Source: Patescibacteria group bacterium
GTDB lineage: Bacteria; Patescibacteriota; JAQUNI01
Assembly: GCA_028717685.1 (NCBI GenBank)
Contig: JAQUNI010000001.1
Location: 633,329 to 697,328 of the forward strand
Direction: 5' to 3'
DNA length: 64,000 nt
The position numbers and the translations under genes are program-made. The notes beneath the pieces were generated by a model, which did not search any database, was not told the DNA's origin, and saw nothing but the letters and a program-made list of their open reading frames with translations. Numbering within the stretch: position 1 is the first letter of the stretch; each line of letters begins with the position of its first letter. This document shows, piece after piece, positions 1-64,000 of this stretch.

Positions 1-12
1 GCATAGGGGTGA

Positions 13-47
13 TTTATCCCCCACCTATACTATAGGTGGGGGGTGTA
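13..47. repeat. Short palindromic element, TTTATCCCC..CACC/GGTG..GGGG family
   Basis: CCCCCACCTATA-C-TATAGGTGGGGG; similar copies at 370-400 and 4160-4197. Confidence 0.75.
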
Positions 48-899
48 CTAATTTTGCCTTCGGAAAAGGCGGTTTAAAAAAATTCTTGTTTGGAGAGGCA
101 GGAGGGGCACTCTTCTTTTTGTCTTTTCCATGATGGTTTGGGCGTTAAAAAGATGGTATTCATCCTGTCCCAATTTTAATCTTTGATTATAGAACTCTCT
201 GGCTTTTTGAGCAAACCTTTTTTGGATTTTAAGATTTTTAAAACTTAAAGAGCCGCGATAATAACGATATTTAATTAAGCATTGAGGCAGATTGGTAATT
301 TTTTCCCCTGCCGTTAAAAGGGTTAAGTAAAGGTCATAATCTTGGGCATAATAAAATTTTTCGCGATACATCCCCACACCAAAATTTTTGGTGTGGGGAT
401 AAACTCGTTTGTTGCGGAACATAATTGAAGGATGCAGGATACAGTTACGGCGGGTCAAGGTCTGTGCTGTCTTTTGGGGATTATCCTTTTTTAAATAATG
501 ACCGATTTTTTTACCTTGACCGTCAATAAATACAGCGGAACTGCCGATTAAAGACATTTCAGGGTGATTTTCCAAGTAAGAATATTGAATCTGCAAACGT
601 TCAGGCAAAGAGAGATCATCCGCGTCCTGCCGAGCGATGTATTTGCCGCGGGCGACCTTAAGCCCTTCATTTAAAGAACGGGTTAAGCCGAGATTGCGAT
701 TATTCTTGATGATCTTTATTCTTTTATCCTGACTCGCGAACTTTTTTACTATTGACGAAGAATCATCTTCTGAAGCATCGTCAATGATAATAAATTCAAA
801 GTTTGCGAAGCTTTGGTTTAAAATAGAAGAGATGCTGTCTTCTAGGTATTGGGCGCCATTGAAAACAGACATTATGATTGAGATTTGGGGAACTTTCAT
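48..899 (-). CDS. Glycosyltransferase family 2 (GT-A), carrying an in-frame palindromic insertion
   Basis: ISIIMSVFNG, IIIDDAS, RQDADD and QDYDL motifs typical of GT2. Confidence 0.92.
   Translation of the reverse strand: MKVPQISIIMSVFNGAQYLEDSISSILNQSFANFEFIIIDDASEDDSSSIVKKFASQDKRIKIIKNNRNLGLTRSLNEGLKVARGKYIARQDADDLSLPERLQIQYSYLENHPEMSLIGSSAVFIDGQGKKIGHYLKKDNPQKTAQTLTRRNCILHPSIMFRNKRVYPHTKNFGVGMYREKFYYAQDYDLYLTLLTAGEKITNLPQCLIKYRYYRGSLSFKNLKIQKRFAQKAREFYNQRLKLGQDEYHLFNAQTIMEKTKRRVPLLPLQTRIFLNRLFRRQN
370..400. repeat. Palindromic element inside the GT2 coding sequence
   Basis: ATCCCCACACCAAAA-T-TTTTGGTGTGGGGAT, perfect 15-bp arms. Confidence 0.85.
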
Positions 900-904
900 T
901 CTTT

Positions 905-965
905 TAACTTATAACTTGAAACTTGTAACCCAAGACTTGAGTTACAAGTTATAGGTTACAAGTTA
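905..965. repeat. Inverted heptamer-repeat hairpin (TAACTTG x4 / CAAGTTA x4)
   Basis: Left and right tracts are near reverse complements around position 935. Confidence 0.85.
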
Positions 966-1048
966 CAAAAACTTTTAATTGTTAGCTATCGTATTTAGTT
1001 TAGACTAAGTATATCAATATAATATAAGGTTATTCGTTTTTAGAATTT

Positions 1049-2806
1049 TTAGTTTTCTTTCATTTCAAATAATCTTACCCATTTTTCCGTTGCCCGATCT
1101 TTTTCTTCGTGGACGAGTTTTACTTTTTTCAATTCCCGTGGATGATAAACCATCTGCGCCAGAAAGGAGTTAGTCAATTCCTCTGTGCCCAGGGACTGTT
1201 CAAGCGCCCCGCGGAAACTGTAAGCGATTTTGTCTTGAGGCATTTTATAAATAGCAAAATCATCGGAATTAATGAGGAAATATTTGATTCCTTGTTCTTT
1301 CGCATAGGCTGTAGCTTCTTCCTCCCCTTGCCAGTAGATTTTGTTTTGGTCAAAGCCAGTTTTTGCCAGGCGATTTACGGGCGTGAGATTGGTCAAAAAG
1401 TCATAGTAAGGGGCTTCGCCCCAGTTTAAAAAGATTTTTTCTTGCGGCGGCGTATTCGCCTTCATCCATCGCGCCATTGTGTATTCGCCTTCGGTAAGCG
1501 CGGGTTTGATCCAATATTTATAAAGAAAAAGGGAGAAAAAAGAAGGGGCGAGAAGGAGAATTAAGAGAGCGGTGAGGTAGATTTTTTTGTTCACGATCTC
1601 CCTATATTTCTGAAAGTATTTTTTAAAAGCCCAAAGCAAAATTAAGGGCAAAAGAATAAAGATGACTTTATCCGGTGTTTTGAGCATTCCTGACCCGGGA
1701 TTCAAAATAAATAAGATGATTAAAGCTGAAGCCACAACATAATTAAGAAGATGGAATTTTTGGCGATACCAGAAGGCATAGCTAGCTAAAATGGCGGCGG
1801 CAATGTTGAGCAGGCGGGAGCCGCGGTCCATCGTGGTCGCGAGGAAGTAGCTCGCAATAAAGAAGGTCGGGGCAATCACCCTCCTTTTCTCGTAGGCGGC
1901 GTAAAAACCAAAAGGCAGAAAGAAACATAAAACATATAAATCCAAGAATTTTTTGTCTATATCCGTCGGCACAAGGTCTTTGGAATTTTGACCGAGGATA
2001 TAAAGAAGGTCAATGCCCTGCAGTTTGAGCAGTAGATGCTGAAGAAGCTGAAGAATTTGATCATAGAAGACATAACGGCTTAAAACCAAAGTCAGGAAAA
2101 CAAAAACATAAAGTAAAAGAACAGTACTTTTTTTTACCTTTTTGTGTTTTCGGTAGAGGATTTGGAAAATGGAATAAATTAAGAGAAAGGGCAGGGTGAG
2201 TAAAAAGACAGGATTGATATTGAATCCAAGGTAAGCTAAAAGTGAAGAAGCAGCCAAGTAGGGCCAATTTTTTTTCAGGCCAATTTGCCACTTCTCGGAA
2301 GCATTAAATCTTTTCCAGAAAGCGACGACGCAGGTCAAGAACCCCAACATAATAGGAAACTGGATAAGATCATGGGTAAAAGAAACAACTGACAGAGCTT
2401 GCGTTGAAGAGATACCCGTATAGAAAAAAGCGGCGGCGAGTGGAATAAAATAATCATCTTCTTTGGATTCCTCTTTGGTGTTGGGGAGGATGAGATTTTT
2501 CACTAAATAAAAGATCATCACCGCGGTAAGGCTGGAAAGAATAGCGGCGAAAATGCTGACCGCATGAAGCAGATAATCAAAAGGAAAAATTTTGCCGATG
2601 AGCCTTAATAAATAAAGCGTGATATCTTTGTTCTTGAAAGTTAAGGCTTGGGTCGCTTTTTGGCAGTAGATCCAGATTTCGGTGAGATGGGAGGCGTGCC
2701 AGCCGTATTTTTCCCAAAAAGCAATGTCCAAAATAACCCTTTGGAATAATCCGTAAACAAAGATGGTGACGGCCAGCAGCTTGGAATTTTTTAAAAAGTT
2801 TTGCAT
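1049..2806 (-). CDS. Multi-TM GT-C fold glycosyltransferase, STT3/AglB-like (ORF open up to 2914)
   Basis: About 13 TM helices, FTHD loop motif, C-terminal soluble domain WMKANTP..IFLNWGE..YY at the WWDYG position. Confidence 0.6.
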   Translation of the reverse strand: MQNFLKNSKLLAVTIFVYGLFQRVILDIAFWEKYGWHASHLTEIWIYCQKATQALTFKNKDITLYLLRLIGKIFPFDYLLHAVSIFAAILSSLTAVMIFYLVKNLILPNTKEESKEDDYFIPLAAAFFYTGISSTQALSVVSFTHDLIQFPIMLGFLTCVVAFWKRFNASEKWQIGLKKNWPYLAASSLLAYLGFNINPVFLLTLPFLLIYSIFQILYRKHKKVKKSTVLLLYVFVFLTLVLSRYVFYDQILQLLQHLLLKLQGIDLLYILGQNSKDLVPTDIDKKFLDLYVLCFFLPFGFYAAYEKRRVIAPTFFIASYFLATTMDRGSRLLNIAAAILASYAFWYRQKFHLLNYVVASALIILFILNPGSGMLKTPDKVIFILLPLILLWAFKKYFQKYREIVNKKIYLTALLILLLAPSFFSLFLYKYWIKPALTEGEYTMARWMKANTPPQEKIFLNWGEAPYYDFLTNLTPVNRLAKTGFDQNKIYWQGEEEATAYAKEQGIKYFLINSDDFAIYKMPQDKIAYSFRGALEQSLGTEELTNSFLAQMVYHPRELKKVKLVHEEKDRATEKWVRLFEMKEN

Positions 2807-2886
2807 AAAGTAATAGCGTCGATATAAGGAAGACGCCTTTCTTATAATTAGGGGAGCAACAGGGTCGTCCCATTTTGTGATGATGA

Positions 2887-3933
2887 TTATTTTTTGCGCC
2901 CCGATGTTTGCCAATATTTGAGAACCCCTACCCCTAATCCTAGAAGAGCGACATTGTTGCGCAAAATACTGATCGCGGGATAAAGCAGCATCACCCGATC
3001 ATTTTTGCGCCGCAGGGTCCAAATCATAGGAGGTAGGGTGGAGAGAAGGTAAAGCACGGCGAATAAAAAACAACCGAAAAAGAGCAGCGGGTCATTAAAG
3101 ATAACCGCGAAGAGCAGAATGACAGGGATTAAAAAAGCCAGAACAATTTGAAGCTTAATGATATAATCATAAGGATAAGGAGTAATACCTTTTAGATATG
3201 GCCGGAAACGGGCATAGGCATAGGAACGTTTTAAAAAAGCCGAGAGTGTGGGCTTGTAATGATGCCAGGCCTTCGCGCCGGGGTTATAAACCAGCCGACC
3301 GCCAACACGGATCACTCTTGAATTGAATTCTATATCAAAAGAGGAGTTTTTTAAATCAGCACGGAATTGACCAATTTTTCGGAAGATAGACGCGCGGTAA
3401 AGAACATTTGCCGAGGTAAGATGGATTGGACAGCGCGGTTGATGCGCCAGCTTGTATTCTATTTCGGAGCCTGCCAAGCGCGCAATCCACTTGTCTTTTC
3501 GGAATGGTTGTAAGCTACCTCCCACTCCCATTATAACAGGTCTTTGAAATACAGGGAGATTTTTCTGAAGCCACTCCCTTTCAATTTTTACATCCGCTTC
3601 CACGAGGGCGACAAAGTCGTAGCCTTGCGCCTTTTTGAGCCCAAAGTTTAAAGCCGCTGCCTGGCTTTGATGTTTCTGCTGCAGGATTTGGATTTCCGGA
3701 TATCGGCGCGCTAACTCTTGCACTTTTAGGACAGATTGATCACGGGAGCCGTCATTAATAACTAAAATCTTCTTCTGCCAAGCGCCTCTTTGGCTGATGA
3801 TTGCGGAAAGGGATTCTTGAATAAACTCCTCATTATTAAATAAACTTACGATAAAAAGAATTTTTGGGTCGGGAATATTTTTTAGTTGAAGCGGGGCAAT
3901 GTTGTTTTTTTGGTCAGGGATTGAGGGAAACAT
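2887..3933 (-). CDS. Glycosyltransferase family 2 with C-terminal TM helices
   Basis: VINDGSRD, VEAD (DxD variant), FDIEF motifs. Confidence 0.88.
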   Translation of the reverse strand: MFPSIPDQKNNIAPLQLKNIPDPKILFIVSLFNNEEFIQESLSAIISQRGAWQKKILVINDGSRDQSVLKVQELARRYPEIQILQQKHQSQAAALNFGLKKAQGYDFVALVEADVKIEREWLQKNLPVFQRPVIMGVGGSLQPFRKDKWIARLAGSEIEYKLAHQPRCPIHLTSANVLYRASIFRKIGQFRADLKNSSFDIEFNSRVIRVGGRLVYNPGAKAWHHYKPTLSAFLKRSYAYARFRPYLKGITPYPYDYIIKLQIVLAFLIPVILLFAVIFNDPLLFFGCFLFAVLYLLSTLPPMIWTLRRKNDRVMLLYPAISILRNNVALLGLGVGVLKYWQTSGRKK

Positions 3934-4159
3934 AGGGTTTTTTTGGGGATAACTTGCTTTTAGTAAATCGCGAACCCCCGATTTTTAATGGCAATGCCAT
4001 TACTCTTTAGAGACCGCCTTTCATTATAACAAGATCACTTTGTTGTTGCTAGATTTTTACCCTGTGTTATAATACTAGAAGGAAAACAAAATCAAAGAAA
4101 AAGTTTTAAAAAATCTATCATTTCACAGACTGGGAAAAATCATAAAGAGTTTTTTATGA

Positions 4160-4197
4160 TTTATTCTCCGCATCTATAACATAGGTGTGGGGGTATA
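4160..4197. repeat. Degenerate copy of the 13-47 palindromic element
   Basis: TTTATTCTCCGCATCTATAACATAGGTGTGGGGGTATA. Confidence 0.6.
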
Positions 4198-4222
4198 TTT
4201 CCAATTTGTGACTCTAAAAAAA

Positions 4223-4549
4223 GTGGCCGAAAACACAAAGACCCCTCCTTCTCCTCAGGGAGGCAAAGATGTTGAGGAGAATAAAGTTTTAGCGGCAATC
4301 AGCTATCTCTGGATTATTAGTTTGGTAATCCTGCTGATAAAGAAAGAGAGCCCTTTCGCGAAATTTCACGCTAAACAAGGGTTGATTTTATGGATTGCTT
4401 CAGTCGTCTGTTGGATTATTCCAGTGGTGGGTTGGATTTTGAATTTGGTGATTTTCATCTTTATTGTCATTGGTTTTATTCAGGCTATGTCAGGAAAATG
4501 GTGGAAGGTGCCGGGGGTGGGTCAGCTTGCGGAAAAAATCAAAATTTAA
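4223..4549 (+). CDS. DUF4870/Tic20-like small membrane protein
   Basis: ENKVLAAISYL...FAKFHAKQGL...GKWWKVP pattern; GTG 4223 preferred because the 4187 start lies in a repeat. Confidence 0.8.
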   Translation: MAENTKTPPSPQGGKDVEENKVLAAISYLWIISLVILLIKKESPFAKFHAKQGLILWIASVVCWIIPVVGWILNLVIFIFIVIGFIQAMSGKWWKVPGVGQLAEKIKI

Positions 4550-4690
4550 ATTCTCAAAAATTGGCTTTTAGAATTGGAGAGGGTTCTCTTTTGAAAGAGG
4601 CGGATTTCTTGTTGGTTTTATTCCATCATATAATATTGTGGGTGTCAGCTCGTGACGATAAACATTTAAGTTATTCTAAAATTTTAATTT

Positions 4691-6145
4691 GTGTTGAAAA
4701 AGCAAACAAAAATTATCTGCACCATTGGACCAGCATCCAGCAGGATGGAGACTATTTTGACGATGCTGAAAGAAGGGATGGATGTGGCACGGGTTAATTT
4801 TTCCCACGGAACACATGAGGATAACGGCGCTTTGATTCGCAATGTGCGCGGCGCGGCGCGCACATTGGGGAAAGGAGTGGCGATTATCCAAGACCTTCAA
4901 GGGCCGCGCGTGCGCGTAAGCAACATCAAAAAGGGAGGTTTGACATTAAGGGAAGGTGAAACCGTAATTATTACTACCGCGCCCCTTACTCCGCAACAGA
5001 AAAAAAATCAAGATAAGCTCAAGGTTTTTCAGGTTACTTACAAGAAGCTGGATCAAGATCTAAAAAAAGGAAGAGTTATTTTGATTGATGACGGTCTCTT
5101 TAAATTTAAAGTCCTCGCCATTCGCAAGAAAGAGATTAAGTGCCGCGTTTTGATTGGCGGTTTGCTCACTTCCGGGCGAGGAATGAATTTTCCAGGGTCT
5201 GCTTTGGGTTTATCCGCCATCACCCCCAAGGACAGACAGGACTTAGAGTATGGGATCAAGATAGGAGTTGATTTTGTCGCCCTTTCTTTTGTGCAGAGCA
5301 CAGAGGATGTGTTGGCTCTAAGACGTTTGATTAAGGTCTATGAAAATAGGGAAACGCCTCGGACTAAGGTTATCGCCAAGATTGAAAAAGAAGAGGCTTT
5401 AAATAATTTAGAAGCGATTATTGAGGAAGCGGATGGTATTATGGTCGCGCGCGGAGATTTAGGCATTGAAATTGATCCTACGCGCCTGCCCTTAATTCAA
5501 AAAGAGATTATCAGCAAGTGTTTAGCCGCGGCGAAGCCGGTGATCGTGGCTACTCATATGTTGGATTCTATGCAGGATAATCCTCGGCCGACGCGAGCGG
5601 AAATTTCCGACGTTGCCAACAGCGTGATGGACCATGTCGACGCGGTAATGTTGTCCCAAGAAACGGCAACAGGCAAGTATCCTACAGAGGCGGTGAGGTT
5701 TATGGCTCGCACCTGCGCCGAGACCGAGCGCTCGCCCTACGATGATATTATTTATCCCTCTCATCCCACAAAGAAAGAGTTATCGCCGGTTTTAGCGATG
5801 AGTCAGGCGGCTTGCATCTTAGCTGCCAATATTCGCGCCAAGGCGATTTTGGTGACCACGCGCTCTGGTTTTTCCGGTCGGGCGCTTGTGAGCCACAGGC
5901 CGAACGCCGGTTCTATTATCGCCATAACTGGCAGCCCCAATGTTTACCGCGAACTTTTACTTTCTTGGGGTATCACTCCTTATCTTGTTCAGGATTTTCA
6001 CGATAGCCAGATGCTCATCCAGAAGAGCATAAAGACACTTCAGAAAGAAGAACTGGTAAAGGCAGGGGACAGGGTGGTAGTAATGACTGGATTTAAAGAG
6101 CGAGGCAATGGCTGGTCTACATCTTTACGCATCGTGACTGTTTGA
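4691..6145 (+). CDS. pyk: Pyruvate kinase
   Basis: TKIICTIGPAS, RVNFSHG, DLQGP, IAKIE, MVARGDLG, PTRAE motifs. Confidence 0.98.
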   Translation: MLKKQTKIICTIGPASSRMETILTMLKEGMDVARVNFSHGTHEDNGALIRNVRGAARTLGKGVAIIQDLQGPRVRVSNIKKGGLTLREGETVIITTAPLTPQQKKNQDKLKVFQVTYKKLDQDLKKGRVILIDDGLFKFKVLAIRKKEIKCRVLIGGLLTSGRGMNFPGSALGLSAITPKDRQDLEYGIKIGVDFVALSFVQSTEDVLALRRLIKVYENRETPRTKVIAKIEKEEALNNLEAIIEEADGIMVARGDLGIEIDPTRLPLIQKEIISKCLAAAKPVIVATHMLDSMQDNPRPTRAEISDVANSVMDHVDAVMLSQETATGKYPTEAVRFMARTCAETERSPYDDIIYPSHPTKKELSPVLAMSQAACILAANIRAKAILVTTRSGFSGRALVSHRPNAGSIIAITGSPNVYRELLLSWGITPYLVQDFHDSQMLIQKSIKTLQKEELVKAGDRVVVMTGFKERGNGWSTSLRIVTV

Positions 6146-6169
6146 CTTTTTTTATTTTTATATTATAAT
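6142..6169 (+). promoter_or_regulatory. Putative sigma70 promoter
   Basis: TTGACT-16 nt-TATAAT. Confidence 0.5.
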
Positions 6170-6301
6170 TAAAGCACCGTCAGATATGGGTGTTTTTTGG
6201 TTTTTACACAACACCAATGAAAGGAGTGATAGGGTGAAAAGAAGCTTGTACTTCCGTGGGGACTCGTTCTTTGGCATACTGACAATCCATCGCTTTGGGA
6301 G

Positions 6302-6667
6302 GTGATGAATAAATGCGAGGGGATTGGTTTCGTTTTCCGACTTGAATTGTACCTTCAGTGTTTATGTTCTTGGTGCTATCCTAAAAATTTCCTATTATGG
6401 AGGGAAATAAGAATGAATCGACAGATGTTTGAAGACAGCGTTAGAAGTATTATTAAACAGGCTTGCAAAGCGGTCAATTTTTCCTTGGGTGATTTCAAAG
6501 ATGTTGCCTTCTTCTTAAAAGCAGGTAGTACATTAAGGAAAATTGTGAAAATTCCACGCAAAATTGCTAACGCTATTGGTTTGTCGAGAGTTAGATTTGA
6601 GGGTAGTGCGAAATACATCATCGGATTGATCTTGAATGATGTTGGGCATTTACTGAAGGCTACATAA
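6302..6667 (+). CDS. Hypothetical protein, possibly frameshifted at its 5' end
   Basis: Frame open from 6233; AAGGAG plus GTG at 6234 are one base out of frame; terminator follows. Confidence 0.45.
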   Translation: MMNKCEGIGFVFRLELYLQCLCSWCYPKNFLLWREIRMNRQMFEDSVRSIIKQACKAVNFSLGDFKDVAFFLKAGSTLRKIVKIPRKIANAIGLSRVRFEGSAKYIIGLILNDVGHLLKAT

Positions 6668-6696
6668 CCAGTTTTTCATTGTTCCAAAAAATCGTA

Positions 6697-6727
6697 GGGC
6701 GTCGACCTTAGACGCCCTTTTCTTTTT
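6697..6727 (+). terminator. Intrinsic terminator
   Basis: GGGCGTC-loop-GACGCCC followed by a T tract. Confidence 0.7.
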
Positions 6728-6826
6728 GGCTTAAATTGGGTAGAATAAAGAGGAAGGAAGCAGGGATTTAGAAATTACGAATTTTTGTTTTTGATTCCAT
6801 TATTCCCTATTTCTGATTCCATTTTT

Positions 6827-6880
6827 GGAGAGGTCGCATCGGCCCAAGGCCGACCAGCCTAGGGCTGGTAGTGGTCTAGT
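6827..6880 (+). pseudogene. Orphan tRNA-Ser 5' fragment interrupted by a 30-bp double-hairpin element
   Basis: GGAGAGGTCGCAT + CGGCC-CAA-GGCCG ACCAGCC-TAG-GGCTGGT + AGTGGTCTAGT; first 13 nt identical to tRNA-Ser at 7153. Confidence 0.75.
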
Positions 6881-6884
6881 TAAT

Positions 6885-7145
6885 ATGTATTATGTATATA
6901 TATTATTTAGCACGAGGTTAAAAAAAATATACAAGGGTTTCACATCTAATCTTAAAAGAAGATTTTTAAAGCATAATCTAGGTGAAGTTAGATCAACTAA
7001 GAAAGGAATTCCATGGCAGCTGGTGTATTATGAGGCTTTTTTAAGTAAGAGAGACGCTAGGAGAGAAGAGTTATTTTTAAAGTCGGGTAAGGGTAGAGAA
7101 AGGGTGAAATATTTACTTAAGGATATTATGGAATTTAATAAATAA
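6885..7145 (+). CDS. Small stand-alone GIY-YIG nuclease
   Basis: MYYVYIL..IYKGFTSNLKRR..HN..WQLVYYEAF..ARREE..LKSGKGR. Confidence 0.9.
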   Translation: MYYVYILFSTRLKKIYKGFTSNLKRRFLKHNLGEVRSTKKGIPWQLVYYEAFLSKRDARREELFLKSGKGRERVKYLLKDIMEFNK

Positions 7146-7152
7146 TATTTTG

Positions 7153-7238
7153 GGAGAGGTCGCATAGTTGGTTTATTGCGCACGCTTGGAAAGCGTGTAT
7201 GCCGCAAGGCATCGCGAGTTCGAATCTCGCCCTCTCCG
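7153..7238 (+). tRNA. tRNA-Ser(GGA)
   Basis: GGAGAGG/CCTCTCC acceptor stem, CACGC-TTGGAAA-GCGTG anticodon arm, long variable arm ATGCC-GCAA-GGCAT, GTTCGAATC T loop. Confidence 0.95.
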
Positions 7239-7240
7239 CC

Positions 7241-7344
7241 TTCGCCTCGCCGAAGCCCGTAATGGCGGAGGCGGGCTTCGCCACGCTGAAAGCTACGCCC
7301 TGCTGAAGGCGGGCTTCGCTCGGCTACGGCGTGATAAATCCGCC
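7241..7344. repeat. Nested palindromic element at the tRNA 3' end, bounded by TCCGCC direct repeats
   Basis: CGAAGCCCG..CGGGCTTCG hairpins and GGCTACGGCG..AAATCCGCC end; TCCGCC at 7235-7240 and 7339-7344. Confidence 0.7.
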
Positions 7345-7368
7345 AAATATTGTCTATAATAAAAACAT

Positions 7369-7785
7369 ATGAAATTTAATAGTCTAAAACCTGAATTGTA
7401 TGTTTCTAACTTTCAAAAAAGTTTATATTTTTATACAAATTTATTAGGTTTTAAACTCGAATACCAACGCCCTAATCCTTTGTTTGCCTTTCTTTCATAC
7501 CAAGGTAGTCAAATTATGATTCAGCAAGAAGATAATGTTGAAGAATGGCATAATGGAAAACCAGAGTATCCTTATGGGCGAGGATTAAACTTTCAAATAG
7601 AGACAAATGATGTGCAAAGAATTATTGATTCACTTGCGAGCAGTAATTATCCACTAAAAAGAGGAATAAAAGACAGTTGGTACAAAGTGGATAATACATT
7701 ACATGGTTGTCGAGAAATTCTCGTGATGGATCCTGATGGGTATTTATTGAGATTTTCTCAAGGGATAGGCATAAAACAAGAATAA
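7369..7785 (+). CDS. VOC/glyoxalase-bleomycin resistance family protein
   Basis: PELYV..SL.FY..LLGF, YPYGRGLNFQI, REILVMDPDGYLLRF. Confidence 0.9.
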   Translation: MKFNSLKPELYVSNFQKSLYFYTNLLGFKLEYQRPNPLFAFLSYQGSQIMIQQEDNVEEWHNGKPEYPYGRGLNFQIETNDVQRIIDSLASSNYPLKRGIKDSWYKVDNTLHGCREILVMDPDGYLLRFSQGIGIKQE

Positions 7786-7800
7786 AAAATTCTAACTTTG

Positions 7801-7817
7801 TCTCGCGCTCTCCGCCA
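7801..7817 (+). repeat. Duplicated tRNA-Ser 3' end (att-like)
   Basis: TCTCGCGCTCTCCGCCA matches 7225-7240 at 15/16 positions. Confidence 0.75.
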
Positions 7818-7912
7818 AGTTGTGCTTTTAGCGAAATTGAAAGATGTTGCCTCGCACGCTCGAATTTTTATTCCGCCAAAGAAAAATTTAAAAATGGTTT
7901 GCACTATAAAAT

Positions 7913-8641
7913 ATGAGTGATAGACTAATTACAACTTTATTCATGCTTAGCTCTGTTGATGGAAAAATTTCCACTGGTGATACCGATAATATGGATACTG
8001 ATTCTGATTTTCGCAAGATAAAAGGAATAAAAGAGGGAGTTCAGCAGTATTATGATCTTGAAAAAACCACGGATATGCATTTTTTGATCACGGGCAGAGT
8101 GATGACAAAAAATTGCGAATCGTTAAATGTAAATAATAGAAAAGACGAGCCGGCTAAGCTTCCGGCTAACTGCATAATCGTAGACGGAGTTCATTTGCAA
8201 GAAAGTGGCATTCTATATCTTTTAAAAAAGTTTAATTCATTAACTGTCGTAACAGCCAATAGAAATCATCCAGCAGAAAAAGTCAAATCAAAAAATTTAA
8301 AAATAATTAGTTATCAAGATGAGATTAATTTTTTGGATTTATTGAGAAAACTAAAATCGGATTATGGCATTGAAAGATTAACTATCCAGTCTGGGAGCAC
8401 AATGAATGCCGCACTTTTGAGGGCTAATTTAATTGATCATATTTCACTCGTAGTTGCGCCTTGCTTGATTGGTGGGAAAGACACGGTTAGTTTGATTGGC
8501 GGAGAATCATTGCATTCTTTGAATGAGCTAAAACAGATTAAAGCGTTAAAACTCAAGCGGTGCGATGTATTAGAAAATTCGTACTTGCATTTGCAATATG
8601 ATGTTATTAACAAAACAGAAGTTGAAAAATTTGTTATGTAG
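7913..8641 (+). CDS. RibD C-terminal / dihydrofolate reductase family protein
   Basis: MLSSVDGKIS, IQSGSTMNA..L..NLID..S.V.AP..IGG. Confidence 0.85.
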   Translation: MSDRLITTLFMLSSVDGKISTGDTDNMDTDSDFRKIKGIKEGVQQYYDLEKTTDMHFLITGRVMTKNCESLNVNNRKDEPAKLPANCIIVDGVHLQESGILYLLKKFNSLTVVTANRNHPAEKVKSKNLKIISYQDEINFLDLLRKLKSDYGIERLTIQSGSTMNAALLRANLIDHISLVVAPCLIGGKDTVSLIGGESLHSLNELKQIKALKLKRCDVLENSYLHLQYDVINKTEVEKFVM

Positions 8642-8702
8642 ACAGCAAGCGCAATAATCATCTATACCATAATTATAAAAAATATAACAAATAATAAAAA
8701 TT

Positions 8703-9026
8703 ATGAACCAAAAAAGTATTACCACGGCATTGGAATTGCCGGGCAAAAAGATAACCCAAAATTTGGGTTTGGTGCGGGGCATCACTGTTCGTTCAAGGTC
8801 AATTTTCGGCTCAATCGGGGGCTCATTGCAAACTTTGGTCGGAGGAAACATTTCGCTGTTCACTTCCTTGTGCGAGAAAACGCGCCAGCAGTCGTTTGAC
8901 TTAATGGTAAAACATGCCGAGGAAATGGGCGCCAATGCCATTATCGCGGTGCGCTATGATGCCAATGAAGTTATGTCCGGCGTAACTGAAGTGCTTTGCT
9001 ATGGCACGGCAGTGGTGGTTGAATAA
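8703..9026 (+). CDS. YbjQ/UPF0145 family protein
   Basis: [33 protein letters not shown]. Confidence 0.93.
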
Positions 9027-9144
9027 AAGGTTAGTAAAATAAATTTTTTCAATGGATTTCCAATAAATTGAACTTCAGATATCTCGGAACGTTATACGCC
9101 ATAATTAAAAGCCTTAATAAAAGTAGCCTTCAAAAAAACAATAT

Positions 9145-9477
9145 ATGAGCATGAAATCCGCTCAAGAACAAATCAAAAATATTTTTGACGAGATTCATAA
9201 AAAGAAAGGATTAAAACCAGATCCCTATTATTCTTTTGTCAGAATAGTGGAAGAGATTGGCGAGGTGGCACGACAGATTTTCAGTGAAAAAATTCGTCCT
9301 GAAAAGTATGACGGGGAAAACCTCAAAGAAGAGATTGTGGATGTGATCATAGAATTGTTGTACTATAGCTCTTTGCATGGCATTGAAGTAGAAAAAAAGA
9401 TTTTTGAGAAATTGGAAAAAATACGTCAAAATAATTTAAACAGCAAGACAAAAAATTTACATAACAGTGTGTATTAG
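9145..9477 (+). CDS. MazG-like nucleotide pyrophosphohydrolase
   Basis: EEIGEVA..LKEEIVD motif. Confidence 0.85.
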   Translation: MSMKSAQEQIKNIFDEIHKKKGLKPDPYYSFVRIVEEIGEVARQIFSEKIRPEKYDGENLKEEIVDVIIELLYYSSLHGIEVEKKIFEKLEKIRQNNLNSKTKNLHNSVY

Positions 9478-9530
9478 GCGTGGTTCAATTCACAAGAGTT
9501 GAATTATCAGCTTAATATTCATAAATCAAT

Positions 9531-9842
9531 ATGAAGCAGACAAAATTAATTTTTACAGGTTTTTTGGACGCGCTTGGTGTTGCTGCTTATGTGGTTGTGA
9601 TATCATTGATTCTGGGGCAGGGCGAAAAAATATTCGGCAAGATGGATAATTTTCTCGGGCCCGTGGCGCTTTTGCTGCTTCTCGTTTTATCCGCCGCGAT
9701 TACCGGAGCGCTCACGCTCGGCCGACCGATTATTCTTTATCTTCAAGGTCTGAAGAGAGAGGCGATCAAGCTTTTTCTCTATACTCTAGGCTGGCTTTTT
9801 TTAATGACCTTATTGGTTTTCACATTGCAAGTTTTAAAATAA
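9531..9842 (+). CDS. Hypothetical membrane protein (3 TM)
   Basis: Hydrophobic ORF with LLLVLSAAITGAL..GRPI pattern. Confidence 0.7.
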   Translation: MKQTKLIFTGFLDALGVAAYVVVISLILGQGEKIFGKMDNFLGPVALLLLLVLSAAITGALTLGRPIILYLQGLKREAIKLFLYTLGWLFLMTLLVFTLQVLK

Positions 9843-9940
9843 AATTTATTTTAAGAAGTGGAAACCCCGCTAGCCTAGTCATCGCTACGCGAGATCTTTA
9901 GACTAGCGGCTCAGGTAATCCATTCTTAAAATATAAAAAA

Positions 9941-10693
9941 ATGTACATCGTCATTTTAGTCGTCCCTGTTATCATCGCTATGCTCTCCATCAAACAAATT
10001 AACCAATATCAGAAGGGGGTGAAGTTCACACTGGGGAAGTTTGCGGGTATTTTAAATCCGGGGTGGAGGATTGTAGTGCCGGTTTTTCAGAGTTGCCGCA
10101 AAGTGGATATGCGGATTAAAGCTGTGGATGTGCCTGACCAGGAAGCGATCACCAAAGACAACATCTCTGTAACGGTAAACGCGGTTATTTATTATAAAGT
10201 GCGCGACGCCCAGAAAGCGATTATTGAAGTAGAAGACTTTTTTTATGCTGTTTCCCAGCTTGCACAAACGACAATGCGCAACGTTGTAGGCGAAGTTAAT
10301 CTAGACGAGCTTTTATCCAATCGCGAGGCGATTGCGGAGAAGATCAGGGGGATTGTAGATAAGGCTACGGATGCCTGGGGGATTGAAGTGCAATCCGTAG
10401 AATTAAAGGACGTGACTTTGCCCGAACAGATGAAGAGAGTAATTGGCAAGCAGGCGGAAGCAGAAAGAGAAAGGCGCGCGGTGATTATCCAAGCTGAAGG
10501 AGAAGCGGCGGCGGCGACAAATTTGGCTAAGGCGGCGACAATTTTATCCGGAGCGAATGGCGCCTTGCATTTGCGGACATTGAACACTTTAAATGACTTA
10601 GGCGCGGATAAATCAAATACAGTGGTTTTTGCCATTCCAGTAGAAATTTTGCGGGCTTTGGAAAAAAGGGGGAGCGATTATCCAAATCAATAA
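9941..10693 (+). CDS. SPFH/slipin (stomatin-like) protein
   Basis: ITKDN, LAQTTMRNVVG, QAEAERERRA. Confidence 0.93.
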   Translation: MYIVILVVPVIIAMLSIKQINQYQKGVKFTLGKFAGILNPGWRIVVPVFQSCRKVDMRIKAVDVPDQEAITKDNISVTVNAVIYYKVRDAQKAIIEVEDFFYAVSQLAQTTMRNVVGEVNLDELLSNREAIAEKIRGIVDKATDAWGIEVQSVELKDVTLPEQMKRVIGKQAEAERERRAVIIQAEGEAAAATNLAKAATILSGANGALHLRTLNTLNDLGADKSNTVVFAIPVEILRALEKRGSDYPNQ

Positions 10694-10719
10694 ATTACAT
10701 TTTTAACAAAAATAAAGAA

Positions 10720-11931
10720 ATGAAAATAGAAAGCAAAAAATTTCCGCAACAAGGTTTAGCGAAGCCATATGGAGTTCTTATTGTTTTTATAGTGATTTTA
10801 GGATTGGCGATTCTTGGCTATTTTATTTATAGGGGACCAGTCAAACCGGACGGGGTGATTTCAGAGAATGGTACGGGAGTAGTACCGGAGGGGAAAAATG
10901 GGCCCGCCGCGATTCCACAGAAGATTTTGGACAATAAATTTGGCTTTTTGTCCGCGGGATTTGACGATTATTTGTTTATGAATAGCGTGGGCGCAGGCTG
11001 GGTGAGGCCGCATCCGGGCGCGTTTCTGTGGGACGCCATGCAGAAAAACAAAAGTGCGGACTATAACTTTGCCAACACTGACCGCGCAGTGAAAAAATAC
11101 CAGGAGCATAATTTGGCGATTCTCGCTACGCTTTGGCCTTTCGCGGAATGGGATCAGAAAAGCAGGGACGGTTTTGACCTTTGCGCCGTGAGCGAGAATG
11201 ACGAGTTTTTACTGGATATAACCGGAAAAAGAGGCGAGGAATATATTGCCCAGCATAGATGCGCTCCTATGGATTGGACGGCTTATACGGCTTGGGTGAA
11301 AAATGTAGTAGAAAGATACGATGGCGACGGCAATGCTGATATGCCGGGACTCAAAATACCAATTAAATATTGGGAAGTAATGAATGAGCCGGATTTAGAC
11401 GGCAACGACAGATTGGATTTTTGGAAAGACAGCATAGCAGCATACGCGCAACTCTTAGTGCGCACAAGTGCGGCAATTAAAGAAGCGGATCCGGAAGCAA
11501 AAGTAGTAATTGCTGGAGCGGCAGGAGGGGACAAAAGATTTTTGGATTTTTACCGTTCAATTTTTAAGCAGAAGGAAGTGATAGAAATGTTTGATATTGC
11601 CAATATTCATTGCATTTCCAATGACACTTATGATTCCTTTAATGTTGAGCCATATAAAAAGATGCTAGCCGAATTCAAGATTAATAAACCGATTTGGGTG
11701 ACAGAGGCAGAGGCAATAGTATCAGCGGATATGGATGTCAATGCGACGCAGACTATGAAGAGCGCGGAGAAAGCGCTTTCGTTGGGGGCGGAGAGGATTT
11801 TTTTCACGCGTTACGATTTTGGGATACGCGGGGATTTGAATGATCGGCCGATGAAGAATATCCCTTTGATCAAGGCTGAAATTTTCGGCAAAGACCCAGA
11901 AGCAGCGTATAAGAAAATAATTAGTCAGTAG
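10720..11931 (+). CDS. Membrane-anchored clan GH-A glycoside hydrolase (GH5/GH39-like)
   Basis: YWEVMNEPD acid/base motif, PIWVTE nucleophile motif, N-terminal TM. Confidence 0.8.
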   Translation: MKIESKKFPQQGLAKPYGVLIVFIVILGLAILGYFIYRGPVKPDGVISENGTGVVPEGKNGPAAIPQKILDNKFGFLSAGFDDYLFMNSVGAGWVRPHPGAFLWDAMQKNKSADYNFANTDRAVKKYQEHNLAILATLWPFAEWDQKSRDGFDLCAVSENDEFLLDITGKRGEEYIAQHRCAPMDWTAYTAWVKNVVERYDGDGNADMPGLKIPIKYWEVMNEPDLDGNDRLDFWKDSIAAYAQLLVRTSAAIKEADPEAKVVIAGAAGGDKRFLDFYRSIFKQKEVIEMFDIANIHCISNDTYDSFNVEPYKKMLAEFKINKPIWVTEAEAIVSADMDVNATQTMKSAEKALSLGAERIFFTRYDFGIRGDLNDRPMKNIPLIKAEIFGKDPEAAYKKIISQ

Positions 11932-11976
11932 ATAATTTACAAAATAAATTGATTTTATCAGTATCAACTAAATTTT

Positions 11977-12534
11977 ATGAAAAAATCACACGAAAATTTA
12001 TTAAAAGCAATCGCTGGCGAATCGATGGCACGGAATAAATACACCTATTACGCGGAAATCGCAATGAAAGAGGGGTTAGTTTGGATCGCGCGCGTTTTTG
12101 AGGAAACGGCTGACAATGAAAGAGCGCACGCGCAAGAGGAATTAGAAAAATTGCATGAAAAGACAGAGATGACAAATACTTACGATATTCATCCACTGGG
12201 GACGACTTTGGAAAATTTGCGTAATGCGGCAGCGGGGGAAACCTACGAATTTGGCACGATGTATCCTGATTTTGAGAAAGTCGCGCGCGAGGAAGATGAA
12301 GAAGGGATAGCGACTTTGTTTAAAGAAATCGCGGAGGTGGAAGAGAAGCATGCCGAGCGCTATAACATTTTAGCCGAGCGCCTAGAAAAAGGATTGCTTT
12401 TCAAAAGTGATGCCGAGATTGAATGGAAATGTTTAAATTGCGGGTATATCCACAAAGGAATATCGGCGCCTGAAAAATGCCCGCTTTGCCAAAAACCGCA
12501 AGGCTATTATATGGCTTTGGGCGCGGTTAGATAA
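11977..12534 (+). CDS. rbr: Rubrerythrin
   Basis: AGESMA, E..H diiron motifs, C-terminal CLNCG..CPLC. Confidence 0.95.
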   Translation: MKKSHENLLKAIAGESMARNKYTYYAEIAMKEGLVWIARVFEETADNERAHAQEELEKLHEKTEMTNTYDIHPLGTTLENLRNAAAGETYEFGTMYPDFEKVAREEDEEGIATLFKEIAEVEEKHAERYNILAERLEKGLLFKSDAEIEWKCLNCGYIHKGISAPEKCPLCQKPQGYYMALGAVR

Positions 12535-12607
12535 AATATGTTTTTTTGGATCTATTTAACAGGATTGTCGGCTGGCTTGATATCCGACATTCTATTGGTG
12601 CAAGATC

Positions 12608-13102
12608 ATGAAAGATTACAAAAGCTTATTTGGCAAGTATAGAACAGTTGTCGACCTCTCTGTCCATACTATTTTATCTTTTGGAATTTCAATCTGGCTA
12701 ATAGTTTTCCAGTTTCCCCTCGTTTATTTTGCTGCTTGTTTTTTAGCCGGATTATTATTAGATATGGATCATTTTTTGAACAGAACTATTGCTAGATTGT
12801 TAAGAGTAAAGAGCCACGAAGACAGCTTAATGTATGGATCTGGCGGTTGCGTAATTAAAATAGCGCACGGTTTTGACATTAGTTTTTTGTTTGGACTGTT
12901 ATATTTTTTAATAACGTCCGACCTTGTTTTTTCATTATTGATTTTTATGAGTTTGTGCGCGCATGAGTTTTGGGATTTCGTCGTTTATCCTCATACATGG
13001 AAAGAATTATTTTTGTTCACCAGGATTAGAAAGGGTTTTTATCCTGGGCAGAGAAAGAAATTTGTTGGAAGAATATTTGATTATAAGACATTAAAATTTT
13101 AA
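12608..13102 (+). CDS. Putative metal-dependent membrane hydrolase
   Basis: VH, LLDMDH, AHG, AHEFWD motifs and TM segments. Confidence 0.6.
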   Translation: MKDYKSLFGKYRTVVDLSVHTILSFGISIWLIVFQFPLVYFAACFLAGLLLDMDHFLNRTIARLLRVKSHEDSLMYGSGGCVIKIAHGFDISFLFGLLYFLITSDLVFSLLIFMSLCAHEFWDFVVYPHTWKELFLFTRIRKGFYPGQRKKFVGRIFDYKTLKF

Positions 13103-13148
13103 GCTAACATAAAGGAAATAAAGCTATTTAAAAAAATAAATAAAAACC

Positions 13149-13634
13149 ATGGCTAAACCCACTACCTATGCCACGCCGATTTGCCTCGGCTTAACAGCGC
13201 TTTTGATCATTGGCGCCATAATCGGTGTTTGGAAAATGAGCCCTCTTATAATTATTCTGTTTTTATTACCAGCGGTTGCCTACGAGGTTTACCGCACTGA
13301 AGGGAGGTCCACGAAGTTGGCTTCTTGGGTAATGCTTTTGATTTTGTTAGCGGAGATTATTGCCGTTTCCTTCAAGATTAATTTTAATCTGGCGAAGTTT
13401 TTTGGAGAGGAAGGAGGATATGTTGGCGGTTATTATGTTCCTTTCGGTGATTTGAGGGTTATTTTTCCGGCCATTGTCGCTGTCCTATCTATTATCCTCT
13501 TTGTGAGGACTTACGGCGTTTACACCAAGTGGCTGGCAGTTTTAATTTTTATCGGCGCTTTTGTAATCATTTATGTCTTGGATCCAGCAGTACTAAAGAT
13601 GCTTTTAATAGATAACATACGGAAAGTTTTTTAA
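13149..13634 (+). CDS. Hypothetical membrane protein
   Basis: About 5 TM helices. Confidence 0.7.
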   Translation: MAKPTTYATPICLGLTALLIIGAIIGVWKMSPLIIILFLLPAVAYEVYRTEGRSTKLASWVMLLILLAEIIAVSFKINFNLAKFFGEEGGYVGGYYVPFGDLRVIFPAIVAVLSIILFVRTYGVYTKWLAVLIFIGAFVIIYVLDPAVLKMLLIDNIRKVF

Positions 13635-13693
13635 TAGCGCATCACATAAAAAAGCCTAGCAGAATTGTCTTTATTTTAATAAATTTAAAAACT

Positions 13694-14119
13694 ATGAGGA
13701 CAAAAATTCTTCTTGCCCTTACCCTGATTTTTTTCCTGGGTGGGGTAAGCGCGGCAATGGCGAAAGCCACAGCCGCGGCGCAAAATTCTGGCAAGGTTAA
13801 TACTGCCTGCATCCAGAGCGCGGCGGAAAAGAGAGAAAGCGCGATTATTGCTGCCTATGCTAAAAAGACGGATGCGATTAAAGCCGCTTTAGAGACGAGG
13901 AAAGCGGCTCTGAAGGAGGCTTGGGGAAAAGCCACAGTGCGGGAGAGAGTGCAAGCGCGAGCGCAGGCATGGAAGACCTTTAAGGCGGCGGAAGTGAAAG
14001 CGCGGCTTACTTATAATCGGGAATTAAAAGCGGCGTGGGCTACTTTTAATAAGGAGCGGAAGGCCTGCAAGATTACGGAAACTAATGATGAAAATGGCGC
14101 CACGGATACGGGGTTGTAA
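13694..14119 (+). CDS. Secreted Ala/Lys-rich helical protein
   Basis: Signal peptide; coiled-coil closed by two Cys residues. Confidence 0.7.
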   Translation: MRTKILLALTLIFFLGGVSAAMAKATAAAQNSGKVNTACIQSAAEKRESAIIAAYAKKTDAIKAALETRKAALKEAWGKATVRERVQARAQAWKTFKAAEVKARLTYNRELKAAWATFNKERKACKITETNDENGATDTGL

Positions 14120-14142
14120 AATATTATCAGTTCACCAACGCG

Positions 14143-14176
14143 CAAAGGCGAGGTTTTTTCAAACCTCGCCTTTTTT
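14143..14176 (+). terminator. Intrinsic terminator
   Basis: AAAGGCGAGGTTT-loop-AAACCTCGCCTTTTTT. Confidence 0.8.
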
Positions 14177-14237
14177 GTTCTTTTTGCTTATGATAAGAAT
14201 ATTAGTTGTTAATCCTTTATAACTGAAGTCCATTTTT

Positions 14238-15908
14238 ATGCGATTTTTAAGCCGTCTTTCGCGCAAAGAGCAATATATCAGTTTGGGGGTAGTTTTTGTT
14301 TTGACCACGATTTCCATTTTTGCCTTTAATCCATATGAATATGGCTTATCAGACCACGCGATTACTATTCCTTTTTTGAAATCGATAGCAAATCCCAGCC
14401 TATACCCTAATGATTATTTAGTAGCAGAAAAGTCTTATTATTATAGTTACTTCTGGCAAGCTTTGGGTTTTATCGGCCGTTACTTCCCGCTTAATATCCC
14501 CCTTTTATTTTTTGTTCTTTATTATGTTTCCCTGTTTTTCTTTTTCTGGGGGATTTACTTAATTGCCAAACTCATTTTTCAAAAACAGGAGGTGGCGTAT
14601 CTATCTCTCTTTTTCCTTTTGTTTTTCAAGCCGACCTTAGGCGGAATGTCCACCTTTGACCGCGCTTTTTTGACGCGGGTGGCGGTTCTACCCATTCTGG
14701 TTTTTGCTTTTTATTTTTTTCTCAAAAAGAAGTTTTTGTGGTCTTTTGTTTTGCAGGGATTGGGTTTTCTGATGCACCCTTTAAGCGCGGCGCATATGAT
14801 TGCTATTCTATTTTTAGCGTCAATCATTTGGATACGGGAGATGGGCTGGAAAAGATTATTGGTTTATTTAATTATTTTGGCAAGCATGGCAAGTCCAATT
14901 TTTATTTGGAAGATTATTTCCTCGCCTCCTTCCGTGAGCCTTTTGCACGCGAACGCAGATTGGTTAGAACTGCTTCGCTTGCGGTCCGCTGATGAAATTT
15001 TCCCCTTTTCTTGGTCTCGGGTAGTTTTTTTGGAGGCGGGATTAGTCTTTTTAGCTTTTTTAGCAAGTTGGAAATACAAGCCGCAAGCCCAATACCATCG
15101 GATCATCATTGGCGCCGCCTTTTTAATAATTGGTTTTTGCATTTTGGGCACAATCTTTTCGGAAATTTATTCCTTCCCTCTGGCGCTGAATTTACAGCTC
15201 TTCCGCAGTTTTCAGTGGTTAGTTTATTTAGCTTTCATCTATTTTGCCAATTATGTTTTTCAGGAACTTCGAAGCGGCAGGGGATTATGTAAATTATCAG
15301 CAGTTCTTCTCGCTCTCGGCATTTTTTATGGAGCAAGCAACTGGGTTTATGGTTACGCGGCTTTTTTGATTTTAGCGTTGCTCTTGGTTTTAAAAAAGAG
15401 AGGAACAGATTCTAAATTACCGCGCTATTTTGTCCACGCTCTTTTGGCTGTGGTTCTAATTTTAGGCAGTATTTTTTACTTTCAGGGAGAAAGATTTTCT
15501 TGGGGTAATCATCAAGAGAAATTTTGGCTGGATGTGGCGAAAAAAGCGAAGGCAGAGACAGGACAAAGGGATGTGTTCATTGTGCCGCCTCATTTAGAGG
15601 GTTTTCGTATTGAATCGGAGAGAACAATCTACGGCGACTGGAAAGACGGGACTTTGACTTTTTACAATCCGGCTTTTGGCAAGGAGTGGCTTATGAGGAT
15701 GCAAAGACTGGGTTATCAGAGGGATGTTCCTTTGAAAGAGAGTTTTTTTGTTCTTTCGGAAGCAGATTTTCGCGCCATCGCGAAAGAAACGCGGCAAAGA
15801 GCGGGGGAGAAATCTCGGGTTTTTCTGGTAACTTTCCGCAATGGGAAACAACTTAATTTTCCCTTGGCTTATGGGAATGAGAAGTTTTTGGTTTATGAAA
15901 TTAAGTAG
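14238..15908 (+). CDS. Multi-TM GT-C-like membrane protein (DUF6798-like C-terminus)
   Basis: LYPND, GFRIESER..YGDWKD, EWLMRM motifs. Confidence 0.65.
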   Translation: MRFLSRLSRKEQYISLGVVFVLTTISIFAFNPYEYGLSDHAITIPFLKSIANPSLYPNDYLVAEKSYYYSYFWQALGFIGRYFPLNIPLLFFVLYYVSLFFFFWGIYLIAKLIFQKQEVAYLSLFFLLFFKPTLGGMSTFDRAFLTRVAVLPILVFAFYFFLKKKFLWSFVLQGLGFLMHPLSAAHMIAILFLASIIWIREMGWKRLLVYLIILASMASPIFIWKIISSPPSVSLLHANADWLELLRLRSADEIFPFSWSRVVFLEAGLVFLAFLASWKYKPQAQYHRIIIGAAFLIIGFCILGTIFSEIYSFPLALNLQLFRSFQWLVYLAFIYFANYVFQELRSGRGLCKLSAVLLALGIFYGASNWVYGYAAFLILALLLVLKKRGTDSKLPRYFVHALLAVVLILGSIFYFQGERFSWGNHQEKFWLDVAKKAKAETGQRDVFIVPPHLEGFRIESERTIYGDWKDGTLTFYNPAFGKEWLMRMQRLGYQRDVPLKESFFVLSEADFRAIAKETRQRAGEKSRVFLVTFRNGKQLNFPLAYGNEKFLVYEIK

Positions 15909-16129
15909 AATATAAAGAATAAAGCATTTTTTATTTATTTAAGAAATCCGTAAAACAAGAAACAAAAAATAAGAAATGAGCAAGAAACAAAAAATACCAA
16001 ATAATAAATATTGAAAGGCGAAAGTATAGCACAGCGAATACCGTAGTCTAAATTTCAGGGCATTGTTTCATAAATTATTAATTAATCTTTATCTTACAAT
16101 TCAGATAGACTATAATTTAAAGACTAATG

Positions 16130-16166
16130 CTCTAAATTCTACATTCTACATTCCAAATTCTAAATT
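16130..16166. repeat. Heptamer tract (TTCTAMA) upstream of dnaG
   Basis: CTCTAAA TTCTACA TTCTACA TTCCAAA TTCTAAA. Confidence 0.7.
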
Positions 16167-16173
16167 TTAACCT

Positions 16174-17964
16174 ATGAATGAGGTTGAAGAAATTAAAAAT
16201 CGGCTTAATGTTGCCGATGTAATCGCGGACTATATCCAATTGACGCCGGTCGGCGCCAATTTCAAAGCCCGTTGTCCTTTTCACAGCGAGAAAACGCCAT
16301 CTTTTTATGTTTCGCCGGAAAAGCAGATTTGGCATTGTTTCGGGTGTGAAGCGGGCGGTGACATTTTTACTTTTGTCCAAAAAATGGAGGGGCTTGAATT
16401 TCGGGAGGCGCTCAAGATTTTGGCCGATAAGGCGGGCGTAAAGTTGGAAGCGCGCGATCCGAATTTGGAAACAGAACGCGATAGACTGGTTAGCCTTTGC
16501 GAGTGGGCGGCGCGCTTTTTTCACCAGGCTCTTTTGCGTTCCCGTGAGGGGAAGATCGCCAGGGATTATCTGGTTTCGCGCAAGGTTGGAGAAAAAATGA
16601 TCCAGAAATTTCTGCTTGGCTATTCTCCTTTTTCCTGGAATCTCACTATGGATTTTCTGCGCAAGAAAGGGTTTTCCGCGGCGGAGATTTTCGCCGCAGG
16701 GCTTGCGAGCCAAAAAACCCCGGGCAGATTTTATGATCGTTTTCGGGGACGACTGACATTCCCTTTGCGCAACATCCACGGTCAGACAGTTGGTTTTGGC
16801 GCACGGGTTTTAAATGAAGAGAGGGATCATTTGGGCAAGTATATTAATTCTCCTCAAAGCCTGATTTATGATAAAAGCGGCTTGCTTTACGCCTTGGATC
16901 AAGCGAAACAGATGATTAAAAAAGAAAATCTCTGCATCGCAGTGGAAGGATATTTGGATGTGATCTCCTCCCATCAGGCAGGGGTCACCAACGTGGTGGG
17001 CGTTTCGGGTACTGCTCTTACTTCCGCTCAACTTGCTTTAATGAAAAGGTATACCCATAATCTTGCGCTTTGCTTTGACGCGGACATGGCTGGAGTCGGA
17101 GCCGCCAAGCGCGGCATTGAAAACGCAATCGCGGCTGGCTTAGCTGTCCGCGTCATTATTTTACCTAAAGACGAGGATCCCGATTCTTTGATCAGGAAAA
17201 ATCCAGAGCTTTGGCGTGAAGCCACCAAGCGAGCAGTCGGAATTATGGAATTCTATTTTGATCTAGCTTTAAAGCGTTACAACCCAGAGGATCTTGCGGG
17301 AAAGAAAATGATTGCCGCTGAAGTTTTACCAACAGTTAAAAAAATACCAGACCAGATTGAACAAGCCTATTATTTACAAAAGTTGTCATCTCTCATTAAC
17401 ATTCGCGAGGAATCTTTGCGCGAGGCAATGGCTAGAATAGATTTAACTTTTCAATATTCTCAAAATCCTGATCGCAATACTGTCGCACCGCCAGCGGATT
17501 TTAGCCCTGCGCCCGCGGATATCGTAGGCCGCCGTCTTTTAGGTCTCGGCTTAAAATACCCCCGTTTTTTAGGGGAAATTTTAGAGGAATCCAAACCCTC
17601 TATTTTATCCTCCGAATGGCAGGATATTTACAAAGTCTTAAGCGAATATTATAATAAGAGAAGGAGCTTTGATTTTATTCATTTTAAGCGAAAAATTCAG
17701 ACTTCCCATCCGCAGTATGTCACGCGTTTAGAAGTGGCTATTTTAGATGTGGAAAAAGATTTAGAAGAAAATGACCAAAAGGAGGACATTATCGCTTTAG
17801 AGGTGCAACAGGCTTTAAAAAGGCTTAAGGAGCAGTATTATAGACAAAAATTAGAAGCGATTGAACTTCAAATGCAGAGAGCGGAAAATATCAAAGATAG
17901 AATTCTCTTACAGAGTTTGACTAAACAACTTCAATCTTTCACCCAAAAATTGGGGAAATTATAG
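16174..17964 (+). CDS. dnaG: DNA primase
   Basis: CPFHSEKTPSF..CFGC zinc finger, KYINSP, EGYLD, FDADMAG Toprim motifs. Confidence 0.98.
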   Translation: MNEVEEIKNRLNVADVIADYIQLTPVGANFKARCPFHSEKTPSFYVSPEKQIWHCFGCEAGGDIFTFVQKMEGLEFREALKILADKAGVKLEARDPNLETERDRLVSLCEWAARFFHQALLRSREGKIARDYLVSRKVGEKMIQKFLLGYSPFSWNLTMDFLRKKGFSAAEIFAAGLASQKTPGRFYDRFRGRLTFPLRNIHGQTVGFGARVLNEERDHLGKYINSPQSLIYDKSGLLYALDQAKQMIKKENLCIAVEGYLDVISSHQAGVTNVVGVSGTALTSAQLALMKRYTHNLALCFDADMAGVGAAKRGIENAIAAGLAVRVIILPKDEDPDSLIRKNPELWREATKRAVGIMEFYFDLALKRYNPEDLAGKKMIAAEVLPTVKKIPDQIEQAYYLQKLSSLINIREESLREAMARIDLTFQYSQNPDRNTVAPPADFSPAPADIVGRRLLGLGLKYPRFLGEILEESKPSILSSEWQDIYKVLSEYYNKRRSFDFIHFKRKIQTSHPQYVTRLEVAILDVEKDLEENDQKEDIIALEVQQALKRLKEQYYRQKLEAIELQMQRAENIKDRILLQSLTKQLQSFTQKLGKL

Positions 17965-17987
17965 GTATAAATTTTTAAACTTTCATT

Positions 17988-18026
17988 CCTGCCTGCCTAT
18001 CGGCAGATAGGTCTGCCAGCAGGCAT
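17988..18026. repeat. CCTGCCTGCC..GGCAGG palindromic element (related copy 62849-62873)
   Basis: CCTGCCTGCCTATCGGCAGATAGGTCTGCCAGCAGGCAT. Confidence 0.55.
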
Positions 18027-18050
18027 GATTTAACTTTTAATTTAACCTTC

Positions 18051-19391
18051 GTGCCTCGTCGTAAAAAAACAACAGTGAGGCGCAAATCGCGCCGCAAGAA
18101 ATCTTACAAGCGGAGTCCGCAGCCCAAAAAAATGGGAATAAAGAAGAGGAAAAAAAATAAGCCTAAAACTAAAAGAACGGCTTGGCAGAGAGCTCGCCCC
18201 GCAAGGAAGAGAAAACCTCTTTATTTTTCGCGCGCGAAAAAAAGCGCCGCTAGGCGCAAAAAGACCCGTCGTCCAGTCAGGCGGACGAGGCGGAAAAGCG
18301 CGGTTTCGCAAACGAAATTAGATTATCTTTTTCATAAAGGCAAAGAGCAGGGTTTTATCACGGTGAACGAGATTTTAGCAGCAATTCCTGAGATTGAAGA
18401 TTACGAAGAAGCTCTAGACGATTTTTTATCTAAATTAGAAGAAGAGGGAGTGAGTATAGAAGAAACCAAAGGGGATTTAATTGAGAAGGCAGAAGAGAGC
18501 GGGGAGGAAGAAGGGGAGAAGTCTCCGAAAGAAATAGGATTTTGGGAGGGTCTGGATCTTGGCGATATCTCTTCAGATTCGGTTCAGATGTATTTGCGGG
18601 AGATCGGCAAAGTACCCCTTCTGACTTCTCAAGAAGAGGTTGATTTATCCAAGCGCAAAGAAAAAGATGACCAGGAAGCGAAGAATAAGCTTATTGAAGC
18701 TAATTTGCGCCTCGTTGTTTCTATAGCTAAAAAATACACCGGACGTTCTCTTTCTCTTTTAGATTTAATTCAAGAAGGCAACATTGGTCTTTTCCGGGCG
18801 GTAGAAAAATTTGATTACCGCAGGGGCTATAAATTTTCCACTTATGCCACTTGGTGGGTTCGTCAGGCAATCACGCGGGCGCTCGCCGACCAATCGCGCA
18901 CGATTCGGATTCCCGTGCATATGGTGGAAACGATTAATAAATTCACCCAGACGGAAAGACGTTTAGTGCAGGATTTGGGACGAGAGCCGATGCCTGAGGA
19001 AATCGCGGCGGAAATGGGCATTCCCTTGGAAAAAGTGCGGCAGATTTTAAAGGTGTCGCAGGAAACTGTTTCTTTGGAAACGACCGTGGGTGAAGATGAC
19101 GAAGATTCAACCCTTGGCGATTTTATTGAAGATGAAAAGACGCCTACCCCGGACCGCTTGGCGGGTCAGGAACTCTTAAGAAACCATATTAAGGACGTAA
19201 TTCGGGATTTAAACCCCAGGGAGCAGAGGATTTTAAATATGCGTTTTGGTTTAAGCGATGGCATCTCTCATACCTTGGAAGAGGTGGGGCAGGAGTTCGG
19301 CGTCACCCGTGAGCGGATCCGCCAAATTGAAGCGAAAGCTTTGGAAAAGATTCGGGATCATACGTTGATTAAGAAGTTGAAGGATTATTAG
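18051..19391 (+). CDS. rpoD: RNA polymerase sigma factor RpoD with a basic N-terminal extension
   Basis: [40 protein letters not shown]. Confidence 0.98.
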
Positions 19392-19393
19392 AG

Positions 19394-19428
19394 TAGCAAT
19401 CGGTAATCAGTAACTGGTAATCGGTAAT
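19394..19428. repeat. Left heptamer tract (YRGTAAT x5)
   Basis: TAGCAAT CGGTAAT CAGTAAC TGGTAAT CGGTAAT. Confidence 0.9.
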
Positions 19429-19809
19429 ATGAATATTATAGATAAAAAGATCGTCAAATTTTATGATCTGGAGGCTTGGCAGAAGGCTTATGAATTGGTC
19501 TTGGAAATTTATAAGATTACAAAGTTATTTCCCAAGGAAGAATTGTTTGGGATGACAAGCCAATTAAGAAGAGCGGCGGCTTCAATAGTAGCTAATATCG
19601 CAGAAGGTTTTGCGAGATACCATTATAAAGATAAGGTAAAGTTTTATTACCAAGCACGCGGTTCGGTTGCCGAGGTTCAAACCTTTTTGTTATTAGCCAA
19701 AGATTTAAAATATATTGATTTAAAAATTTGTAAATATTTAGGGGAAAAGTGCAATGAGGTAGGAAAGCTGATTAATGGTTTGATTCGTTCCATTGAGAAA
19801 CAAAAATAG
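19429..19809 (+). CDS. Four helix bundle protein (23S rRNA intervening-sequence protein family)
   Basis: FYDLEAWQKA, FPKEELFG..SQLRRAA.SI.ANIAEG, ARGS..E. Confidence 0.95.
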   Translation: MNIIDKKIVKFYDLEAWQKAYELVLEIYKITKLFPKEELFGMTSQLRRAAASIVANIAEGFARYHYKDKVKFYYQARGSVAEVQTFLLLAKDLKYIDLKICKYLGEKCNEVGKLINGLIRSIEKQK

Positions 19810-19816
19810 TTTATGA

Positions 19817-19851
19817 ATTACTAATTACTAATTACCGATTACTGATTACGA
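19817..19851. repeat. Right heptamer tract (ATTACYR x5), inverse of the left tract
   Basis: ATTACTA ATTACTA ATTACCG ATTACTG ATTACGA. Confidence 0.9.
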
Positions 19852-19857
19852 ATATAT

Positions 19858-19929
19858 TCCGCGATAGCTCAATGGTAGAGCAACTGGCTGTTAACCAGTG
19901 GGTTGCAGGTTCGAGTCCTGCTCGCGGAG
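19858..19929 (+). tRNA. tRNA-Asn(GTT)
   Basis: TCCGCGA/TCGCGGA acceptor stem, ACTGG-CTGTTAA-CCAGT anticodon arm, GTTCGAGTC T loop. Confidence 0.96.
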
Positions 19930-19934
19930 CCGAC

Positions 19935-19965
19935 AAAAATATGGCTTAACAAATCCATATTTTTT
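19935..19965 (+). terminator. tRNA-proximal hairpin, prototype of repeat family T
   Basis: AAAAATATGGCTTAACAAATCCATATTTTTT. Confidence 0.65.
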
Positions 19966-20011
19966 ATACCCCTTCGTGGACGTTAGAACTTTTTAATGAT
20001 ATAATGAAGTT

Positions 20012-20173
20012 ATGAAAAAATATCCTCTTATTCTATATGCGGTGGCGATGGCAGCCGTCATAGTCGGTGTAGATTTAGTGTTCTTCAGAAATCATCCCTG
20101 GGAACGGCTGATAGTGAACATTGGCATTGTCTTGGTGTTCGCAGCTTTCTACTTGAGATTCCTTTATCGGTAA
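20012..20173 (+). CDS. Small 2-TM protein (53 aa), below the ORF-track cutoff
   Basis: MKKYPLILYAVAMAAVIVGVDLVFFRNHPWERLIVNIGIVLVFAAFYLRFLYR; TATAAT just upstream. Confidence 0.75.
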   Translation: MKKYPLILYAVAMAAVIVGVDLVFFRNHPWERLIVNIGIVLVFAAFYLRFLYR

Positions 20174-20373
20174 AAATAAACAACCATTGGCGGCGCGCTA
20201 ACGAAGTTGGCACAAAAAATTGCGGCGGCGGAAAAAGAAGCGGCGAAAGCTTGGGCGATCTAAAAGTTTTTCAAAATTCAGCGTTCGGCCCCGAAGGAAA
20301 GCCTTCGGCTTCCGACGGGATAAAATTTTCGCTAAAAAAAGTTCGGATTTCGTTCAGCGTTTGGAGCTCATAT

Positions 20374-20408
20374 AAAAAAATGGCTTATTTAAGCCATTTT
20401 TTGGTTAA
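20374..20408 (+). repeat. Repeat family T hairpin
   Basis: AAAAAAATGGCTTATTTAAGCCATTTTTTGGTTAA. Confidence 0.8.
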
Positions 20409-20537
20409 AATTAGTAAAAATGATTGATAAAGTGTTGCTAAATATTACGTCTCTTTGATAAATTAGTAAAAAGTTATAAAATACATAGATCTTAATAATT
20501 TAAAGATAACTAAAAAGAAAGTATAAGAAGAAAGGAA

Positions 20538-21908
20538 GTGATAAAGATGGAGATGTTTAGTGGTTTTGATTTTTCGGAATACGGGTCACTCTCCAAGTTT
20601 GGGCAGCATCCGAAATTTGAAAGCTCGTTTAAAAAATGGCGGCGAAGGTTGCTCAATGGGCAATCCTCTAATGTTGTCAAATTAGCTGATATTCCGAAAT
20701 TAGGGAGTGTTTATCTTATCCCAAGGGATCAATATATAGAGATTGTTGATGGATTCGGGGATACGATCGCTATTGGAAGTCCTGGTAATGCTATGTTTCC
20801 ATTTAGCTCTTACGATTTTTTTGGAGACATCTATGAGGATGAGTATTTCCAGGAGCTTCTTCTGCAACCGTTCTTCCGCTTAGGAAAAATCAGTCAGCTC
20901 GGATATCTAGTTCCACCAAAGCCTGAGAGTTGGAAACTAAACGTTTCCATAATTTATCCCGCTCCTTATTTTGTCCATACCAGGTGGGCCCATTCAAGAT
21001 TAGTTGCCTTTTTAATGGAGGTGATTCTTGCTAAGCATGGCTATACAGAGAAAGAGCGGCTTCCTGTTGTTTTAACTGCTGCTTATCATGATGTTGCTAC
21101 GCCGGCGGGTGGGGACTCGGTCAAAAGAGTGGATGCTGAAGGTCTTAATGAAGAAGAGAATTTTGAATCGGTGCTAAGGCATTATGATTTGGTCCAAAAA
21201 TGGTCTGATAGGTATGGGTTTGATATAGAAAAAGCAAAACAATGGGTAAAGGGTATCGGGCTCTTTGGCAGACTCTTGGATATTATAGATAGAGTAGCCT
21301 ATACGGCATTGGACTGTTATTACGTGGGGTCTAGTCGTCCTTGTAAGCTTAGATTCTTTGGGCTAGAAAATCCTTTAACTCTGGACGTGTGGCAAGATTT
21401 AAAATTTAATGATGATCGCAATGACTTTGCTTTTACGGACCCAAACAGATTGTTCAAATTTTTACTCTTTAGGGCGTATGAGCACGAAGAGCTATTGATG
21501 AATCCGTATTCTAGGGCATTGGATTTTTTCCTGCAAAAGCTAGTCCAACCTCTATATAAAACGGGAATGATTATCCGGGAACAGCTTCTTTTGGGGGATG
21601 ATGAGTGGTTATATGGAGTACTTAAAAAACATTATCCAAATAAAAATTTGTGGGCCTTTATTGAGCCAGAGATTGTAATCTGGAAAAAGTTTGACAGTTC
21701 AGAGGGGCTTTGGAGGTTTTGTTTTGGAGATGAAACGATAGATCACGTAGAGCAGATCAAAGGTTTTGATACTGGTTTGGGTCTTGGAGTATACAGCGGC
21801 GCGGAGATTTTGCCCGTCAGAGAATTGCTGGCGGATGATCAGATTGAGGAGTTGGAAGAAATCAATAAGCAGGTAAAAGGATATTATGCTTATTGGATAA
21901 AAGAGTGA
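20538..21908 (+). CDS. HD-domain phosphohydrolase, SAMHD1/dNTPase-like
   Basis: RLGKISQLG, HTRWAHS, YHD, DIIDRVAY..D motifs. Confidence 0.8.
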   Translation: MIKMEMFSGFDFSEYGSLSKFGQHPKFESSFKKWRRRLLNGQSSNVVKLADIPKLGSVYLIPRDQYIEIVDGFGDTIAIGSPGNAMFPFSSYDFFGDIYEDEYFQELLLQPFFRLGKISQLGYLVPPKPESWKLNVSIIYPAPYFVHTRWAHSRLVAFLMEVILAKHGYTEKERLPVVLTAAYHDVATPAGGDSVKRVDAEGLNEEENFESVLRHYDLVQKWSDRYGFDIEKAKQWVKGIGLFGRLLDIIDRVAYTALDCYYVGSSRPCKLRFFGLENPLTLDVWQDLKFNDDRNDFAFTDPNRLFKFLLFRAYEHEELLMNPYSRALDFFLQKLVQPLYKTGMIIREQLLLGDDEWLYGVLKKHYPNKNLWAFIEPEIVIWKKFDSSEGLWRFCFGDETIDHVEQIKGFDTGLGLGVYSGAEILPVRELLADDQIEELEEINKQVKGYYAYWIKE

Positions 21909-22028
21909 AAGGTTGGGACAGTGCTAAGGGAAACAAAATTTGTTTCCCTTTTTATTGACTTTTAGAAAAATTGGTTTAATATGAGGGTTAGTTTAATTAG
22001 TTCATTAAACTTGGTTTAATAAGAGAAG

Positions 22029-22829
22029 GTGACAAATATGAACCTACGAGCTTGGTTTCAGAGAAGATATGTAAATGAGATAGTAAAAGTTTTAGTTGAG
22101 GATGATAGAAAATGCCAAGAACTCATCAGGAGAGTAGAGGCGGATTATGAGGTCAAAGTAAAACTACCGGACTCAAACAGCATACCAAGTTGTTTTCTCG
22201 TTGATATGCTGGAAAGAGCCTTTACAACTGGAAAGATTGTTTTGCCTCCGAAGATTACCGTCCTTGATTTCGGGTGTGGCGATTGGTTCTATGCTCCCTT
22301 TTTACTGGGTTTTCTAAAACATTGGCAAGGATTCAGGGAGGTTTGTCTGGAGGGGATTGATTTTCCCAGTCGGAAAAATAAAAGGTCCCTACGCCGATTG
22401 CAGAAAGGAGAACCTGATTTAAGAGTCCATTGGGGCGACATTATGAATTTGTCCCAAGAGAACAAATACGACATAATTTTTGCAAGCCATATGGTGGCTT
22501 CGCCCCATCATTGTAAAATGTGGGGGGTTCCTTATTACAAGCCCAGTATGTTGTTCTCTTATTTACAATCTTTAGGAAAGCCCGACTGTTTGTTCGTTGT
22601 AATAGCTTATGAATATGCTGGAGAAGACGCGATTTTTCGTTGCTTTAAATCAAAGTTAACAGAATTTTTCTATCAACCTTTGGTCGAAAAAAAGTTTAGT
22701 TCCTTTCTTTATAATCGTCGCGGCTTTCATGACAACTCAATTTGTATCAGTAGATCTCCATTTGTGGACCTAGAAGCATGCGCGAGATATGAAGAGAAGA
22801 ATGAGGAAATGGACGCAATACTTTATTAA
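22029..22829 (+). CDS. Class I SAM-dependent methyltransferase-like protein
   Basis: VLDFGCG, GID, GDI, YDII motifs. Confidence 0.75.
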   Translation: MTNMNLRAWFQRRYVNEIVKVLVEDDRKCQELIRRVEADYEVKVKLPDSNSIPSCFLVDMLERAFTTGKIVLPPKITVLDFGCGDWFYAPFLLGFLKHWQGFREVCLEGIDFPSRKNKRSLRRLQKGEPDLRVHWGDIMNLSQENKYDIIFASHMVASPHHCKMWGVPYYKPSMLFSYLQSLGKPDCLFVVIAYEYAGEDAIFRCFKSKLTEFFYQPLVEKKFSSFLYNRRGFHDNSICISRSPFVDLEACARYEEKNEEMDAILY

Positions 22830-22916
22830 ACAAAGGACGGCTCTATCGGGAGCGTCCTTTTATAATCTTAAGGATTACCGTTATCCGCTCCGTCTAAGAT
22901 ATAATGAGTAGCAGAC

Positions 22917-22967
22917 CACGTCGCTCGCGAGCCCCGTCGCTCTTGAGCGACAGGGCGAGCGGCGTGG
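22917..22967. repeat. Nested GC-rich palindromic element
   Basis: CCACGTCGCTCG..CCCGTCGCTC-TT-GAGCGACAGGG..CGAGCGGCGTGG. Confidence 0.65.
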
Positions 22968-23049
22968 CAGGGCAAGGTAAAATATGATAAACTAAGCTTG
23001 CGGGTTTAAATCAGGAGATATTTTCACTAAAAATATTAAAACAAAAAAT

Positions 23050-25020
23050 ATGAAATGGCGCGTGATTTTATTTATTGTTTTTTTCTGGTCAATCGCGGGA
23101 AAAATAGAGGCCGCTCAAGTGACCATCAATGCAACCGCGGATACCTATGTGAACTCTTATGCACCGACCCAAAATTTTGGCAGCGTTAATACTCTGGAGG
23201 TGCGCTCGCGCGATATTTCCCGCTCGAGTTTTCTCCAGTTTAATCTTTCCCACTTTATTCCCTTAGATGCGACGGTGACCAGGGCTTACTTGAAACTATA
23301 TCTTTTTGACAATTTTTGTTATACCAATGCCACCGCGCCGATGAATATCCGCATCTATCGGGTGAGCGGTCGTTGGTCTGAACAGAGCATTACTTACCAG
23401 AGCCAGCCTGATGCTTCCACCGTGGACGGCGCAAGCCTTACGCTTCCTCTAAATTCTGCCGCGGGATATAAAACTTGGGATGTTACGAATATTGTTAAGG
23501 GTTGGATTGATAACCAATATCTTAATTATGGTTTGCGCACATATTATTATTCAGAAAATAATTGTCAAGCCACATTTTATGCCCGTGAGGCAGGGGAAGG
23601 AATGAAGCCTCAGTTAGTTGTTGAATATACGCCGCCTCCGGACCGCACCCCGCCGCAGATTAGGGAAGTTTCAGCCGAAGTAACGGCGACGACAGCGACC
23701 ATTCGTTGGAAGACATACAATGACCCCTCTTCAAGCACGGTTGCTTACCGGCGGCCGGGAGCACAGCTCTGGCCAATCCAGAGCGCCGGGGGTTTAACAG
23801 TTGATCACAGTGTAACTTTAACCAATTTACAACCCCAAACACTATATCAATACACGGCGAAATCCAGAGACGCGGCAGGCAATGAAGCGGTTTCCGCGGT
23901 TTTAGAATTTACCACGGCAGAGGCCGAAGATCTGACTGCGCCGGATATTTCCAATCTGAGCGTTAATCACCTTTCAAGCCGCGCGGTAGAAATTATTTGG
24001 AGCTCGCAGGAAGAGGGGACAGGAGAGGTACGCTATAGCACAGATCGCCAACGCGTATCCATTGCCACCCAGGCGGGGCTCAAGACCAATCATACTGTGC
24101 GGTTGGAGCCGTTATTACCCGCCACAACTTACTATTTTGTGATTGACTCGGAAGATGCTCACGGGAACAGGACAGTCCGCGAGGAGGATCAATTTACTAC
24201 GCAGGCAGACGCTGCCGCTGAAGAAGAGGATGGAGAGGAACAGGATGAGGAAGAGAATTATAATCCTCTTTCCGTTTACAATATTGTTTCAGATGTTTTG
24301 AGCCCGACTAGTATGCGGTTCAGGTGGTGGAGCACAATTGACGGCACCTCTTGGGTTTTTGCTTCGGCAGACGCGGATGACGCGACATCGATTGAAGATT
24401 ATGAGTTTGTCGCGGGGCGCAATGATGGAGTAGATATGCACGAGGTTGTCTTGAACAATCTCGCGCCCGCCACAACCTATAGCTATCGCGTTCTAACGCG
24501 CGGCGCGGATGATCAAGTGGGTCTTTCAGAACTTAAAACTTTTCGCACTGACGCCCAATCTGCTCCCGAGGCCGCGGATGAGCAGCCCGAGGCACCTCCC
24601 CCGCTGCCGGCTGAACCCGATGGCACTCCGCAAGGTCAAGTCCCAGAACAAGTTACTGATCCGGCGGTGATTGAAGAGATTCGGCACCAGGCTCAAGAGG
24701 TAGTAGAGAAAAAAGAGAGTCCGGAGCCTGCCGTGAAAGAAAGTGAAAATTTGGAAGATGAGGGTCAAAAACCAGCCAACTTGGGCTCAAAGTTTTTATT
24801 TATTTTATCGCGCTTCTGGGTTTGGATTATTCTGGGGGGCGTTTTTTTCCTTGCTTTGCTGGGCATATTACTGTATTTATTATTACGCAAGAAAAAAGGC
24901 GGTGAAAATAGGGAGGCAAATCCCATCGCGTCGCAGCCAAGCAAGACAGTACCGAGCCAGATAGCGGCAGGGCAAACAGGCACGCAGACCCCCCAGCCCC
25001 AAAAGACCAAAAAGAGCTAA
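23050..25020 (+). CDS. Surface protein: DNRLRE/CBM96-like domain, three FN3-like domains, TM anchor
   Basis: Signal peptide, ADTYVN..NFG, WDVT, PQLVVEY, three H.V.L..L.P.T.Y.Y repeats. Confidence 0.85.
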   Translation: MKWRVILFIVFFWSIAGKIEAAQVTINATADTYVNSYAPTQNFGSVNTLEVRSRDISRSSFLQFNLSHFIPLDATVTRAYLKLYLFDNFCYTNATAPMNIRIYRVSGRWSEQSITYQSQPDASTVDGASLTLPLNSAAGYKTWDVTNIVKGWIDNQYLNYGLRTYYYSENNCQATFYAREAGEGMKPQLVVEYTPPPDRTPPQIREVSAEVTATTATIRWKTYNDPSSSTVAYRRPGAQLWPIQSAGGLTVDHSVTLTNLQPQTLYQYTAKSRDAAGNEAVSAVLEFTTAEAEDLTAPDISNLSVNHLSSRAVEIIWSSQEEGTGEVRYSTDRQRVSIATQAGLKTNHTVRLEPLLPATTYYFVIDSEDAHGNRTVREEDQFTTQADAAAEEEDGEEQDEEENYNPLSVYNIVSDVLSPTSMRFRWWSTIDGTSWVFASADADDATSIEDYEFVAGRNDGVDMHEVVLNNLAPATTYSYRVLTRGADDQVGLSELKTFRTDAQSAPEAADEQPEAPPPLPAEPDGTPQGQVPEQVTDPAVIEEIRHQAQEVVEKKESPEPAVKESENLEDEGQKPANLGSKFLFILSRFWVWIILGGVFFLALLGILLYLLLRKKKGGENREANPIASQPSKTVPSQIAAGQTGTQTPQPQKTKKS

Positions 25021-25100
25021 GGATGTATTATTGCCTTCTTCTTAATTAGTTTTGCTCCTTTTTTGAGGGCATTCTTCTAAACACAGTTAAAATTGGAAAG

Positions 25101-26066
25101 ATGAAAAAGATTTTAATAATTGGATTGATTGCAGGTATTTTAGTAATTGGAATTATTGCCTTTTTCTTATTACATTTTTCTTCAGAAGAGGAGAATAATG
25201 TGGGCCAAGAATCAGAAATTTTTTGCGCAGATTACGATGGAAATCAACAAGAATGTTTATCCTATTCAGAATGCAAGTGGAGTTCAGATATAAATGAATG
25301 TGATTCAACAGATATGGTTGATGAAAATTATGAAGGATTGAACCAAGAATTAGAAAATATTGCTGTTCCAAATAATCCCTCAAATACTCTTTGCAAAAAA
25401 ATACCTTTGTCAGGTAAACCTCCTTATGGTGAAAGATATTACTGTTTGGCAGTTGTAAATCATGATGAAAGATTTTGTGAAGGGATTGATGAAGAAAAGG
25501 GGAAAAATATTTGCCTAGCCCATGCAAAAGCAGACCCCTCTTATTGTAAAAAAATCCAAGAAGATTCAGCTAAACATGTTTGTTATTATATGCTTGCGGT
25601 ATCAAGCAAAAATGCTGATTTTTGTAGTGATATTAGTTATAGCCAACATGAAAAAGAACAATGCTATTTTAATTTTATGAGTAATTTATATCAGTGGGAT
25701 AAATCTGATGAGATAAAAACAGAATACTGTAATCAACTTGGTACTCCAGATAAAAATACTTGTCTTGCGTTAAAGGCGAGAGATATTTCTCTTTGCGGAG
25801 ATAATCCTCATTGTTTGACTTTTTTTGGGCAAGATTTGTCTTTTTGTGATGAACATCCTGAAATAGATGGTTGCATAAAAGATAGGGCAAAGACAAGTAA
25901 AAATGTGTCAATTTGTGAATTACTTCCCCAGCCAGATAGAGATAGCTGTGTCGGGGTTTATTGCACCCACACAGAGCTTGATGTTAATATTTGTGATAGG
26001 ATTGAGGGTATTAAAGAAAGGCAAGACAGGTATATAGAACTTGCAATGAATTTAGGTAATTGGTAA
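25101..26066 (+). CDS. Membrane-anchored Cys-rich repeat protein
   Basis: Repeated C..I......C...A......C units. Confidence 0.75.
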   Translation: MKKILIIGLIAGILVIGIIAFFLLHFSSEEENNVGQESEIFCADYDGNQQECLSYSECKWSSDINECDSTDMVDENYEGLNQELENIAVPNNPSNTLCKKIPLSGKPPYGERYYCLAVVNHDERFCEGIDEEKGKNICLAHAKADPSYCKKIQEDSAKHVCYYMLAVSSKNADFCSDISYSQHEKEQCYFNFMSNLYQWDKSDEIKTEYCNQLGTPDKNTCLALKARDISLCGDNPHCLTFFGQDLSFCDEHPEIDGCIKDRAKTSKNVSICELLPQPDRDSCVGVYCTHTELDVNICDRIEGIKERQDRYIELAMNLGNW

Positions 26067-26158
26067 AAATTTAATGCCGCAAAATCCTAAAAGTTTATTT
26101 TGTTTTTTTTATTCATTCTGATTCAAAATTAAAATCCAGTAATTTTTTCCTAGGGGAA

Positions 26159-26200
26159 ATTGGGGTCAGATCTTGTATCTTGACCTCTTTTTATTTTAAA
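26159..26200 (+). repeat. Repeat family G hairpin
   Basis: TTGGGGTCAGATCTTGTATCTTGACCTCTTTTTATTTTAAA. Confidence 0.8.
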
Positions 26201-26238
26201 GCGGTTCATAACTTGGTCCGCCTTGGAGGAATTTATAT

Positions 26239-26272
26239 AAAAATGGCTTATTACAGCCATTTTTTGGTTAAA
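26239..26272 (+). repeat. Repeat family T hairpin
   Basis: AAAAATGGCTTATTACAGCCATTTTTTGGTTAAA. Confidence 0.8.
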
Positions 26273-26619
26273 TAATTTGACAAAATAATTCAACTGTTTT
26301 ATCATTATATTTTATAACTCATAATTTACTGAAAGAGGCGATTTTTTGAAACACGAACATTGTTTTTTGGAAGATAGACTTTTTCAGTAGAATAGAGAGT
26401 TTCAATCTCTATCCTAGTAATGATAATGATTTATAAGTTCTACTGTTCATTCACAATTGAATAAGGTTAGAAAATCTTGAAATTTCTGTGAGGAGGAAAT
26501 GATGAAATCAAAGAATTATAATAAGAGATGGTTGGAAAAGTAGAGGTTATTTTTTAGCTATCTTTAGTTACGCTTGATTAGTAGGATACAAGGGTGTGAA
26601 AATCAAGAAGGAGAAAAAA

Positions 26620-29600
26620 ATGGTAAAAGGTGATGTTGATAGAGTGAAGGGGTATATTGATAGTGGTCTGATTGATCCTGTCAAAATAGCTCAAGAAATT
26701 GAAGGGTTGCCAGCATTACAGGTGGCTTATATTATTGATACGTATGACTTGATGCCGTCTACAATTGAACGTGGTGAGCTATATGAATCTGATAGTTTTA
26801 TTGACTTAGCTATGAAAACCCCTGGAATTCTTGAGGATACTCGTTTTGAAATACTTGCGCGATTTCATGAAAATTATGCTGCTAAGCTTTTTGCAGAAGG
26901 GCTGAAACTTTATCTTGATAGTCAAGAGGGAACTATTTTCGAATTTAATAAAGATACTGAAATAGATCCTACCAAGCCAATATCTTTTGTGAGGATTACT
27001 TACCGTCCTAATAAAGGAATAGAGCTGAAATATCTAAATGGAAATGCGCCTAGTAAGGGGTTTTATACCGTTTATTTGGGGAATAATTACACGGTTGTGT
27101 TTGATAACTCGGTTTTTAATAATAGGAAGGCAGTTTTTGAAGAACTTAGCTCAATTTTTTTATCTCGCAAAATTACATTTGTGGACTGTTCTCAGGAAGA
27201 GTTAAATGTGGTACAGCAATTAGAATCCGCTTTCTTATTAGCTTCAGTTGGCAGGACTCCGGTCTCTTGTCGATTTAAAGAGTCTTTCTTAATTGAGTGG
27301 TTGTCTTGGCAGGGCAAGCGGCAATTAGCCCGTGAGGAGGTAAAGCTTTTAGCCCGCCTCCTAAGGGAGAAAAATTTGTCTATCATGACTCCGGCAAGAA
27401 TTAAGCTTTATAAAGCTTCAAAAGGGCAATATGATAGAAGGCTTTTGACGGATATATTCTTTAGGAAGGAGGAGCCCAAAAAAATGGTTTCTAATATAAA
27501 TTGCCTAATGAATTTTAATATGGATTTAGCAGGCATTAAAGGTCCTATTGAAAAAGCGCCATTTCATATTTTAGCTCAAGACGTACCGATTAAGGTTGCT
27601 CCATTAAAAGGGTCGATTTCTTGCGCTTCTTATCTCATGAAATTTTATCCAGGGTATGGGGTATTAGACCAAAGTAAATCCATAATGGTATTAGATGAAC
27701 TTTCGCGCGAGAAGCGCTCTCGTTTGTATCTTAGCTTCTTTTATGATCCCGAGAGTCCGCTTTACAAAGCGCATTCCGCTTTTAGTAATGAAGTTAGCAA
27801 ACAGCTCAGAGAAAGAGGATTAGATAATGCCCGAAAGCTAATCCAGGCTTATATTGTTCGAAATAAGATGAGGATTGAAGATATAAAAGCCGAGGATATA
27901 GCTTTTCTATTTTCAGGTGGTTCTACTTTTTCTTTGTGCGGGATAAAAATACCTCATAGGACGAGACTTATTATGAATAAGATCTTTCCTGACGAATACG
28001 GACGGCTTTCTTTAGAAAGCGGTGAGGAATTATTTTCGCTTGATAATGAAGGCTTAATAGGTATTCGCAAAAGAGCTTATTTTGACGATGGTGCTGATGA
28101 TGCCGATATTTATACATCGGATGAGTTAAAGAGAATCAAGGAACGTTTTCGAGAAAATAGCAAAATGGCAATTAAATGCTATCTTGCTTTGCATCCCGAA
28201 AAAAGCTTAGATCTATTAAGCCAAGGAGATTTGACCGCTATTTCAGCTAAAATGTTGAGAATTTTGGGCGGTAGTTCTGTAAGGGTTTGTTTGAATAGAT
28301 TGATGCCTGATCAGTTCTTAATCCTTGATGAGGAAAAATCCCTTCATTATCTCATGGCAAAAGATAGGGATAAATTTTCTTTAGCCAGAAGATACATTCC
28401 GGATTATTACCATATCGTAGAGGAGGAGCCAGATAATTCCCAAATTTTATATGATGAGCATGATATAGCAGTGATTCGTGAAAGAACTATTGAGAATCTG
28501 AGAACTCTTGTTAAAACTCTTTTAAAATTCAAAGGATTTAGGTTTGTAGAGGAATTGGGCAGGCATAATACTGAAGGGCTGATTGATTTGCGCATTTTAG
28601 GCAATGCTTTCCCTAGTAGAGTTGATGGCAGTAATAATTTTATTGCTTCCACGAGAAAACTTTTCTTTAATGATTACGGTGTTTTAACTGAAGAAAAGTA
28701 TAGATATTGGAAGCATCAGGCAACGGGTCCAAAGAAACGTTATTTAAGCAATGTTTTTTTTATGGATCCAGACCTTGAAGATGGCTGGACTAAAGAAGAA
28801 ATTGAGGTAATCAAGTCACAATCTAAGAAAAATGCTATATTAGCCCTTAAGCTTTATATGCAAGAAGAAGGTATATTAGATATTCATAATATAACCAAGG
28901 AGATGCTGATAAAAGGAGTTGGGAAGCAGCCATTACTTCGTATCCTTGGTGTTTCTAGCTTTAGGAGCATTTTGAATGAAATATTCCCGGATGATTTTGC
29001 TGTTTTAACCCAAAACGGAGTTAAAAATTATTTTTCTTCTTCAACTACCCAGAAGCAGGCTCTTAATTATTCCTACTTTGGGACAAATGCTGACGGAGGG
29101 CTTGAACGGTATGCTGAAATTTCTGGCTTGAATAAAAAGTGGGTTTCTAATGCTATTGTGATGTTTCTTGAATTTCTAAGGGTAAATAGACTGTCATGGA
29201 AAGTATTCGGAGATGATGGGAGTTTACATTCTGATATTACTTTTACTCTTCCGGACAGTGTTTTTAGGATATTCAAGACCGATAACCATCACTTCATGTG
29301 GATTAAGGAGCAAATCGCGCCATTCCTTCATCCCATTGAAGATACAGAAGCTTTCTATTGGATCAATCTTGCTGAAACTGTAAATTTAGTAAAATTTTGG
29401 CAGTTAGATGATCTAAAAAATACTAATAGAATTCAAGACGTTCCTCTGCAGTTAAGAGCTAGAATCGCCGCAAAGGTTTTTGAGCATGGATATCCTTTTA
29501 TTTCTAATCAAAGAAACATGCTCGCAGCTGATTCAAAGGCGCTATTGCTTGCTAACCTTGATTCAATATCGGATCAACTTGATGGGATTGAAAAAGTTTT

Positions 29601-30228
29601 ATCGTTAGCTTGTTCCGACAGGTATGCCAATGTTAAAAAAGCTAGTTGGCAATCAATTTACTTGCTTAATCGCCACAATCCAGCGAAAGCAGAGGAAAGC
29701 ATTGCAATCTTGATGCGTTCCCGCAATCTTTCTGATGCTGAGGTAAAAAATATTCCGTCTGAATTACTAAAGGTAGTGAGCATTACGGCTGGAAAAGTTA
29801 ACAGCGATTTAGTTGACTTGCTTAAAATTTTTGGGCAAGAGCTAGATCTTGATCAAAATTGGCATAGCGACCAAATCAAGCTTATCAAGGGTGCGATTGC
29901 TGCGATAGATCATTTGGCCAAGGGTGAAATAGATCAATTGTTAAGATTGGCAAAGTTGGTTATAGAAAAGAATTTTTTTCTTTTTTATAATAGGGTTTTT
30001 AGGATTTTGGCAAAAAATATCAAATTTTTAACCGTTGATCATTTTGGAAGTTTAGCGCCAATAATTCCGGATTTAGTCTTTGATTCCAATGATGTGACGA
30101 AACAAGTCGGAATGATGCTGGTTGAAAATTTGCGTTTAGCTTACCCTGTTTTAGGAGAAACGAATCAAGCTATGACAGGGAATGTTTTACAAGATGTTAA
30201 GAATAGGATAATCACTGGAAATTTTTAG
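26620..30228 (+). CDS. Large hypothetical protein with ~110-aa internal repeats and a helical C-terminus
   Basis: Long AT-rich ORF; AAGGAG before ATG 26620; repeat units ending FPD.YG.L. Confidence 0.8.
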   Translation: MVKGDVDRVKGYIDSGLIDPVKIAQEIEGLPALQVAYIIDTYDLMPSTIERGELYESDSFIDLAMKTPGILEDTRFEILARFHENYAAKLFAEGLKLYLDSQEGTIFEFNKDTEIDPTKPISFVRITYRPNKGIELKYLNGNAPSKGFYTVYLGNNYTVVFDNSVFNNRKAVFEELSSIFLSRKITFVDCSQEELNVVQQLESAFLLASVGRTPVSCRFKESFLIEWLSWQGKRQLAREEVKLLARLLREKNLSIMTPARIKLYKASKGQYDRRLLTDIFFRKEEPKKMVSNINCLMNFNMDLAGIKGPIEKAPFHILAQDVPIKVAPLKGSISCASYLMKFYPGYGVLDQSKSIMVLDELSREKRSRLYLSFFYDPESPLYKAHSAFSNEVSKQLRERGLDNARKLIQAYIVRNKMRIEDIKAEDIAFLFSGGSTFSLCGIKIPHRTRLIMNKIFPDEYGRLSLESGEELFSLDNEGLIGIRKRAYFDDGADDADIYTSDELKRIKERFRENSKMAIKCYLALHPEKSLDLLSQGDLTAISAKMLRILGGSSVRVCLNRLMPDQFLILDEEKSLHYLMAKDRDKFSLARRYIPDYYHIVEEEPDNSQILYDEHDIAVIRERTIENLRTLVKTLLKFKGFRFVEELGRHNTEGLIDLRILGNAFPSRVDGSNNFIASTRKLFFNDYGVLTEEKYRYWKHQATGPKKRYLSNVFFMDPDLEDGWTKEEIEVIKSQSKKNAILALKLYMQEEGILDIHNITKEMLIKGVGKQPLLRILGVSSFRSILNEIFPDDFAVLTQNGVKNYFSSSTTQKQALNYSYFGTNADGGLERYAEISGLNKKWVSNAIVMFLEFLRVNRLSWKVFGDDGSLHSDITFTLPDSVFRIFKTDNHHFMWIKEQIAPFLHPIEDTEAFYWINLAETVNLVKFWQLDDLKNTNRIQDVPLQLRARIAAKVFEHGYPFISNQRNMLAADSKALLLANLDSISDQLDGIEKVLSLACSDRYANVKKASWQSIYLLNRHNPAKAEESIAILMRSRNLSDAEVKNIPSELLKVVSITAGKVNSDLVDLLKIFGQELDLDQNWHSDQIKLIKGAIAAIDHLAKGEIDQLLRLAKLVIEKNFFLFYNRVFRILAKNIKFLTVDHFGSLAPIIPDLVFDSNDVTKQVGMMLVENLRLAYPVLGETNQAMTGNVLQDVKNRIITGNF

Positions 30229-30254
30229 GTTTCCAGTGATTCAGGAGGTTTAAG

Positions 30255-31136
30255 ATGGGCAGCACAATAATGAGCGGTTCTTTGATGAAATTAATTGATG
30301 CAACACTGGAAGAGGCAGAAAGAAGAAATGCGCTTTTAAAGTTTCGGGGGGAACATGGATTGGGAATAAAGCTAGTAAAGAGGAAATATTTACTTGAAGC
30401 TTTAGAAAGCTTAAATGCAAATGCAATGTCGGTTGTTCTTAACGAACAGCTGTTAGAAATTATTAAGTCATTTTGGGCGTGCATTATAGATCCTTTAATG
30501 AGAACAGGGTCTATTCTAGGCCACCATTTGGACTTTTTGCGCAATGAAGTAAAGCTTACAGCTACGATCGGCATCAAGGCTATATGTTTTATTCAAGAAA
30601 AATATGAACCACCAGAAGTTTTAGTGGACTTATATTTCAATGAAAAAAACAAAGAAGGCGTAGAAGCTAAGATCAATAAGCTCGGCGAATTGGTTTTTAT
30701 TGACCCTGATATTAATAGGTTGTGGCCAATAAATATTCGCAGGGTTATCCAGGCTTCGGTCTTAGCTTATTATCTTGTATTAGTTTGTCCTGGAATATGC
30801 AAAGAGTCACCTAGCGGCGATGATGATGAAAAGGACAATGAAAAACGAGAGCAAAAAAAGAAACGGAAGGGAGTAATAAATTTCCGAAGGGCGCATTTAC
30901 GCACATTGCCAGAAGGTTATGTCGCCTCAGCACGCCAGTTGGCACTAGCTATCTCTTCTGGAAAATATAGCGAAGAAGAGATTGAACATATAGTGCAAGA
31001 GGGAAGGCACCAAACTTTTGTGAAGGAATTTTCAAAAGAGGATAGCGACCTTCCGAATATAGATCCTAGAAAGTTATTTAGTAAAATTTCCCCAATAAAA
31101 TTTCTAAATGCTTATTTAGATTTAACGGGAGGTTGA
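30255..31136 (+). CDS. Hypothetical protein, probably co-transcribed with the upstream large gene
   Basis: AGGAGG RBS, 26-nt gap, RRAHLRTLPEG..S..QTFV motif. Confidence 0.8.
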   Translation: MGSTIMSGSLMKLIDATLEEAERRNALLKFRGEHGLGIKLVKRKYLLEALESLNANAMSVVLNEQLLEIIKSFWACIIDPLMRTGSILGHHLDFLRNEVKLTATIGIKAICFIQEKYEPPEVLVDLYFNEKNKEGVEAKINKLGELVFIDPDINRLWPINIRRVIQASVLAYYLVLVCPGICKESPSGDDDEKDNEKREQKKKRKGVINFRRAHLRTLPEGYVASARQLALAISSGKYSEEEIEHIVQEGRHQTFVKEFSKEDSDLPNIDPRKLFSKISPIKFLNAYLDLTGG

Positions 31137-31143
31137 GTTTTCT

Positions 31144-31174
31144 GGGTTATTCTGAAAAAGAATAACCCTTTTTA
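31144..31174 (+). terminator. Intrinsic terminator
   Basis: GGGTTATTCT-loop-AGAATAACCC-T tract. Confidence 0.75.
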
Positions 31175-31419
31175 TTACTAAAATTTTAAAACAGACCGTG
31201 CTTTTTTTGTATTTATTTTTAATTGTTTAAATATATTTAGCTTCCACGAAAGAAAGATTTTTGAATTCTCCTGTAATTTTGTCCCAATCCGTCAAAATAG
31301 AGGAGGTTTAGAATAGTTTTTTTGTTTGCCGAAAGTAGGTTATAATAAAAAAGATATCCCCTTCAAGTTTGCTGCGGCTGGGTAATTTGTTAGTATATTG
31401 GAGACAAAAATCAAGGTGT

Positions 31420-32772
31420 ATGAAACAACAATTAGCAAAATTAATTCCGGCTGGCAGCGTAATTTTGGGAATTACTACTTTAATCTCGTATTTATTAGGA
31501 TTGGTTCGCGATCACTATTTCGCTCAAATCTTTGGCGCTTCAAGGGCTCTTGACGCTTATAACGCCGCTTTTTTGATTCCTGATTTGTTATTTAATATTT
31601 TGGTGGCGAGCGGGATTGCCGCGGCTTTTATCCCGATTTTTACCGAGCTTTTGAAACTTGACGCGGAGCGGGCTTTAAAATACGCAAACTCAGTTATTAC
31701 CGCCGCTATCGGATCAATGATCATTATTTCGGTAATTATTATTATTTTTGCCGGTCCGATTAGCGCGTTAGTGGTCCCGGGGTTTAATCTGACGGATCGC
31801 GCGCTGGTGGCTAAAATTCTTCGCCTCTTGGCTCTATCGCCCATATTTTTTGGAGTCTCAAACGCTATCGGCGCTATGTTAGTAACTAAACGGCGTTTTC
31901 TTTTTTATGGCTTGTCTCCGGTTTTATATAATTTAGGAATAATCGGCGGCACAATTTTTCTCGCGCCGCATTTCGGAATTATGGGCGTGGCATTAGGCAC
32001 TGTCGGCGGCGCATTTTTACATCTCGCAGCCAGATTTTTTGACGCGCGGCGGTCAGGTTTTGTTTTTAGTTTAAAATATTCTTTTGGGACCGCGGAGTTT
32101 AAACAAACTCTCAAATTAATGTTGCCGAAAATGCTTGGCCATCCGATGGAGCTCATTACTTTTTGGGCGTTTACAGCTATTAGTTCTACTTTAATTCCCG
32201 GTTCGGTAGCGGTGATGAGTTTTGCCCGAAATTTTGAAAGTGTTCCAGTTAGTTTAATTGGTATTACTATTGCCACAACCACCTTCCCGATTTTAGCGAT
32301 GACGATTGCCGACCGTTCGATTGAACGTTTCCGCAAAATTTTAAGAAATTCTTTTTTGTTAATATTTTTTACCAGTATCGCCGCCGCCTGCGCTACCTTT
32401 TGGATAAAAGAACCCTTGGTTCGGATTGCTTTGGGAGGGGGAGCGTTTCAGGCGAGTGATATTGCCAGAACCTCGGCGACTTTAGGGATGTTTGCTTTAG
32501 CCATACCGACCGAAGCCTCGATTCAGCTTTTGGCGCGCGCTTTTTACGCTACAAAAAACACGATCATTCCGGTCGCGTTAAGTATTGTCGGGCTTATTAT
32601 TTCAGTTGGCGGCGCCTATTTATTGGTTCCGCGCTATGAGATTTTAGCTTTGCCTTTAGGATTTTTTATCGGCAGCGCGGTAGAATTAATTTTGTTGATC
32701 TTCTTAATTTTGATTAGGACTCGGCAATTATTCAGCCATATTCCCAAAAATGAACAACCGTTGTTGCAGTAA
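31420..32772 (+). CDS. murJ: Lipid II flippase MurJ (MviN)
   Basis: LGLVRD, DAYNAAFLIPD, AFIPIF, RAFYATKNT..P. Confidence 0.92.
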   Translation: MKQQLAKLIPAGSVILGITTLISYLLGLVRDHYFAQIFGASRALDAYNAAFLIPDLLFNILVASGIAAAFIPIFTELLKLDAERALKYANSVITAAIGSMIIISVIIIIFAGPISALVVPGFNLTDRALVAKILRLLALSPIFFGVSNAIGAMLVTKRRFLFYGLSPVLYNLGIIGGTIFLAPHFGIMGVALGTVGGAFLHLAARFFDARRSGFVFSLKYSFGTAEFKQTLKLMLPKMLGHPMELITFWAFTAISSTLIPGSVAVMSFARNFESVPVSLIGITIATTTFPILAMTIADRSIERFRKILRNSFLLIFFTSIAAACATFWIKEPLVRIALGGGAFQASDIARTSATLGMFALAIPTEASIQLLARAFYATKNTIIPVALSIVGLIISVGGAYLLVPRYEILALPLGFFIGSAVELILLIFLILIRTRQLFSHIPKNEQPLLQ

Positions 32773-32775
32773 GTT

Positions 32776-33543
32776 TTAGTTCGGGTAAACAACTATAATG
32801 GCTTTGCGGCCAGTGGGGATATCTTTCTCTAATTCTAAATTGTTTAATTCGCCGCCGCCAAAAGGCGCGTCGTGAACAGCGTTATATAGAACATTAGCGT
32901 TGTAAACATAATTGTAGCCTCTTCTTGTGCCGACATCATTGGTAATAAAGTTGCCATCTTTAGTTATACCTTTAACCACGATCATATGATAAATCGGTCC
33001 GGGTTGGCGATAAAACGGATTGTTGACCATGCGGCCAGCTAAGGGCACGATGACTGGACGGCCGGCAATTATTTGCGTTTTAATATCTTCCAGAGAAATA
33101 TCATAATCGACATCTACCCGTTTATAACCAAAATATTCTTTTAGTATTTGTCCGGTTTCTTTGGCGGTGGTATGTTCGTAATAGCCAAAGGTTTTATTTT
33201 CCCAATCTACTATTTTAAGAATTTCTTGTTTGGCAATTGCCGGAGTAAGCTTTTCGTGTTTGTAAAAGCGGTCAACTAAAAGAGCCGAGGTTTCTTCGCA
33301 GGCTTCTCCATATGGCAAACTCCAATCTTTATATGGCGCTTGGGCGGAAAAGGGCACAGCTAAGTTTATGCCGGCAAATTTAGTGGAGGTGGCGGCAATG
33401 GGCGACGTTGAAACATTTTCAACCTCTGTTGGCAATTGGCGTTTCTCCAATTCCAGAATAAGGTCTCGAATATTGCTGCGAAAATAAAAAGCCGAAATCC
33501 CGACAACTATCAATGCCCCCGCGGTTATTAATATTTTTTTCAT
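32776..33543 (-). CDS. Peptidase C39-like protein, membrane-anchored
   Basis: VPFSAQAP..ACEE, YHMIVV.G, NDVG catalytic-triad pattern. Confidence 0.85.
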   Translation of the reverse strand: MKKILITAGALIVVGISAFYFRSNIRDLILELEKRQLPTEVENVSTSPIAATSTKFAGINLAVPFSAQAPYKDWSLPYGEACEETSALLVDRFYKHEKLTPAIAKQEILKIVDWENKTFGYYEHTTAKETGQILKEYFGYKRVDVDYDISLEDIKTQIIAGRPVIVPLAGRMVNNPFYRQPGPIYHMIVVKGITKDGNFITNDVGTRRGYNYVYNANVLYNAVHDAPFGGGELNNLELEKDIPTGRKAIIVVYPN

Positions 33544-33641
33544 ACTATTTATTATACAATATTTATATAATATCAAACAATATTAAGCCCACGCATTTCG
33601 CATTCTGATGCCGTTATGATAAAGGCAATCGCAGAATCAAA

Positions 33642-34169
33642 ATGCGTAGCCCCAATAACCTTATTATGAACAAGCATTTAAAAGTTAAATCTTTCCAGGA
33701 AACTTTAAACGCTGGCATGTGCGGGCCGGCTAGTTTAAAGATATTATTTAGTTATTATGGGATAAATAAGACAGAAAAAGAATTAGCCAAGATGATTGGA
33801 TGGGATAAAGATCTAGGGGTAGATGATAAAGGAATCAAACAGGTGGCAGAAACACTGGGTTTTAAGGTAAAAATAAAGAATAATAGCAGCTTCGGAGATA
33901 TTGAGAACTGGCTAAATAAAGGCGTGCCAGTTATTGTGGACTGGTTCACGCGAGGCAGATCTGACTATCCTGATTCGGAAACAGCCGATGGACATTATTC
34001 GGTTGTAGCCGGTTTGGATAATAAATTTATTTATCTTCAGGATCCGGAGATTGGAAAAATAAGAAAAATAAAAAGGTATGATTTTATGAGAGTATGGTTT
34101 GATTTTAAAGGGGACTATATTCAGAAAAATAAATTGATAATTAGACAGTTAATAGTAATTTATCGCTAA
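33642..34169 (+). CDS. Peptidase C39 family protein
   Basis: QET..CGPASL, GHYSVV, QDP. Confidence 0.88.
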   Translation: MRSPNNLIMNKHLKVKSFQETLNAGMCGPASLKILFSYYGINKTEKELAKMIGWDKDLGVDDKGIKQVAETLGFKVKIKNNSSFGDIENWLNKGVPVIVDWFTRGRSDYPDSETADGHYSVVAGLDNKFIYLQDPEIGKIRKIKRYDFMRVWFDFKGDYIQKNKLIIRQLIVIYR

Positions 34170-34263
34170 TAAGATGTTTGGAAAGTATCGTTTTTCCGAG
34201 AGCGCAAATATAGTAACTCCCAAAATACTAGGACCTAAATCCGAAGAACTATTAAGAATAAAT

Positions 34264-34304
34264 TTGGGGTCAAGTCTTAAAGCTTGACCTTTTTTTATTT
34301 TAAA
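34264..34304 (+). repeat. Repeat family G hairpin
   Basis: TTGGGGTCAAGTCTTAAAGCTTGACCTTTTTTTATTTTAAA. Confidence 0.8.
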
Positions 34305-34373
34305 TTATAAAATCGCCAGAAGGGCGATTTTTTGGTAAAATAAAAAAGAGTTCATTAAAATAAAAACAAATTT

Positions 34374-34832
34374 ATGCATTTAAAAGTAAGATACATTTTT
34401 ATCCTTGCCCTTTCGGTCATTTTTATAGGAATTGGCATATATATTTTGTTTTCAAAGACAAAAAAGGAGTCTTCTAAAACTCCAGAGAGGACTCAAATTA
34501 TTTGGGTATTGGAAAAAGCGGGCGAAGATAAGGAGACAGGAGCGCCGCTTACGAGAGTAAAAGTAGATTTCAAAGGTGAAATCAATAAAGGATATGACGC
34601 GGGGGTTTATGCCGGAAACTGTTTTGAGATTGCCAAATCTGAATGGGAACTCTTAGAAAATGAAGTTTCGGGAGTGATTTGCTGGTGGGCAGGCGGGGGA
34701 GATGAAATCGGTATTTTTCAGGAGGATGACAAATTGGTTATCAAACACGGGACACTGAGCGCGGGTGGTCCTGCCACAGAAGATGAGCCAGCCATACCGA
34801 ATTTTAGAGGCGACTTTGAAAAACTTTTTTGA
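34374..34832 (+). CDS. Hypothetical membrane-anchored protein
   Basis: N-terminal TM, CWWAGGG motif. Confidence 0.7.
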   Translation: MHLKVRYIFILALSVIFIGIGIYILFSKTKKESSKTPERTQIIWVLEKAGEDKETGAPLTRVKVDFKGEINKGYDAGVYAGNCFEIAKSEWELLENEVSGVICWWAGGGDEIGIFQEDDKLVIKHGTLSAGGPATEDEPAIPNFRGDFEKLF

Positions 34833-34882
34833 AATGAAAGTAAGACCTGTTTTTTAACCCCAATAAAAAGAAGCATTATTTT

Positions 34883-35626
34883 ATGAAGAGAATTTATCTT
34901 TTATTTTTTTTAGTTATTATAATTGCCGTCATTGTTTTATTAGTTTATATTTTTTTTCAAAAGCCAAAATCATCCTTGCCGCAAAACAATCTCCCCACGG
35001 TTTCAACCAGCGAGCCAAGGCAGAAAAATAATTCGCCATCAGTTTCAAACACAGAGCCAGCGCCGCAACAAACCCAACCCAAAAATGCAAATGTCGGAGA
35101 TACTGGCAAAGGAAGTGCAAGTATTTTTCAACCTCCTTTGGATAGAGCAGGGGAAAGGGTACTTAAGAAAAAGTTTGGTATGTATATCACTCCTCAAAAT
35201 TCGCCAGTGCAGCCGGAAAGATTTCAAGGATATCACACGGGAGTTGACTTTGAAATTTTTCCCGAGGAGTTAAACGCAGAGGTCCAAGTCCACGCGGTTT
35301 GTTCAGGAGAACTCAAGCTGAAAAAATACGCGTCTGGTTATGGAGGAGTCGCAGTTCAGGCTTGCGAATTAGATAAAGATCCGATAACTGTGGTCTATGG
35401 ACACTTGAAATTGTCTGGTATCGCTGCTGATGTTGAAACAAATATTAATGTTGGCGAAATAATTGGGATTCTAGGAGCTAATAGAAGCGTGGAGACAGAT
35501 GGTGAACGCAAACATTTACATTTAGGTTTTCATAAAGGAACAGCGATAGATATTCGAGGTTATGTGAGTTCGGAGGCAGAACTCGCTAACTGGATTGATC
35601 CCTGCCTTTATGTTTGTCATAATTAG
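34883..35626 (+). CDS. Peptidase M23 family protein
   Basis: HTGVD, YGHL, HLHLG motifs; N-terminal TM. Confidence 0.9.
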   Translation: MKRIYLLFFLVIIIAVIVLLVYIFFQKPKSSLPQNNLPTVSTSEPRQKNNSPSVSNTEPAPQQTQPKNANVGDTGKGSASIFQPPLDRAGERVLKKKFGMYITPQNSPVQPERFQGYHTGVDFEIFPEELNAEVQVHAVCSGELKLKKYASGYGGVAVQACELDKDPITVVYGHLKLSGIAADVETNINVGEIIGILGANRSVETDGERKHLHLGFHKGTAIDIRGYVSSEAELANWIDPCLYVCHN

Positions 35627-35646
35627 AGCTATAAATTTTAAAAAGT

Positions 35647-35685
35647 TTGGGGTCAGGTCTAAAAAATTTAACCTCTTTTTTATTT
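35647..35685 (+). repeat. Repeat family G hairpin
   Basis: TTGGGGTCAGGTCTAAAAAATTTAACCTCTTTTTTATTT. Confidence 0.8.
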
Positions 35686-35741
35686 GTTGGCTCCACAGCC
35701 TTCGCTAACGCTTAAGACTATGGAGCCAACAACTGACATCT

Positions 35742-35770
35742 AAAATGGCTTACTTAAGCTATTTTTGGTT
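35742..35770 (+). repeat. Repeat family T hairpin
   Basis: AAAATGGCTTACTTAAGCTATTTTTGGTT. Confidence 0.75.
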
Positions 35771-35784
35771 TTGAATAGTAAATA

Positions 35785-35813
35785 TTGACAAAAAGTAGAT
35801 AGTATGCTATTCT
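35785..35813 (+). promoter_or_regulatory. Putative sigma70 promoter
   Basis: TTGACA-17 nt (ending TGn)-TATTCT. Confidence 0.6.
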
Positions 35814-35995
35814 ATGAGCATAGTTCTTTGTAAATGAGACTTACCGAAATTTTACCGATTTTCCTTATTTTACCTCTGCTATTTCAGAGATTTAATTATT
35901 TTAGATGCCTGAAATGGCAGAGGTTAGTTTTGTCCATCTGTTGTCGCGTAAATTTAGTTGTAATAGTAAATGGGATAAAACCCAAGGAGAGAAAG

Positions 35996-36292
35996 ATGAA
36001 GATATTAAAGTTTTTAGCAATAGCAGTGACATTTTTGTTGGGTATTGTTTTTGCGATTTTTACAGTATTATTAGGGATAGGATATTTATCCATGGTTTTT
36101 ACTGGTACCCACTTATCTGCCGAAGAGCAGACAGAAATCTTGCTTATGGGTCTGCCAATATCTGCTTCCTGTTTGGGATTGGGGTATGTCTCTTATGGAT
36201 TTTTCTCTTTTTTCCACTGGTTGCGGAAACGTTGGTTTCAGGTGAACAGAGAGGAGAAATTTGGGGTCAGGACATTTGGGGTCAGGTTTTGA
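35996..36292 (+). CDS. Small 2-TM hypothetical protein; its C-terminus is encoded by the family G repeat
   Basis: AAGGAG RBS before ATG 35996; ends FGVRTFGVRF. Confidence 0.65.
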   Translation: MKILKFLAIAVTFLLGIVFAIFTVLLGIGYLSMVFTGTHLSAEEQTEILLMGLPISASCLGLGYVSYGFFSFFHWLRKRWFQVNREEKFGVRTFGVRF

Positions 36293-36314
36293 AACTTGAC
36301 CTCTTTTTTTATTT
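36259..36314 (+). repeat. Repeat family G hairpin with a duplicated 5' arm
   Basis: ATTTGGGGTCAGGAC ATTTGGGGTCAGGTTTTGAAACTTGACCTCTTTTTTTATTT. Confidence 0.82.
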
Positions 36315-36498
36315 CTAAATTTCATTATCCCTTCGGTAAACTTAGGGTAAGCACCTTCGGCTTCACTCAAGGCAAGCATCATTTATCCAAGCGGGAAAAG
36401 TTTTACAAACCGAGCTATCTGTTCGGAAGTTTTTTTATAAAGCGAATTGCCAAAAAGGCGAATTTTTTGTAAAATAAAATAAAATAATACAAATATTT

Positions 36499-38940
36499 AT
36501 GTTATCAGGAGGATTAAGCGAAAAACAAGTTTTAGAATTAAGAGAGAAATTTGGCGAGAATTTGATTCTATCTAAAGAGAAAACCACTTGGCTTTCAATT
36601 TTATTATTTCAACTTAAGAGCCCCTTAATTTATATTTTAATTGTTATCGGGTTTATTTCCCTATTTTTTAAAGAATACTTTGATCTGATTTTAATTTGGT
36701 CCGTGATCGTCCTTAATACCCTGATGGGTTTTTTCCAAGAATACCATGTTAAAAAAACCCTCGCTGCTTTTAGAAAACTTTTAAAGCCTAAGGCGCTAGT
36801 TGTCCGAGAAGGCAAAAGGAAGGAGATTGAAGCAAGGGAATTAGTGCCGGGCGATTTGGTTGTTTTAAATTCTGGAGATAAAGTCCCGGCTGACGGAAAA
36901 ATCATCGAAGGAGTAAATTTGTTAATTAATGAAGCAATTTTAACCGGCGAAGAGGAGGCGGTGGCGAAAACAACAGAGAAAGAAAACAGTCTTGCTTTTA
37001 TGGGCACGATGGTGATTTCCGGCAGGGGAATCATAAAAGTTTTAAATATCGGGAAAGAAACAGCAATTGGAAAGATTGAGCAAAAATTAGCCGACATAAA
37101 AGAAAGGAAAACGCCGATTCAGCTGAAACTTGACGAATTTTCAAAAAGTTTAGGGAAGATTATTTTAATCGTTTGCGTAATTGTTTTTTTAGTAGGATTG
37201 TTCTATCGGGTAGACGCTTGGGAAATGTTTAAGTTCGCCGTTATCCTGGCGGTGGCGGCAATACCCGAGGGTTTGCCGATAGCGATAACCGTGATTTTAG
37301 CCCTCGGGGTGAGGAGAGTATTAAAAAGAAACGGGCTGGTTAAAAGGTTAATTTCAGTTGAGACCCTAGGTTCAACCTCGGTTATTTGCACCGATAAAAC
37401 CGGAACCCTGACAGAAGGAAAAATGAAAGTCGTAAAAACAGATTTTTTAGATAAGGGAAAAACATTGCTTGCTTTAACTTTGAATAATGAGCAAAGGAGC
37501 GGTTTGGAGGCTGCTATTTGGGATTATGTAAAAAAGGAAAAGAGATTTAACCCCCAAGATATTTTTGATAAAGCGGAAAGAATTTATGAGGAGCCATTTG
37601 ATAGCGAAAAGAAATATTCAATGACTATAAATAAAGTTGAAAATAAGGAAATTGCTTTTTTGAAAGGGGCTCCAGAAATTATTCTTTCATTTTGCCAGAT
37701 TTTTGATGAAGAGAAAAATAAAATTTTGAGAGAAATTGAAAAATGGGCGGACGAGGGATTGAGAATTTTAGGGGTAGCTTTTAAAGAGAAAGGAAATTTA
37801 AAGGAGAAGAAAGGATTTTCTTGGCTTGGCTTAGTCGGTATTATTGATCCGATCAGGAAAGATGTGAGAGAGGCAATTTTGAGCGCTCAAAAAGCCGGGA
37901 TAGAAATTAAAATAGTGACCGGCGACTATCGAAAAACAGCCGAAAGATTAGCAGCCAATCTCGGATTTAAACTCGCGCCAAAAAATATTTTAGAAGGTCA
38001 GATGCTGGAAGCTATTTCAGAGGAAGAACTTGAAAAGAAAATAGACGACATTGTTGTATTCAGCAGGGTTGCCCCCCATCAAAAACAAAAAATAGTAAAA
38101 GTGCTTCAGGAAAAAGGAGAGATAGTGGCGATGACAGGAGATGGCGTAAATGATGTCCTTGCCTTAAAAAAAGCCGATATTGGCGTCGCGGTAGGAAGCG
38201 CTTCCGAGGTAGCCAAGGAAGCGGGAGATTTAATTTTACTGGACAATAATTTTACGACGATTGTCGCGGCAGTGGAGGAAGGCAGATTAATTTTTTCAAA
38301 CATTAAAAAAGTTGTAAGTTATGTTCTCTCCAATTCTTTTGTGGAGATTTTTTTGATTTTCGGCTCCATAATTTTAGATTTGCCCTATCCTCTTATAATA
38401 GTTCAAATTTTGTGGCTTCACCTTATTTGCGACGGACCACCCGATATTATATTGGGCTTTGAGCCTAAAGAAAAAGATCTTATGAAAGAAAGACCAGAAA
38501 ATCTTCGGAAAGAAAGCATTCTCTCTAACGCAATGAAATTTTTAATCTTCGGAATCAGTTTTATTATCGGATTCCTCTGTTTATTTCTCTTCTGGTATAT
38601 TCTGGAAAAAACAGGGGATCTAATTTTTGCTCGCACCATTATTTTTACAACAGTCGCCATAGTTGATTTAATTTATATTTTTTCTTTTAAGAATTTGAAA
38701 AAACCCATTTTCAAAACCGAGAATTTTTTCAAAAATAAGCTTTTGTTTTTAGGCGTGCTTTATGGACTTTTACTTACTTTCGCCGCCATTTATTTGCCTG
38801 TTTTGAATCGAATTTTAGGCACAGAGCCTCTCAAACCAATTCATTGGTTATTAGTTTTAAGCGTTGCTTTAATTGCTACCCTTTGGGCTGAATTAGTTAA
38901 AATTGTATATAATCGAAAACATAGGCTTAATAATAATTAG
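36499..38940 (+). CDS. Cation-transporting P-type ATPase (type IIA-like)
   Basis: TGE, IPEGL, DKTGT, KGAPE, TGD, GDGVND motifs. Confidence 0.95.
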   Translation: MLSGGLSEKQVLELREKFGENLILSKEKTTWLSILLFQLKSPLIYILIVIGFISLFFKEYFDLILIWSVIVLNTLMGFFQEYHVKKTLAAFRKLLKPKALVVREGKRKEIEARELVPGDLVVLNSGDKVPADGKIIEGVNLLINEAILTGEEEAVAKTTEKENSLAFMGTMVISGRGIIKVLNIGKETAIGKIEQKLADIKERKTPIQLKLDEFSKSLGKIILIVCVIVFLVGLFYRVDAWEMFKFAVILAVAAIPEGLPIAITVILALGVRRVLKRNGLVKRLISVETLGSTSVICTDKTGTLTEGKMKVVKTDFLDKGKTLLALTLNNEQRSGLEAAIWDYVKKEKRFNPQDIFDKAERIYEEPFDSEKKYSMTINKVENKEIAFLKGAPEIILSFCQIFDEEKNKILREIEKWADEGLRILGVAFKEKGNLKEKKGFSWLGLVGIIDPIRKDVREAILSAQKAGIEIKIVTGDYRKTAERLAANLGFKLAPKNILEGQMLEAISEEELEKKIDDIVVFSRVAPHQKQKIVKVLQEKGEIVAMTGDGVNDVLALKKADIGVAVGSASEVAKEAGDLILLDNNFTTIVAAVEEGRLIFSNIKKVVSYVLSNSFVEIFLIFGSIILDLPYPLIIVQILWLHLICDGPPDIILGFEPKEKDLMKERPENLRKESILSNAMKFLIFGISFIIGFLCLFLFWYILEKTGDLIFARTIIFTTVAIVDLIYIFSFKNLKKPIFKTENFFKNKLLFLGVLYGLLLTFAAIYLPVLNRILGTEPLKPIHWLLVLSVALIATLWAELVKIVYNRKHRLNNN

Positions 38941-39022
38941 CAGATATAATGATAAAATTCCATTTTACCTCTTTTTTATTTGAATCCTCACAGGAGTTAT
39001 CTTTCAATTACTATAAAGAGGA

Positions 39023-39058
39023 GGGGTCGAGTCTAAAAAGCTTGACCCTTTTTTATTT
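39023..39058 (+). repeat. Repeat family G hairpin (partial extra copy at 38965-38981)
   Basis: GGGGTCGAGTCTAAAAAGCTTGACCCTTTTTTATTT. Confidence 0.78.
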
Positions 39059-39154
39059 CTATATTCTAGCAAAGCAGATGATTATTTTTTAATACCCACA
39101 TTAGATAGCAAGAAATTTTGTGATATAATGAATGTGATTTTTAAAAACAAAACT

Positions 39155-39757
39155 ATGAAAAAAATTGCCATTATCGTGGGTGCGATGTTGCTTTTTTCGG
39201 GTTGTAGTATTGGTGCGAATAAAGCATCCGAATCTGATACCAGCCAAGTCCAAAAAGGGAAAGAGGGAGAAGTTTGCAGCGCCAGCAAGATTTGCGAGGA
39301 GGGACTGAAATGTATCAGTAATATCTGTTCTTCGGGGGTCGTTGGTTCGGCATGCGCGACTTATAAAGATTGTCAAACGGGGTTGTACTGCATTAAAGCG
39401 GTCTGCTCTAATCCGCCTTCTTATACCCAATACTTTAACAAAATTCAGATCGGTAAAATGAAACCAGAACCGCCAGGGCCAAAAAATATTCCCGTTCCTG
39501 CCACCGAATTTACCTCGGCTGACACTCTGGAAATTGATGTGCAGACCAAAACCGGCGTGACAGGCACTTTGCATTATGAACTCATCAATGCCACGACAGG
39601 TCAAACCGAAATGTCTAGCGCGGACAACAAACAGAAAGTAGCGCCAGGATCGTGGGGGACAGGGTTCATGATCCCTGCAGGATTGTCGGGGCAATACGAT
39701 TTGAATATCTATTTTAATGACGAGCTTATTTACACGACTACTATTACTGTGACCTAA
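39155..39757 (+). CDS. Putative lipoprotein with Cys-rich repeats and an Ig-like domain
   Basis: LLFSGC lipobox; two C..C..GL.C....C units. Confidence 0.75.
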   Translation: MKKIAIIVGAMLLFSGCSIGANKASESDTSQVQKGKEGEVCSASKICEEGLKCISNICSSGVVGSACATYKDCQTGLYCIKAVCSNPPSYTQYFNKIQIGKMKPEPPGPKNIPVPATEFTSADTLEIDVQTKTGVTGTLHYELINATTGQTEMSSADNKQKVAPGSWGTGFMIPAGLSGQYDLNIYFNDELIYTTTITVT

Positions 39758-39760
39758 TAG

Positions 39761-39797
39761 TAAACCCCGTTAGAGAGTCGTTCTCTAATGGGGTAAA
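39761..39797. repeat. CCCCGTTAGA..TCTAAYGGGG palindromic element
   Basis: Copies also at 53929-53967 and 63534-63578. Confidence 0.8.
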
Positions 39798-40008
39798 TAA
39801 CGAAATCGCAGAACCATAAGGAGGTGTGCATTTTGACTACACTTTTTTTGAGCTGACTAATTAAACAGGTTCTAACCCTTCGGCTTAGTTCGATAGGTAT
39901 GACGGTGAGCCCGTCGAACCGATAACTATAAATTGCTTGAGGGCAGGCGTTCGTCCCGAGAGGACTTGAGCCCCGAGGGGCTATTGTCTACGATGCGGAG
40001 TTTATATT

Positions 40009-40038
40009 AAAAAAATGGCTTAAATAAAGCCATTTTTT
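40009..40038 (+). repeat. Repeat family T hairpin
   Basis: AAAAAAATGGCTTAAATAAAGCCATTTTTT, preceded by GCGGAG. Confidence 0.8.
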
Positions 40039-40217
40039 GTTTCCAGTATTGACTTATCCGACAAAATAGGAAATAATGATGTTTATAGGATTTATTTTTT
40101 TTATTGAGATGGTTCTTTTTTACTAAAATTAATCTAGTATATTAAGCGGCAGAAGCGACCTTTGAGATGTATATAATATTTTTTGAAGTAATCATTATTT
40201 TTTGTGGAGGTGAAGAT

Positions 40218-41165
40218 ATGCAAGGAGGGCAGCATTGGAATATTCTGAAAGAGATCCCTGTTTCCATTAATAATATTATTGGTGACCCCTTCGTTCCAGC
40301 GCAGATAGAAGACACTTTTTATAAGTTATCTAGCTTACGGGCATCCGGTCATAAAGGGCCGATTTCCATCATCACTAAATCCAAATTTGATACCGCGATG
40401 TTGGAGAGGCTCTCCCTTTATGGCGATATGACCAACTTGATCATTTTCTACACATTAACAGGAATGAAAGAAGGAGGCATCCCGTTTCCGGAAAGAATTC
40501 AGACTTATAAAGAACTGGCACAGCTTAAATCTCACACTGTCTTGCTCTATCGCCCGATTATTCAGGGCCATAATGATTCCCCGGAAATAATTAAGACTAT
40601 GGTGGACCTTTGCAAAGTGACAGGAACCCGTCTTGTTTATACCGGATTTTATAACCAGAAGAAAGAGAAGTTTCTTAATCCTGTAACAGAAAATAAAATT
40701 GTTCAATATGCTAGGGAAATGGGCGTTGGGAATTTTCCCAAATCAGCCTGCGCAACAAGCGATATTTTAGGTGATGTTTGTTTCGCGCATGTGAACGAGG
40801 GGTCCATGAACTTAAAGTTGATCAGGGAACTTTACGATATAGAGGACCAAGATGGGAAGATTATCCTTGCTTATGGTACGCCCGGTGATCGTAATTTCAT
40901 TCGTTTCATCACCCATGCCAATGTTACTATCAACAAGAGTGAGCCTTACCATTTTTTATCTCTTCAGACAGAGATCCCTTTATTATGTTCATCAAGCTGG
41001 TTTAGCTGGAGCCAGATTGTGCCTTGCAGTATAGGATGCTGGTACTGCTCAACAGAATATGTGTTTCCGGAATGCAAGGAGCCGAAACAAATTGGATGCA
41101 ACCCCGTAGAAATCCCGCATCTTGTTTCAGATAACATCGTTATGCCCGTTGGCGCATTATCTTAA
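40218..41165 (+). CDS. Radical SAM-like protein (SPL/Rv2578c-like core) with a C-terminal CxxxCxxC
   Basis: GGAGG RBS; GDPF, IITK, RPIIQGHNDS core motifs; CSIGCWYC at 41025-41048. Confidence 0.7.
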   Translation: MQGGQHWNILKEIPVSINNIIGDPFVPAQIEDTFYKLSSLRASGHKGPISIITKSKFDTAMLERLSLYGDMTNLIIFYTLTGMKEGGIPFPERIQTYKELAQLKSHTVLLYRPIIQGHNDSPEIIKTMVDLCKVTGTRLVYTGFYNQKKEKFLNPVTENKIVQYAREMGVGNFPKSACATSDILGDVCFAHVNEGSMNLKLIRELYDIEDQDGKIILAYGTPGDRNFIRFITHANVTINKSEPYHFLSLQTEIPLLCSSSWFSWSQIVPCSIGCWYCSTEYVFPECKEPKQIGCNPVEIPHLVSDNIVMPVGALS

Positions 41166-41244
41166 ATTATGCTTAAAACGGGCTTTTTATTTTTAACTTG
41201 AGAAAAGCGTCAAAGCAGGGTAAAATTAAAAAAGAGATAAAATT

Positions 41245-41961
41245 ATGTGTAAAAAACCAATTGCCATTGCCACAATTTCTTTAAATAGGACCCCCGAAGA
41301 AGGAGAAACAGTTTTAGAGACAGTGAAAATTCTGAATAGTCTTGGTATCCCCATAGTAATAGCAGATGGCGGTTCCCCAATAAAACAAAAGAAAATAATG
41401 AAATCATTTTCCAATGTTACTTTTTTGGAAGCAGAAGGACTGACCAATGAAATAAAGACCACTTTTTGGCAGGGCGCGGCAATGGCTGATTCTCTTTTCT
41501 ATCTTCATTTGGATAAATTGGATTTTGTCAGGAAATATGTTCCGAAGTTGATTCAACACTACCTCGCTTGCAAAAAGAAAAAGATGCTTGTTGTTGCGCG
41601 GACTAAAAAGTCCTTCCAAACTTATCCTCCCTACCAAAGGAAAGTGGAGGAATATTTGAATTATGTTCTCGGAGACTATTGCGGTTTAAGGTCGGATTAT
41701 TATTATGGTCCGAAGATTTTTTCCTCAATGCTTGTCCCATATCTTAAAGCGCTCAAAGGGGATGTGGCTTTTGGCATTGAAGCCTATTTTTATGTTTTAA
41801 ATCACAGACTCTCTCTGCCTATGGAATTCTATCCCGTGGAGATTACCGCCCCTGCCGAGGTGCTTGCAGACGAGCTCGAATTCAAACAATATCGTTTGAA
41901 AGGTCTTTCGCAACAGGTAGAAGGTTTTTTACAGGGGCAGAAAGTGGAAGTCGCAGGGTAA
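41245..41961 (+). CDS. Hypothetical protein, GT-A/GT2-like fold
   Basis: PIVIADGGS, YLHLDK, ART.KSFQTYP..Q. Confidence 0.6.
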   Translation: MCKKPIAIATISLNRTPEEGETVLETVKILNSLGIPIVIADGGSPIKQKKIMKSFSNVTFLEAEGLTNEIKTTFWQGAAMADSLFYLHLDKLDFVRKYVPKLIQHYLACKKKKMLVVARTKKSFQTYPPYQRKVEEYLNYVLGDYCGLRSDYYYGPKIFSSMLVPYLKALKGDVAFGIEAYFYVLNHRLSLPMEFYPVEITAPAEVLADELEFKQYRLKGLSQQVEGFLQGQKVEVAG

Positions 41962-42146
41962 TTCCCATCTTAAAAAGATGGCTCATTTAACAGCCTATAT
42001 TAAAAATGGTTCCTATTGCGTTATTTTTCAATGGCAAAATTTCCAAGGGCATTGTCCAGAAATACTGTAACTTTTAGCGATTTTATATTATAATATTAAT
42101 GAAGGGTAATAAAATAAATTAAATAAAAAATAAAGAGGAGGTAAGA

Positions 42147-42614
42147 ATGAAAAAGTATATTTACATCTTGGTTATTCTAGTTGTGATCGTGGTGGGTTTA
42201 GGAGCTTATTTTTTGTGGAAGCGGTCAAATGCGCCGCAAGCCGCGCCTTCTGTTGGTCCGCAGAGCGTTTCGCAGGTGCTGTCGGAGGTGGAAAAGATCT
42301 CCGGGTTGCCCAGCGCAAAGCCAGTAAAAGTGAAACAGGATTTTGGCAGCACAGAGAATTTGCTGGACGCTCAAGGCTTTACCTTTACAGCAAAGTTGGG
42401 TGCGCCGGAAATTCAGCAAAAAGTTGACTCTACAGATGAGTGGCTCAAAAATCAGGGATTTACGGCACAAGAATTCAAGCAACCCGAATCAGACAGTGTG
42501 GGTAATCGGTTTATAAAATACAAAAAAGGCTCCACGGAGTGCGTTTTGGAAAAAACGGACATTGAAAGCCAAGACACAAGCGAAGTCTCTTTTGGTTGTC
42601 GTGAATTAAAGTAG
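42147..42614 (+). CDS. Hypothetical membrane-anchored protein
   Basis: GGAGG RBS, N-terminal TM. Confidence 0.75.
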   Translation: MKKYIYILVILVVIVVGLGAYFLWKRSNAPQAAPSVGPQSVSQVLSEVEKISGLPSAKPVKVKQDFGSTENLLDAQGFTFTAKLGAPEIQQKVDSTDEWLKNQGFTAQEFKQPESDSVGNRFIKYKKGSTECVLEKTDIESQDTSEVSFGCRELK

Positions 42615-43025
42615 AGGGAAGGCGAAGCCGCATAAAAAACAGACACGCGAGGCAACTCTAGAGAGGTGAAACTTGAGAGATTTCTGTTTAAAAAAATCAA
42701 AACAAAAAAATATAAGGATGGAATATGGTCATTATTCTATATTTTGCCTAGGCTAGTCTTGGGTATATTTTTTGTTTTTAGCTGATAAAGAAAAAGGGGA
42801 ATAGTTTTGCGCGCGTCAAAATATCAGGGTGATAGTATGAGCGCACTAAATTACACATAAAATTTTGCCCTTTTGGAAAAATATGCTAAAGTAGTTTGAT
42901 GTTTTCGGGAAGGAGGGAAACATCAAAAAGTTTTGTTTTTTCGTTCTTTCATAAATAAGAGCCGCGCGCGGCGGAATATTGGGATAGGCTCTTTTTTGTT
43001 TATTAGTTAAGGGAGGAATTGTGGT

Positions 43026-44195
43026 ATGGATAAGAGAAAGGTCAACATAGGTTTAATTGGTTACAAATTTATGGGCAAGGCGCACAGCCACGCTTATCTG
43101 GATATGCCTAAATTTTTTCCGGATACAAGTGGTGTGCCGGTAATGCAGGCTGTGTGCGGAAGGAACGCAAGTGATCTTATTACTTTTGCGCGACAATGGG
43201 GATGGAAAAATTCATGTACGGATTGGCGCGATCTTATAGAACGGGATGATATTGATCTCGTGGACATTACCGCACCGAACAATAGTCACGCAGAAATCGC
43301 TATTGCAGCTGCGAAAGCAGGTAAACATGTGTTCTGTGAAAAACCGCTAGCAATGAACGTCATTGAAGCACGAGATATGCTAGGAGCTGTAAAAGAAGCT
43401 GGTGTCAAGCACATGATCAACTTTAATTATCGTAAAGCTCCAGCAATCGCACTTGCGAAGAAGATGATTGACGAGGGAAAGCTTGGTAAAATCTATCACT
43501 TCCGCAGCGTCTATCTGCAGGACTGGATAATTAACCCTGATTTTCCGATCGTATGGCGCCTAGATAAGACTGTTGCCGGTTCGGGCTCTCTTGGAGACCT
43601 TGGCGCTCATATAGTGGACCTTGCCAGATACCTCATTGGTGAGTTCAAGTTCGTTGTTGGTATGGGAGAGACTTTTATTAAGGAACGTCCATTGACCGAG
43701 ATCGGCACTACCGGCGGATTAGCGGCAAAAGCGACTGGTGGCAAGGGCGAAGTTACTGTTGACGATGCTACGCTATTCCTCGCGAGGTTTGTAAATGGTG
43801 CTGTGGCGACTTTTGAGGTAACAAGGTTCGCCACAGGAAGGAAGAATTATAACAGATTTGAGATTAACGGCAGTAAAGGCAGTATAGTATTCAACCTTGA
43901 AAGAATGAATGAGCTGGAATACTACAATGTTGATGATCCTGAAGGTTTGCAGGGATTCAGAGTAATTCAGGTCACCGATCCATCACATCCATATATGCAA
44001 GCTTGGTGGCCGCCAGCCCACATCATCGGGTATGAACATACCTTTATACATCAGGTCTATGACTTGATGCAGGCTATAGCCAGTGATAAACAGGCATCTC
44101 CAAACTTTGAAGATGGCTTGGAATGTCAAAGAGTGTTGGAAGCAGTAAAGTGTTCGATAGAGGATGATAAATGGGTTCAGATATATTACATGTAA
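43026..44195 (+). CDS. Gfo/Idh/MocA oxidoreductase (levoglucosan dehydrogenase-like)
   Basis: GLIGYKFMGKAH, CEKPLA, YLQDW, GDLGAH. Confidence 0.93.
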   Translation: MDKRKVNIGLIGYKFMGKAHSHAYLDMPKFFPDTSGVPVMQAVCGRNASDLITFARQWGWKNSCTDWRDLIERDDIDLVDITAPNNSHAEIAIAAAKAGKHVFCEKPLAMNVIEARDMLGAVKEAGVKHMINFNYRKAPAIALAKKMIDEGKLGKIYHFRSVYLQDWIINPDFPIVWRLDKTVAGSGSLGDLGAHIVDLARYLIGEFKFVVGMGETFIKERPLTEIGTTGGLAAKATGGKGEVTVDDATLFLARFVNGAVATFEVTRFATGRKNYNRFEINGSKGSIVFNLERMNELEYYNVDDPEGLQGFRVIQVTDPSHPYMQAWWPPAHIIGYEHTFIHQVYDLMQAIASDKQASPNFEDGLECQRVLEAVKCSIEDDKWVQIYYM

Positions 44196-44237
44196 CCCAT
44201 TGGGTTATTGAAAAAAACAAGAAAGGAGAAAAGAAAA

Positions 44238-45251
44238 ATGGCAAGACCAGTGACTCTTTTTACAGGACAATGGGCAGATTTACCCCTAGAAAAACTTGCA
44301 ATCATGGCAAAAAAGTTTGGCTATGATGGGCTTGAACTTGCGTGTTGGGGCGATCACTTTGACGTGAGTGCCGCATTAAAGGTTAATTACTGTAGAGACA
44401 GATATTCAATTCTGCGTAATCAGGGGCTTGGAGTTTGGGCAATAAGTAATCACCTTGCTGGACAGGCAGTATGTGATAACATAGATCAGCGACATCAATC
44501 AATTCTTCCACCGCATATATGGGGTGATGGAAATCCTGAAGGTGTAAGACAAAGGGCGGCAGAGGAAATGAAAAATACAGCGAGAGCCGCTAGAATATTT
44601 GCTGATATAGTGGGTCACGAAATAGTCGTCTGCGGGTTTACTGGTTCAGGTATATGGCATCTGCTTTATTCATTCCCGCCTGTTTCACCAGATATGATTG
44701 ATGCTGGATACAAGGATTTCGCAGATAGATGGAATCCGATTCTTGACGTTTTTGACGAGGTTGGAGTGAAATTCGCTCTGGAGGCGCACCCAACGGAGAT
44801 AGCATTTGACGCATGTTCAGCAGCGAGAGCAGTTGAGGTATTAGATGGACGCAAAGCTTTCGGCTTCAACTATGACCCCAGCCATCTTGTGTATCAGGGG
44901 GTTGACTACATTAAATTCCTTGAAATGTTTGGCGATAGAATCTATCACGTACATATGAAGGATGCGTGGAAATCTGACAAACCAACCCTCGCTGGCACAT
45001 TTGGGGGGCACACTAACTTTGGCGATGTGAGACGCAATTGGGATTTCAGGTCGCTGGGGCGCGGAAGTGTTGATTTTGAGGAGATCATTCGTATGCTCAA
45101 CAGGGTCAATTATCAAGGTCCATTGAGTGTGGAATGGGAAGATTCAGGCATGGATCGTGAGCATGGCGCCGTTGAAGCCTGCGAGTTTGTGAAGGCATTG
45201 GATTTTCCGCCTTCAACTACAGCCTTTGATGCTGCTTTTGAGAAGAAGTAA
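44238..45251 (+). CDS. Sugar phosphate isomerase/epimerase (xylose isomerase-like TIM barrel)
   Basis: [30 protein letters not shown]. Confidence 0.92.
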
Positions 45252-45265
45252 ATTTTCATTGATAC

Positions 45266-45300
45266 CCTGCAATCGTTCGATTGCAGGTTTTTTATTTTTT
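45266..45300 (+). terminator. Intrinsic terminator
   Basis: CCTGCAATCG-TT-CGATTGCAGG-T tract. Confidence 0.8.
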
Positions 45301-45380
45301 TTGGAATTGTGTTAAAATAAACATAAAGCTACAAACAAGCCGTCTGTAAAAATAAAGATCAAAAAATAACTTAAAAAAAT

Positions 45381-47756
45381 ATGCCTAAGAAAAAATTATT
45401 ACTCGGGATTTTGATTCCAGTTGGCGTTTTGATTTTAATCATTGTCGGCTTGTGGGTCTGGGGTTTTAGAGTACGTAAAAGTTTTTCCGCGAGGCAAAAC
45501 ATTACTGTTGATTTGCCGCAAGGAATGGATTACCAAAATTTGAATTCGGATGACCAAAAGAAACTTTTGCAGGATATTAAAAAGCACCTTCCAAATAAGA
45601 TTGTAGTTCCTAATGAAGAAGGGCAGCCGGTGCGGATTGTGCAGGATGTGATATTGACTCAAAATCAAAAAGCGCTGCCTGCGGGATTAAAGTCGCTTAG
45701 CGGCGACAAAATTCTGGAGAGCACGCCTGCTCAAACTCTTCCTCTTTTCAGTCAACCTCAAGCCGCATCCGAGAAAACAGATATTAAGGGAGCTTCTCGC
45801 GTGAAACAAGTTCAAGGGAGGAAGATAGCGGCTAGTGAGAGCGGCTCGGAACAGGAAGAAGAAATTAACTGGCCGGCGCTTGCCTATTCTTATAATGTGC
45901 CGCCGGGCGGTCAGGATAAGGGCGTGGAGTACAAGGAAATGGTGAAGATTATGGAGCTCACTAAAAAATATTATCCCACACTGGTCAAATATTATGGCGA
46001 GCCTTTTAATGTTAAAAATCGGTTTCTGATGTTTGTTTATGACCCTGCGGCTGAATCTTCCGTTTTCCTTCCCCAATACGATACGATTATCTTAGCAAGT
46101 TCCAGACCTTGGGAAGTGATTCCCGCTTTTGTCGCCGCGTTTCAAAGCAATTTTTACTCTGTGATTCCGGAAACTTGGAGAGACGGCATGGTTTATGCCG
46201 TAGCGCAACTCGCGATTCGGCAATTTCCAGAGGATTGGCCTCGCGATCCAATGATGGATATAATCGTTCAGGGTGTGGAAGGCAGTTATGAAAAATATAA
46301 TGTGGCGGCTTATCCTATCTTGGGCGCGAAGACCACTTATCTTAATGATTTTCCTGATTTTGCTTGGAAACGTCCTTTTTTGGCAGCCGCGGCGTGGCTC
46401 AAAATTTATCAATATGACAGAGAGTTCTTCCGCCGAATGAATATTGAGCTTTATGGCAATTCCTTGGACAGCGAAATCTGGCAGGATGAAATGAAGGTCT
46501 TTCTGCGCACCAAGAATATTTTTTATCCCGAGATTGAAAAGTTTACACCGGACTCTTGGTATAATAATCAGCATGTTTTACATCAAACACAAACCAATCC
46601 CATTGTTTTTTTAATGTGGGCGCTTTTTGGCAGCACCTTTGTGGTGGAGGACAATGGGATTCATCTGTATGAATTTAAAACTGCGAATGCCGGGCAAGGG
46701 ACGCGTTTTGAGCCCCGCCAGAATCGTTCGCATATGCTCCAAATTCACAATGACCGCGCTTTACTTCAAACTATCAGCCGGAATACAGACAGCCGTGGTC
46801 AGATTGACATTCCTCTCGCGGAAGCAGGGACTTTAAGCAACGGTCGCTATGAAGTGAGATATAGCGAGGAAGTCATTCCCATTAACTATGCCTACTTTAC
46901 GGAAAAACCGTATGCCTTATATGGAAGCGTGGATAATTTCGGGGAAGGGAAGATTTTAGCTTATGACCAGAACCAAAATCTGTTGGGAGAGGCGCCGATT
47001 TCCGCAGGCGCTTTTCGTTTTGAGAGACACTTTCAGGGCGTGATTAAATTAGATATTCAGGACTACTTGGGTGATATTCCTTTACATAAGGAGCTTTCCA
47101 AACCTGAAGGTCCATATTATGCCGCCCTCGCTTCGCGCTCCTCCTCTTATGAGCCGGAGGGACCAGGCTCGCGCGGCGCTCCGCCGATCGGCGAAGGTGA
47201 GACAACCGCACCGGAGAGCGAGGACACTTCTCCCGCTCCTCGCAATGTAGCGCCTCCAGCGCCGCAGACAGAAGGACTGCCGAATACTTTTATTTCCGAC
47301 AAGTATAAATTTAAGATTAATTATCCAGATGATTTTGACGCGACGGACACCACTAAATTACAGGGACCAAACCTGACTCCTGATATTCCTATTAAAAGCG
47401 AACAAGCGGCGCAGTTTACGGAAAAGAATAAGCAAATCGGCGCGAAAGAGGTGGGGATTATTTGGCATTCCAATCCGGATAAATCGTTGAAAAGTTTTGC
47501 GGAAGATTATACGTCTATAACAGCAACAGAGGCGCAGTATGGCGCCCTGACCATTAACGGTCGGGAGGTAGTTACGGCGAAGTATAAAGTGACGCCGGGG
47601 GCGCCCGGTAATCCAGCCGCGCGGCTCCCCGAGGTGGAAATGAAAAGTTATTTTATAAACAGGGGGACTGATGTTTTTATTTTTGGTTGCACTCTAGATA
47701 AAGAGAGCCAGGATTTGCTCAATAAAATGATTCAGACCTTTGATTTTGTGCAATAA
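45381..47756 (+). CDS. Large membrane-anchored extracellular protein with a C-terminal PsbP-like domain
   Basis: N-terminal TM, Pro-rich linker, YKFKINYP..MIQTFDF. Confidence 0.7.
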   Translation: MPKKKLLLGILIPVGVLILIIVGLWVWGFRVRKSFSARQNITVDLPQGMDYQNLNSDDQKKLLQDIKKHLPNKIVVPNEEGQPVRIVQDVILTQNQKALPAGLKSLSGDKILESTPAQTLPLFSQPQAASEKTDIKGASRVKQVQGRKIAASESGSEQEEEINWPALAYSYNVPPGGQDKGVEYKEMVKIMELTKKYYPTLVKYYGEPFNVKNRFLMFVYDPAAESSVFLPQYDTIILASSRPWEVIPAFVAAFQSNFYSVIPETWRDGMVYAVAQLAIRQFPEDWPRDPMMDIIVQGVEGSYEKYNVAAYPILGAKTTYLNDFPDFAWKRPFLAAAAWLKIYQYDREFFRRMNIELYGNSLDSEIWQDEMKVFLRTKNIFYPEIEKFTPDSWYNNQHVLHQTQTNPIVFLMWALFGSTFVVEDNGIHLYEFKTANAGQGTRFEPRQNRSHMLQIHNDRALLQTISRNTDSRGQIDIPLAEAGTLSNGRYEVRYSEEVIPINYAYFTEKPYALYGSVDNFGEGKILAYDQNQNLLGEAPISAGAFRFERHFQGVIKLDIQDYLGDIPLHKELSKPEGPYYAALASRSSSYEPEGPGSRGAPPIGEGETTAPESEDTSPAPRNVAPPAPQTEGLPNTFISDKYKFKINYPDDFDATDTTKLQGPNLTPDIPIKSEQAAQFTEKNKQIGAKEVGIIWHSNPDKSLKSFAEDYTSITATEAQYGALTINGREVVTAKYKVTPGAPGNPAARLPEVEMKSYFINRGTDVFIFGCTLDKESQDLLNKMIQTFDFVQ

Positions 47757-47786
47757 ATTGGTTAACTTTCTAAAAAGGAGGTTAAA

Positions 47787-48677
47787 ATGAAAATTAGACA
47801 TTTGGTTTTAATTCCTATCCTACTCGGGTCATTAGCGATTTTGCCCGGTTGCACTGGTTATGAAATTTTAGATGTTGCTTTTGAAATTGCGGATGACATG
47901 TTTCATTTAAGTGGCGATGATGACCACGATGGCTTGACTAATCATCAAGAAGAGAGTGCGCATACCAATCCTGATGATCCTGATACGGATCATGATGGGC
48001 TGGACGATTATCAAGAGGTGAGGATTTACAAAACTGACCCCAATAATCCGGATACAGACGGTGATGGAATGATGGATGGTCCAGAGGTATATGCGGGACG
48101 CAATCCCCTCGTGCCTGATAATCCTGAACCGGGTACGGTTAGCCGTGGAGGGTCGGAGGAAGAGGATACAACGCCGCAAGCAGACCAGGACAGCGCGCCA
48201 CCCGCCGAGACTCCTACCGAACCCCGCGAGAGCAGTGAGGCGCCGGTTTTGACAGGGGGGCATACCTATCTTAATGAAGCCTGCCGTTTTTCTTTTCATT
48301 ATCCTAATGATTGGGAGATTCAAAGCGCAGAATTTTATACAATGTTAGATGGGACCAAAGCAGATTTTCCGACGGTAATTTTAGTAAGAGATGAAGCTCC
48401 TAATGACAAGATTGCCTTGAATATGCGCCAGGCTTTTTGTATGACCGTGGAGCCATATGACAAGAAGACAGAGAGCGCCGGCGCGAGAAAAGTGAATGTT
48501 TACACTTATTATAGCGCTGATCGCAAAACAAAAATTGGCGGCTGTTTGGAAGCAGAAGTAGAGGCGCTTAATATGAAGGGCAAAACAGTGACCTATACCT
48601 TTATTTCGCAATCCGATGATTCCATAGTTCTATCCGCTTTTAAAGAAGCAGTCAAAACATTCCAAGTGATAAAATAA
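47787..48677 (+). CDS. Lipoprotein with DxDxDG Ca-binding (bacterial TSP3-like) repeats and a PsbP-like domain
   Basis: ILPGC lipobox; DDDHDGL, DTDHDGL, DTDGDGM; FSFHYPNDW. Confidence 0.8.
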   Translation: MKIRHLVLIPILLGSLAILPGCTGYEILDVAFEIADDMFHLSGDDDHDGLTNHQEESAHTNPDDPDTDHDGLDDYQEVRIYKTDPNNPDTDGDGMMDGPEVYAGRNPLVPDNPEPGTVSRGGSEEEDTTPQADQDSAPPAETPTEPRESSEAPVLTGGHTYLNEACRFSFHYPNDWEIQSAEFYTMLDGTKADFPTVILVRDEAPNDKIALNMRQAFCMTVEPYDKKTESAGARKVNVYTYYSADRKTKIGGCLEAEVEALNMKGKTVTYTFISQSDDSIVLSAFKEAVKTFQVIK

Positions 48678-48711
48678 TCAAGACTGGAAAATATTCAATT
48701 AATATAAAAAA

Positions 48712-48915
48712 ATGCGCACTGAACAAGAGATTCAAACCAAACTTTCTGAACTTGAAAAAGAGTTAGCAGAAATAGAAGAAGGTTTTGATGATGAGATTGA
48801 AATGGCGGAGGATGATGATAATACAAAGGAAGCAGAAAATTTGGAAGGTGAAAAGGAGATTAAGATGGAAAAATTAGAGAAGCAGGTGGAAATTCTAAGG
48901 TGGGTTTTAAGCTAA
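48712..48915 (+). CDS. Small acidic coiled-coil protein
   Basis: MRTEQEI..LRWVL pattern; terminator follows. Confidence 0.7.
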   Translation: MRTEQEIQTKLSELEKELAEIEEGFDDEIEMAEDDDNTKEAENLEGEKEIKMEKLEKQVEILRWVLS

Positions 48916-48925
48916 TATGAATAAA

Positions 48926-48959
48926 ATAAACCTCGGCAAAACTTGCGCCGAGGTTTATT
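48926..48959. terminator. Bidirectional terminator between convergent genes
   Basis: AATAAACCTCGGC-loop-GCCGAGGTTTATT. Confidence 0.8.
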
Positions 48960-48983
48960 GTCTTTAAATAAAAGGACTCTAAT

Positions 48984-49688
48984 CTAGAATTCTTTCACTG
49001 TGCCAAATAAAAAACTCTCCATTATTTTTTGCCAGATGCGCGGCAATACTTGGAGGGACAATGTTTCTGAATCTTGGTTCCAGTCAATTTTAGCTTGCTC
49101 CACGTTTTTTTTGTCCAAAATAATACCGTACACTTCACTCTCTTCAGTAATACTACCCGAGTAAGGAGAGATATTGGCCATATAAGCATGGAGGGTGACC
49201 GTAGCAATATGCTCATTGCTGGTATAAATCGTTTTTAAGATTTCGCCCATCTTGAGCAGAGTATTCCTTTTAGCAGTTTTAGTGTCTAAATAGTAGTCAG
49301 TGTTAAATTCCAAGCTGACGCCATAATTTTCCTCCTTGGTCATTTGGCGGACAACGAGCAGAGAGGAGATGCGCAGATAAGGCTGCCCTACATTATTATT
49401 GCCAGCCAAGACATTTTTGATTTTAGACTCAATGTCGTGGATTGTTGCCTCTTCTTGTGCTTTTTCTCTGGCCGAACGTTGCTCTAATTCTTCAGCCGTT
49501 TCGGCGATTTTTTCCTCCTGTCTGGAAACTGGTCCGTATTTTTCTTGAATCTTTTTGCGGTGGAGATATTTGGGAATGATCACGGCTAATATAATTATCA
49601 TCACGATAAAGATAATCACTCCTATGATAATAACCTTTTTATTTTGCATCAATTTTTGGAGCATAGATTTGTTTTTATTTTTTTGCAC
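48984..49688 (-). CDS. Hypothetical membrane-anchored protein
   Basis: N-terminal TM, long ORF. Confidence 0.7.
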   Translation of the reverse strand: MQKNKNKSMLQKLMQNKKVIIIGVIIFIVMIIILAVIIPKYLHRKKIQEKYGPVSRQEEKIAETAEELEQRSAREKAQEEATIHDIESKIKNVLAGNNNVGQPYLRISSLLVVRQMTKEENYGVSLEFNTDYYLDTKTAKRNTLLKMGEILKTIYTSNEHIATVTLHAYMANISPYSGSITEESEVYGIILDKKNVEQAKIDWNQDSETLSLQVLPRIWQKIMESFLFGTVKEF

Positions 49689-49776
49689 CTTTATTATAGT
49701 TTATTCCACCCAAGATAACAACGGAAGGGTTTACCCCTATTTTTATTGATGCTATAATATTTAATACTAATCAAAT

Positions 49777-50178
49777 ATGTTTAATGATATGCCTAAAATT
49801 ATCGTTGTTTCCGGACCGGTGATTGTGGAAGATGGCAAAGTCCTGTTAAATCAACACGGCGAGGATAATTTTTGGAAATTCTGCGGCGGCAGGGTAGAGG
49901 ATTATAATGCTGATTTAGTGGAAAACGCGCGGCGCGAGGCTAAAGAGGAAATGGGGATTGATATAGAAGTGATTAATGAAAATCCTTTTATTACTCATCT
50001 CCAAAAAGAAACAGCGGAAGGCAAGGTTGATGTTATTTTGGCGCATTTTTTAGTAAAAAGGATAGGCGAAGTGAAACCTGATGTTGAAATCAGGGAGTGG
50101 AATTGGTTTTCTGTAGATAACCTTCCTGAAAATACGGCGCCAAATGTGAAGCCAGCCTTGAAGCATTTTGGATTTTAA
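49777..50178 (+). CDS. NUDIX hydrolase
   Basis: GGRVE..ARREAKEEMG Nudix box. Confidence 0.9.
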   Translation: MFNDMPKIIVVSGPVIVEDGKVLLNQHGEDNFWKFCGGRVEDYNADLVENARREAKEEMGIDIEVINENPFITHLQKETAEGKVDVILAHFLVKRIGEVKPDVEIREWNWFSVDNLPENTAPNVKPALKHFGF

Positions 50179-50365
50179 GCCGTCTATTAGCGAGCGAACT
50201 TCAATATCCTTTATTTTACAAAAATGAGAGATGAGTGGGGGAACGAAGCAATTTTATTGATGACTATGTTCAAAGTCATTCCAATAATTTTTTAAAGCTC
50301 AATGAATATTGAGTTTTATGAAATTGCTTCGTTGTCCGCCTGGGGCGGACTCCTCGCAATAACAA

Positions 50366-50815
50366 ATGGATAATACTAAAAAACCCGGAGTGGGCGTAGG
50401 AGTAATGCTTTTGAAAGAGGGTAAGGTCTTGCTCGGCAAACGGCATTTTGATGCGGCGCGAGCGGACAGCGAGCTCCACGGCGAAGGCACTTGGACTATG
50501 CCCGGCGGCAAATTGCATTTTCACGAAGAATTAGAGGGCGCGGCGTATCGCGAGGTTTTGGAGGAAACAGGGGTGACCATTAATCAAAAAAAACTAAAGA
50601 TGTTTAGTGTCACCAATGATATTGTGAAAGATGCGCATTTTGTGACCATTGGTTTTTTATGCGAAGATTTTCAAGGCGAACCAAAGGTAATGGAACCCGA
50701 TGAAATTACAGAATGGCGCTGGTTTGCTTTAGACAAGCTCCCTCGCCCCATTTTCTTCCCGAGTAGAAAGATTTTAAATCAATACCAAAATTTTATAGAC
50801 TTGAATCACAAGTAA
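50366..50815 (+). CDS. NUDIX hydrolase (MutT/NUDT15-like)
   Basis: PGVGVG, PGG..REVLEETG, EP..I.EW.WF. Confidence 0.92.
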   Translation: MDNTKKPGVGVGVMLLKEGKVLLGKRHFDAARADSELHGEGTWTMPGGKLHFHEELEGAAYREVLEETGVTINQKKLKMFSVTNDIVKDAHFVTIGFLCEDFQGEPKVMEPDEITEWRWFALDKLPRPIFFPSRKILNQYQNFIDLNHK

Positions 50816-50884
50816 GTAATTTCGGTGATTTCTAAACTATCAAATCTTTCGTTTTAATTTAGGTTTGGCAGTTTAAAAAATGGT

Positions 50885-51913
50885 ATGCGGTTTGTTAAAT
50901 ATTTTTTAGTAATGATCTTTATTCTGATTGCGGTTTTTGTGATTTATCCGAAATTAAAGATTTCTTTTCATGAGATCCCTTTGTTATTTCAAGAGGCAAA
51001 TAAGTTTTTGATTCTACTTCTTTTAGGGCTTCAGGTCGTTGTTTATTTAGGGGATGGTTGGCTCTCTAAATTACTTTTAGGAATAGCGGGTTTTCCCTTA
51101 AGCATCAGAGATACTTTGAAGGTGGCAATTTTAGGCAATTTAGGCAACCAAACAATACCTGTTACGGGGGGGCCGGCTGCGACTTACTATTTTTATCGTA
51201 AACTCAAGGTCCCTCCTGAAGGGATTTTTTTCTTGGTTTGGACTTGGTTCATTTCTGTCTGGGGCGTAAATCTTTTTTTCTTTCTTGTGGCGCTTTTTTT
51301 TCTGCCGGGCTCAATCTTGGGCTTAATTCAGCAAAAATTTTTCTTTGTTTTTTTGGTTCTTTTTGCGACACTTTTATTTATGAGTTATTTTTTATTGAGA
51401 AACCAGGGAAAGAGCCTCTTTTTTATTCTCCGTCCGTTGCTTGCGTTCGCGAATAAAATCGGTAGGCATTTTCACAATAAAAATTTCATCACGCCAAAAC
51501 GGTTAAAAAGATTTGTGGCTGGAATGAGCGGAGGTTTACGCTTTTTGTGGTCTAATAAAAGCAAACTTCCTAAGATTATCCTCGCTTCCTCTATATTTTA
51601 TCTAGGGACGATTGCCACCCTTTATTCTGCTTTTTTAGTTTTTGGTTTTAGACCCAATCCTTTCTATGTGATTTTTGGCTTTACGGTTTCTTCTATTTTA
51701 GCTCTTTTAACCTTTATGCCCGAGGCGCCAGGCGTTATAGAGGCTTCTCTTAGCGGGGTGTTTGTGGGTTTAGGTTTTCCCGCTCACATTGCTTTATTTG
51801 CGGCGATTTTATTTCGTTTTTTTTCTTACTGGATTTTTTTCCCTTTGGGACTCCATCTTTTTTTGACTTTGAGAAGAAAAAATAAACAAACTAACGATGT
51901 CAGAGAGCCTTAA
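50885..51913 (+). CDS. Flippase-like lysylphosphatidylglycerol synthase TM family protein (UPF0104)
   Basis: Multi-TM; NQTIP..GG, P..PGVIE, FRFFSYW. Confidence 0.82.
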   Translation: MRFVKYFLVMIFILIAVFVIYPKLKISFHEIPLLFQEANKFLILLLLGLQVVVYLGDGWLSKLLLGIAGFPLSIRDTLKVAILGNLGNQTIPVTGGPAATYYFYRKLKVPPEGIFFLVWTWFISVWGVNLFFFLVALFFLPGSILGLIQQKFFFVFLVLFATLLFMSYFLLRNQGKSLFFILRPLLAFANKIGRHFHNKNFITPKRLKRFVAGMSGGLRFLWSNKSKLPKIILASSIFYLGTIATLYSAFLVFGFRPNPFYVIFGFTVSSILALLTFMPEAPGVIEASLSGVFVGLGFPAHIALFAAILFRFFSYWIFFPLGLHLFLTLRRKNKQTNDVREP

Positions 51914-53318
51914 AGAAAAACTAGCCCTGGTCCTGATCGCATATTGGGCGACTATCTTGGCGGCGCGCAGTTTTATTTTTTATTACGGGAACAAAAATCT
52001 AGCCGCACCTTTGATTATGATTGGCGGATTTCATATTTACCACTTTATTATTGGTCTTTTTTTGATTTTAATTTTTGGTGGCTTATTTTATCTATTGGGT
52101 TTGCAAAGAAATTTTTTTTCCCTTACTTTTTTGGGCATAGGACTTGGGCTTTTGTTTGATGAATTGTCTTTTTTATTTAGTTTGCGGTTCAACGACTATT
52201 GGGGGGTGCGCAATTTTCTGGCTATTGCGATTTTGGGACTCCCTTTGTCTTTATTTGTGTTTTGGCCAAAGAGGAAGCGGACAGAAGAGACTCCTGTTTC
52301 TAAAAGAATGTTTAATCGCAAGTCGGGCAGGCATTTTATTTCCGTAGTGATTCCAGCATTTAATGAGGAGAAATTTTTAGCAAGGAGCCTTCAAAGCCTT
52401 GCACGCCAAAGTTATCAAGATTTTGAACTTATTGTAGTAGATAACAATTCACAAGATAAAACGCGGGAGATTGCCGAAAGTTTCGGCACCAAAGTTATTT
52501 TTGAACCAAAAAGGGGGGTAGAGTGTGCGCGGCAGGCAGGGTTTCAGGCTGCCCAAGGGAAAATTATCGCGACTACTGACGCAGATACAGTTTTACCGCG
52601 AGATTGGCTGGAGCGCATTGTGCTGGAATTTAAAAAAGATAAGAATTTAGTTGCCTTTGGTGGTCTTTATATCCTTGATTCAGGGACATTTCCAGCTAAG
52701 TTAGGTGTATATTATTTTCTTTACCCAATCTGGATTTGGGACCGGTTAATCTCTGGTGGTTGGAGTTTGGCTGGAGCTAATTTGGCGGTGTGCAAAAGAG
52801 CTTTCTTAAAGGTTGGCGGTTTTACGCCAGAGATCAAACTGGGTGAAGATATCAATCTTGCTCGGAAACTCAAGGCCGTTGGCAGGGTGAAGCTGGACCC
52901 TCATTTTCGAGTACGCACCTCGGGACGGCGTTTTAAGGATGGTCTTTTAAGGGCGCTTTTTACTTATGCGCCCAATCGTATCGCGAGCACAGTTTTTGCC
53001 CGAGAAAAATTTCATCACCATTTTCCCACTATTCGCACGGAAACATCGTTGTTTCAGAGATCATTTTTGCTTCCCCTTTTGTTCGCTACTCTCTTTCTTT
53101 TCTTTTTATTTTATTTTTCGAACCCCTTAATTTCCGAAGCCAAGGGCGTGAAGCTCATCAAACGAGGCGTTGCTTCTCCTGTGCGAGAGGTAAAGAAAAA
53201 TAGCAAAGAGATGAAGAATTTTTTCGTGAAAGCCGAAAAGGGCATCAAGAGCGGGAAAAGATTGCAACACTATAAAATATGGAAATTTCCAAAATTACAT
53301 CACCTCAAGTTTTCTTGA
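51897..53318 (+). CDS. GT2 glycosyltransferase with an N-terminal membrane domain
   Basis: SVVIPAFNEE, VDNNS, TDAD, GED, TSGRR. Confidence 0.9.
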   Translation: MSESLKEKLALVLIAYWATILAARSFIFYYGNKNLAAPLIMIGGFHIYHFIIGLFLILIFGGLFYLLGLQRNFFSLTFLGIGLGLLFDELSFLFSLRFNDYWGVRNFLAIAILGLPLSLFVFWPKRKRTEETPVSKRMFNRKSGRHFISVVIPAFNEEKFLARSLQSLARQSYQDFELIVVDNNSQDKTREIAESFGTKVIFEPKRGVECARQAGFQAAQGKIIATTDADTVLPRDWLERIVLEFKKDKNLVAFGGLYILDSGTFPAKLGVYYFLYPIWIWDRLISGGWSLAGANLAVCKRAFLKVGGFTPEIKLGEDINLARKLKAVGRVKLDPHFRVRTSGRRFKDGLLRALFTYAPNRIASTVFAREKFHHHFPTIRTETSLFQRSFLLPLLFATLFLFFLFYFSNPLISEAKGVKLIKRGVASPVREVKKNSKEMKNFFVKAEKGIKSGKRLQHYKIWKFPKLHHLKFS

Positions 53319-53869
53319 CCTTTGATGACGGACCGAGCGCGCCTTTCACCAATGAGATTTTAGATATTTTAGCAGGGTTTCAAGTGCTGGCTTCTTTTTT
53401 TGTTTGCGGCAAAAATGTAGAGCGGCATCCCGAAATTGCCAAAAGGATTGCGGCGGGCGGGCATACGCTTGGCAATCATAGTTATTCCCATTCTCGTTTT
53501 TTATCTTTGACTGGCTGTTTATCTTCCGAAATAGAAAAAACCCAATCCATTATCCAAGAAGTTACGGGAGTGAGGGTAAAATTTTTTCGGCCTCCTTGGG
53601 GGTATGTTCGTCCTTGGCTTGCAAGTTATCTCAAAAAGCAAGGTTACCAATTAGCGCTTTGGGATATAAAAGTTTATGATTGGCAAAAGCCGGCTGCCGC
53701 CATTATTGCTAAGCGAGTTTTACAAAAAGTGAAACCGAACGCTGTTATTCTTCTGCATGATGGCGATAGAACCCGCCTTTCCTGTGACCGTTCCCAGACC
53801 GTTCTTGCCCTTCCTATGATTATTCAGAACTTAAAAGAAAAAGGTTATACATTCGGTAAAATTGTTTAG
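53279..53869 (+). CDS. Polysaccharide deacetylase (NodB/CE4)
   Basis: LTFDDGP, NHSYSH, FRPPWG, ILLHDG. Confidence 0.95.
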   Translation: MEISKITSPQVFLTFDDGPSAPFTNEILDILAGFQVLASFFVCGKNVERHPEIAKRIAAGGHTLGNHSYSHSRFLSLTGCLSSEIEKTQSIIQEVTGVRVKFFRPPWGYVRPWLASYLKKQGYQLALWDIKVYDWQKPAAAIIAKRVLQKVKPNAVILLHDGDRTRLSCDRSQTVLALPMIIQNLKEKGYTFGKIV

Positions 53870-53896
53870 CACTCATTTTTAAGATTCTGTTACAAT

Positions 53897-53931
53897 AAAA
53901 ACGCCCTTGGTTAATTCTAAGGGTGTTTTTT
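53897..53931. terminator. Bidirectional terminator
   Basis: AAAAACGCCCTTGG-loop-CTAAGGGTGTTTTTT. Confidence 0.7.
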
Positions 53932-53967
53932 ACCCCGTTAGAGAACAAAGTTTTCTAATGGGGTTTA
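53929..53967. repeat. CCCCGTTAGA palindromic element
   Basis: TTTACCCCGTTAGAGAAC-AAA-GTTTTCTAATGGGGTTTA. Confidence 0.8.
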
Positions 53968-53990
53968 TCTGATAATTTTTTAATCCAGAT

Positions 53991-54530
53991 TTATGGGTTG
54001 GGCGGATGATGAAAGCGGGCAACTAAATCCATAATTACCTTTTTGATTTTTTGCGGATGGGGGAGGGCATTAAAATAAAATTTATCCTGCTCCGCGCCAG
54101 CGGATTCAATCTCAATATCGCCATAGTCTAAAAATGCGGCAAGGATGCCAAACATTTTAATGGAAATGTCCTGAATGTTATATAATTTTAATTCATTCAA
54201 ATTATATTTAAAAAATCCTTTTTGTTCATTTTCCATAACCCTCTTGTTGGTTATAATCACCGTGTTTAGGGTATAAATCATAATATTGTAAAAAGCGATC
54301 ATCCATAAAATAAAAAGATAAACCGCCGCTAAAAACCAATAGACAGAGGAGAAGATTTCATACCAGCCGCTTGCTGCGATTAAAAAATAAATCCAGAAAG
54401 GAATTAAAGCAAAGAGGGCAAGGACGAAAAGAGGTCCGAATAATCTAATCCAGTGCCGGCGAGTGAGCAAAATAACTGTTTCATCTGGCTGGCGGCCGCG
54501 GAAATTATTTGTGGAAGAAAAGATAGGCAT
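53991..54530 (-). CDS. Bacterial PH domain membrane protein
   Basis: RRHW, ITNKRV, IQDI, YGDIEIESAG. Confidence 0.85.
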   Translation of the reverse strand: MPIFSSTNNFRGRQPDETVILLTRRHWIRLFGPLFVLALFALIPFWIYFLIAASGWYEIFSSVYWFLAAVYLFILWMIAFYNIMIYTLNTVIITNKRVMENEQKGFFKYNLNELKLYNIQDISIKMFGILAAFLDYGDIEIESAGAEQDKFYFNALPHPQKIKKVIMDLVARFHHPPNP

Positions 54531-54539
54531 AAAATTAAG

Positions 54540-54567
54540 TCAAAACTCAAATCTCAAAAGTCAAAAC
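54540..54567. repeat. Heptamer tract (TCAAAAC x4)
   Basis: TCAAAAC TCAAATC TCAAAAG TCAAAAC. Confidence 0.7.
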
Positions 54568-54804
54568 TTAGAAGATATTTTGGGAAATTTCGTCCCAGTT
54601 GATTTGGCGATAAAGGATAAGAATAATGGCGAAAAAGAAAAAAGAACCCAAGAAGAAACACAGGGCTAAAATCTTAGGTTTACCCCCCACGCCAAACCGA
54701 ATGAAATGATAGATAACGCAAAAGGCGTACCAAAAATAGATGGCAAGGAATATCAAGAAAACAATTAAGGGAAGATTGAAGCCATTTTCAAGAATAGAAC
54801 CCAT
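54568..54804 (-). CDS. Small membrane protein
   Basis: Two TM helices, IYHFIRFGVG. Confidence 0.7.
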   Translation of the reverse strand: MGSILENGFNLPLIVFLIFLAIYFWYAFCVIYHFIRFGVGGKPKILALCFFLGSFFFFAIILILYRQINWDEISQNIF

Positions 54805-54926
54805 ATTTTATGTTAAGTATAATTAAATCTATTTTAGCAGGAATCAGATAAATTGGCAAAGAGTTTTCCCGCGTTTCTAATTATGTTAGAATAGAATCAA
54901 TTAAAAAATAAAATAATATTCGTTTT

Positions 54927-55469
54927 ATGCCACTCAAAAAGTTTGGAAACAAAAAAATAAGGGTGCGCAAGTTAAATAAAAGGGATTTAGAACAGCCAAA
55001 GAAATTTCAGGATTTTATTAATTCTTTAGTGAAAGAAGACGTAATGATTTTGATGAATAGCAAAAAGACGCAAAAAGAAGAAAAGGATTGGGTTAAAGAA
55101 CAGTTAGATAAAATCGCCAGAAAGAAAAAGATTTCTTTAGTAGCTGAATGCGAAGGGCGGATTGTGGGAGGCGCGAATCTAGAATTATGGAGAGAGCGCA
55201 AAAACCATATCGCGGAATTCGGGATTACGATTCGGGATGGCTATCGCGGGATTGGTTTAGGGCAGTACTTAATGGCTAAAATTATTCAGTATGCTAGGTG
55301 CGACTTGCAACCTTGTCCAAAGATCATCCGTTTAAGTGTTTATGAAGGAAACGATCCGGCAATAGGGTTGTATAAAAAAATGGGTTTTCGGGAAGCCGCG
55401 CGCATCCCGAAACAAATCCAATTTCAAGGAAAACTTATTGATGAAATTGTGATGCTTTTGGAATTGTAA
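54927..55469 (+). CDS. GNAT N-acetyltransferase
   Basis: YRGIGLG, N.PAIGLYKKMGF. Confidence 0.92.
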   Translation: MPLKKFGNKKIRVRKLNKRDLEQPKKFQDFINSLVKEDVMILMNSKKTQKEEKDWVKEQLDKIARKKKISLVAECEGRIVGGANLELWRERKNHIAEFGITIRDGYRGIGLGQYLMAKIIQYARCDLQPCPKIIRLSVYEGNDPAIGLYKKMGFREAARIPKQIQFQGKLIDEIVMLLEL

Positions 55470-55678
55470 ATATCCATAGGTTAAAAGTCCGCTCCGTTGA
55501 AGTAGTCTTCGGTGGAGTAGGCTAAGCCCGTGAGGCTTCATTTACAAGCTGCGGAGGAAAAGACCGTAGCCTTGTTTTTTTATTGAAGATTTGCTAAGCT
55601 ACCTTGTTTTACAGATTAAGTATAAAATCAGTTATTGGTAGAAATATAGATTGATGGCTTTTTCAACAAAGGAGATGA

Positions 55679-57922
55679 GTGATGGAAGAAGTTAATGTAT
55701 TTATTCCCGGGAAGATTGTGCGGTTGTCGGTAGAAGATATAGAAGGTAATCAAAGCGAGGAACGCTTTAAGGTTCAAAGGAGACTCGGCACGGGTTACGC
55801 TGGCGAAGTCTATCTCTTGACCCATCAGGATTCAAAAGAGAAGGTGGTCTTGAAAATTCTGCGTTCGGGCAATTTTTTAAAGAGAATTATCGCGCTCTTG
55901 GCGCGGCTATTCGCCACTTCTGATTTTGCTTGGTGTGAGGCGGAGGTAAAGATGGCGGTTTTGCACCGTACGCTTTTACCCCTTGCAGTTAAAAAGAGGA
56001 TAGGAAGAGATTATCTCATCCCTTCTTGGCGCCGCAGTTATACTCGGATTCCAGAAAAGAAGGCGTGGGGAATTTTTTTAGAGTATGATGATCTCCGTTC
56101 TGCCTATCACGGGACATTGTCCGGAGTAGATGATCTAGAGGTTAAAGAGCGGGCGAGGACAGCCCATATTTTGATTGATTATTTCAAGGGGATTGGCGCC
56201 CTTGCCTTTGCTTGGCAGTTTAATCATTTTAAGCGCGAGCCGAGAGGCAAATGGTATGTTTGGTGCACTTTGTTTTGCGCCTTAGCCGTTCTTCTTCTCA
56301 CCATCTTTCTAAATCTTCCTTATGACCCGAAAGTGAATATGCTGGGGGTTTTGTGCCTCTTTTTCGGTCTCGCGGGCGCCTCTTGGTTATCCGCAGATAA
56401 TCTGAAGAAAAGTGAAAAGCACGGATTTTTCCGCGGTCCGGATTTAGAGCTTGGAATGCCGCACATTGGATTCTGTCTGCCTGTAGGGTTTCTGGTTGTG
56501 TCAGCTCTCTTCCTGATGCATAAATTTTGGGGACTTTCTCCCTCTTGGGCGATTTTTTTAGCCTTACTCTTTTCTCCGGGCTATCTTTTCTTGTTCGAGT
56601 TGCCCTTGTTTTGGGAGAATATCAAGAAGGGTTACCCTATTCCTTTCGGACAATTAGAGATAGAGGAATTTGCTTATGCTTTTGGGGGTGATCCGGAATT
56701 AAAAGAAGATATTGAGCAATATCGCTCTCTGCTTTATCAGTTTGAGTCGGGAAGGCTTAATCCGATTAATCGTTTGTTCGCTTTGTTGGTTTTAAGGCGG
56801 CTTTTGCCTTTTTCCGGGCGGGAATGGCGGCGGCGCACTATTGAACGTTGGGGACTAAAGGGAAAAAACACTTCAGGGCAAGCGCAGAAGATGTGGGAAA
56901 GTTTTGCTTATTATTTTTTCTTTCTGGCGGTAAGTTTGTTTGGTATAATCCCTTGGCGTTTTATGCTGGACCGTGCTTTTCGCCAGAGGCAAATCGTTTA
57001 TTGGAAGATGAGGCGGCTGGAAAAGATGTTGCAAAAAGGACAGATAAGCCGTCGGACAGCGAGAGAATTAGCTCTAGATAGAGTAAGCTTATTTTCTTTT
57101 TTCCTAAGCTCCGTTTTAATTCGGAAGTTTTATCGCCTTGCTTTTGAGCGGCATTATCGGAGGCTTTTTCTGCGCAATACTTTCAAGATTTTCTGGAACA
57201 GAGAGTTTCTGAAAAGGCGGGCGGTCGCTCGTTTTCAGCGCTATCTGACGAATCAAAGGCGCGATGGCCGCATCACAGACCAATATTATTACAGGATAAA
57301 GCGTTTGCAAGAAGTAACCGCTATTCACTGGTGGTTAATCCTGTATTTTAGCTTGCTTGCCCCTAAGTCAATCACCTGGTCTGTGCGCATCGCGGCAATT
57401 TCAGGGTTTTTGATGGCTCGGAAGTTATTAGACATAATGCCGGGATTGCCTAACTGGCTTGCCGAGATCATCAGGTATGATATTGTTCCGCACGTGCCGG
57501 GCTGGCTTGCCGTCATTCTTTTAGCGATGGGGATTACAGCCTTATATGAGATTGTGGCCACACTAATCTTCGGAGCGTTTTTTCTCCTGCGGCTTATTCC
57601 GCGGCTGAAGATGGAGAGGTTTCTAGCGGGTCGAGTTATCGTGGCTTTGTTGAATTTTTTCCTGTATGTTATTTTCGCTTGCCTAAACGGCATTCCCGGG
57701 TTTTCTATCGTGGGAGTGCCGTTGGCTGTGTCTTCAACCCCTTACCGCTCTCCCTTTTGGCTGTTGACGATAATCCGTTGGCAGTCATTGTTCTTGGGAT
57801 TTATCCGTCTCATATCCCTTGGGATGTGGGATAAAGGAGGACTGGGGGAATTCTATTTTGCCGAGCTTGGCGTTAACAGCCAAGCCCGTATTATCCTTAA
57901 ACTTTGTGCCCTGCCTGCTTGA
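55679..57922 (+). CDS. Atypical protein-kinase-like membrane protein
   Basis: LGTGYAGEVY glycine loop, VVLKI, ADN, DLE; multiple TM segments. Confidence 0.6.
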   Translation: MMEEVNVFIPGKIVRLSVEDIEGNQSEERFKVQRRLGTGYAGEVYLLTHQDSKEKVVLKILRSGNFLKRIIALLARLFATSDFAWCEAEVKMAVLHRTLLPLAVKKRIGRDYLIPSWRRSYTRIPEKKAWGIFLEYDDLRSAYHGTLSGVDDLEVKERARTAHILIDYFKGIGALAFAWQFNHFKREPRGKWYVWCTLFCALAVLLLTIFLNLPYDPKVNMLGVLCLFFGLAGASWLSADNLKKSEKHGFFRGPDLELGMPHIGFCLPVGFLVVSALFLMHKFWGLSPSWAIFLALLFSPGYLFLFELPLFWENIKKGYPIPFGQLEIEEFAYAFGGDPELKEDIEQYRSLLYQFESGRLNPINRLFALLVLRRLLPFSGREWRRRTIERWGLKGKNTSGQAQKMWESFAYYFFFLAVSLFGIIPWRFMLDRAFRQRQIVYWKMRRLEKMLQKGQISRRTARELALDRVSLFSFFLSSVLIRKFYRLAFERHYRRLFLRNTFKIFWNREFLKRRAVARFQRYLTNQRRDGRITDQYYYRIKRLQEVTAIHWWLILYFSLLAPKSITWSVRIAAISGFLMARKLLDIMPGLPNWLAEIIRYDIVPHVPGWLAVILLAMGITALYEIVATLIFGAFFLLRLIPRLKMERFLAGRVIVALLNFFLYVIFACLNGIPGFSIVGVPLAVSSTPYRSPFWLLTIIRWQSLFLGFIRLISLGMWDKGGLGEFYFAELGVNSQARIILKLCALPA

Positions 57923-58010
57923 AAAACAGCGCAGGGTTTTTTTATTTTGTATTTTGAATTACGAAATATATTTTGTCATTGTGGGCGATTTTTTCTCCTC
58001 TTGACCTGCG

Positions 58011-58126
58011 GGAGGTGGGGAGGGGTCTAATTTATAGATAGATGACTATTCTCCCACCCCCTCCCCGCCCGCCTCGCCTGAAGCGAAGCGATGGCGGGCA
58101 GGCATCTCCCCCTCGGGCAGGGGGAG
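58011..58126. repeat. Composite GC-rich palindromic element
   Basis: GGAGGTGGGGAGGGG..CCCACCCCCTCCCC with nested CCCGCCTCGC..GCGATGGCGGG and CTCCCCCT..AGGGGGAG. Confidence 0.65.
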
Positions 58127-58169
58127 TGGATACATTTCGTAATTCAAGCTTTTGTAATATAATGGGGTT

Positions 58170-58847
58170 ATGATAAACAATAGAATTTCCCGAGCCGTCA
58201 TTCAAAAAATAGAAAAAGAAGCTAAAGCATATTTTCGCGGCGCGAGCGGCTGCCACGACTGGAGTCATGTGGAAAGGGTCTTAAAGCTTGCGCTTCATTT
58301 GGGTCGCAGAGAAAAAGCGGATTTAGGCATTTTAGAGGTCGCGGCTTTATTGCATGATATCGGACGGCGCGAAGAAATGAAGGCGAAAGGCGCTTTCTGC
58401 CATGCTGAAGCTGGGTCTGCCTTGGCGCAAAAAATTCTAGGGAAGTATAAATTTAATAAAGACACGGTGAGGAATATTATTCATTGCATCAGGACTCACC
58501 GTTTTCGCGACCGCCGGAATGTTCCGAAAACCATTGAAGCTAAAGCGCTGTTTGACGCAGATAAACTGGATTCGATCGGCGCGGTGGGTTTGGGACGCGC
58601 CTTTCTCTTCGCGGGTGGTCCGGGTTCGGGCAATCTTTATACGGGCAATGAGAGACATTTAGCGAAAACAGGACGCGACTACTCTTTTACCAAAGAGGAC
58701 TCTGCTTTTCTGGAATACGAAATTAAACTGAAAAAAATTAAAGATGTAATGCTTACTGCAAGCGGCAGGAGGATTGCCCTTGGCCGGCATCGTTTTATGG
58801 TTAATTTTTGGCAGCAGTTTTGGCAGGAGGTAGAGGGGAGAAAATAA
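58170..58847 (+). CDS. HD domain protein (YedJ-like)
   Basis: HDWSHVERV, LLHDIG, FDADKLDSIGA. Confidence 0.92.
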   Translation: MINNRISRAVIQKIEKEAKAYFRGASGCHDWSHVERVLKLALHLGRREKADLGILEVAALLHDIGRREEMKAKGAFCHAEAGSALAQKILGKYKFNKDTVRNIIHCIRTHRFRDRRNVPKTIEAKALFDADKLDSIGAVGLGRAFLFAGGPGSGNLYTGNERHLAKTGRDYSFTKEDSAFLEYEIKLKKIKDVMLTASGRRIALGRHRFMVNFWQQFWQEVEGRK

Positions 58848-58861
58848 TTTTATAAAAATTT

Positions 58862-59422
58862 ATGCACAAATGGAAATGTCAAAAATCAGAACTCATTTTG
58901 GATACGAAATATTTTAAAGTGCGCAGGGATACTGTCAAATTACCGAATCAAGAAATAGTAGAATGGATTTATTGGGACAGCAAAGATTCGGCAATGGTTT
59001 TAGGTATGACTTTTGATAAAAAGCTGGTAATGATTCAGCAGTACCGTTATTTAGCGGACAGAGAGGTATTGGAATTTCCCTCCGGCGGCTTGCATAACAA
59101 TGAGAATATTGAGGAATGCGCGCGGCGGGAATTTGAAGAAGAAAGCGGGTATAGGTGCGGTCAACTAATTAAACTTGGTTCATTTTATGAAACCTATGGC
59201 CAGCTCAATCGCAAAATCCATTTCTTTTTCGCGCCGCAAGTGCAAAAAACCAAACAGAATCTGGATCAAGGCGAAAAAGGTTTTGAAGATATCAAGGTAG
59301 AGCTCGTGGAGTTTAAGGACGCGGTGCGGATGGCATCCGACAATACTATTGTCGCTATGGGCTCGGCTTTGGCAATTTTGTTGCTAAAGGAGAAGATAGA
59401 AAATAAGGAGATTAAAATTTGA
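58862..59422 (+). CDS. NUDIX hydrolase (ADP-ribose pyrophosphatase-like)
   Basis: QYRY..LEFPSGG..ARREFEEESG. Confidence 0.9.
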   Translation: MHKWKCQKSELILDTKYFKVRRDTVKLPNQEIVEWIYWDSKDSAMVLGMTFDKKLVMIQQYRYLADREVLEFPSGGLHNNENIEECARREFEEESGYRCGQLIKLGSFYETYGQLNRKIHFFFAPQVQKTKQNLDQGEKGFEDIKVELVEFKDAVRMASDNTIVAMGSALAILLLKEKIENKEIKI

Positions 59423-59434
59423 AACTATTCATTT

Positions 59435-60088
59435 ATGGCGAGTTTTAAAACCCATATTTCCTTTGGGATCATTTTAGGTATTGTAGCGATGGTTGCGGTT
59501 TTGTTTTACACCTCGCTTGCTAGCGGTTTTTTGTTTTCCGTTTTATTTTTTTTAGCCATTGTTTTAGGTTCCTTTCTGCCTGATTTTGACAGTGATGAAA
59601 GTATGCCCTTTCAAATTGTTTTCGGATTAGCGGCTTTGGTTTCCGCAGCGATCATTTTGATTTATTTTTATAAGCAAGATCCGCATAACTTTAAATTTTT
59701 AATCGGCGCGCCCCTTGCCGTTTTTATTTTTGTCCGATTTATTTTGGGCGCGATTTTTAAAAAGTTTACCCACCACCGCGGTATTTTTCATTCATTGCCG
59801 ATGATGGGTGCGGCGGCGCTCTCTGCGCTTTTAATCTTCAGCCAATTTAATTTTTCGCCCCGCGAAAAGATTCTGCTCGCAGGCGGGGTGGGCTTGGGAT
59901 TTTTAGGGCATCTTATTTTGGATGAACTGAAATCAGCTACACGCTTCAGAGGGATTTTTTTGATTCCGAGCCATTCCTTGGGGAGCGCTTTGAAACTGGT
60001 ATCGCGATCGCGGATTGCAACTGTTTTTCTTTATTTAATTTTAGCGGTTTTAATTGGTTCAAACTGGCCAATCCTGAAGCAATTTTGA
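59435..60088 (+). CDS. Metal-dependent membrane hydrolase (YdjM-like)
   Basis: FKTH, LPDFDS, HRGIFHS, HLILDE. Confidence 0.88.
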   Translation: MASFKTHISFGIILGIVAMVAVLFYTSLASGFLFSVLFFLAIVLGSFLPDFDSDESMPFQIVFGLAALVSAAIILIYFYKQDPHNFKFLIGAPLAVFIFVRFILGAIFKKFTHHRGIFHSLPMMGAAALSALLIFSQFNFSPREKILLAGGVGLGFLGHLILDELKSATRFRGIFLIPSHSLGSALKLVSRSRIATVFLYLILAVLIGSNWPILKQF

Positions 60089-60223
60089 ATGGATTAGCGA
60101 CAGCCCTTGAAGAGACTACTATATAAGACCATCTTTAAGATGTCGTTCTGGGAGATTATGTGGTAAAATAGAAATAGAAATAGGACTTTCGCGTTGGGTA
60201 ATAATTAAATTGAATATACTTAT

Positions 60224-60319
60224 TGTCATTCCCGCCCCGTAATAAATACGGGGTAAACTCCAGCGGGAATCCAGGATTAGTGCTATCAATCTGGATCCCC
60301 GATCGGGTCGGGGATGACA
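60224..60319. repeat. GTCATTCCCGC..GCGGGAATCCAG / CTGGATCCCCG..CGGGGATGAC palindromic element
   Basis: Terminal inverted repeats TGTCAT/ATGACA; nested CCCCGTA..TACGGGG insert. Confidence 0.8.
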
Positions 60320-60353
60320 TTAAACGCGAAAGTCCTGAAATTAAAATAAAAAT

Positions 60354-62405
60354 ATGGAGAACAATCAAAATTTAGAGGCCTTACTTCCGGAAAACCGAAA
60401 GCCATCTCCGAAGAAAAAAAAGCGAGCTAGTAAAGTAGTAGCTATTATTATTGCCGTTCTTCTTTTGGGAATAATGGTTATCTTAGGTATTCAGAGACTG
60501 ACTTTCAAACCGACTTCGATTCTTACCCCTTCTCTTCCCTCCGTCACTCGTAAGACCGAGGAGGTGAAAAAATTTGAGGGGGCGCAGGATTTCAAAGCTT
60601 ATCTGGAAAAGGGGGCTATGCTTTCCGACAGCAGCTACTATCCTTCCGGCGCGGGTTTAGGGGGCAATCTTTTAAGGGAGGGAATGCCGACTTCAGAAGC
60701 AGCCGCGCCTACTGCCGCGCCTACTGATCTTGCCAAAGAGACTCCTTCTTCCGAAAGAGCTTCCGAAACCAATGTTCAGGTGGCGGGAATTGATGAGCCG
60801 GATATTGTCAAAACCGACGGCAAGGAGATTTATTATTCCGGAACGAACCGCTATTATCCTCTATATAGTGAAGGATCAGAGAGCGTTCCTCCCTACAGCG
60901 AGGCAAAAACACGGATTTTGAGGGCTTTTCCACCTGAAGATTTAGCCAAGAAATCCGAAATTGACAAGACAGGCAATTTACTTTTGGATAAAGATATTTT
61001 GATTGTCTTTTCGGAGCCGAATATCATAGGCTACAATGTCGCCGACCCGGAGAAGCCGGAAAAGAAATGGGAGCTTGCGCTGGAAGAGAGCACTGCTCTA
61101 GTAGCGGCGCGTTTATATCAAGACAAAATCTATTTAGTAACCCGCAATCAAATTAACGGAAATGAGCCTTGTCCGATTAAACCCTTGAGCGTGAACGGGG
61201 TCGCTTTAGAGTTTTCTTGCGGAGATATTTATCATCCTTCTGAAGTTATTCCCGTGGATGTGACTTTTATGGCGATGACTATTGATCCCGACTCGGGCAA
61301 GGTGGAGGATAAAATTTCCTTTGTGGGTTCTTCAGGCTCTTCGGTAGTTTATATGTCTTCCGGCGCGCTCTATGTGACCTATACTTATTACTCGAGCGTG
61401 GCGGGATTTTTATTTGACTTTTATAAAAACAAAGCCTCGGATTTAATTTCCGAAGACGCTTTAAAGAAGTTGGAGAAAATTAAGGATTATGACTTGAGCG
61501 AGCGGGCGCGCCTCACGGAAATTGAGGTTATTCTGGCTAATTATGCGGCGTCGCTCGCGTCTGATGAAGCTTTAAGAATAGAGAATGAAACCACAAACCG
61601 TATGGCGGCTTACCAAAAAGAACATCAAAGGGAATTGGAAAAAACAGGAATTGTGAAGATAGGACTAGATAAAGGTTTAGAAGTGCAGGCGGCGGGGGCA
61701 GTGGCGGGTCGTCCCTTAAATCAATTTGCCCTGGATGAATATGAAAGCAATTTGCGCGTTGCCACGACGGTGGGCGGGCGAAGCGGATTTATAGGACAAG
61801 CAGAGAGCGCCAATGATGTTTATATTCTAGATAAAGAATTAGAGCCGAAAGGTCAAGTCCATGATTTGGGGGTTAGCGAGCGGATTTACGCGGTGCGGTT
61901 TATTGAAGACAAGGGTTATGTGGTGACCTTTAAAGAGACTGACCCTTTTTATGTTTTAGACTTAAGTAATCCCGAAAAGCCAGTGATGGCTGGAGAGCTT
62001 AAAATCCCGGGTTATTCTGGTTATTTGCATCCCATTACCAAGGATAAAATTTTAGGCATTGGCGAAGAAAATGGCAAAGTCAAAATTTCTTTTTTTGATG
62101 TTTCTACTGCCGCCAATCCCAAAGAATTGGACAAGTACCTTTTAGATGAATATTACTCCGCTGTTCTGGAAACGCATCATGCCTTCCTTCTGGATAAAAA
62201 GCATAATGTCTTTTTTCTGCCCGGGGAAAAGGGGGGATATATTTTTTCTTACGGGGATGAAAAGTTGAAACTGGTGAAAGCGGTTTCGGAATTTAATGTG
62301 GAACGCGCGATCTATCTTGATGACTATCTGTATATTATCAGCAACAGCAAGATCACCGTGCTCAATGAGACGAATTGGGAAACGGTCAAAGAATTGTCAT
62401 TTTAA
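60354..62405 (+). CDS. Secreted beta-propeller domain protein
   Basis: TNVQVAGIDEPDIVKTDG, LNQFALDE, LRVATT, ELKIPGYS.YLHP. Confidence 0.92.
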   Translation: MENNQNLEALLPENRKPSPKKKKRASKVVAIIIAVLLLGIMVILGIQRLTFKPTSILTPSLPSVTRKTEEVKKFEGAQDFKAYLEKGAMLSDSSYYPSGAGLGGNLLREGMPTSEAAAPTAAPTDLAKETPSSERASETNVQVAGIDEPDIVKTDGKEIYYSGTNRYYPLYSEGSESVPPYSEAKTRILRAFPPEDLAKKSEIDKTGNLLLDKDILIVFSEPNIIGYNVADPEKPEKKWELALEESTALVAARLYQDKIYLVTRNQINGNEPCPIKPLSVNGVALEFSCGDIYHPSEVIPVDVTFMAMTIDPDSGKVEDKISFVGSSGSSVVYMSSGALYVTYTYYSSVAGFLFDFYKNKASDLISEDALKKLEKIKDYDLSERARLTEIEVILANYAASLASDEALRIENETTNRMAAYQKEHQRELEKTGIVKIGLDKGLEVQAAGAVAGRPLNQFALDEYESNLRVATTVGGRSGFIGQAESANDVYILDKELEPKGQVHDLGVSERIYAVRFIEDKGYVVTFKETDPFYVLDLSNPEKPVMAGELKIPGYSGYLHPITKDKILGIGEENGKVKISFFDVSTAANPKELDKYLLDEYYSAVLETHHAFLLDKKHNVFFLPGEKGGYIFSYGDEKLKLVKAVSEFNVERAIYLDDYLYIISNSKITVLNETNWETVKELSF

Positions 62406-62444
62406 CCGTGGTTTATATCTAATCAATTTTCTTGAAGAAATTTT

Positions 62445-62777
62445 ATGCTTGAATCCGATTCGCGAAGAGCGGAGTTTCAAGGTTCTTCCCATGAGGAGGA
62501 GGCAGAAGCGCCGAAGAAGAAACCCTACAAATTAGTGGGTAATCTTAGCGGACAGAATGTAGAAATTTATACCCACGCTCACGATTTAGGCGAGGCAATC
62601 CATAACGCTGGATACCAATTGGAAGAAAAATATCGTGAACCGGAATATAGCCGCATTCCATATTTAAAAAAAAGATTTATGGAAAAGGTGATAGTGTATT
62701 GTCAGGAAGACGCAGATTCCGATTGGACTAAGATTGATTCCGGGGAAGTGAATAAGATACTAACTTGGAGGAAATGA
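62445..62777 (+). CDS. Hypothetical protein
   Basis: 110-aa ORF co-oriented with its neighbours. Confidence 0.55.
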   Translation: MLESDSRRAEFQGSSHEEEAEAPKKKPYKLVGNLSGQNVEIYTHAHDLGEAIHNAGYQLEEKYREPEYSRIPYLKKRFMEKVIVYCQEDADSDWTKIDSGEVNKILTWRK

Positions 62778-62893
62778 GAAAGGAAGGGATAATTTAACGC
62801 CCTTTAATTTAACCCGAATATTATCAATAATTAAAATTGCTTGGCACTCCTGCCTGCGTTCGTGGCAGGCAGGTTAATGCGGGCTAAAAAATT

Positions 62894-63532
62894 ATGGCAC
62901 AAGTTCAAGCACCTTCCGCTCCTTCATCAGGGGGGAACAAAAAAACAATTATTTTGATTGTGGTGATTGTTATCGTTGTGTGCGTTGTCGGCGCGGGGGT
63001 CGGCGGCTATTTGATTTTCAGAAAAATTAAGACAGCGGCGAAGAACAAAATTGAACAGACACTTACCAATCCTGCCGAGAATGGAGATTTATTGAATAAG
63101 CTTTCTGAAGAGGCAGATAACAGCGATGAGGCGGCGGAAGATTTTAAAAGGGTGGAAGATGTGGAAATAGCTGACAGTTATTTGAAGACATTGGATTCAA
63201 GCTTTCGCCCTGTACTCACGAGCGTTTTCGGCGAAGTAAAAATTACCAACTATCAGACTGATTATTTAGGTTTGGACATGGGTCAACAATTCTTGGAATA
63301 CACAGTGAGCCGCAATATCGTGGCGCGTGATCTAAATGCTATTTTGAGCAGTTTAAAACAAGCCGGTTACACGGTAGGAAGCAGCAACCAAGATAAAGAT
63401 GGGGCGAGTATATTGGCGGAGAAAAGTGGAGTCTCTTTAGAAATTACTTACTGGCATGATGATTCCACAATTGGCGTGGTCATAACACCCGTTGTTAAAG
63501 ATGAAACTAACGGGGACGGAACAGCGGAGTAA
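62894..63532 (+). CDS. Hypothetical membrane-anchored protein
   Basis: N-terminal TM followed by a soluble domain. Confidence 0.75.
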   Translation: MAQVQAPSAPSSGGNKKTIILIVVIVIVVCVVGAGVGGYLIFRKIKTAAKNKIEQTLTNPAENGDLLNKLSEEADNSDEAAEDFKRVEDVEIADSYLKTLDSSFRPVLTSVFGEVKITNYQTDYLGLDMGQQFLEYTVSRNIVARDLNAILSSLKQAGYTVGSSNQDKDGASILAEKSGVSLEITYWHDDSTIGVVITPVVKDETNGDGTAE

Positions 63533-63533
63533 T

Positions 63534-63578
63534 TTTAACCCGTTAGAAATAAATTCTAACGGGGCATAACGGGGTTTA
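63534..63578. repeat. CCCGTTAGA palindromic element with a duplicated right end
   Basis: CCCGTTAGAA-ATAAA-TTCTAACGGGG CA TAACGGGGTTTA. Confidence 0.75.
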
Positions 63579-63629
63579 CACCACTGGCGGCTTGCAGTAA
63601 AATAAAACTAGAAACTAAATATAAAATTT

Positions 63630-63950
63630 ATGACCAAAAAGAAAAAAGATTCCAGTAATTCCTTGGAAGATTTTATTATTAATTTATTAAAAGACAAGGG
63701 TTTAGCGGGCGAAGACAAGATGGTTTTTGAGCAATTAAAAAGCGATTTGATGGGTGATTTAGAAGAAAGGATTAATGCAGCAATCTTGGCGGCGATGCCC
63801 GAAGAAAGGCTTGCTAGTTTTGAGAAGATATTAGACACGGGCAGCGCGGCTGAAATCCAGAAATTTTGTATGGAAAATGTGCCTAATTTATCTGAAATTA
63901 CGGCTTTGGAAATGCTTAATTTTCGCAAGACCTATTTGACCGCCATTTAA
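63630..63950 (+). CDS. DUF5663-like small acidic protein
   Basis: LEERIN..IL..MPEE..F......EI..F..NVPN pattern. Confidence 0.65.
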   Translation: MTKKKKDSSNSLEDFIINLLKDKGLAGEDKMVFEQLKSDLMGDLEERINAAILAAMPEERLASFEKILDTGSAAEIQKFCMENVPNLSEITALEMLNFRKTYLTAI

Positions 63951-64000
63951 GAGGAAAGATAAAGATATGAAGGGGAGTGAGAATATTGGTTTTTTGCCTG

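Follow-up and report, generated by a model that had tools for sequence, protein, structure and literature searches.

A circularly permuted radical SAM-type protein in a Patescibacteria genome and its possible role in nucleotide modification

We analyzed a window of 64,000 nucleotides from the 1.1-Mb genome of a Patescibacteria group bacterium (contig JAQUNI010000001.1, positions 633,329 to 697,328) and found that it encodes a protein, P0001, whose radical SAM core is, with high confidence, naturally circularly permuted. In our preferred reading, to which we assign a probability of about 0.5, P0001 is a permuted radical SAM-type protein predicted to adopt the usual partial barrel of six strands; with a [4Fe-4S] cluster and SAM it likely modifies a nucleotide, cytidine nucleotides being the most likely substrates. 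The features of the locus are collected in Table 1.

P0001 opens directly with the core motifs that the original prediction had likened to those of spore photoproduct lyase (SPL). The start region contains VSINNIIGDPF, SIITK, YTLTG and RPIIQGHNDS, with GDPF at residues 22-25, SIITK at 50-54 and RPIIQGHNDS at 112-121. The sole CxxxCxxC sequence, C270-S-I-G-C274-W-Y-C277 (residues 270-277), lies 46 residues from the C-terminus, where about 45 had been predicted, and has the aromatic Y276 before the last cysteine. This arrangement (C270-x3-C274-W-Y276-C277) agrees with the CxxxCx(aromatic)C pattern of the radical SAM superfamily; a motif of the CxxxCxxC-aromatic form arose in 16 of 20,000 shuffled P0001 sequences. 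PMC1282579 describes the cysteine motif as a superfamily hallmark located near the N-terminus, before the glycine motif, and mentions permutation for methyltransferases; in P0001 the motif is far from the N-terminus and its order is inverted relative to the homologs. A literature search that reached few subscription papers and no supplements found no paper describing permuted radical SAM cores.

The unusual layout is not explained by a damaged gene. A lost or frameshifted N-terminus was ruled out, as the original prediction had held, because the last in-frame stop upstream is at 40143, leaving room for at most 24 extra codons, and no Cys motif occurs in any of the three forward frames of 39100-40260. 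The upstream signals proposed at the same time fared differently: a GGAGGTG ribosome-binding-like site was located, while the promoter was discarded as evidence, since promoter-like sites such as the one at 40049-40077 are at chance level here (7 found versus 8.2 expected). An assembly artefact was likewise ruled out by a 90%-identical 315-residue copy in another assembly and by eight more full-length homologs (53-70% identity) of the same layout.

Table 1. Features of the P0001 locus (window coordinates).
Feature	Coordinates	Strand	Remarks
GGAGGTG ribosome-binding-like site	40206..40212	+	5 nt before ATG; read from sequence
Gene for circularly permuted radical SAM-type protein P0001	40218..41165	+	315 aa, stop-free translation
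Residues 11-186, barrel strands 2-6 (predicted)	40248..40775	+	profile positions 66-263 of non-permuted relatives
Residues 187-257, small alpha/beta domain with invariant GD224, then linker	40776..40988	+	hhalign and model secondary structure
Residues 258-302, moved segment (SSW..W strand, cysteine loop, IGCNP)	40989..41123	+	N-terminal in non-permuted relatives; profile positions 13-57, E 5e-6
C270-x3-C274-x-Y276-C277, predicted [4Fe-4S]/SAM-binding motif	41025..41048	+	conservation, 39 aligned members
Strain-variable slot: lipoprotein-like gene and most of radical SAM gene	39069..41139	.	same-genus genome G001 has ~4.1 kb other genes here
Unannotated 238-aa GT-A-fold protein	41245-41961		downstream of P0001 gene; 12 homologs, no Pfam match

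Ten homologs with 50-90% identity were retrieved by a first, word-indexed search, and all nine full-length ones share the P0001 layout; a full scan yielded 134 representatives. We sorted 87 of 143 proteins by motif position into four groups, leaving out fragments, most fusions and near-copies; the names permA, permB, canon2 and canon3 were coined in the present analysis. The motif is C-terminal in permA (39 proteins, including P0001) and in permB (16 proteins), which has a C-terminal CxxCxYC plus extra cysteines. It is N-terminal in the non-permuted groups canon2 (9 proteins, CxxCxYC) and canon3 (23 proteins, CxxxCxYC). At least 39 divergent proteins have the permuted layout of the P0001 clade, and permA loci come from Actinomycetota, Bacillota, Bacteroidota, Chlamydiae, Patescibacteria, a gammaproteobacterium and DPANN archaea. 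None of 24 viral pattern matches encodes a permA protein, a phage collection contained no match to P0001 or to one permB member, and a search with an alignment of close homologs returned nothing in genome or metagenome contigs. Fusions join the permuted protein to a second radical SAM domain of normal order (L050:5677-8055, L057:6170-8425, L236:6955-9306), which is C-terminal in two DPANN archaea and N-terminal in a gut contig; in a Saprospiraceae genome the permuted gene is split by a transposase gene (L084:7535-8584).

Invariant in all 39 permA proteins are G22, D23, P113, N119, D224, C274, Y276, C277 and G293. C270 is kept in 32 of them, giving CxxxCxYC, and the other seven (P0012, P0013, P0017, P0018, P0024, P0025, P0030) carry the shortened CxxCxYC variant, a form also seen in 16/16 permB and 9/9 canon2 proteins. 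C178 (32/39), C188 (33/39) and H191 (32/39) are retained to a similar degree and may form a second metal site.

The permutation emerges from the comparison of P0001 with its non-permuted homologs, which match both the core and the moved segment with local identities of 24-41%. In the canon3 profile, positions 66-263 are matched by residues 11-148 and 147-186, and positions 13-57 by residues 258-302 (E 5e-6 for P0001 as a single sequence); the order is inverted, and there is almost no gap between the end of the segment (position 57) and the protein start (position 66). Such an inverted C-terminal match was obtained for 29 of the 39 permA proteins with canon3, for 14 with canon2 and for 36 with either, as well as for all 16 permB proteins with canon2. 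At the group level, hhalign aligned permA with canon2 at E 2.6e-45 for the core and E 4e-6 for the moved segment, and with canon3 at E 1e-32 and E 2e-4, respectively. The original prediction of a natural circular permutation is thus borne out by the inverted matches, and the predicted fold agrees with it.

By sequence and in the predicted model, residues 11-186, which carry the GDP, TK, YTLTG..E, RPII.G.ND and G143 motifs, make up what is the C-terminal five-sixths of the core in a normal radical SAM enzyme. The permuted and non-permuted groups are colinear in hhalign up to about residue 256-268, the alpha/beta domain within residues 187-257 being the C-terminal domain of the non-permuted relatives, and the linker before residue 258 would join the old C-terminus to the old N-terminus. 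The canon2 sequences run in the order W..W...C..C.YC...IG..P...L..IPVSINN..GDP; in P0001, IGCNP precedes the end of the chain and LKEIPVSINN follows its start. As judged by sequence, the cut thus lies between IGxxP and L..IPVSINN, with an uncertainty of about ten residues.

It could be argued that P0001 is a relic radical SAM barrel devoid of the N-terminal motif and that its C-terminal cysteines form an unrelated zinc or auxiliary-cluster site, given that C-terminal auxiliary clusters are common among radical SAM enzymes. However, homology between the C-terminal segment and the N-terminal one of the non-permuted relatives persists even with its cysteines masked. In a profile-profile comparison with the canon2 N-terminus, the moved segment scored E 7e-10, and E 2.5e-7 after masking of all cysteines, versus E 0.0018 for the overlapping next window and at least 0.015 for ten others in the cysteine-masked controls; against canon3, the masked segment was the best of ten windows but weak (E 0.012). 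The segment moreover opens with a strand and joins the protein start nearly gaplessly on the profile. We therefore regard the relic as very improbable and retain the permuted core.

The predicted structure was the check proposed earlier for a partial TIM barrel, and the AlphaFold2 model of P0001 (44 sequences; pLDDT 93.8, pTM 0.91) matches radical SAM barrels. Strands 15-17, 49-53, 74-79, 107-114 and 138-145 alternate with helices and, together with a further strand at 262-266 just before the motif cysteines, compose a partial (beta/alpha)6 TIM barrel in the model. In a wide fold search with VIA, radical SAM enzymes occupied 15 of the 17 top rows (best Z 11.1, rmsd 2.8, 152 aligned residues), the two others being a DUF512 protein and a designed barrel. 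The top Foldseek match was a PFL-activating-enzyme domain (E 6e-4, TM 0.73 by target length), and a viral structure library gave generic radical SAM matches only. Residues 6-176 of the model align to radical SAM barrels. With VIA, which is a sequential aligner, the residues from about 6 onwards align from chain residue 61 of PFL-AE, 127 of SPL, 159 of lysine aminomutase and 114 of viperin, starts that, given the cysteine positions of these enzymes, would fall after the cluster loop in all four. The pLDDT of 90-97 across residues 261-300 and the high pTM imply that this segment packs on the core in the model, where the Cys loop would be placed over the SAM site.

P0001 matches no family in Pfam, NCBIfam or PADLOC, and no solved relative was found by sequence in the PDB. 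The Pfam profile PF04055 (gathering score 29.5 bits) gave no match to P0001 and matched 4 of 10 close members at E of 0.15 or higher; other members scored at most 21.8 bits at profile positions of about 49-165, the part after the motif. ThiC, Dph2 and PhnJ are radical SAM-like proteins with non-canonical or C-terminal cysteine motifs, and their ligands are not at the barrel N-terminus. To our knowledge, they are not permutations of the canonical core, their motifs and some of their folds being different.

The same layout is found in DUF1848 (PF08902), an uncharacterised family that did not figure in the original prediction and that we take to have C-terminal radical SAM-like cysteines. As in permA, the barrel core comes first and CxxxCxYC stands near the C-terminus; nine members from 12 loci can be aligned colinearly with permA along 250 columns, and the TK, YT/FT, RP/DP and cysteine motifs coincide. 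In the ESM Atlas, DUF1848 makes up 68% of a listed cluster (score 0.92). However, the similarity to permA is weak (hhalign E 0.0027, probability 11%), and permA is far closer to the non-permuted enzymes (E 1e-32 to 1e-45). PF08902 (cut-off 30.5 bits) matched neither P0001, nor 10 close homologs, nor any protein in the window's genome, and DUF1848 forms its own long branch with a support of 100. Membership of P0001 in this family was thus rejected on score and tree. The permuted layout is not unique to permA, being present in DUF1848 and permB as well. According to bioRxiv 10.1101/2021.12.02.470933, UG25 reverse transcriptases have DUF1848 as a partner whose function is unknown.

In a quick tree built on 119 rows of the shared core, with the moved segment excluded, permA, permB, canon3 and DUF1848 are each recovered as one group (SH-aLRT 98-100); canon2 does not form one group. 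A quick tree of 57 of the 119 rows sets permA apart from permB, and the best tree needs three changes for both permuted clades, but the AU test does not reject a common clade of permA and permB (p 0.26, and p 0.24 once DUF1848 is included). Therefore, one to three permutation events have to be considered.

Gene neighborhoods of the relatives point to the substrate. Degenerate-pattern scans gave at least 120 genome stretches and 42 metagenome stretches; with four fetched regions, at least 48 loci encode permA proteins, at least 33 remain after merging at 85% identity, and at least 28 of these are 4 kb or longer. Among the 28 listed non-redundant loci of this length, NMP-kinase-like genes lie near permA in 16 (0 of 70 controls) and PEP-utilizer genes in 11 (1 of 70 controls). 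Either of them is present in 19 of the 28 loci, compared with 1 of the 70 controls, a figure that overstates independence and contrast because the loci are related; nine loci have neither. The controls were 70 chance-match loci of similar length, and the partner queries were taken from the same loci, with the own locus left out. The kinase/PEP link is present on both main permA branches. This difference from the controls makes a nucleotide substrate likely, and the gene neighbors suggest that it is probably cytidine, although thymidylate- and DNMK-type kinases also occur near permA, so that cytidine is not exclusive.

Pfam neighbors in selected permA loci include cytidylate-, thymidylate- and DNMK-type kinases, enzyme-I-like PEP-utilizers, methyltransferases, nucleotidyltransferases, histidine phosphatases, DUF402, NUDIX, pyrophosphatase and glycosyltransferases. 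The L258 member sits between dCTP deaminase-like and cytidylate kinase genes. Of the listed loci with context, the two closest to P0001 both have no kinase/PEP module: the L259 member (49% identical) starts 1 nt after a CTP synthase stop, a single case on a 2.6-kb contig, and the L083 member (51% identical) has a DNA methylase downstream and, upstream, a gene with no Pfam match that presumably has HAD-like motifs. PTS enzyme-I-like proteins beside cytidylate-kinase-like genes were observed in L016, L036, L078, L224, L232 and L240; they have the mobile His domain and the PEP-binding barrel, apparently without the HPr-binding part, and those of L016 and L036 also have a PRTase-like motif.

In Actinobacteria, a recurring cluster (L010, L011, L058, L029, L040, L012, L181) combines the permuted radical SAM gene with varying subsets of genes for NMP kinase, NTP_transf_5 nucleotidyltransferase, GNAT, methyltransferase, histidine phosphatase, DUF402 and luciferase-like oxygenase; in L010, a gene for a lantibiotic dehydratase and a short ORF that we take to be FxLD-like are present as well. 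Modification of a peptide or carrier-bound intermediate in natural-product clusters, with the kinases serving other steps, would be consistent with actinobacterial loci that contain NRPS modules, lantibiotic dehydratase or prolyl oligopeptidase, with PqqD and a second radical SAM gene in L233, and with one member that has an N-terminal carrier domain. However, such partners differ among loci while the kinase recurs, and P0001 has no SPASM or RRE domain recognisable with Pfam or NCBIfam; we consider a peptide substrate improbable and favor the nucleotide.

The non-permuted relatives adjoin genes for thymidylate kinase, thymidylate synthase, NDK or exonuclease, or are MazG fusions. A MazG-like N-terminal domain was observed in two genomes of the phylum (L216:6656-8122, a Pfam match, and L217:6687-8141). 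Canon3 proteins occur with exonuclease and kinase in plasmid defence-like islands and in Streptomyces. Cassettes of a non-permuted relative and a DEDDh exonuclease (L002:7773-10068, L004:7767-10068, L184:5507-8704, L186:6838-8633), usually with a P-loop kinase and sometimes with an aldo-keto reductase, are a candidate undescribed defence cassette; PADLOC gave no match to the radical SAM protein of L002. The permB genes share operons with genes for a class-V PLP enzyme and another radical SAM protein, both in genomes of the Patescibacteria phylum and on viral contigs. This three-gene operon (L189, L190, L213, L214, L221, L246, L252; fusions P0078 and P0111; metagenome contigs too) encodes a cysteine desulfurase-like class-V PLP enzyme, a permB protein with CxxCxYC and a CPSCCTTC-type cluster, and the partner radical SAM protein, and is possibly a sulfur-insertion system.

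The P0001 gene was found in one of 61 related genomes, namely its own. A broader profile matched in 8 of 401 genomes of the phylum with all subgroups counted, and the six other match regions fetched among these eight genomes encode permB or canon3 proteins. The gene has no kinase or PEP-utilizer neighbor, and six of seven partner queries, among them the kinase, PEP-utilizer, deaminase and HAD-like ones, found nothing in the window's genome; the only query matched, CTP synthase, lies about 83 kb from the P0001 gene. The same-genus genome G001 matches the window at 36371-39068 and 41140-42773 with 92-93% identity, and between these flanks (39069-41139) only a short repeat matches it. The P0001 gene is a lone accessory cassette in a strain-variable slot. 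Short palindromic intergenic repeats of several families (window 39758-39800, 40010-40042, 35675-35732, 34260-34310, 36274-36321) recur genome-wide and flank the variable genes.

A 94%-identical copy of the protein encoded downstream of P0001 is named from Candidatus Doudnabacteria. The fold of this putative glycosyltransferase is closest to GpgS and Dol-P-Man synthase (Z 16.1, rmsd 3.4, 213 aligned residues), a neighbor that would suit tailoring of nucleotide sugars or glycans in concert with glycosyltransferases. GT1-/GT2-type genes in L012, L040, L084, L181, L232 and L233 fit such a role, as do some fused second radical SAM domains with DesII as the best or second-best NCBIfam match. Against it, G001 keeps the glycosyltransferase without the radical SAM gene, by which obligate pairing of the two was rejected, and no neighbor in 23 other loci clusters with this glycosyltransferase in BLASTP. 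Sugar tailoring thus appears rather unlikely, and the nucleotide itself remains our preferred substrate.

The resemblance to SPL noted in the original prediction holds only loosely. SPL repairs a thymine dimer in spore DNA. Its partial barrel (PDB 4fhc, chain 127-340) aligns with residues 6-175 of the model at Z 7.3 and rmsd 3.2, whereas the identity is 10%, the motif order of SPL is normal, and there is no sign of an SPL role in P0001. The NCBIfam models for SPL, Rv2578c and PA0069 do not match P0001; its non-permuted relatives match NF033668 (PA0069), NF038135 (Rv2578c) and TIGR04470 weakly, with at most 48 bits compared with cut-offs of 360-430. The unnamed SPL/COG1533-like relatives, such as WP_174096429.1 from an Agrobacterium vitis plasmid, are homologous in core and moved segment and have similar nucleotide-handling neighbors, but differ from P0001 in their N-terminal motif and in extra cysteines after the barrel; they are uncharacterised too.

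These likenesses raise the possibility that P0001 acts on DNA or RNA, by lesion repair as in SPL or by base modification in the polymer. The matches of the non-permuted relatives to PA0069 and Rv2578c (best E about 1e-12), the automatic name 'DNA repair photolyase' of one of these relatives, the SPL fold match, the methylase genes of L083 and L084, and the presence of permB on viral contigs are in line with it. However, the profile scores fall far below the cut-offs, SPL ranks only 27th among the fold matches, and the patchy distribution and the kinase/PEP neighbors better suit a small-molecule substrate, so that action on a nucleic acid is unlikely, though less so than the other alternatives weighed here.

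For the preferred nucleotide substrate, viperin and AbmM are possible functional analogues, with fold matches of Z 7.7 and 6.8. Viperin turns CTP into ddhCTP, the substrate of AbmM is CDP, and cytidylate kinase genes are associated with both enzymes; the choice of cytidine for P0001 would follow by analogy with them. They differ from P0001 in belonging to a different radical SAM subgroup with the normal motif order, and no specific sequence similarity was found. The viperin model NF038283 (cut-off 180 bits) did not match P0001 and gave weak matches only within the fused second radical SAM domains that P0029, P0042 and P0065 carry. By the sequence and fold tests run, P0001 is not a DUF1848 protein, an SPL or a viperin.

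P0001 is predicted, with fair assurance, to be an active radical SAM enzyme. Sequence comparison shows that the C-terminus now carries what were the first strand and cysteine loop of an ancestral enzyme with an N-terminal motif, and the moved strand is predicted to complete the barrel so that C270, C274 and C277 lie beside the GDP motif as usual. By established radical SAM chemistry, reductive cleavage of SAM would yield a 5'-deoxyadenosyl radical that abstracts hydrogen from the substrate. The gene neighbors of the relatives suggest an NMP, NDP or NTP as this substrate and a modified nucleotide as the product, for use in specialised metabolism or in conflict with viruses; in the window's genome, the lone cassette would act on the host's own nucleotide pool. 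The permutation as such lends no support to the earlier suggestion of possibly new chemistry: the catalytic motifs are retained, permuted and non-permuted members share similar nucleotide-handling neighborhoods, and the permutation probably leaves the chemistry unchanged. A bolder and unlikely proposal combines several of these points: an unnamed radical SAM branch would have swapped its cluster strand and loop repeatedly and independently (in permA, the desulfurase-linked clade and DUF1848) and would tolerate CxxCxYC, and permA would produce a hitherto undescribed modified cytidine nucleotide that serves ultra-small bacteria as a mobile, viperin-like single-gene antiviral.

Radical SAM enzymes are, as a rule, recognised by their N-terminal cysteine motif. 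The permuted proteins fall below the Pfam and NCBIfam cut-offs and are named hypothetical if at all, so that a whole family has been missed by annotation; the surprise is lessened by DUF1848, which has the same layout. Closely related permuted and non-permuted proteins offer a natural pair for questions of barrel assembly and motif position. Since the family occurs in clusters of culturable Streptomyces and Paenibacillus together with kinases and tailoring enzymes, its substrate and product are directly testable, and the product may be a new modified nucleotide.
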